Assembly (NCBI GenBank): GCA_964199315.1
Contig: OZ116709.1
Span: forward strand, 12,772,001 to 12,836,000
Length of the DNA stretch: 64,000 bases
Reading direction: 5' to 3'
Source: Orbicella franksi
Taxonomy: Eukaryota
Shown here: piece by piece, positions 1-64,000 of the stretch
Layout of the letters: the number at the start of each line of letters is the position of its first letter
Position numbering within the stretch: position 1 is the first letter of the stretch
Notes under the pieces: model-generated
Databases searched by the model: none
Told to the model about the DNA's origin: nothing
The model's input: only the letters and a program-made list of their open reading frames with translations
Position numbers and translations under genes: made by a program

Positions 1-107
1 AACAAGCAACATCACTGAAAAATTTGGCTTCCATTTCAGTGAAATGTACGTCACATTCCATTTAAATGTTTGTAAAGTGTAGAATTCCATCTCAAAATTT
101 ATCGTAC

Positions 108-440
108 CTTATGTTTCGCTTTCTCAACTTCAATAAACTTCACATCTCCTTGAACATTCTTGGCCAGCTGTTCGTCAAGTGTGGCATTGGTCTGTTTTAC
201 CCAAACAAGCAGCTCTTCTAGAGCCAGTTGGAATTGTCCAAGCTGTAACAGAGCTCCTTCGATGGTCTGCTGCCTCTCACTGGAATGAATGCACAAGTCA
301 TCCCACCGAGCGTTGATTTCCTCCAGTTGTGCTGAGATCAAGTCCGCGTCTTCCGGGCGACACTGCTCGCTCAGCATTGTGCCCTTCTGGTTGACCGCTG
401 TTACATCACTTTGGAGTGGAGTCAGTTCTTTTTGGAAGGC
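108..440 (-). CDS. MACF1/DST: spectraplakin exon, 1 spectrin repeat
   Basis: AG|AFQKELT...VEKAKHK|GT, 333 nt, phase 0. Confidence 0.92.
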
Positions 441-3400
441 CTGAAACACAAGAAATAGTCATTAGTATTGAAATTCATTTTTATTGTCTGATGATACTAG
501 TCATAGACTGTCTAGCTAGGGCTTTTAAGATCAGCCAGCTACTTTTCTGGAATGACGCTCAAATACCAGAAAGAGCCATTTTGAACTAAACGTAACGAAT
601 CCCAACAGACGGGAGGCTGACCAGCTTGCTATTTACAAACCATGGTCAAGCGTTGAACTGAGGATACCCAAGAGCAAGTCCAACCAGTGGCAGTTTGAAA
701 GTCTTGAAAAAAGACCTCTGCATTTCAACATCATCACCCTGACCACTTCGCCAAGTAGCCTTAAACTGTTTTAAGGCTAACGCGAGTTTAACACTTCTGA
801 ATCCGTTAAAGTATTCTTTGAAGTTCTTGAAATGCTTGACTACGCGAGTTAAATTCTAATGAATGAGTTGCCAGTAAGCGGTTACCCGTGTTTGCGCAAA
901 GAACTCTGGGATCGTCAGGGGGCAAACATTGCAAGTCGCTAGAAGAAAATGTATGGGGAAATGTTGTTTCGACGCCAAAAAACATGGTTTTGGGGAGAGA
1001 TCAACGCTTTTTCGCCATTGTTTTATCGAAAATGGATTTTGGCAATGTTGGTACATGAAAAATGTAAGTTTTTGTTTGAAATAAGTGATAAAATTTACCG
1101 ATAAACTCCCTTTTGCTTGCGTGAGGTTTATTGTGAAATACATTGAAGAGAATATTGAAAATTTCAGTACACGCCTGATCTCGAGAGGCTACCCGGAGCA
1201 AATGGTAGAAAAGACCCTCCGAGAAGTTAAATATAAAGACAGAAAAGAAGCTCTAAAACAGAAATCGAAAATTGCAGAAGAACTATTACCTTCTGTGTCG
1301 GGCAATTTTACTCAAACGTCAATACCATACTTTGGAAAGCATAATCACGCACAAATGACTTTTAAATGCAAATACTCAGAGATATATTCAAGGAGCCACC
1401 CTTGATCTGTTATAGAAAAGGAAAATCACTGAAATACGTGCTTGTAAAAGCAAAACAAAGGCTTTGAGCAAGACAGTAGCCGCACAGCATGAGTCGCGCG
1501 GACTCGTTTGTCATTAAATCAACCCCAGACAGTACAATGATCGTCACCGGGCTTATTTCCAGTATTATTTGTATGACTGAGCTTTCAAATAAGCCAAAAG
1601 TAGCCTGTACACAACTTAAAAGGCTTTACTGGGTTATTTCCTCTCGATTTATACCTAATTAATTTTGTAATATTTTCAGACCATTACGCGATGTAAATTT
1701 CACAATAAACCTCACGCAAGCAACGGAGTTTATCGGTAGATGTTCTCATATATTTCACGGTTATTCAAACAAAAATTTACATATTCCACATATCAACATT
1801 GCCCAAATCCATTCGCGATAAAAACGACGGCGAAAAAGCGTTGATCTGTCTCAAAAATCGTTTTCTTATACCTCGAAACAACTTTTCGTCATACATTTCC
1901 TTCTAGCGACTAGCAATGTTTGCCCCCTGACGATCCCAGAGTTCTTCGCGCAAACACAGGTATCCGATTACTGGCAACTCATTCATTGGTCTAAATTACA
2001 TGCTGGATGATACGACTTTTATTAGTTAAGCACATTACAGTCACCTTCTGCTCTTGCAGTTGTTCTTTGACAATATCCAGGTCAGTCCCCACAGGTGGCT
2101 GCTCGGCAAGCCTCTGTTCCAGGTCAGTCAACTTAGCCAGCAAAGGATCATGGGTGTTGTGGTATTGGGTGGCAGTTTCTTTGACATCTCCCATTTCAGC
2201 TTCTCTCTTGTTCCACGTCTTTTCGATGTCTGCCCACTGTGAGGTGACCCCAGCGAGCTCTGTTTGTACCAGCTGCTTGTCACTGGAGCTACAATGCGCG
2301 ACAAGAACAGGGCTGGCCTCGCACAACACATTCACTGCTTCACTGTGTGCATCCAGCTCCGAGCGAAGCTCCTACGCAACCAAAATTACATGAAATTAAA
2401 GGTTTGCTGATTCAACTGGTCCTTTAGTAGCTTTTATTAGCTAGCCGTGCCACAGAAAACGCATCTTGAATATCAGACCTCAATTTTCACTTTTCGCAAT
2501 CCGTCCAAATCCTCCCCAATCCTAATCATCCTTCTTTCTCTTTGGTTTGTTATAACATCTCAGGCGATTTGTTCACATGACCGAACCATTCCTTAGTCAA
2601 GAACATATAACCTTAACTAGCTCCATAAATTGTCTCAGAGGAATGGTTTCATTCACGAAGGACGTAGCCATGCTATTTTAGGAGACAATGTCACATAACG
2701 ACTGGAAATCTCACATTTAGTGATAAAGCAGTCTTCATCCATTCCACCAAAAAATAACCAGGGAAACGATGGGAAACTCGCCTTTTTTATTCTCGTTCTC
2801 CGGGTTGATTCCGATCTATACGCGGCGCCCTAACTACTAACCAAAGGGTTGAAAAAGGCTAGTACTGCCAAAGTATCTGATTAGCTTACAAAGCAAGATT
2901 AGTTCCTCACCTGGTGATCATGAATCTGCTCTTCCAGAACTTCTAGGTCAGCGGCAGGGAGTTCCTCCGAGTCAAGATGATCCTGTACGTCCTTCAGAAT
3001 GTTCTTGATCTCATCTAAGCCCGTCCAGAACTTCTCGCCAGCATCAAGGGCCAGTTCAAGAGCTTTCAGCCTTTCGTCATACAAGGTTTGTGTGTCGGCT
3101 GCCAGCGTTGAAACTTTGCTCATCTTGTCCTTCATGAGTAATGATGTTTTGGTATCTGGATTTACATTCACCAGAGCTGTCACCAATGGTCTGACCTCGT
3201 CAACCAACTCTTTCTCAGGATCGAATTCACTCTGAAGTCCCTTTAGGAAAAGGTATAGGAAAATTTTATTTTGGTCTCTTGAATACACCAAAAAACGGAA
3301 AGAAGAAAAGAGCTTTCTACCAAACATATTTATTGTCCAGAGCAAAATGAATTGTGTTTTCATTGTCATCTTAAAATACAGGAGATAGCTCCGCTTCTCA

Positions 3401-6400
3401 CAGTAAAGTGTTCGTTCCATTGCTAAACAATGGCCTACCTTTATCTCTTCAATCTGCGCACGAATCTTATCCGGTCGGACGCTAATGGGCTTCAGATTGC
3501 CAAACTCTTCTTTTCGTCTGTCCAGCAAGGCCTGCAGCTCGTCCAGTCTGTTCTGTAGCTCTTCTTCTTGTGCCAACGTCATTCCGATCTTTATTCCTCG
3601 TTCCTCGGTCTGCCTCTGCAGCCGTTCATAGCGCTCAAGACAAGTCGCTACTTTGTCCTCAATCGAGCTGGATCCCTCACCTGGACCACTCAGCTTGACC
3701 AGGTCATTACCGGTTACTTCCAAATTACCGATCAAAACTTTCAGGGCAGTGATGCCTTCCTGGATTGACTACAAAAGAAACAACCACAACAAAAAAATCG
3801 TTCATTAAAAGAAATGAACAAAGGGAAGCCAAAAGAACCCTTGAATTCTTGCTTCTCACGCAATCTTTCGAGGAAGATTGTGTTACGAATTGGAAGGACC
3901 TCGAAGTAACCGGTAACGCATCTTGAACAGTAATTCAGCAAGGTTCGCATCTGATGTCCATACTCTCTAAACTCGATTATCGTTGTTCTTTTTGGGCATA
4001 ACCCTTTTAAATTATTACTAAGAGAGTTTGTTCAGAATTTGAAAAATTGTACATTATAAATAGCGTACGATAGCACTGAACTATAAAGTACAAGGCCTGA
4101 ACATCCTTACCTTGATTCTCTCCTGCTGAAGTTCTGCAACTGAACCATCGTCCAGCTTGCGGAAGTTTTCTTCACAGCGATCTAACCAGGTGACCACCTC
4201 CTTGTGAATGTCTCTGAACTGCTGTGACAGTAACAGAGCTTCCACTAACGAGGCTTGTCGAGCTGATGTTTCATTCTTCACATTCTGGTAGCGAGTCTTG
4301 ATGCTGTCTATATCATCTTTAACGGTCTGCTGTTCGTCGTCTTGTAGCACTGTTATTAGGGCGTCGCCGGTTTCACACACAGATTTAACAGGTTTCTCAT
4401 GCGCTGCGACGTCAGCATTGAGGGCCTGGAGACAGAACAAAAGACAAGAATGTTTGAATTTTTTTCAGGTTTTAACTTCACAGCTGTTTTTAGAAGTCGT
4501 GTGTATAACTGCAATGATCAATCATGTCTTCAAAAGTCTAATTCTGTTATGGTTAGAACATTGAACGAGATATCCAGAAATGAACATGTAGCGTTCCGTT
4601 AGGCTTATCAGCTTAATCCGGTTTTTGCAATCAAAAACGCGATTTTCAGTAATGTAATGTAATCCGGTTTTAGATGATAGTTTTATTACGAAGCGACTGA
4701 AACGAACCTGATCTAAATTCACTATATGAAATGATAAGAATTAACCCGTCTTTTCCAGCCAGCATCAAAATTCATACCAACTATCTGAATTATCTAAATC
4801 GGAAATCAGATTGGCTAAAGAAATCTACAGAAATTTTGGTAACTGGGTGATGTGTCGCAAGCCAGCCATACAAGCATTGCTCTATATTGTTCTGACAATT
4901 CTTTGCTTGTCAGGTGAGCCGCACTGGTTAAAGTAACCAAAGACTACACGACAATCAATGATTAACATATCTTGATCAATACAATCTCGCCCTCAAGGCG
5001 AGGCTACTCACCGCCTGATCGCCAAGTTGCTGTTTAACTCTCTCTGGTTCCACACCCACCGGCTCCATATTGGACAGCGTCCCTTCTGTATCTGTCAGCC
5101 ATGTCTTCAGCTCGTTCACTTCAAGTTGGAAGCTTTCAACGCGTTCCTGAGATGAAAACAACTTCTTAGCGAGCTTGTCCACCTCTGCTTGCAATGAGTT
5201 CCATTTCTCATCAACCTCGCTCAGAGCTTGGTCTACTTTCGGCTTCTCGTCGTCGATGAGATATTTCTTGAGGTTGTCACCCATCTCTCTACACGAGGAC
5301 ACTTCTGGTTCCTTAGTTGCTAGAGCTTTTTGGATATCCTGCGACAAACACGCAGCACATAGCTTAGCAACTAATCGTACATTAACATGTCGTTTTGTTG
5401 GATCTTCTATGAAACAGAAAAAGACGAGTGTAGCTAATGTAAAAGGCTAACTGTTTAGATTCCTTCAAGCCAGAATTCCGAATCCGGTTTCTTATTAGTA
5501 GTTCTGTAAATCCTCGCTTACGGCTCGGTTTCATATTAACTTCGAACCCTCCCAAACTCTTTACCCTATTGGTTTCAGGTGATATTCTATTCGTAAACGA
5601 TGATCTCAACTAAAGGAAAATCCCTTGATCACGAACCTTGAGCATCTCCTGCTGAACACTTTCACTTTCATCTTTCGCCGCTTCCAGTTTACTTGCAGTG
5701 TCGTCACACCAAGCAATCAACTGATCTTTGGCGTCAAAGAATTCTTCCGAAAGTTTAGCAGCATCTTGAGCTTCCTTCCTCTTACCACTAGCTTGGTCAC
5801 GCAACTTGTTGTAACGCTGCAAGAGCTTGTCTGTTTTGTCACGGATCAAGTCTTTATCTCCGTCGGTGCAATGTGACACGAGTTCCTCGCCAGCTTGTGC
5901 TGCGTCTTGGACTGGGAACTCAAGGTTGTCAATTTCCTGGCACAACTCCTGTCAAACCGAGAGTGAAGCAAGATGTTCAGACAAAAATAAATCAAGAAAT
6001 AAACATAGTCACATCAGTGGTAGCCGGTTTTCATGCGAGAGAGTCCGAAACGTTGATCATCGAGACTCGGAGAAAAATCCCCGGAACAAGGCGAGAGAAC
6101 TACCAACAAACTCAGACCACATATGACTACAGGCGGAAATCAAATCCAAGCCACATTGCCCCAGCTAAGAATCTTTTGTCGAGTAACTAAGCAGATTTTA
6201 ATCTGGATTTTAAATTTCTGATTTATAAAAAGTTGTCATCTGAAAGAATCTGCATTGGAACCTAAAATTAAAACTGTCTTATGCCTACCTGCAGCTTTTT
6301 CGCGTCTTCTTGGATATGTTCAGGTTCTGCTTTCTGACCCAGTTGTTGAGCCTGCAGTTGTTCCTCAGCAGTGGCTATCTTCTTATCGGCATCAGCAAGC

Positions 6401-9400
6401 TGTCCATCAAACTTGACAGCTGCTTCCATGGTAACGTCCAGTGCGTTCTTCCTGGTGTCTGTCATGTCATTAAGCTCCTCCCATTGACGTGTGACATCTG
6501 CCAGCCCTTCTTCTATACGCGCCTTGGTGTCATCATCAGCAGTTTTCAGAACTTCTTCGCCAGTTTCTTGTAACGACTTCACTGCAGGCGCTCGGTCAGC
6601 GATCATTCGGGTAAACAGCTGTAGTTAAAAAATACTTATATTAATCGAAAATCCGTCCTTCTTTTATGGTTTAAAATTACCCCTTTGATGCTTTTCTTCT
6701 TAAGAATACTGCTATTTTGAGTTTCACGTCGAGATAGAAGTGATTCCGCGTGCATCACTGATTAACTCATTATTTCATCATCCAGCATCAGCAAATAAAA
6801 GCACCAGCAGTTTAAAAAGATAATCTTGACACACCAGCAGACCCCTTTTATATCGGTACTTACCTTCTGTTCTTGCATCTGAGCCTTCATTACATTGGGG
6901 TCAGTTGCAGCAATGGGACCTTGATTCTCTACCAGTTCACGTGTCTCTGCCAGCCAGTCAAGGAGTGACTGCAAAGCATCCTGGAACTTGCCACAGGCCA
7001 GCAGCGCGTTTTCTAGCTTGGTCTGCCTGTTGCCAAGGTCTTGATTCATGGCTAGAAGTCGCTGGTTTAGATCGCTTATGGCCTGATCGATGTCACTGGT
7101 GTCAGCGTCTGGATACGCCACGGCCATCTTGTATTTCAGATCATTTAGTGCTGCAAGCTGGTCCTGAAGTCCATCAATTTCCTTTTGTAAATCCTGTTCA
7201 CGAGGTCACAAATACATTAAATTAAGATCTACTTTTTAAGAACGCGGGATTCGCGCCAGATTACCAACACAACCTTGTCAATGGTAGTTAATACGACATG
7301 CTGAGTACTGCTACAGTGGAACCTCGATTTAACGAACCTCTTAATAGCGAAAATATTTTGTCAGTCTCTCGGCCCTTTGTTACACCGAGGTCCCACTGTA
7401 TAATCAACCCTTTCACTCTCAGAGTAAAACGTTGCGATTGTGGTCTTCGTGTAGCACTGTTTCTCGTGCCTATAATAAGGTAGTTTTAACTTTGTAGTCG
7501 TAGAAGGAAATCCTTGTATGAGAACATTCAAATGAAACTTGAACAGTGCATTTATATGGTGCCTAGCAAAGCGATTTTTTTCTACTCAATACTGAGGCAA
7601 TTTGCCCTCTTGACATTGAAAGAGTAAACACATAGCGATGCCTGTAGTGTTTTTCTGACCTTGATGTCCTCCAACTGCTGGTTTATCGTGTCAACATCAG
7701 CGCCAATCGGTTGCAGCTGTTTGACCTTGTCTTCAGTTTCACTCATGGCCTGGTCTGCCTGACGTAATGCTTCCTGCAATTCTTCCACTTGTTGCAATGC
7801 CTTCTCGAGTTCCGCTTGCTGATTGGCTGCGGCGTCATTGACGTCATTCCACTGCTTGTCAGTGTCAGACATTTGTTTCACCATCGCCGAATCAAACCCA
7901 AGGCCAGCGGAGATCAGCGCTTGAGCTTGCTTGTTAACTGTGTCAAAATCAGGCTTTAGATCGTCTACTTCTGCCTTCAGCAGCTAAGAGATAGACAAGA
8001 AACATCAGTCATGATCCCTTCAAAAAAAGCTGGTTTCTTGATAATGATTACACTCGCTACCACTGACGCAATCGCCAGCTGCCTTTGCTATGACATGAAA
8101 ACAGTTCGCTCTCAATGCAATCGTTGTCAGGGTTAGAGAAACAGGGGTACTTTTAACGTCACAGGTCAAGCGGATGCAAGAAGCACTAGTGGATAACTGG
8201 TGGATAGATGATATTCCCATTATTGGCCCACTAGCTCGGAAGGAGTTATTTCATTGGTTCTTAAAGCAATTGATAACAAGTCACAACAATTCCCTAGCCG
8301 GAGGCAGTGTTTACAATAGCGGGTCCAGAGAGGTACGTGTCTTACAGATTAAAATTAATTGAAAGTTGTTTGAAAAGTAGAACAAGACTGCGTACCTTTG
8401 CCTTCTCCAGTTGTTCTTTAAGTTTCTCAGCATCCATCACCGTGGGTTTATTTTCTTCCAATTTGACCTCAGTCTCCTTAACCTGCTCCTCTAGCTTGGC
8501 TTCTTGTTCCCAATACTCCTCCAGGTCTGCAAGCACCTTTTTGTTTTTGTCGATCGCGTCAGCCAGCTTGTCCTGTACTTCAGCGTAATGGTCTTCTAAC
8601 TTCTTGTTCTCTGATTCAACAGCGGTTGTGTCAGCGCTCGGGTTACCTTCCTGAATATTATTACCTGTTCCAACAGCCGACTGAAACTCTGGTTTCAGCT
8701 CTTCCAGTTGTTCTTTTAACGCCCCAAGCTTCTCAATGTGTTTCTTCTCCTCCTCCACATCAGAGACAGGTGTTCTCTCCACGTTAAGATCAGTTTCCAC
8801 AGCAGATATTTTCTCATCAACTCCATCAACGGCAACTTTATATTCCTGCAGCTGGCCTTGTAAAGCTTCAATGTCTGTGAGTTTGCTTTGAAGGTTTTTG
8901 TTCAAGTCGTTCCATCGTTTGTCCACGCTTTGGATGTCATCCTCGACAGCGCTCACTTCTTCAACGCAAACTCGAGTGACTGCCTGTGCTGTGTTGTCAA
9001 GTTCATCGTGTGGATCTGAATGGTTCTCAACATCTTGCTGTAACTCCTGTAGGAAACGAAAGTTCTCAATTTCACACAATGTACGATAAATTATAAAATT
9101 CAACTACAACCTAGGCAACGCTCCTTTTGGCATTTACCATTTCAAACGATGCAGATTTAATCATGCCTAAAGCGATGCTAGACTGAACGGTTAATTTAAC
9201 TCTGTAAAAATACCTCAACATGTTGCTTGCAGGATTCAAGGGTTTTTGGATCACAGGTCAAGCATATAGCGTTCGCTCTCCTTTCAGCCCCGTCCAGCCA
9301 CGGTACAAAGTGGCCGCGTTGTTCCTGGTACTCATTAGTCAATTTTACTGCTTGTTCCAACTTGGCGGTGCGGTCATCTGACGCTTCGTTCAGCTCTGTC

Positions 9401-12400
9401 CACCGCTGGCTCATGTTGTCGAGTTTTTCCTGCAGGTTATCTCGGTCAGCGGGCAGTTGGCTTGTTTCCTTCAGCTGCTCTCCAGCTGCCATCAAGGCCA
9501 TGTAAGTTGGTTCTTTGTCTTTAATCTCCTGGTGGATGTCCTGGAATGTTTTAAGTACACGAGGCCATTAAATATGATGCAAATAATTGACACATGACAC
9601 AGTTTTGTTGAAAGCTTTTCACATAAAACTCAATAGTTTCAATTCTCTTTTTTTCCCTGGTTAAAGTTCTAATCGACAAAGAGGTTAACAAATTGACAAT
9701 TCTCGGATGACACCCCACCTTATCCAAAACATATTGTTTTATTCTTTACTCTGTCTGGAAAACGAATTATCACATCACCTCATCTATCACTCACGGAGGA
9801 GGCAAATCACATAAGAAGAAAGAGCCGAGCTTTCTGTTAACACTAAAATTTGAAAAAGAACGAGGCACTCGGCGCCGTTTTGACAGGAAAACGGCAAACA
9901 GAAAATGAAATCGGAGGGAGACCTGTTTGCATTCCATTCATAAAAAAAGAAATAAATAAAATAGCAGTGATATATCTTAAACAAGGTAAGTTAGGAATAG
10001 CGAAATTTAGATCTCGTTTTTCGTAATCGGTGTCTGGCGGTTGAACTGAAACTTTTGAAAGAAAGAGAGAAAAACAAACAAACAAATAGGTAAAACATTA
10101 GTTTATACCTACCTGATAACTGTCTTTCTGATCTTGAACAGTCGCTACGTCAGCAGAAATCGGTCTAAGCTTAGCCACAGTTCTTTCCGTCTTGGTTAGC
10201 CAGCGTAAGAAATCATCAAAATCAGTCTCAAACTGGCCACACTGAGTAAGCGCAGTTTGAAGCTGATTCTCCCGCTCTTCAATCTGCTCAACAAGCTGTT
10301 TCAAGTCGAGTTCAGCTCTGGATATACGGCTTTGTAGTTCGGCTTCAGACACTGGATCTTCACTGGCAGACAGCAGACTCTCTGCTAAGGTCTTGCTGTC
10401 TTTCAGATTTTCTTGTTGTTTTTCAAGATCATCCTTCAGCGCCTACCATTAAAATGAACTTTTAGTGCATGCATTACAACGTTTCTCTATAACACAATAC
10501 AAAACGCTGGCATGGTAGGATACCAAATGCAATGGTACGAGTAAAAGATAAATTTGCAATAGGAAGATATTTTCTTGGACCTATGTCCTTAGGCTTTAGA
10601 ACAGGAGAACATCGCTATCTTGAGCCAGACTACCTTGCTCCAAAAACCAATCTGGAAACACCACTTTCTCAGGCTTTCTGTCAAGTTCCATTGAGAGTAC
10701 TCAGCATTTTACTGTATATCAAATACTATTTACATAAAAAGCTTGTTTCATCCTCAAGCTAGGCTGATATCTGCTACAACCGAAGTAAACTGCAACTTTT
10801 GTTTGTAACCCACTCAATAATTTAAACAATTCACAAACATCGTAAACTTGAGTGAATAGAACGACTTCCCGCACAAGCTCGCATGAATCATTTCATTTTT
10901 GCTTAATTAAGAACTTGAGTGGCTAACGTACAGGCGATGTGTTAGCCAAAACAGACGGATTCGTTATGTTTGATTAATTATCGCTGAACTTAGAATCCAT
11001 ACAGACCTGCAACTGCTCCAGTTGTTTCTGTGCCGTAACAGGATCTGTACTTATTGGCTCCCAGGCTTTCACGGCCCCGTCACTATCGGCAGTCCAAGCT
11101 TGAATTTCATCCAGCTTGTCTTGTACTTGCGTGCCTTGATCAATAGCCTGTTCCAGCTGCGCTTGTTTGTCTTTTAACTGGCCTAGGAGAGTACCATACT
11201 TTTGGCTAACTGCTGCAAGTTCTTCTTGGACTAGTGAAGGATCACCGTTTGAAGCAGAGATGACGTCCACAGTTTGCTGTCCGCTAGTCTCTGCCTTTTC
11301 GAAGTTTTCCTTCACGTCTTCCAACTCCTGGATCAGCGCCTGGTTGGTAAAAGAAAGGCAAACAGCGAAGAATTAGACAAGAGCAACGGTTGTTGGCAGG
11401 TTAGAAAACTCAAAAATGAATGAAAAAAAAGAAAAAGCTTTATTACGAACGACTAATTTCACGAAATGCTTCTGCCAGTGAGCCAATGAAACTACCGCAA
11501 ACAAGTCGTCATTTTGTTCTTTCGTAGTAGGTAACGAAACGTAAAAACAAAAAGCAAGGATATCTATTGTTTTGGACTATTGGAATTATTAGTTCCGGCC
11601 AAAAAATAAATTCTTTACCAAAATTCCCGCTACTGTATGTTTGTTGTTTCTTGTGACTTCGTTCCCGTTTGAGTTAATAGATAGCCTTACTGTGCATTAT
11701 TTCTACGACACAGTAAATCTGTGATACATTTAGGTCAGATAACAAAAATTCAAGGCTACCTTTATGTTGTCGAGATCTTCCTTGTTCTTTGCTACGTCAG
11801 CACTAATTGGTCCTTGGGACTCGAGAGCGGCGTCGACTTTTTCAACTGTTTTTTCCACAGGTTCCATTAGATTGTTATACTGATCTAACAATTCCAAAAC
11901 TTCTTGCAGTTCCTTCTCTTCGGTGGCAAAAGCGGTGTTTAACTCATCGTATCGTTCCACAGCATCTTGAGCCTCGCTTCTGACAATATCTCCGTCAGCC
12001 TCAGTCAATTCTATCACAGCTTCTGATTTCTCGCTAACCGCGTCTCTCTCAGGTCTGTGCTTGTCGATATCTTCACGGAGCAATCTCACGGTGTTGTTTA
12101 GTTTCTCTACAGTTTCCTTGCTAGCTACGATAGGTTCTAGTGAGGCTAGTTTTTGCTCAGTTTCTGTAAGCCACGGCCCAAGACTGCTTGCTGATTCGTT
12201 GTATTTTTCTGCCTCAGGAAGAGCTGAATCAACGCGAGCTACATGTTCAGCGGTGTTCTGTCTGATGTCATTCCAGCGCTTTTCAACGTCTGCGAGTTTA
12301 GTTTCGAGTTCGTCTTTTTCTGCTCCAGGCTCCGCGCTTTCAAGAAGACCACTGCCATTTTTCATAAGCTGATCAAACACAGGTTCCTGGTGCCTGATCT

Positions 12401-15400
12401 TTTCCTGTAGTTCCTGTAAGCAACAAATTGAAGTAGTTCTTTCGGTTTTGAAGAAGCTACTTAACACCAAAACTCAGTCCCAAACACTAACTACCTACAT
12501 GTACGCGAACCAAAAGTTCGAGTTGCAAAGTTAAACAAATCTAGCTTTTACCCTCAAAAGCCCTCAGTTTGTTTCTTTATATCGCACTTCTGAATGCTAA
12601 ACTAGTTTTACAGCCGTATGTTAGCAAAATGGCATCTATTTTCTCTTATTTTGCACGTTGCAAAACTAACGTTTTCGTGGACAACTTGCTCTTCATTGAA
12701 AAAAACGTAACGTAGTCATGCCGAGTCTAAAAGTAGCGTACTAATTACCCTGTTATATTTACACACTGTTAGTGGAAGGTGGCAAGCATAAAACTGCTAC
12801 GTCAAGAACAATATTTAGACGCGATGCAACGCCGGGCTAATATTTCGCTAAGCTCGCGGTCTCGACGAACTCAAGACAAAATAGAGGGTCTGTTGATAGA
12901 CTGAATAAACTAAACCAGGCTTCTTTGAAAGATTTACCAACAACGATTACTTTTATTACACGGAATAAAGCTATCTGAAAACGTGGCCTTTCAAAGTTTA
13001 CGACTGACTCAGTGGCCAGTCCAGCTTATGTCAAACGGAAATTGCACAGTATTCTGTTGCGATTTTACATGTACCTCATCGTCACTCCTCTGTTGTTTGA
13101 GGGTATCATACACGGCCGATACAGGTTGAAGATTTGCTGTAAGTTCTTCCATGTCCTGAAGCTTATCTTTGAAGTCGCTGAATGAAACATTGAATTCTTG
13201 GGAGCGTATTTGAGCTGCCTGCAATCTGCCCTCCAGTTCAGTGATCTTGGCCCTGAGGTCTTCATATGGAGACTCCACTTTGTCAAGTTTGTTCTTGATG
13301 GCTGCCACAACTAGCGGTTCATCCTTGTTCTGATCTGTCAGTTTATCGCACAAGCCCTGGGCATCTTCTAGTGTTGGTTTCTTCTCTTCCAGTTGCGCTT
13401 TCAAGGCCTGATAAATAATAGCAACGGTTAAGAATTGGAAAAGATAACACGACGTCAGCGTACAAATAACCAAACATAAATAACTATTCTTAAAATGAAA
13501 GTTATTGAACATTAATTTTCAAATGGTACTGTTCAATTTGCTCTGCCAAACGTTTCCCAGTTCTTGGTTTGTGGAAGAAACTCTTGTGTGTGACCATTCA
13601 AATAAAAGTTGGTTGTTGTACAGTACTTTCATTTCTTGCTATCGTTTATTATGCTGTACAAGTCTTACTCTTTAGTCAGCAGATGTAACCCGAGTGTGTG
13701 ACCTTTCAAATGTGGCACTGAATTGTATTTTACTGTACAAGGTTGTTCTTACTTTAACGCCTGAAGAGGAAAATCTAGCGTGTAACTACTGAAAGCTACT
13801 GAGCAGTACGTGTATTGTTTTTCAGCATCCAGCAAAATACGCACAAATATAAATATTTTTTACTTCGATATTTTTTTAGTTTGAAATTTGGCACTCTTTA
13901 GGCTTATTACTCACCCGTACAAGGTCCAGTTGTTTCTCTACAGTTGTAGGATCAGTGCTGACAGGTCCAACAGCAGCGAGCTTCTCACGAGCGTCCTGTA
14001 TGCAAGTATCGAGCTCGTCAACCTTGGCGTTGAAGTCATCCGTGTTCTTGATCTTGTTGGAGAGAGCTTCCTCTTGAGCCTTGAGCTTCTGCTGCAGCTC
14101 CTGGAACTTCTGCGAGACGTCGGCAACTTTGCCGGTGACGACTGCATGGTCTGGTGACGAGTCATGGACCTGTTGTAGCAAGCTCTCTCCCTTGTGACCT
14201 ACGTTCTGTACTTCCGGGGCGTGGTCATCGAGAACAGCAGTTAGTTCCTGAAAGGCATAATAAATAACACGTAAAATAACCACTTCTCAAATTAGGCGCT
14301 AAATAGGAGTATTGATACCAAAGCTATCGCAAGATCCTAGATTTAATCGTTTTAGGTTACTTTATTTATTTATTTTTATTTATTTATTTATTCCTCCAAT
14401 TCCTAGCTAATACATAGATATGTAAATATAACGTAAAGAAAGTAAATAGTAACCGATAGCGCTTTGTAAGGAAGAAAAAAAAAAACACATAAAAAGAAAT
14501 TACATCACTTAAATTGAATTAATCAAATTGTTTTAGGTTACTTTGACAAGTAACTGAAGCAAAGAGGACAGATCTATGCAAACATGCCTTGATTTTTAGA
14601 ATCGAAAAAATTTTGCAAGAAAACAGGCCACTTTTTCCTTACATAAATTGATTTAAACCCATGATACATGTATGCTTGGTGGATTTCGACATTCGGCTTT
14701 AGTTTACATGAACTAAGAATTCTACTGAAAACCAGCGAGCTAATATGTAACATGAAATATATGTATGCACTAGGCCTGTCGCAACGATCTGCAATGAAAC
14801 TGAGAAAAGAACGCCGATTACTCAACATAACGGCGGATCATATTGCCGCTTTCTAAACGGAAAGAGATGGAGGTATACCTTGATCTTGGCAAGCTGTTGA
14901 CTGGCTGATTCAGTGTCTGTTGCACACACAACTGGAGCATCAACAACATCAAAAGCCTCGCTAAATACATCCTCCACCTTCTTTACAGTCACGTGATAGT
15001 CATGTGACGCTGCCTCTATTGCAGACAGTTGTTCAACCCTCTGGTCTAAGGAAGCTGACAATTTTCCGATCCTTGCCACAAAGTCTTCAACCTCTGCCTC
15101 CACAACAGGTTCATCTCTCTGCGAGTCTTCCTTCAGTTCATCAGCGCTTCCTCCCACGTCGCGAACATCGAATTTGAGCTTGTCCACCATTCCTGTAATC
15201 TGCTGCACAAGTTCTTTCTGTTTGGCGATGCTTTCTATGTCCACAGTGAGCGGTTCAAACTCGTCAACCTGTTTTTCTGCATCCCCAAGCAACAATGACA
15301 AGGAATCAGCTTCTTGACGGAATTTCAGCGCTTCTTTCTCGACCTTAATCAGTTGCTTCTGACGATCGCCAACCTTGTCTTTCACATCTTGCCATCTCTT

Positions 15401-18400
15401 CTTCAATTCAGCGACCTTCTTCTCCATGGCTTCCCTTTCAGGCGCATCCTCCAACGCGTCGACAACTCCTTGTCCGTTTTGAACAAGTTTCTCAAACACT
15501 GGATCTTGTAAAGCCAGGTCTCTTTGCAACGCCTCGTTCTCTTGCCGCTGAACTTGCACGGTTTCATGCAAAGCGGAAATGGGTTCTTGCTTTGCCAGTT
15601 GTTCTTCAAAAGCGTCTAGCTTGGCCATGAATTCGTCGAAAGAAACCTTCAAAAGAACACAATAATTGAAACAAACACAATGTCTTACAAGTACTATTTA
15701 AAACGTTTAAATTTCACGTGAGTTAAAGGAGCCTGGCAACAGTTTCCAACACTTTTCCAAGAGCTACACTTTCACAGATGAATACTAGGACTGTTTATCA
15801 AGTGATGTTACAATATTGGTATCACATAAATGCCAAGCCATTGGTGAAGCAATAATGATTATCTTAATAGCATGATAGACTACCATAGCAACAGTACAAC
15901 CTATTAAAAAGACCCTTAGCTTTAGCTTTAAGTGCTAATAACTCAAAAATGAGTACGGTGACCCCCACTTTTTTTATCATAAAATTAAGATGAAACTTTT
16001 GGTAAAGAAATGCGTGTAGTACAAGAACTGAACAAAGGTTCTGCAAGCGAACATCAGTTTGTACCTGGAACTCCTGTGAGCGCAGTAGAGCATTCTGTAG
16101 TTTGACTTGACGTTCAGCAAGTTTACGGAGAATTGCTTCAACTGGCGAAACGATCTTGTTCAGTTCACCTCTGACATCTCGCACCACTTGGGGATCTTCG
16201 CTGCTATCTGCAATGATTTCTTTGCCTGTGTCCTCCAGTGTGTCTAAAAAGGCTTTGTTTTTCGCGATTTCATCTCTCAAAGCCTGCAAGGTGAGAGGCA
16301 CTAGGTTACTTTACCGACGTTGATTGCTAAGAGCAAGTTGCACGAGTATTTTCTAACCAATCGGAGAACTCAATTTGAAAAATTCTCTACCAAGCATTTG
16401 ATATTGTTAAGCATAAAGCGTTAATGAGCTGATGAAGACACTACGTTTCAAGAATCCACTGCCCCATACATTGTTAGTGATTAGGGAGAGTTGTGACAAT
16501 TCAGATGTTAATAACGTTCAAAATTATCACTGACCTCTGCCTGTTGGAGCTGTTGTTTAACTACTTCCGGGTCGCTGCTGATTGGTTCCTGAGCTGCCAC
16601 AGCCTCCTCCACCCTAGGTAACCACTCCTCTAGGTTGTGCAAAGCATCCTGGAACTTCAGTGCTTTCTCGGTTTCTTTCTCGAGTTGATCTTTTTCATTG
16701 TTCAAGTTTTCCAGCAGGTCGTTGTATCGTCTGGTCACAGCATCCACTTCCTGGTTCACGCGAGGGACATCAGCGGATTTCGGATCCATAGCAGATGTCA
16801 GTTTATCACCAGCTTCCTTCAGATCGTTTACATCGGGTTCGGCGGCTCTAAGCGACGATAAAAGATCCTCGACCGCCTTGAGTTGGTCTTTACCTTTGTC
16901 CACATTTATACCAGTAGGCTCGCGGGAAGCCAGTGCCTTTTCTGTGCGTTCTAGAAGTTCTTCAGTAGGAGTTAAAGTCTTGTTGTATTTTTCTAAAGCG
17001 TCTTTCAAAGCTGACAAATTGTCTTCAAGCCTGGGTACTTCCGCAGACAAATTATCAAAGCGTTTTCTAACATCTTGTTCTTCTCCTTCGATTACATACC
17101 TGTCTGCACTACAACTGTTCGACAGAGATGAAGAAGTTTCTTTCGCGGTCTCAACAATTGGTTTGCGATCGGCAATCTCCTTCCTCAGTTCATCTAGTGT
17201 ATCTAGCTGTTTCTCAATGGATCTTAGGTCACAAGAATCTGGTTCTACAGCCTGCAGGCGTTTCTCAGCTTCATTCAGCCATGGTGTAATGTCCTGAATT
17301 TCACTGTGGAACTCTTTTGCAAGTGGCAGCACTTGATCTAGCCGTTCCTGTCGGTCAGCGGTCTGTTTTTTGACCGTCTCCCACCGTTGTGTAGCATCAT
17401 TTAGTTTATCCTCAAGAGCGTCCCTATCCGGGCCGGGCTCAGATGTGTCCAAAACATTTCGTCCTGCTCGAACAAGCTGCTCAAACAATGGCTCTTGCTG
17501 CTGAATGGTGTCATTAACGGGCTAAGGAAAAATAAAACACTACATCAAACCGTGGGAAAGTGAGACGTCAAGTACAAAACACAGACTTTTAAGAGAACAT
17601 GATATTTAAAATACGATCGTTACTAAAAACAACCACAACAGTTTTATTCATACAAACAAACAGCTTAACTTAACTACAAATACAAACAATAAAGTACAGT
17701 CGTATAGTCCAGGCAGGAGGTGAAGTAGGACAAAATATCTCTAAACACAGTGGAATCCCAATTTCTCGAACCTCCCGATAACTCCAACCAAAAGTCGTTC
17801 CCTCTCCTCAGTCGAACACTGTAATTTTACTCCCGATTTCTCGAACTCTCCGATTTTCCGAACTAATTTTCGTTTCCCTTGAAGGTTCGAAAAATCGGGA
17901 TTCCACTGAAATATCAAATATAAATATGCAGGGACTTGGTAACGATAAAGATCTCAAGTGCTAGGAATTTATTTACACTTTGCCTGTTCAAATGTAACGC
18001 GACTAAGGACAGAGTTACATTCAGAAAAGAGCCATGGCTGCAAAAGACAAACATTGTCTCTTTGCTTACCTTTTGCTGTTGACTTTGCTCCTTGACCGTG
18101 CTGTACACTCCAGACACTGGGGCCTGGAGAGCAATCTGTTCTTCCACTCGACCCAGTTTCTCCAGAAACTCGGCAAAGGAAACGTGAAACTCTTGACTCT
18201 GCAACAGAACATGCTGCAGTCGACCGACACGCTGATCTGCTCGAGCTGAGAGTTTGTCCAGTGCAGTGCGCACCTTGTAAAGTTTACTGTAAACATCGGC
18301 CACAACTGCTGGATCCTCTTGACTTCTTTCTATCAACTTCTGTCCCGCATTCTCGGCTGTTTGGAAGAGTGTCCTGTGCTTCGTGATGTCATCTTTGAGA

Positions 18401-21400
18401 ACCTTTTGCCAAGAAAGAAACAAATTGCTTTGGTATTAAAGATTCATCAAAATTTAATTAACCGCTTGAGACACGCACGTCTGGTCACGCATTTCTCGTG
18501 ATCATCTCCCGTGTATCGTTGTCTTATGCTAATCCCGCGGTTTGTCTTTCTCGATGACCCAAAACGGGATGACCAAAACTTTGCTGCTCTCCCTGCTTTA
18601 ATGACAGTAAGTTCGCTTAACAGTTACGCTGGCTAGTTCTAGGTGAAAGTAAAGTAAACAGAAGTACAGTCGAACTTAAGATCATTTCATCGAAGTGGAA
18701 TCATAAAGACCAGTGGGGCCTCTCGAGTAATAATAATCACAAACCTTAGAAAACATAACAACAAACAAATCTTTTCACACTACTCGAGATATAACACAGC
18801 TAAATACCACTCAGTGATATCGCTTAGGATAGAGAGATATATTATCTAGTTTACTTGCACGATAAGGTTGACACCCAAATAGTGCGAGCGAACAAAAATG
18901 TAACGTAATCTTTACCAAAGGCACCTGTTACCAACGCCGTTAGTACAAGTAACACAAGTTTTATTTCAAGGCAATAAAACGCCGCGCCATGCGAAAATTT
19001 TTTAAACACTTTCGAGCGATAAAGGCGGGAAATACAAGAGACTTGAAGGCGAAAGGACTCCACACAATGCTCGTTAATTGATTAAATTCCTGTAGACTCG
19101 GGATCTTCGGGCCGAGACAACTGTGACTTGTAAGTCAACCACAGTGATGGTTAACCTCAAGCAGAGATCTAACGGTTGACACCATCGAGAAATAGAAAGC
19201 ACACACACAGATCACTGTCGGCGGCACTCCAACAACAATGGCAAGGTTATAATTACCAGGATGAAGTCTTCACGTACGAAGCCAAGACTCGGGACCACGT
19301 TTGATGGAACAACAAACACTTCTCCACAAACCCTGCTTGATTTCCTTCGGTAAAATCGATGCTCTTTCAATCCGTTTTCATGCATGCTTAAGTTCTGTGT
19401 CTTTTGGCGTTCGTTTTGCACGTTATGCATCTGTTTTGGTACGAAATTTGGACCGCTTCAACCACAACAGCCCTTCAAATTGCGAGCGGCTTAAATTATT
19501 CATGAAATGCAAGCGCTTGTCATCTTTTAGATGTTGGACGAATATAACAATAAAATACCTGTTATGGTATTTAATTATTACTGGTGTCAAAGCGGCTTAA
19601 GTCTCAAAGGAGATGATTTGATCAAGCATACAGAGATATCATTGATCTGGAAAGGCGTGAAACCAAACACTTCTCACCAACTTTTGCAAATACCACTTGC
19701 ATTTCAACAACACAAACAGCAGCGAATCGCCGTGACTGCTGAAGACAACAAAACACAAGGGTTTTTTTTTCGTTGAGATTAAAACTAGAAAGGCTTACGC
19801 CCTTCTAATTATATGTTAATATGTGTTGTTAGCATTGTTTGTAATTTGCATCAAATGATTAGCGAGTAATTGAAGCAAGGAAGAGATTGCCCAACTTTGA
19901 CATGTCACGAACGGCTGAACGTAAAAAGATACGTCAGATAAAAGAGAGCAAACTTGTTCTCTAAAACGAATGGTCTTTTTATGCTGATAACAAAAAAACT
20001 AATCTTGAACCCTGTTCCATTAAGTTGCCTTGTGGAAACGTTAAGCGCTAAACAAGAAATTGAATAAAGAGCGTCAAAAAATCTTTTTCAAGATCAGTAT
20101 AACTTAATTTTCCACGCAAAAAGTGTTTATTGTAGCCTCCTCGAACCTCGAGGAGTTCGAGGACTTTAAACTACATTCCTACGTGTGATTACTGCACAAT
20201 TTCGCTCAGCAATACCAATGCATTGTCAAACTCCCACAACTTCAGAAATCAAAAATTTAACGAACGTTTGGAAATTTGTAAGGAAAATCACAATTAGTAT
20301 GCAAGAATAAAAATTCCGCGTTAAGCACTTATGACGGGTTAAACTTCGTTGCAGTGTTTCTACGGTTTGCCGGCCGTAGTTTAGTATAAAGATCCAATAA
20401 ACAACCATTGAACAGTCACAGTAAACCCTACAATGAGAGTTATTTCTGCTATCAAACTTCAAAGGACCATTTCAATGAACTTACGCGTTAAGGGTTCAAT
20501 AGATGGCAGACCACTTGTTTTGGGCCAATTACAACGAAGCCACTCTCGCGTTTCCTCTTACCCTCCCCCCCCCCCCCCCTCCCACCACCAGCTATAAAAC
20601 CAAAAAACAGCAAGTCAGTTATATTTGAACCAACCTGTGCTTCTTCCAGCTGTTTTCTGACTGTCTCAGGATCAGTACTGATGGGTTGTTGAGCAGAAAC
20701 ACGCTCCTCAGCCTCGGGTAGCCAAGCCTCTAGGTCCGCGAGCGAACCTTGGAACACACGAGCGTGTTGGACGTCTTCTTCCAGGTTGGCTTTGCGCGCA
20801 TTCAATTTTTCGATAAGATCTTTCTGTTTTTGGTCTGCTTGTGACACTTCTTCCCTAACTTGGGTAGCGTGGGGAGTCTTTTCGTCAACCTGCTGCATCA
20901 GGAGTGACAGGTTGTCATTCACTTCGTTCATTTCAGGTTCTTGCTCTTTAAGGACGGACAACAAGGCCTGGAAACCAGAAAACAAATCGATTAATTTATC
21001 GATCAATAGAAAATACAAATTCAGGCATCGCACGGCTACAACAGTTTTGGAGTATGGAGTAAATTATACAGGGTCCATTACATGATAACTATAAAAAATC
21101 ATACTGAAATTCTGTTACCTCGATTTTCCTGAGCTCTTCTTCTCCTTTCCCAGCATCCGTGAGATTCGAAAGAGGTGCATCTACCAACGCCTCAGCCTCG
21201 TCTAACCGCTCTTCGATTGGGTGAAGCTGATTGCTCAGTTGTTCCAGGATTCTAGACACGCTGTCCAGATGTTGCTGTCGTACCTTCAGATTAGCCGTTA
21301 GCACCTCCCATCTTTTGTTAGCATCCTTGGATTCGGCTTGGACCACCTGCACGTCATCGCACAGATCGTCCAGCTCACGAGAAGAATCATTTACGGCGTC

Positions 21401-24400
21401 AATCTCGGGCTTGCGTTCGTCCAGCTGCTGCACTAATGTGGCCAGTGTCTTTTGTTCCTTGGAAATACACTTCTCATCGCAAGAGACAGGTTCGAGCGAA
21501 TCAACCCAATTTTCTGCATCACTCATCCATGGCAGAAGCGATTGCAGCGAGTCATGATGTGTCTTTGCTACAACTGAAACGTCGTCGATTTTGGATTTAC
21601 GATCTTCAATCTTCGTCTTCACCGCATTCCACCGTGTGGAGAGGTCGCTTAATTTCTCTTTAAGTTCGTCTTTTTCCTCTCCCGGCTCAAGACTCTCCAA
21701 AATTTCGTCACCGGTTTTAGAGACCTTTTCAAATACTGGCTCGAGCTGTTTGACATCGGCAGTGGCGTGCTCAATCTCTTCGCTCTGATCGCGTAACACA
21801 TCATACTGAGAAGACACAGGTCCCATTTTAGCTACATCATCTTCCAACTTAGCCAGCTTGTCAGCAAAATCATCCAGCGTTTCTTGGAATTCTTGCGATT
21901 GTAAAACGGCGGCTTGCAGCATGTTGTGTTTTTCATCAACTTTAGCTGAAAGCAATTCCAGTGAAGCCGTCGCTTTATGTATCTTGTTGTTTACCTCCAT
22001 TAGGACTGCCGGTTCGTTGTCACAGCATTCTACAAGCCGTTCTCCAGCCTCATCAGCAGACTCGAGAATGTATTTGTGCTTCACAATGTCTTCCTGGATG
22101 TGTTCAATTTCATCCAGCTGGCTTTTCACAACACCAGGATTAGTTCTTATCACATGGATGGTCTCAATCACGATGGTTATCTCCTCAGTCCAGGTTATCA
22201 GCACCTCGTATTTTTCCGTAAATTCTATTATCAAGACGACAATTTTCTCCAGCTGTGCTTTGCGGTCTCTACTTTTGACAAGAGCGTCATTGAACGAATC
22301 ACTCACTTTACGTAACTGTTGCTTCAACATCACAGCGTCGATGGCCTCTGGATTCATTCCCTGAAGTAGCTTGTCGCCAAGCTCCTGCATTTCTTTGTGT
22401 CGAGGCTCGGATTTCTCGAGATCTTCCACGACTTGCTGCACCTTTTCGAGCTCTTCCTTGCTCCTAGCGACGTCAAGATCGGTTGGTTGCTGGCATTCGA
22501 GCGTTGATTCCGCCTTCTGTACAACTTGTTCTACAGTGTCCAATGCATCAAGGTACTCATCAACAGTGTCCTTAGCAGTTTGAAGCTCCGATTCTTTTGT
22601 CTCGATGTCTTTTAGAAGTTCCTCCCAGCGACGGTTAAGATCCTTAATTTGAACTTCTACAAAGTAACTGTTATCTTTGCACTTGTCCTTCAAAGATTCA
22701 GCGGTGTTGTTCAGCGACTCATGATCCGGTCTTTGGCTCTGTATGGCTTTTTTGAGATCTTCTAAGGCTTTTTGCTGTTGGCTTAGCTCTTCTGGGCTCA
22801 CAGAGTCGGTGTTGACGGCTCCGAGTTTTCTCTCCGTCTCTGAGAGCCACAAGTCAAACTTTTGCCCGCCAGTGTGGAAAGATTTTGCATCAGGAATCAC
22901 AGACGCGACGTTGCTGTCACGCTCTGTGGCTCTGCTCTTAACATTTTCCCATTTTTCCTTCAGGTCATCTAACTTCTGTTGTAAAGTATCTCTGTCTTTT
23001 CCAGGATCTGAAGCTTCCAGAACCTTTTCTCCTGCAACGAGCAATTTCTCCAGCACAGGCTGCATCTGGGCAACGGAGTCACTTAACTCCTCTGTCTCGT
23101 CCTTTTGACGTCTTGTTGCAGGGTAGTCTGGTGAAATTGGCTCCTGGCTTTGAAGCATTTCGTCGAGTGTCCCTAACCGAGCATCAAAATCATCGTACGC
23201 CTCTTGGAACTCTTGTGATTGCAATACGGCATCATGCAGTCTTAAACTTCTCTGTTCCAACTTAGCGTTGAGCTTGTCAAGTGGCTGGCGAGCTTTCTCA
23301 ATCTTGTTTTGAATGTCGAATACAGCGTCTGGATTCTGCATGCTGTCTTCAATCAAACGCTGACCTGTCTCCTCCACAACACACAAGCGTACCAGGTATC
23401 GTTTCACTTCTTCGAGCAGTCCGTCAGTCTCCCTGATTTGTTCTTTCAGTTTTTCAGGTTCTGAACTCACTGGTTCTAGTACATCAACAGTTTCAACAGT
23501 TTCTGGAAGCCATTGTTCTATCTCTTCAAGCGACGAATTAAACTTCAAAGTGGCTTCTAGCGTCTTCTCGAGCTCCTTTTGTCTGTCGCTAAGCCTCGCT
23601 GGTAGATCTTTAGATTTGTTGTTTGTGTTTACAAGCTGTTCTTTCACACTCAGCGCTGAAGGTGCGTCGTCCTCGGCTTGTTGAAGAAGTTGTTGACCTG
23701 ACTGATTCAGCTGTTTTATATCTCCTTTCCTCTCATCTAGAGTCGACACCAGGGCCTTTATCTGCTCTAATTCTTGTCGGAGTTTATCAGCGTCAGTTCC
23801 CGCAGGCTCATGGGATGCCAAAGCATCTTCCGCTTGAGTGAAAGCTTCCTGTACGGGCTGCAAAGCACTCTGGTACTTCTCAATCGCCTCCTTAGCTTCT
23901 TCAACCTTGGCTTTCTTCTCAAGCACAGCGGCCTGTAAAGCCTCCCATCGACTCTTCAACTCGTTGAAGTCAGCCTTGATGACATCTCCATCAGCTTGTG
24001 CCAAGCTGGTTAGAGTGTTGGCTGACTCTCCCAGCTCATCGAAGTCAGGCTTGTGAGACTGTATGTCAGCGGAAACTGCTTCAATTTCTTTCAGACTTTC
24101 ATCTAATTCGTGCTCGTCGCATGACACAGGATAGATCTTGCTCGCTTTCTTCTCCGCGTCTTGAAGCCATTCTCTGAAGGCTTCTCCCCTAAGGTCATAT
24201 TTCTGCGAGGCTTCATGAACCTCCTGCACGCATTTCTGGATCTCAGCTGTTTTTTCCTTGACTTCGTTCCACCGTGTCTTCATCTGCTCCACTTTCTCCT
24301 GCTGGGCATCCTTCTCGCTACCGGGTTCCATCCTTTCCAGCATCTCAAGCCCATCGTCTAAGATCTTCTCAAACACGGGCTGCTTTCGGGCGATGTTATC

Positions 24401-27400
24401 GCTAACGTTACGTTGAATGCGCTCTTTCTGCTCGCTCACGATTTCCAGGACGGCAGAAATAGGTCTGAAGTTGTTCACTTCATCTTCCATCTCGGCGAGT
24501 TTGGATACAAACTCGTCAAACATCACGTCGTAAACCTGGATCTGGAGCAAAATGTTCTGTAAAATGGCGTGGCGTTGTTCAATTCTCGCGTCTAAGCGAT
24601 CCAACTGAACCCGAACCTTTGTCAGTTTCCCCTGCACGTCTGCTACTACCAGCGGGTTATCACTGCTGTTCTCTATGATGACCTTACCAAGATCATTAGT
24701 GCGGTCTAGTGCAGTCCGTTGCTTAGCTATCTCGTTCTGCAAGGCCTGTTGAAAAAAAAAAGCGAGTAAGACTTAATGGCATCCAACATAGCTAAAAATA
24801 ATCATGGGAGAATCTTTGTTTACAATATGTAACTATTTAGCATAAGCGATAGAGTTTCTGACGGAACTGCAAAAGCATTAGTTCTGAATATAGAAAGGAC
24901 ACAAAACTGTCCCATGGAATTTGAGCTCGATTTATTGAATACTCTTTGTTCGACGCGGGTTTCAAAACTCAAAATTTTATAAAGAAGGTACGAACTCATT
25001 AGCGATTTTGCCATCGATTAGCCAAAAGGACTTGAACTTAGATTTTATTGATTTCAACATGATGCGTGCCTAAGAACAAAGAAAGACTGAGCAAATCCTT
25101 TCGTACACAGAGTACATTTTGTAGCACAAACGCAAACCAAAAACCCGTTAACTGTGGTACATATAACTTGTCTTTACTAACCTCAGTTTGTTCTAGTCTT
25201 TTGTTCACAACCTTGGGATTGGTACTAATGGGTTCTTGCATGGCTGTACTCTCAGACACCTCCGTCACCCACAGTTCAAGTTCTCTGATTTGTTGTTGGA
25301 ATGCGGAGCTGTCCTGGATGATCCTCTCCAACTGAGCCTGCTGTTCTGTCAGCTGATTCTTGAGGTCAGCGTACCTGTCTGGAATCTCCTTGACTTCTTG
25401 CCTCAGTGACGATACCTCTGGAGACGACGAGTCTGCATTCAAGACGAGGTTTTGGCCCACTTTCATTGCCTGTTTCATGTCTGCTTCACGATTGGCCATC
25501 AAGGTAAGTAAGGCCTGTTGATGGTTTGGGAAAAAAAACAAAGATAGAACGAAGCTTACTACATTTGCTGTTAAGCGGAGAGAATAGACCGTTTTCGTAT
25601 GCTCGGCACTGGACTGGAACTAGCTTGCAACTGAGGCTACTGTGGGGGAGTCTTTTCAAATGCACATGTTTATCTCTTTTTAATGGTATTCCCCGGATGA
25701 GCCTCCATTACGAGCTAGTTCCAGTCCAATACCGAGAATACGAAAATGACCTATTCTTTAGTTTTCAAGTTTGCGCTGTCACGTGACGCACGTAAAATTA
25801 CACGTTTAACCGGCCAACTACAGGTCCGAGCATTATCACGAAAAATAACCTCATAAAATTTACCAAGACCTTTTAAGAAATTTATGAGCTGATTTCTTGT
25901 ATAAAGGATGTTTGTATTTTTTGTCGACTTCACGTAGCAGTAGCAGAATGGGTAATACAAGCGAAAACTCATCCTGTAGCCAGCACTTATGTTTATTTTT
26001 CGGATTAAATTTGTATTAGGATGGTAACAGAAGTTTACGAGTTTGTATTGCACAAGAAATAAGCAAGAACTCTTCCATATACTTCCTATATAAGTAATAA
26101 CATAATTAGAGAAAAGATCTGGTATTGTTTTGGGCGTTCTGCGTGTATCAGGGTAAAAAGATTACAATCAGGTACCTTTGTGTTGTTTAGTTCTTGTTTC
26201 GCTCGTTCAATGTTTGATCCAATTGCCTCCACGGGTACAATGGCGTCTTCTGCCCATGCGTACAGAGCACGAACAGGTCTCTGAGCCTTCTGATATTCCT
26301 CTGCAATCTCCTTGACATTGTTGATCTGATCCAATCTGGCCTTCAAACGTAACGTAACGCTATCCCACATCTTGGTCACGTACTGTAACTGCGCCTCCAC
26401 GACATACACATCATCTGGCTGGCTTGCAATCACTTCTACAGCGATCTCCTTCACAGCATCAAAATCCGGCTTGTGGTTCTCGTAATCTGTCATCAGCGCC
26501 TCAGCATGCTCTAGTTGTTTGACTATCATCTTAGTGTCACATGATACAGGGCTCTGCGCGGATATTTTGCTTTCCAGTTCTGTCAACCAAGCAACAAAAT
26601 CTTCGACCTTCTCGTGGTACTTGTAAAGGACTGGCGCGCGCTCATCGAGCTCAGTTTGTCGATTATTGACTTTATCTTCGACATCAGCCCACTTTGCTTT
26701 CACGTCTTCGAATCTTGTTTTCAACGCTTCTCGGTCTGGACTAGGCTCGGCGTTCTCTAAAACGCTTTCCACGCGAGAAATCAGTTCGTCGGCGAGATTG
26801 TCTAAATCTTTAACATCGTCCTTCATGATCTGTGAAAATAACAAAGAAATCACTTCAGAAGCCACGGCAGCCGATTGCCTGATTTGCGCTGTAATTGTTC
26901 TCTTGAATGTTTAGCGTTTAACCGGTACGTATTCAAGTAAAGTTATGTGCTTCTAACTTTCAGGTCTGTGGATGAAACTCTAGTGCGTGACCATTTAAAT
27001 GAAAGTAAATGAGCAACACTTTCGTGTGGTGCTATTTATTATACTATGTAAGGTAGGTACCTTTAAGGCTGTGAATGAAAATGTTGTGTGTGAATCAAAA
27101 GCTTCTAAAAAGTACTTTCGCTTTCTATAGTTTTTTAACTATAAAGCCTGCGGAAGAAATCCTAGTATTTAACCACTGTAATGTGGTCTCGTTTGTTTTC
27201 TGATATTTTGCCAGTTAAATTTGGGATTTAAGTTTAATTTTGAGAACGGTAGTGAAGAGATAAAAGATTTGTACCTCAAACTGGCGCTCTTGCTCCTTCA
27301 GCGTGTCACGGACCACAGAGATGGGACGCATACCAGCGAGCTGCTCTTCAATCCTACTCAAGTCGTCAACAAACTCAGCGAAAGTCACCTCTACACTCTG

Positions 27401-30400
27401 GCTCTCAATGACTGCGCTTTGCAGACGAGAATGCCGCTGATCTAATTTAGCTGTTAAACGATCCATCTTGGCTTGACACTCGCTTAGAATAGTCACCACA
27501 TCAATCACCATATTTTCATCTTCTTTGCTGTGCTCCATCATCCACTCGCCTTCAGTTTGTGCACTTCTGAGAAGATACGTCTTCTCTTGAACTTCATTCT
27601 GCAACTCCTCGGCTTCAGCTAACTGCTGTTTGAGTTTCCTGGGTTCGGTGCTGATCGGTTCTAGTTTCTCAACGACATCGCCGAAAGTTTCAAACCAGTT
27701 TTTAAGTTCTTGGATGTTCTCCCTGAAAGGCACAAGGTGTTGATTGTGTTTTTCCAGTTGTGCCCTGCGTTTCTGCAGATGGTCTCTCGTGACGCGGAAT
27801 CGCATGTACAGGGTATCCACCTGGTTTCTGATGATCACAGCATCTGGGGAGTCATCTTCCAGAGTGTCAAGCAAGTCCATTCCAACACTTTGAATCAGCT
27901 CTAACTCTTCCTCTTGATCTGTAAAAGCATCTAATATATCCTGTATAAGGACCAGCCTCTCAGCAATTCCATCAGCATCCATCAGTGACGTTTTGTAGGC
28001 GAAGACGATAACACCTTGCACCACAAGCTCCTCCACAGCATGTACGCGGTAGTTGAAGTTTTCTAGGAGTTGTTTAATTCTCTCGAGGTTGTTTGCTTTC
28101 TCTTTGAGGATGTTCTGAAGCGAGGCAAATCGATTCTTCACGTCTTGGACTTGTGAGTTGACGATATTGACGTCTTCTGGGTTGAACTCCAACAAAGACC
28201 GCGCGATGTGATCTAATTCACTGAGAGAGCTCTCCTTTTCAACAACCTCACCCTCCATCTCCCTGAGAAGTTCTTCGTACTTTTGAGGACCTTTCCTATC
28301 GCAGGGTACATACTTTAAGAGGGCTGTATTCCTCTCAGCAGTCACTAACCAAGACAGGAAGTTTTGAAGGTCTTCGCCGTACTCTTGAGCTACAGGTTCT
28401 ATCTGATCCAGCAAGGCTTTGCGGTCAGTGGCGTTCTTTTGAACCTTGTCCCATCTGTTTTGTATCTGGCCCATTTTCTGCTCCACTTTGTCTCGCTCTT
28501 TACCAGGCTCCGTCGCTTGGAGGACTTCATTAGCTGACTTCTTTAAGACGACCAGCACAGGCTCATGTTGTTGTACGTCTTCAAAGACAGGCTGATAAGA
28601 GACATGACAGGTATCAACACGGTAAAAGCGAACATTTTAATTAGAGCAGATTTGTATTCGAGTTCAGTGTGTTTATCTTGGGATGTCTGGGTCGTTTTGG
28701 TTCGCTTTTATATTCACACAGACGGAGATACAAACAAAGAATGGATAAAACCCGAACAAGGAAGAAGTTTGTTTCTGTTAACTACACATTTATTCCAAGA
28801 AACGACTCAATACTTCAAAACAAAGCTCTCGCCTGCATAACTAGAGTCAAGTTATGTAGGGAGTTGACTGTATCAAAGACGCGACGTTAACGACACGCTT
28901 AGTAACTTTTTGCAGAGTACAAATCAAGCAGCAACTCCAAATAATTATTCGCTATGGCGGAGAAACACCCAGGAGATTATAGTGAACCTAAAAGGATATA
29001 GATGGTTCAGATTGCTCAAGAAAATCACACGATATACTAGGCAACCTCGACAACAGTTAGGAAAAATCCTAACTTTACTTACCACGTGATCCTTCTTGAG
29101 TTCTCGAATAGAGTCCGTGTCTGACGTCACAGGAGGCTGAGAAGCAAGCCTGTCTTCCGCACCGTTCAGCCAGATGAGGAAGTCATTTGACGCAGCCTTG
29201 AACTCCTTGGACTGCATCAGAGCGCACTTCAAAGCGTTTTCCCGCTCAGTGTTGATAGCCATCAGTTCGTCCAATGCTTCTTTCGACACCTTGACTCTGG
29301 TTTTCATTTCCTCCTCCTCCTGATGGCCTGGGTTACAGTTAGCAGCCAGCCAATCAGCAGCCTCCTGAGCACTGTCAAGGGAGACACGGTCATCAACAAG
29401 CGCGGACTGTAGCTGTTCAGCGTCCTGGAGTTGTTCCTGGATCACCTCTGGTTCGCTGCTAACAGGGGCAAGACTGGAAATCTCTTCCTTGATCTTCGGG
29501 ATTTTCCTTTCAATTTGCCTAGTGTTCGTCGTGTACATGACAATGTAGTGAACGACTCTCTCCATAAAATCTTCTCTCTCGTGTAACTTGGTTTCTAGCG
29601 TATTGTACTTCTGGTGGACGGCTGCCACGTTTTCTTGCCATTCAGGAGAACTAGTCTTCTCTGTTAAAGCTTTTCCGTACCTTTCAAGGTCTTTCAGCTC
29701 CGGTCGGCGGTTATTCAAAAGCACGATGGCTTTCTGCAAGGAATGCAAAAGAATAAAAGTCAACATTAGTTATGCAATGCTCTCTCGTGGAATACCACGG
29801 AATATACCACGGAATATACCACGAGTCACTTATATTTTTTCGGTATACACAAGGCATAGAAAATTCAGTGGTCAACACAATCAACGCGCGCGGCGCATGA
29901 TGGGAAGGTTGGACGTACTACCGTCGAATGCACAATGGCTCACCTGTATTCTGATTGGCTGTAATTTCTATGGCATAGTATAAATAGCTATATACAATAT
30001 TTCTCGTAAAGGTAGACGTGGAGCATTTTACGTAGCCTCTGTCATTGTAATCTCACTAAAATAAATATATAAAGTTTGAATCGAACAAAACAATTCAGTA
30101 AAAGAGTGTTTCGGATTTGTAATATATTTGGAAATGACAAGAAAAACTCGGTTACAAAATGCAACAGCGAGTTAGTATTCCAGGAAACTCTATACGTTCT
30201 CTTTCTCTTGCACTTCAGATGGCCCACTCATTCCAAATTGACGGGTCACTAATCTGACCAATGTTCGTTTGCTCTCTTACCTTAATCTCGGCAAGTTCCT
30301 GTTTAGCTTTATTTGGATCCATCACCAACATGTACTCAACAACCACAATCTGCTCGATCTCTACGAGAGTCTTCTGAGTGACGCGAAGCACCACTTGAAA

Positions 30401-56600: not shown

Positions 56601-59600
56601 ATACGAGTAAGTGATCGAGTTTATCATACGCATGATTTATATCAATAACTTTTTCCATTCATTCGCTTGGTCGCGGGAAAGAAAACGATATAACCTTTTG
56701 ACGAAGAGTTAAAGCGATGGTTTGAAGACATAATTTATAGATAGATTCCTGGTTGGATTACTGGTCACTGATGACTCGCTTTTCCCAAAACAATCGAGAG
56801 AACCGTTGTGTCTGCGTGAATTTCCTCCTCAAAAACCTGCCACTTAATTATGCATTCGCAAGCTCGAAATTTACATTCGAGACAAGCTCGCTGTCATTGT
56901 TGTTATGGACAGTCCTGAGTTAAACAAAGAAACAATCATTTCCGTATAGTGTACTCCGTTAAACAGTAGATCGCAACAAACAAGCAGTATTCCTGCAATC
57001 CCACTGAGCTGGCAAACTGCGAGAATTTAATATCACTTTTTGAACAACGCGACAACAAAAATCTCGCCGTATTTTTAGTAAAAATATTTTGTCGCCAAAT
57101 CCAGCGCGTGCATGGTGACGTGTTTCTATGAATACACGTACTGTACGGTAAATAACATTTAAATATTGTTTTAAGCAAATATACCAGTGTTTAAAAAGCT
57201 TGGCCAGGCGAATTGTGAAAAAAGGTAATTACCTATGTTAATAAAATTTTCGCTACAAGATTCGAAAAAGTGCACAGTGGGCATTACTTCTAATGAAAAG
57301 CCATAATTAATTTTTGCAGAAGGTAATCTGTTTTCCAAAATGTAAAGAAAATATTATGGCTGTCACGAGACCAATATAAAAAGCAAGGGCAAAAACAATT
57401 CATACGGCGAGAAAACAAGTTACACACCAGTCTGAAATAGGACAAACAAAAGCACATTGCCTTGTTCGTTTCACCAGTATACGGTAATACACACAAACCA
57501 AACGTAAACAAAAGCTTTCATTGCTTTCACTGGCAACAACTTTGATTACAATTCAGACACTTTCCTTCCAATTAGTTCTTTTCTTGCGTTTCCTTAGCAA
57601 TGAAAAGAAATAGTTTACAATGCACTTTTCTTCTGCCAAAAATATCTATTGAATTACGAGCCATTACAGTATCAACGGCAGGAGGTGAAATTGTTCTCTA
57701 AATTAGCCAAGAAAAGGTTTTACATAATTACAAACTAATTCTACGCTTCTCTCCCCTAACACGAACAAATGCTCACTTATAAAACTGTGAAAACGAAAAC
57801 TCAAGTGACATATACCAGAAAAAAGAAAGCGATTCGTTCACTAGATTTGATCAATCAAGAATAAATCGATATTGTAATGAACTGTCTTAGAGGCCATGGA
57901 AATTTCCATTGATCCGTATTCCTGCTAAGGAAACAAACCTGTTTAAGCTTCGAGTCATTTATTCTACTCTACTCCAAGGCGATTACTTATCTTTGTTTTC
58001 ACTTTTTTATATATCTTTGTTTTTACTTCGTTTCCGAGCAAACAACTTAAATTTAAGAAGCAGCGCACGTTAACCTATCACGTGGTCTGCAGTTTGTCAC
58101 TTTTTGTCGCGGTTTAGGCATTTTAATATTTTATCGCGGGTTCTTTATTTCTAATGAAAAAGAAAGCAATTGCTACAATTTCCATTAACCTAAAGATTAC
58201 CACCATAAGGTATGTTAAGTATTTTCACGATGCCTTCAGCTTTGTAAATAAGAAACTATTTTGAAAATGGAATTTAAAATTCAGAGAAACTTCTCTTCGT
58301 TTATCAAACATGCACAAAGACAGCTTAGGTTTTTTGCACTTTCAAAAAGCAAAAACAGACAATCCAAGTGGCAAAAGGAAAGAGTGAAACAACAGCTACA
58401 AATTAACTCTCGCACATAACCGTACAGAAACAAGCGAGTGAAAGCGAGACGGAGTGCTGCCAACATTCTTATTATATATTCAGATTTAGACCCCGTCCAC
58501 AAGTATCCGGATATTTGTGAATCCGCAACTTTTTCTTTCCGGATTCAAAAATTTCCCCGTCCACACGTAGCAAAAATATCCGGATTCGCTGCCGAATTCG
58601 CCGGATGCCGCGTGTGGACGGAAGCCGTATCCGGAAAGAAAAAGTTGCGGATTCAAAAATATCCGGATACGTGTGGGCGGGGCCTTAAACACCTCAGGAT
58701 TAGTGGAAACGGCTTTTTAAGAAGGTGAGGCAGCCTGGTTTGTAAAGTATACTGCAACACGCGTTTTCCGATGTGTCGAAATTACAGAATGTTAAAGCAA
58801 GGCTTGAAAAGTAATCCTTACGCTGAAACATCTACTTCTCAAGACAACAACAGAATAAGTTGATCTAAATTCACTTTAACTTTTGCTGTACGAAAAACGA
58901 AGTCCAGGCTAAATGAACACGGACCAAAGTGGAGCGGTTTTCAATCGACTATCGCCTGAAGGAACTGTTTCCTTGTCCTTTGTGCGTACTTTTTTTCCTG
59001 AGTTCACAGCAAACAGCGAAACCAAAAGTAATTATGGCGTACTTCACGCGTTGTTCCCGCGCTTGGTAACGGTAACACCTTTTTGCTTCGATTTCGGATC
59101 GGCCCATAACGTTGTTCACTGTGATAGGCCAGATGCGATTCACGCTACAAATAAGTGGACAACCTTACCTTAATCTCCTCAATTTCTTCCTTGATGCTTT
59201 CTGGCTCAGCCCCAAATGCTCGCTGCGTATTCAGCTGGTCTTCCACCTTAGACATCACTTGTGCCAGCTTTTCCAAGTCATTGCAGTATTCGTCGGCTAG
59301 AGGCAGCACGTTTTCCAAGGTCCTTCGTCGGTCAGCGGTCATATCAACGATGCTGCTCAATGCTTCAGTCACGTGATGTATCTCCCTGGAGAGGTCCTGT
59401 TTGTCGCCTGGTTGTGCGTTCTGTACCAGGATCTCGCTGACTTTGGTGAAGTTTTCGATGATAGGTGTACGGTCAGTTATTTCGTCTTCAATGTTCTGAG
59501 AAAATAAAGATGATTCTATCAATAAAATAGTAGCGGTGCATCTTTCTTGTGGTCTCCAAGAATAGCCACACACTTGGGTTTCATCTAAACTTGAGAGGTA

Positions 59601-62600
59601 GAACCACTCTTTGGGGGGTGACGTTTTACTCCAGCAGTGGAAAGGTTAAGTAAATACGTATGTCAGGATTTCTGCGTCAGTCGTGTTTGTTTTTAAATGA
59701 ATATTGGATCATTACCATTTTTAACTGTTAGGATCCCGAGCTACTTCTCATCGTGACTTCCTTCACAACGATTTGCAATTTGCGACAGGACAACGTTTGA
59801 ATTATCCGTTTAAATTGTTATTTGCATTTAGCAGATTAATACTAAATTGACTCGGTAAATTAGAGGATAAATTTTGTAAATAACTAACAATTGAGCATAG
59901 CTAGGCTGATGAAACACCTTTTGTTACAAGAAAAGATTATTATTAGCTGTTTAAAAGCTATAATTACACAATTCACATGTTTTAGAAGAATAACATATTT
60001 AGTTCAGTTGTTAATAGGCTAACGAACGATTCTTACAATCACGACAGAAAGGCATAAAGAGAAAATATGTCGACTTTTAAGTCTAAATGAACCCAATGTG
60101 AACGTTAAGAGATTATCAAAGCTTAATGAGCAAACAAGTGCATATGGGTGGACAGTGAAAACGTGGAACGGTCGCGTAAACTACAGCTGATGCCATGGAT
60201 ACTTGGGTACAACGTGCAAACAATGCTCATACAATTTGTAAATGATCAAGACTAACGAACACAGTACGGAGTGTGCAGATCGAAGAATGAATGGGTGCAC
60301 GAACACAAAGAAAATCGATTCTGTTGGAACCAGAGATGATGTATTAGAGTATCAACGTACAAGCACGTGTCGTGTATAAATGAATATGTTTGAAGAGGAC
60401 AATACATAAAGGAGATATGTTGAGAGAACACTTGCACTGAAAGAACGATGAACGTGAAGTTAGCAAGGGGACGGTCAGTTTGAAGCTCAAACGGCAGGTG
60501 GATGAAGCAATATGGCTAGCAAACAATCCATAAAACCTTTCAAACACACATCACTAACACAACTTATTACTCTGAAAAAGAAAAAAAACTGGGTTAAACA
60601 GAAATAAAACACAAAGCGATGTACAGGGTGCTGTTACAAGTGCATAACGTGTTCATATTTACTGACCACTTTCACCAAAACCAATCATTAATTGGTACAA
60701 TAAGATGACACTGACAGCCAATGACATGTGATTAAATAAACACCAGCCACTGTGGACAAAATGTAAAATGACACAGTGTGATGTGCAAAAAAAATAAAAA
60801 CAATATCAAAAGAATGCTTGGTGTACACATAACGTAATAGATCAGCTTTATTTTATTGTTATCATTATTATAACATTTAGATCTTGTTATTTAATTGACA
60901 ATATAAAATAAGAACGGAATAAATGTTTATTACAAGAAGGTCAGTCTTGGATTCATGCTGGTAAAACTCTCCTCGTGGAGAGAGGTAGTTTGTTATTTCT
61001 TAGAGTGGAACCACACGGTCCCGATTGCTTATTATTTCGTCAAGAACGTTCAATCGATCGCATTCTTTACAATTGGGTGATTTATGTTATTTACAGATTA
61101 TCAGCTTTAGAGTACCATCTGCTGTCCTTATTTTGCTTGTTTTTCTGTGACAATGAGCCACCATAAGACACTACGTTGCTCGTTAAGCATGCAAGCGACG
61201 ACCACAAATTCCTGTCTCTTAAAAAAGGTTTCACCTCATAAAAACACACATCTACAACGATGGTCAACAGTACGCTACGTCTCCTGTCACAAGCAGAAAC
61301 GATGCAATTCTACCTGGCATGCAATTGTCATGCAATTTCTCTCAACAGCATTGACAGCCATCATGCAAATCTACACACATTCCATCTGACAGGAATACCT
61401 TGATCTGTTGCAGCTGGTCTTTGATTTCATCCACCTTCCACGAGACTGGCCTCATCCAGCTCAGCGTCTTCAACGTGACAAGCATCCACTGTAAGAAATT
61501 CTCCAGAACAAAATTAAACTGCATGTACCTCGAGCTGTAGATAAAAATCATCGACTTGTGCTCTAAAACATACTGATACAGTGTTTCGATGATAACGAGG
61601 TAACGTTGTACAACTGTTGTTTCGTATGGAATGGACTCTCTTCTGGGAGATATTGCTTGCATCTGAGTGAAAAGAACAGTTTCAGGTGTAATCGCCTCAA
61701 CACTTTCTATTTCTTTCCTTGGAGCTACTTCTTCGGTTACCTGGTACAGTCCAACAGGCTTATCTCTTTCCTCAGACAAGACTCTTCGCTGCACGGTTGT
61801 TGTCGTCGTTCGTTTTACGATTCTCTTTACTGTAACACCATTTTCATCAACATATTCTTCGACCAATTCATCAGGAGAAATGCCTTCTCTGTCTTGTACA
61901 GGAAATTCCACCGCCGCTGGCTCTAGTTCATGGCGTTGTCTCCTAATAGTTGTTCTTGTTGTTGTTGTTGTGATGCTTCGTTTCACGATTCGTCTCACAC
62001 GAACGCCATTCTCATCAGTATACTCTTCAACTTCCTCTTGTGGCTCGTCGTCGGATAGTGCAACAGGAAATTTAACTTCCGCTGGTTCGGTCCGTTGACC
62101 TTCTCTTTTGATACTGGTTGTTGTAATGGTTCTCCTGACAATCCGCCTAACACGAACTCCGTTCTCATCAACATACTCCTCAACTTCTTCGGGTGATTCA
62201 TCTTCCATTCCCTCGATTTCAGGAATAACTATTTCCCGATTCAAAGTTGCCGAAGGAACTCTCTCCATTACGTCATCGTGGTCAAGATCTTCCTTTAACT
62301 CTGGTTTTGTTGACTGCGACGGCACAATTAAGAAAGAAATGTCTCCTGTAGGTTGTCTAGGTTCTTCTGATGCTGGTTCACTCTCCTCCATCCATTCAGG
62401 AAGAACAACTTCACGTGTTTGCACTGAAGGAACAACATCATCAGAGTCAAAATAAACAGGAGCTGCTAACTCAAACATCTTTGCACCTGGACCGTCCTTT
62501 GCTTCATCAACAGATGTACGGATTACACTTCTTGTTGTAATGGTTCGCCTCACAATTCTCCTCACACGAACGCCATTTTCGTCAATATATTCCTCGAAAT

Positions 62601-64000
62601 CTTCTGGTGATTCATCTTCAGATGGTGTTAAAGGAAATTTAACTTCCACTGGTCCAACCTCGGCGCCTCCTCTTTTTTTTGTTGCCGTTGTAGCGATTCG
62701 TTTAACAATTCTTCTCACCCGAACACCATTCTCATCAATATACTCCTCGACTTCCTCTGGACTTTCACCTTCTGATGATGCAACAGGAAATTTAACCTCC
62801 ACTGGTTCAGTCCCTTCACTTTCTCTTTTAATACTGGTTGTCGTGATGGTTCTCCTGACAATCCGCCTCACCCGAGAACCGTTCTCATCAACAAATTCTT
62901 CAACTTCTTCGGGTGATTCATCTTCCATTCCCTCGATTTCAGGCATAACTATTTCCCGATTCAAAGTTGTCGAGGTAACTCTCTCCATTTCGTCCTCGCG
63001 ATCAAGGTCTTCTTTTAACCCAGGTTCTTTAGGCTGAGAAGATAGAATTAAGAAAGAAATGTCATCTGTAGGCTGTCTCGGTTCTTCTGATCCTGGTTCA
63101 CTCTCCTCCATCCATTCAGGAAGGACAACTTCACGTGTTTGCACTGAGGGAACAACATCATCAGAGTCAAGGTAAACAGGAGCAGCTGACTCAAACATCT
63201 TTGCACCTGGTCCGTCCTTTGCTTCATCAACAGATGAACGGATTATACTTCTTGTTGTAATAGCTCGCCTCACAGTTCTCCTCACACGAACGCCATTTTC
63301 GTCAATATATTCCTCGAAATCTTCTGGTGATTCATCCTCAGATGGTGTTAAAGGAAATTTAACTTCCACTGGTCCAATCTCAGCGCCTTCTCTTTTTGTA
63401 GTTGCCGTTGTAACGATTCGTTTTACAATTCTTCTCACCCGAACACCATTCTCATCAATATACTCCTCGACTTCCTCTGGACTTTCACCGTCTGATAGTG
63501 CAACAGGAAATTTAACTTCTACTGGTTCAGTCCCTTGACCTTCTCTTTTGATACTGGTTGTGGTGATGGTTCTCCTGACAATCCGCCTCACCCGAGAACC
63601 GTTCTCATCAACATACTCTTCAACTTCTTCGGGTGATTCATCTTCCATTCCCTCGATTTCAGGCATAACTATTTCCCGATTCAAAGTTGTCGAGGTAACT
63701 CTCTCCATTACGTCCTCGGAATCAAGGTCTTCTTTTGACCCAGGTTCTTTAGGCTGAGAAGGCAGAATTAACAAAGAAATGTCTTCTGAAGGCTGTCTCG
63801 GTTCTTTTGATGCTGGTTCACTCTCCTCCATCCATTCAGGAAGGACAACTTCACGTGTTTGCACTGAAGGAACAACATCATCAGAGTCAAGATAAACAGG
63901 AGCTGCTGACTCAAACATCTTTGTACCTGGATCATCCTTCGCTTCATCAACAGATGTACGGATTATACCTCTTGTTGTAATGGTTCGCCTCACAATTCTC
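108..64000 (-). CDS. MACF1/DST: Giant spectraplakin (MACF1/dystonin/Shot-like), partial multi-exon gene: 60 coding exons in window, about 8,900 aa, about 73 spectrin repeats plus an acidic repeat exon
   Basis: Chain of minus-strand ORF segments bounded by AG/GT that splice in frame. Spectrin-repeat heptads with conserved Trp. EGALLQLGQFQLALEELLVW...GDVKFIEVEKAKH (108-440) and ENALLACGKFQDALQSLLDWLAET...KAQMQEQK (6864-7193) match my recollection of the MACF1/DST rod. ABD, plakin, EF-hand and GAR domains are not seen in the window. Confidence 0.9.
597..760 (-). mobile_element. degenerate tRNA-derived SINE
   Basis: Minus strand starts GGCTACTTGGCGAAGTGG (A-box-like) with a decayed B-box; the body resembles a cnidarian SINE consensus as I recall it. 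Confidence 0.55.
858..1987. mobile_element. fold-back element with about 290-bp imperfect inverted arms (858-1143 / 1691-1987)
   Basis: AATGAATGAGTTGCCAGTAAGCGG... is the near reverse complement of ...CCGATTACTGGCAACTCATTCATT, and similarity extends through the whole arm. Confidence 0.85.
1144..1540 (+). pseudogene. Penelope-like retroelement fragment (RT C-terminal/thumb-linker region), frameshifted
   Basis: ENFSTRLISRGYPEQMVEKTL...RKEALKQK followed out of frame by IFKEPPLICYRKGKSLKYVLVKAK; both motifs are typical of PLEs. Confidence 0.7.
2045..2371 (-). CDS. MACF1/DST: spectraplakin exon, 1 spectrin repeat
   Basis: AG|ELRSELD...QLQEQK|GT, 327 nt, phase 0. Confidence 0.9.
2911..3240 (-). 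CDS. MACF1/DST: spectraplakin exon, 1 spectrin repeat
   Basis: AG|GLQSEFD...QIHDHQ|GT, 330 nt. Confidence 0.9.
3439..3768 (-). CDS. MACF1/DST: spectraplakin exon, 1 spectrin repeat
   Basis: AG|SIQEGIT...AQIEEIK|GT, 330 nt. Confidence 0.9.
4111..4425 (-). CDS. MACF1/DST: spectraplakin exon, 1 spectrin repeat
   Basis: AG|ALNADVA...QQERIK|GT, 315 nt. Confidence 0.9.
5012..5338 (-). CDS. MACF1/DST: spectraplakin exon, 1 spectrin repeat
   Basis: AG|DIQKALA...QLGDQA|GT, 327 nt. Confidence 0.9.
5637..5948 (-). CDS. MACF1/DST: spectraplakin exon, 1 spectrin repeat
   Basis: AG|ELCQEID...QQEMLK|GT, 312 nt. Confidence 0.9.
6289..6618 (-). CDS. MACF1/DST: spectraplakin exon, 1 spectrin repeat
   Basis: AG|LFTRMIA...DAKKLQ|GT, 330 nt. 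Confidence 0.9.
6864..7193 (-). CDS. MACF1/DST: spectraplakin exon, 1 spectrin repeat (MACF1-like CGKFQDAL repeat)
   Basis: AG|DLQKEID...QMQEQK|GT, 330 nt. Confidence 0.92.
7314..7398. mobile_element. Tc1/mariner (pogo/Tigger-type) MITE
   Basis: TA|CAGTGGAACCTCG...CGAGGTCCCACTG|TA: TIRs with a TA target-site duplication. Confidence 0.8.
7660..7983 (-). CDS. MACF1/DST: spectraplakin exon, 1 spectrin repeat
   Basis: AG|LLKAEVD...QLEDIK|GT, 324 nt. Confidence 0.9.
8396..9046 (-). CDS. MACF1/DST: spectraplakin exon, 2 spectrin repeats
   Basis: AG|ELQQDVE...QLEKAK|GT, 651 nt. Confidence 0.9.
9214..9540 (-). CDS. MACF1/DST: spectraplakin exon, 1 spectrin repeat (type B)
   Basis: AG|DIHQEIK...CKQHVE|GT, 327 nt. 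Confidence 0.9.
10113..10442 (-). CDS. MACF1/DST: spectraplakin exon, 1 spectrin repeat (type A)
   Basis: AG|ALKDDLE...QKDSYQ|GT, 330 nt. Confidence 0.9.
11007..11339 (-). CDS. MACF1/DST: spectraplakin exon, 1 spectrin repeat (type D)
   Basis: AG|ALIQELE...QLEQLQ|GT, 333 nt. Confidence 0.9.
11760..12413 (-). CDS. MACF1/DST: spectraplakin exon, 2 spectrin repeats (B,C)
   Basis: AG|ELQEKIR...DLDNIK|GT, 654 nt. Confidence 0.9.
13075..13407 (-). CDS. MACF1/DST: spectraplakin exon, 1 spectrin repeat (type A)
   Basis: AG|ALKAQLE...QRSDDE|GT, 333 nt. Confidence 0.9.
13568..13812 (+). repeat. decayed about 100-110-bp minisatellite-like repeat
   Basis: GTGTGACC(A/T)TTCAAAT recurs at 13588 and 13696 with ctgtacaag motifs; the same family is at 26950-27185. 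Confidence 0.55.
13915..14247 (-). CDS. MACF1/DST: spectraplakin exon, 1 spectrin repeat (type D)
   Basis: AG|ELTAVLD...QLDLVR|GT, 333 nt. Confidence 0.9.
14879..15646 (-). CDS. MACF1/DST: spectraplakin exon, about 2.3 spectrin repeats (end of A, B, C)
   Basis: AG|VSFDEFM...QLAKIK|GT, 768 nt; joining to the upstream exon restores the SQEFQ-VSFDEF consensus. Confidence 0.88.
16065..16283 (-). CDS. MACF1/DST: spectraplakin exon, partial repeat (type A, first part)
   Basis: AG|ALRDEIA...RSQEFQ|GT, 219 nt. Confidence 0.88.
16535..17521 (-). CDS. MACF1/DST: spectraplakin exon, 3 spectrin repeats (B,C,D)
   Basis: AG|PVNDTIQ...QLQQAE|GT, 987 nt. Confidence 0.9.
17748..17908. mobile_element. Tc1/mariner (pogo/Tigger-type) MITE
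   Basis: CAGTGGAATCCCAATTTCTCGAACC...GGTTCGAAAAATCGGGATTCCACTG, 25-bp TIR; TSD decayed. Confidence 0.8.
18070..18402 (-). CDS. MACF1/DST: spectraplakin exon, 1 spectrin repeat (type A)
   Basis: AG|VLKDDIT...QSQQQK|GT, 333 nt. Confidence 0.9.
20635..20967 (-). CDS. MACF1/DST: spectraplakin exon, 1 spectrin repeat (type D)
   Basis: AG|ALLSVLK...QLEEAQ|GT, 333 nt. Confidence 0.9.
21119..24745 (-). CDS. MACF1/DST: spectraplakin large exon, 11 spectrin repeats (ABCD ABCD ABC)
   Basis: AG|ALQNEIA...ELRKIE|GT, 3627 nt = 1209 codons. Confidence 0.93.
25182..25514 (-). CDS. MACF1/DST: spectraplakin exon, 1 spectrin repeat (type D)
   Basis: AG|ALLTLMA...RLEQTE|GT, 333 nt. Confidence 0.9.
25583..25755. 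mobile_element. palindromic MITE (AATAG...CTATT family)
   Basis: About 45-bp TIR AATAGACCGTTTTCGTATGCTCGG.../...CCGAGAATACGAAAATGACCTATT; second copy at 51798-51944. Confidence 0.8.
26176..26829 (-). CDS. MACF1/DST: spectraplakin exon, 2 spectrin repeats (B,C)
   Basis: AG|IMKDDVK...ELNNTK|GT, 654 nt. Confidence 0.9.
26950..27185 (+). repeat. decayed about 100-bp minisatellite-like repeat (same family as 13568)
   Basis: ctgtggatgaaa...gtgaccatttaaatgaaag...ttctaactt motifs repeated 2-3 times. Confidence 0.55.
27275..28591 (-). CDS. MACF1/DST: spectraplakin exon, 4 spectrin repeats (B,C,D,A)
   Basis: AG|PVFEDVQ...QERQFE|GT, 1317 nt. Confidence 0.9.
29083..29733 (-). CDS. MACF1/DST: spectraplakin exon, 2 spectrin repeats (D,A)
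   Basis: AG|KAIVLLN...LKKDHV|GT, 651 nt. Confidence 0.9.
29767..29985. repeat. interspersed repeat fragment with internal 12-bp tandem (GGAATATACCAC)x3
   Basis: Tandem visible at 29789-29822; boundaries approximate. Confidence 0.4.
30281..30619 (-). CDS. MACF1/DST: spectraplakin exon, 1 spectrin repeat (type C)
   Basis: AG|TLQHEIL...ELAEIK|GT, 339 nt. Confidence 0.88.
31068..31397 (-). CDS. MACF1/DST: spectraplakin exon, 1 spectrin repeat (type B)
   Basis: AG|VLEKDLD...QLELLE|GT, 330 nt. Confidence 0.9.
31781..32113 (-). CDS. MACF1/DST: spectraplakin exon, 1 spectrin repeat (type A)
   Basis: AG|DVEEDVQ...QQDKLQ|GT, 333 nt. Confidence 0.9.
32262..32440 (+). mobile_element. MITE (GTTTTCACGTGAC...GTGAAAACG family)
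   Basis: TIR-like ends; the core ggcagccatattggtg...ccaaaccaatcctgtggg is shared with the copy at 48658-48800. Confidence 0.75.
32607..32939 (-). CDS. MACF1/DST: spectraplakin exon, 1 spectrin repeat (type D)
   Basis: AG|TMIKEME...ELDKVQ|GT, 333 nt. Confidence 0.9.
33350..33676 (-). CDS. MACF1/DST: spectraplakin exon, 1 spectrin repeat (apparent A/C chimera)
   Basis: AG|ALQEEAN...ELGKVD|GT, 327 nt. Confidence 0.88.
33940..34282. mobile_element. MITE (TTTCATAAATGGC...GCCATTTATG family) interrupted by a nested MITE
   Basis: Flanks 33940-34073 and 34230-34282 align with the uninterrupted copy at 46241-46425. Confidence 0.7.
34074..34229. mobile_element. nested palindromic MITE (AATAG...CTATT type)
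   Basis: AATAGGTCACTTTCGACATATTAAAATTCAGCTTG / CAAGCTGAATTTTAATATATCGAAAACAGTCTATT TIRs. Confidence 0.8.
34320..34640 (-). CDS. MACF1/DST: spectraplakin exon, 1 spectrin repeat (type D)
   Basis: AG|VIQEDVY...QLKEVQ|GT, 321 nt. Confidence 0.88.
34833..34877 (-). ncRNA. minimal type I hammerhead ribozyme motif (sense to the host pre-mRNA)
   Basis: TAACT-CTGAAGA-T-GAC[13 nt]GTC-GAAA-CGTC-GGTCA; core intact, stem I has one mismatch and one G-U pair. Confidence 0.6.
35268..35312 (+). ncRNA. minimal type I hammerhead ribozyme motif
   Basis: TGACT-CTGAAGA-T-GAC[13 nt]GTC-GAAA-CGTC-AGTCA: stem I TGACT/AGTCA, core CUGANGA and GAAA, palindromic ACGT stem III, GUC cleavage triplet. Confidence 0.7.
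35926..36276 (-). CDS. MACF1/DST: spectraplakin exon, 1 spectrin repeat (type C)
   Basis: AG|YLQQFVQ...KLDTLK|GT, 351 nt; an alternative in-frame acceptor at 36264 would give 339 nt. Confidence 0.8.
36614..36778. mobile_element. palindromic MITE (AATAG...CTATT type)
   Basis: AATAGGCCATTTTTGATCCATTAAAATT / AATTTTAATATACTGAAAATGGCCTATT; related to the element at 34074-34229. Confidence 0.75.
36856..37188 (-). CDS. MACF1/DST: spectraplakin exon, 1 spectrin repeat (type B)
   Basis: AG|GLYLEIT...EQTFIK|GT, 333 nt. Confidence 0.9.
37499..37831 (-). CDS. MACF1/DST: spectraplakin exon, 1 spectrin repeat (type A)
   Basis: AG|ALNEEFQ...QKEDHE|GT, 333 nt. Confidence 0.9.
37920..38045 (+). mobile_element. 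tRNA-derived SINE fragment
   Basis: A-box-like AGCTCAATGG and B-box GGTTCGAATCC followed by a non-tRNA tail (GGGGACTCAGATCATTTTTCTTTGTCCC). Confidence 0.65.
38246..38401 (-). CDS. MACF1/DST: spectraplakin exon, half repeat (type D second half; absent from the ORF track)
   Basis: AG|GRLTKHVEKLLMFMKIQHEVEVWIEEM...QLANAK|GT, 156 nt, translated by hand. Confidence 0.85.
38589..38742. repeat. interrupted (TAA)n microsatellite
   Basis: Direct reading of the sequence. Confidence 0.95.
38852..39007 (-). CDS. MACF1/DST: spectraplakin exon, half repeat (type D first half)
   Basis: AG|ELLSTLE...KLKRQK|GT, 156 nt. Confidence 0.85.
39455..39793 (-). CDS. MACF1/DST: spectraplakin exon, 1 spectrin repeat (type C)
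   Basis: AG|AFLEGVE...ELVKVD|GT, 339 nt. Confidence 0.88.
40019..40270 (+). mobile_element. TIR element, probably Kolobok-type MITE
   Basis: AGGACAGACCATTATTT...AAACATAATAGCCCGTTCCTAA ends; the body is shared with 46574-46843. Confidence 0.65.
40349..40678 (-). CDS. MACF1/DST: spectraplakin exon, 1 spectrin repeat (type B)
   Basis: AG|VFCKEIV...HKADAQ|GT, 330 nt. Confidence 0.9.
41103..41435 (-). CDS. MACF1/DST: spectraplakin exon, 1 spectrin repeat (type A)
   Basis: AG|DLQDDLE...QKQDQE|GT, 333 nt. Confidence 0.9.
41477..41710. mobile_element. Kolobok-type MITE
   Basis: TTAA|AGGAGCTACGTCAC...GTGACCGAGCTCCT|TTCA: TIR with a TTAA-like TSD. Confidence 0.65.
41970..42110 (-). CDS. MACF1/DST: spectraplakin exon, half repeat with GC donor (absent from the ORF track)
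   Basis: AG|VIENAEDFQSAVEVFESWLPRV...QLKEAE|GCAAGT, 141 nt, translated by hand. Confidence 0.83.
42668..42859 (-). CDS. MACF1/DST: spectraplakin exon, half repeat (absent from the ORF track)
   Basis: AG|TLKSVVE...QIKLEQ|GT, 192 nt; 192+141 = 333. Confidence 0.85.
43048..43575. mobile_element. non-autonomous hairpin-bearing element, class uncertain (possibly rolling-circle related)
   Basis: 84-nt imperfect hairpin 43074-43157 with a CCGCGAAGCGG apex; internal inverted repeat TTAATCATAACAATTACAATTT / AAATTGTAATTGTTATGATTAA; TGTCCGATTACA x3. Confidence 0.6.
43750..44088 (-). CDS. MACF1/DST: spectraplakin exon, 1 spectrin repeat (type C)
   Basis: AG|TLQEDVV...NRDTLK|GT, 339 nt. Confidence 0.88.
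44449..44648. mobile_element. short decayed copy of the Penelope-derived fold-back
   Basis: Starts with the same AATGGTTTGAAC(C/T)CAGGAGTATCAGT as 34751; inverted arms; hammerhead core mutated. Confidence 0.7.
44801..45130 (-). CDS. MACF1/DST: spectraplakin exon, 1 spectrin repeat (type B)
   Basis: AG|IVVREVG...QYRHLA|GT, 330 nt. Confidence 0.88.
45633..45965 (-). CDS. MACF1/DST: spectraplakin exon, 1 spectrin repeat (type A)
   Basis: AG|NLEEEVV...QRTSHE|GT, 333 nt. Confidence 0.88.
46241..46425. mobile_element. MITE (TAGACC..TTTCATAAATGGC family)
   Basis: ATAGACCACTTTCATAAATGGCGGCCAATT / AATTGGCAGCCAGTTATGAAAAGGGTCTA TIRs. Confidence 0.75.
46574..46843 (+). mobile_element. TIR element, probably Kolobok-type MITE
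   Basis: TTAGGGACGGACCATT...AATGGTCCGTCTGTCCCTA; paralog of 40019-40270. Confidence 0.7.
46872..47045 (-). CDS. MACF1/DST: spectraplakin exon, half repeat
   Basis: AG|VRLKERK...QLQHVQ|GT, 174 nt. Confidence 0.82.
47224..48178. mobile_element. about 950-bp non-autonomous element with a long terminal hairpin, class uncertain
   Basis: 45-bp arms 47234-47278 / 47340-47384 with 1 mismatch around GGCCGCAGGCC; right boundary approximate. Confidence 0.55.
48215..48325 (-). CDS. MACF1/DST: spectraplakin exon, partial repeat (absent from the ORF track)
   Basis: AG|KMIDVLEKSEIKLLRL...DNRVMQ|GT, 111 nt. Confidence 0.75.
48424..48543 (-). CDS. MACF1/DST: spectraplakin exon, partial repeat
   Basis: AG|VQEVMQP...ELIKVN|GT, 120 nt. 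Confidence 0.82.
48658..48800 (+). mobile_element. MITE (ATAGAGTGTTTTCAC...GTGAAAACGCTCTAT)
   Basis: Clear TIRs; paralog at 32262-32440. Confidence 0.8.
48821..49039 (-). CDS. MACF1/DST: spectraplakin exon, partial repeat
   Basis: AG|ALREDLE...NKTLAL|GT, 219 nt; 219+120 = 339. Confidence 0.85.
49437..49775 (-). CDS. MACF1/DST: spectraplakin exon, 1 spectrin repeat (type B)
   Basis: AG|VIKEDVD...KQEQLK|GT, 339 nt. Confidence 0.88.
50262..50594 (-). CDS. MACF1/DST: spectraplakin exon, 1 spectrin repeat (type A)
   Basis: AG|ATKVALA...QGSGLK|GT, 333 nt. Confidence 0.88.
51014..51343 (-). CDS. MACF1/DST: spectraplakin exon, 1 spectrin repeat
   Basis: AG|GVLKAVE...QLAELK|GT, 330 nt. Confidence 0.88.
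51454..51650. mobile_element. probable MITE
   Basis: GTGTTGCGGGCGTTCGGT ... ACCGATCGCCTGAACAC imperfect TIR. Confidence 0.4.
51798..51944. mobile_element. palindromic MITE, paralog of 25583-25755
   Basis: AATGGACCATTTTCGTATTCCCGG...CCGAGAATACGAATATGGCCTGTT. Confidence 0.75.
52065..52394 (-). CDS. MACF1/DST: spectraplakin exon, 1 spectrin repeat
   Basis: AG|ADRRDVL...ELQNIK|GT, 330 nt. Confidence 0.88.
52899..53054 (-). CDS. MACF1/DST: spectraplakin exon, partial repeat
   Basis: AG|ETVYTLP...DEIANT|GT, 156 nt. Confidence 0.82.
53144..53292. mobile_element. PIF/Harbinger-type MITE
   Basis: CAG|GCCTCAGTTGTTCGAA...TTAAACAACCCCGGC|CAG, 3-bp CWG duplication, internal GGATA/TATCC palindromes. 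Confidence 0.7.
53352..53513. mobile_element. CAG-ended TIR MITE (hAT-like)
   Basis: CAGTGTTCCAGATAAG / CTTATCCGGAACCCTG (14 of 16 match) flanked by CTCTTC on both sides. Confidence 0.6.
53846..53987 (-). CDS. MACF1/DST: spectraplakin exon, partial repeat (phase 2 in, phase 0 out)
   Basis: CAG|G TTG CCA AAC...CCG CTG|GTCAGT, 142 nt; the donor choice is less certain. Confidence 0.7.
54413..54510 (-). CDS. MACF1/DST: spectraplakin exon, partial repeat (phase 0 in, phase 2 out; absent from the ORF track)
   Basis: AG|ACREEISKHKPLLTTATLTGDWLIRNAHSSSA-TT|GTAAGT, 98 nt; its phase matches the next exon. Confidence 0.8.
54850..55170 (-). CDS. MACF1/DST: spectraplakin exon, 1 spectrin repeat
   Basis: AG|NLQSTLD...RLEELE|GT, 321 nt. 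Confidence 0.88.
55970..56545 (-). CDS. putative internal alternative first exon, 192-aa Cys-rich N-terminus
   Basis: ATG at 56545 in GAAATGT context with an in-frame TAA 11 codons upstream. 192 open codons (12 Cys) end at TTGAG|GTAGGC, a phase-0 donor compatible with the exon at 55170. No transcript evidence available. Confidence 0.55.
58489..58684. mobile_element. PIF/Harbinger-type MITE
   Basis: TTA|GACCCCGTCCACAAGTATCCGGATATT...AATATCCGGATACGTGTGGGCGGGGCC|TTA; about 58-bp TIR, TTA TSD. Confidence 0.85.
59169..59495 (-). CDS. MACF1/DST: spectraplakin exon, 1 spectrin repeat
   Basis: AG|NIEDEIT...EIEEIK|GT, 327 nt. Confidence 0.9.
61188..61367 (-). promoter_or_regulatory. cluster of 4 TGCATG (RBFOX-type) intronic splicing elements
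   Basis: catgca on the + strand at 61188, 61318, 61329 and 61362, all within about 210 nt downstream of the giant-exon donor. Confidence 0.65.
61399..64000 (-). CDS. MACF1/DST: giant acidic repeat exon of the spectraplakin (5' part outside the window)
   Basis: More than 860 open codons, E/P/T/V/R-rich tandem repeats, ending in a spectrin-like helix FVLENFLQWM...PVSWKVDEIKDQLQQIK|GTATTC, phase 0. Confidence 0.85.
61960..64000 (-). repeat. coding tandem array, 720-bp (240-aa) unit x about 3, each with three EEYxDENG motifs spaced 153/153/414 nt
   Basis: Lines 63961, 63241 and 62521 are near-identical at exact 720-nt offsets, with no indels between units 1 and 2. Confidence 0.92.

Follow-up and report, generated by a model that had tools for sequence, protein, structure and literature searches.

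A conserved array of predicted beta-hairpin units in the giant exon of a coral cytolinker gene, a candidate multivalent interaction platform

The window, the whole stretch of 64,000 nucleotides that was analysed, ends on a segment best read as belonging to a coral gene for a spectrin-repeat cytolinker, in which it would form the 3' part of a giant, transcribed exon. The exon would lie where the plakin-repeat exon is found in bilaterian spectraplakins, and it would encode an acidic, mostly disordered chain with short autonomous beta-hairpins every 51 aa. Its content is a new conserved cnidarian repeat module and most likely a multivalent interaction array. To the fuller reading, in which charge-zipped hairpins form a multivalent array on a disordered acidic tether, a candidate docking or self-association platform encoded by a probably regulated exon, we give about an even chance.

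The reading frame is open on the minus strand from the window edge at 64000 to 61342 (ORF translation). Two RNA runs, X12 and X24, both labelled coral metagenome, were used to locate the exon border. Position 61399 was joined to 59495 in polyA RNA-seq reads (X24) and in an RNA contig (X12, depth 149), with the donor context ATCAAG/GTATTC and the acceptor context TTTTCTCAG/AAC (slashes mark the exon boundaries). This joint sets 61399 as the last exonic base of the giant exon, exactly the start coordinate given to the region by an earlier reading of the letters alone (the sequence-only reading). The features at this end of the exon are:

61399..64000, minus strand: giant coding exon, 3' 2.6 kb, based on the open frame, the RNA depth and the relatives P0042 and P0006; the 5' part lies beyond the window
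61399..61632, minus strand: non-repetitive exon end, YETTVVQRYLVIIETLYQYVLEHK...WMRPVSWKVDEIKDQLQQIK, leading into the rod, with the same junction in P0006, P0015, P0022, P0023 and P0046
61188..61367, minus strand: four TGCATG (RBFOX-type) sites, 32-211 nt 3' of the donor (motif count)
59496..61398, minus strand: GT..AG intron of 1903 nt, 3' of the giant exon (RNA joint and splice-site contexts)
59169..59495, minus strand: next exon, a spectrin repeat, joined in frame (...QQIK/NIEDEITDR)

Since the RNA reads splice the giant exon in frame into a spectrin-repeat exon and Pfam Spectrin is present in the downstream exons (E 1.7e-72 on a 1217-aa exon of the minus strand, and on other exons as well), the sequence-only reading was right both in counting the segment to the mRNA of this gene and in placing it directly upstream of the rod. 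In run X12 the giant exon had a word depth of 181, compared with 15-20 for the intron and 414-550 for the next exon. The giant exon is expressed, as its depth is far above that of the intron, and some transcripts may skip it, contig depth being a poor measure of this. Four of the 12 minus-strand TGCATG sites of the 64 kb are packed into 180 nt just past the donor. The region 3' of the donor is the classic position of inclusion enhancers at RBFOX-regulated exons, and the site cluster suggests regulated inclusion of the giant exon. A candidate intron of 40 nt within the last 80 codons of the exon was excluded, as the orthologues align through it and the donor in the RNA is 61399.

Translation of the minus strand (63999 to 61342) yielded nine full copies of the motif EE[YF]xDENGxxV[RK]R[IT]V[RK]RxxTT, starting at residues 127, 178, 229, 367, 418, 469, 607, 658 and 714, and a tenth copy cut by the window edge. 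The same count had been made earlier, and it is confirmed by the translation together with the profile scores. With a motif-core profile the nine copies scored 37-47 bits each, and the six-frame translation of the whole 64 kb held no other copy with a score above 0 bits. A period of 153 nt was found by Tandem Repeats Finder, and the units are organised in a super-repeat of 720 nt (240 aa), composed of a 113-aa spacer, which holds a conserved FESAAPVYLDSDDVVPSVQTREVVLPEWMEESEP, and three 51-aa units:

63964..64000, minus strand: edge-cut motif copy, basic strand RIVRRTITT only (translation)
63547..63630, minus strand: motif 1, EVEEYVDENGSRVRRIVRRTITTT, 44.5 bits
63394..63477, minus strand: motif 2, EVEEYIDENGVRVRRIVKRIVTTA, 41.9 bits
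63241..63324, minus strand: motif 3, DFEEYIDENGVRVRRTVRRAITTR, 38.7 bits
62827..62910, minus strand: motif 4, EVEEFVDENGSRVRRIVRRTITTT, 43.9 bits
62677..62757, minus strand: motif 5, EVEEYIDENGVRVRRIVKRIATTA, 39.1 bits, heading unit alignment A4, predicted hairpin
62521..62604, minus strand: motif 6, DFEEYIDENGVRVRRIVRRTITTR, 43.4 bits
62107..62190, minus strand: motif 7, EVEEYVDENGVRVRRIVRRTITTT, 46.9 bits
61954..62037, minus strand: motif 8, EVEEYTDENGVRVRRIVKRSITTT, 42.6 bits
61789..61863, minus strand: motif 9, LVEEYVDENGVTVKRIVKRTTTTT, 37.4 bits
63250..63969, minus strand: super-repeat copy 1, 240 aa, 113-aa spacer and three 51-aa hairpin units
62530..63249, minus strand: super-repeat copy 2, 240 aa (repeat alignment and AlphaFold2 model)
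61810..62529, minus strand: super-repeat copy 3, more diverged, its last unit shifted by an insertion (repeat alignment)

Super-repeat copies 1 and 2 are young duplicates, 90% identical with a dS of about 0.1. Repetition alone is no surprise, because the copies in the window are tandem duplicates. The dN/dS among them was 0.31 for the motif and 0.47 for the rest, an underpowered comparison on few sites and with copy 3 out of register.

What exceeds chance is the conservation of the motif across species, not its repetition. A search of 1.84 billion representative proteins with a profile of the nine units (threshold E <1e-3) matched 41 proteins. The members examined were either orthologous exons with the same rod junction or belonged to one small paralogous family, and word-seeded sequence searches returned only coral-type proteins. 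The top matches were ORFs spanning the whole orthologous exon in other corals, 1792-2439 aa in length with about 12-25 motifs; among them, P0042 has 2439 aa, 25 matches to the motif regex and 82% identity with the window, and P0006 has 1792 aa, with 12 regex matches and 13 stretches by profile. The only named match, A7SF37 of Nematostella vectensis, measures 3258 aa and carries 26 motif stretches, with a spectrin repeat near its end. The divergent relatives P0015, P0022, P0023 and P0046/P0014 end in a window-like junction into the first rod repeat, for which the common pattern is ...Y.L[VI].E.[KR]S...F.LE.F..W...LRPV[ST]W...IKV. Because divergent relatives keep both the array and this rod junction, the array is an old, conserved part of the gene. 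Several motif-rich exons preceded by spectrin-repeat exons were present at one related locus (L003), and at another (L004) spectrin-repeat exons also lie upstream of the giant exon. In an alignment of 85 diverse units from many species, conservation is at least 90% at the core positions E, D, G, V and R, while columns overall average 27% identity; the unit flanks are not conserved in the way of the core. A two-motif module was also found in a small stand-alone paralogue with an N-terminal Cys cluster.

These comparisons bear on a neutral explanation, in which a tandem repeat has expanded recently within a tolerant linker and provides spacing only. Filler of this kind would account for the youth of the in-window copies and for a copy number that differs between species (about 12-26 motifs per protein, with a spacer that varies too). 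It fits poorly with a motif and an exon junction that persist in species where the units share only 30-40% identity with those of the window, with a dN/dS below 1 (on few sites), with a frame that is open over 5-9 kb in every species examined and with an exon that is expressed and spliced. We consider neutral filler very improbable.

The repeat part is acidic, with a pI of 4.5 and a net charge of about -75 over 790 aa, and is composed of E 16.7%, V 11.5%, R 9.9%, T 8.5%, P 7.5% and K 3.9%, among others. When the whole super-repeat was modelled by AlphaFold2 with a 19-sequence alignment, the mean pLDDT was 40.6, essentially disordered, and a strand-turn-strand was placed exactly at 3/3 motifs of the super-repeat. 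For a single unit with an 85-sequence alignment, the hairpin block reached a pLDDT of 76 and 69 and the flanks stayed below 50. The predicted strands, 20-26 and 32-38 (approximately PEEVEEY and VRVRRIV), lie around an IDENG turn, and per hairpin 4-5 acidic residues occupy one strand and 4-5 basic residues the other. Each motif is predicted, with moderate confidence (pLDDT about 70-76), to form a charge-paired beta-hairpin within an otherwise disordered chain. The acidic strand, DxxG turn and basic strand pointed out by the sequence-only reading are recovered as this hairpin in the AlphaFold2 prediction, and its description of the exon as acidic and probably disordered agrees with the pI and with the mostly disordered model.

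A chain of this type could alternatively act as a titin-PEVK-like elastic or entropic spring between the plakin domain and the rod, with hairpins that are sacrificial, unzip reversibly and need no specific partner. The acidic, Pro/Glu/Val-rich and predicted disordered chain, the regular period, the variation in copy number between species (about 12-26) and the force-bearing cytolinker that hosts the array would all suit a spring. The sum of P, E, V and K is 39.6% (P 7.5, E 16.7, V 11.5, K 3.9), however, far from the PEVK composition of at least about 70%. The strong conservation of E, D, G, V and R across divergent species goes beyond the needs of a spring, and the two-motif module is also present in the small stand-alone protein, which cannot be one. 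The spring is regarded as unlikely.

Pfam gave only sub-threshold noise for the window part and for the whole-exon relatives (PASTA, BRCT and Hormone_3). PDB sequence searches with the super-repeat and with the unit profile recovered no relative, and a text search of the literature for peptide strings returned no match. The leads from the ESM Atlas all scored below 0.8 (synemin at 0.74, protein 4.1 CTD, Xin and CEFIP), and protein 4.1 CTD was dropped, with 4_1_CTD absent from the Pfam matches even at E up to 10. PF27288, a precomputed label on many orthologues, proved to be a faint match to the cyanobacterial family Alr2735 and was set aside. Genes of this kind are already known, as is the notion of an optional giant exon; the content of the exon, the hairpin unit, its conservation in cnidarians and the stand-alone paralogue are not described in the resources searched.

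The gene is read as a spectraplakin, with the spectrin rod in the window; the CH/plakin end would lie outside it, and the EF-hand/GAS2 end beyond coordinate 1. This assignment rests on the report of a true spectraplakin with CH, plakin domain, spectrin repeats and GAS2 in the coral Stylophora (PMC9145010). At related loci the exons upstream encode spectrin repeats and give no more than a faint SR_plectin_7 match (E 0.077), consistent with a plakin domain. As the sequence-only reading had stated, plakin repeats are missing: Pfam found no plectin repeats (PF00681), either in the part of the exon inside the window or in three ORFs of relatives that span the whole exon (P0042, P0002 and P0125). 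Their absence from the exon agrees with the placement of plectin repeats as arising in Bilateria (PMC9145010).

A likeness of the motif to the obscurin-binding motif of ankyrins had also been put forward. As queries we used the two 23-aa sequences that the sequence-only reading gave for the obscurin-binding peptides of AnkB and sAnk1, and scored each with two profiles, the nine-unit one and a core profile of 229 instances, with 5000 composition-preserving shuffles each. The AnkB peptide scored 17.5 bits (nine-unit) and 18.2 bits (core), values reached by 0/5000 and 0/5000 shuffles with a shuffle maximum of 13.7. For the sAnk1 peptide the scores were 8.3 bits (nine-unit) and 10.6 bits (core), reached by 9/5000 and 0/5000 shuffles, with a shuffle maximum of 12.2. 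Profile similarity over a shuffled background, suggested earlier as a check, is present for both peptides. When the peptides were embedded in random proteins of realistic length, the E values per 20,000 proteins were 0.1-0.4 for AnkB and 2-32 for sAnk1. No ankyrin occurred among the 41 matches of the nine-unit profile search (1.84 billion proteins), nor was one returned by word-seeded searches aimed at the 155-aa sAnk1 and, through an EEYIDEHG variant, ankyrins of about 1900 aa. ANK, ZU5 and Death domains were absent from the scanned matches, and spectrin repeats lie on both sides of the host exon. The claimed likeness is suggestive in so far as both peptides exceed their shuffles; it is weakened by the E value of sAnk1 and by the failure to retrieve any ankyrin.

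The numbering of the two peptides fits that of the published residues (PMC2172649, PMC11927728). Four residues are critical in ank1.5, namely T99, K101, R104 and K105 (PMC2172649). The basic stretches of sAnk1, K100-R108 and R64-V-V-R-R-R-F-F-L-K73, bind obscurin by charge, and the hydrophobic residues of R64-K73 are needed too; the cytoplasmic domain is modelled with a central beta-sheet and not with ankyrin-like helices (PMC11927728). Self-association of sAnk1 was mapped to G31-V36 and R64-R69, according to a study as cited in PMC11927728. In a hand-extended HMM alignment to the coral consensus, R104 alone of the four critical residues faces a basic coral residue (R). The same alignment sets T99 against R, K100 against R, K101 against I and K105 against T; basic character is kept and the register is not identical. 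Variants reading EEYIDEHG, identical over 8 residues to the start of the AnkB peptide, occur in the 5' part of the exon.

It follows from the beta-sheet model of sAnk1 and from the binding of obscurin by its basic stretches through charge and hydrophobic residues that a unit which works like sAnk1 is plausible. True homology would make the array an ancient metazoan docking hairpin that links the spectraplakin in muscle to a sarcomeric partner, obscurin-like or other. The shuffle results, the AnkB E value of 0.1-0.4 per proteome, the residue numbering of the peptides, the beta-sheet model of sAnk1 (PMC11927728) and the EEYIDEHG variants speak for such a homologue. Its case suffers from the ankyrin-free search results, from an sAnk1 match that is not significant (E 2-32), from the single critical residue that faces a basic one, from query peptides taken from the sequence-only reading and from the obscurin side, where the non-modular tail that ankyrins bind is absent from invertebrate obscurins (PMC12812942). 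The resemblance is suggestive and stands above shuffles, but as a sequence likeness it is too weak to establish homology or common descent; we find this explanation improbable.

The docking of the motifs on Ig domains, as proposed by the sequence-only reading, does not agree with the literature. The ankyrin sites bind the non-modular tail of obscurin, not its Ig domains, and invertebrate obscurins, including UNC-89 and fly obscurin, are without ankyrin-binding domains (PMC12812942). As ankyrins do not dock on obscurin Ig domains, an Ig-docking array with an obscurin-like partner in cnidarian muscle is unsupported. Coupling of the spectraplakin to obscurin-like proteins in muscle would be purely conjectural. 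Cnidarians are said, reportedly by Steinmetz et al. in 2012, to lack titin.

The preferred reading is the multivalent hairpin array with a docking or self-association role, which is most likely the role of the array; the hairpin fold is a prediction. In each unit the acidic strand (EVEEYxD) would pair across the DENG turn with the basic strand (xRVRRIVRR), after which comes a Thr-rich tail. Every hairpin would present a surface both hydrophobic and basic, in the manner of the sAnk1 basic strands on an acidic obscurin segment, and the 12-26 hairpins per protein would act as a multivalent docking or self-association platform between plakin domain and rod. The cnidarian array would in this way fill the optional-linker role that plakin repeats fill in bilaterians. 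There are counterpoints to docking. The acidic strand could neutralise the basic strand intramolecularly and leave a partner little to bind to, weak hairpins arrayed along an acidic, Pro/Glu-rich chain suit an elastic linker equally well, and the AlphaFold2 confidence is moderate for the hairpin and very low elsewhere.

Spectraplakins are the master cross-linkers of actin, microtubules and intermediate filaments in animals, and current opinion has their optional giant exon arise in bilaterians, together with plakin repeats. Corals and sea anemones already have a giant, expressed exon at what is read as the position of the bilaterian plakin-repeat exon, built of a different conserved unit, a predicted hairpin. 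The array is a concrete module for asking what the ancestral linker did. It raises the question of the ligand in animals without titin and without the ankyrin-binding tail of obscurin, and the question whether a wider class of motifs takes in the obscurin-binding sequences of ankyrins, which are important in function yet obscure in structure. A wider proposal, rather doubtful in our view, holds the charge-zipped hairpin to be an ancient animal docking module, still present twice in vertebrate ankyrin tails, where it forms the obscurin-binding sites, and used by cnidarians 12-26 times in their spectraplakin, which has it instead of plakin repeats, as well as twice in the small Cys-cluster protein. 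If true, this multivalent system of membrane/cytoskeleton coupling would be older than titin and obscurin-A.

Three known systems can be set beside the array. The plakin-repeat exon of Shot, MACF1b and BPAG1b is likewise a giant exon between plakin domain and spectrin rod; the genes are of one kind, and in both the exon seems to be a module that is regulated or optional. It encodes globular plakin-repeat domains, whereas the coral exon has 51-aa hairpin units in disordered sequence and no plectin repeats. The PEVK region of titin is also inserted in a giant cytoskeletal protein and is similarly repetitive, acidic, disordered and rich in Pro, Glu and Val. It differs in its 28-aa PPAK and poly-E modules, which are lacking in the coral, where the 51-aa unit has a strict hairpin core. 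The obscurin-binding sites of vertebrate ankyrins (sAnk1.5 64-73 and 100-108, and the homologous C-terminal segments of AnkB and AnkG107) appear to share with the coral motif an acidic/aromatic stretch, a D-E-x-G turn and a basic/hydrophobic strand, and they too are arranged in tandem (two in ankyrin), with modelled beta structure, in the poorly ordered tail of a cytoskeletal adaptor. The coral host is instead a spectrin-repeat cytolinker with 12-26 copies versus two, the sequence similarity is borderline, and the obscurin site known to be bound by ankyrins is specific to vertebrates.

Among runs X1-X14, those labelled metatranscriptomic were found to contain 72-78% of the words sampled from a stretch in which introns make up about 60%. 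DNA or unspliced RNA is evidently present in them, and they are not to be taken as a sign of transcription. Two RNA runs labelled as coral metagenome, X12 and X24, join the giant-exon donor at 61399 to the next exon at 59495. At window position 61956, all four X24 RNA reads and the X12 contig carry a 3-nt deletion compared to the window, located after motif 8 within the Thr-run tract ACAACAACA. The Thr tail is polymorphic in length here.

Word depth in run X12 (window 59169-62207) was 181 for the giant exon and 149 for the junction contig, with 414-550 for the next exon, whose contig stops at both exon borders. These depths and contig ends may reflect a giant exon that some of the transcripts lack, or the joining of further upstream exons at 59495. 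Downstream of the donor, the following feature was located.

61188-61367, minus strand: TGCATG cluster of four sites, lying up to 211 nt downstream of the giant-exon donor.

Only 12 minus-strand TGCATG sites were present across the whole 64 kb, of which these represent four. The cluster looks like an RBFOX-type inclusion enhancer of a regulated exon.

Besides the hairpin motif, the super-repeat of 240 aa contains a second element that is conserved.

62910-63249 (spacer) and its counterpart in each super-repeat: second conserved element, FESAAPVYLDSDDVVPSVQTREVVLPEWMEESEP.

Upon comparison of 19 super-repeats, the residues F, A, V, L, E, W, M and P of this element were nearly invariant, and the super-repeat model reaches its highest pLDDT (54-63) here. 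The element does not qualify as a canonical W-acidic kinesin motif. In the orthologous region of another species (L003:12265-14343; protein P0013), the repeat unit is 95 aa long and contains the same start of the hairpin motif, PVEEFTDDQGRVVKIIIVRTIVTRTVIKNGVKTVTKE. Since the sequence continues from there into further strand-like segments, the motif may represent the opening hairpin of a more extensive beta unit that corals have in reduced form.

The hairpin motif was also found in a family of stand-alone proteins, comprising 34 clusters of 362-603 aa (mostly about 440-540 aa), none of which has an assigned name. One member is encoded by an isolated ORF, around which spectrin exons are absent to a distance of 10 kb.

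L005:10001-11485: ORF of the stand-alone family.

Three members of the family (P0024, P0021 and P0039) share one order, with two hairpin motifs followed by an acidic run and EEIVVxExxRKPR; this two-motif and acidic/EEIVV module is shared with the 5' part of the coral giant exon (P0002, P0006 and P0011). P0024 and P0039 start with an N-terminal Cys cluster, MKACxRWCCPCC, which resembles a palmitoylation signal, while P0021 has no such cluster. A small, putatively lipid-anchored protein bearing two hairpin motifs is reminiscent, in its layout, of small ankyrin 1, a vertebrate ankyrin with obscurin-binding sequences.
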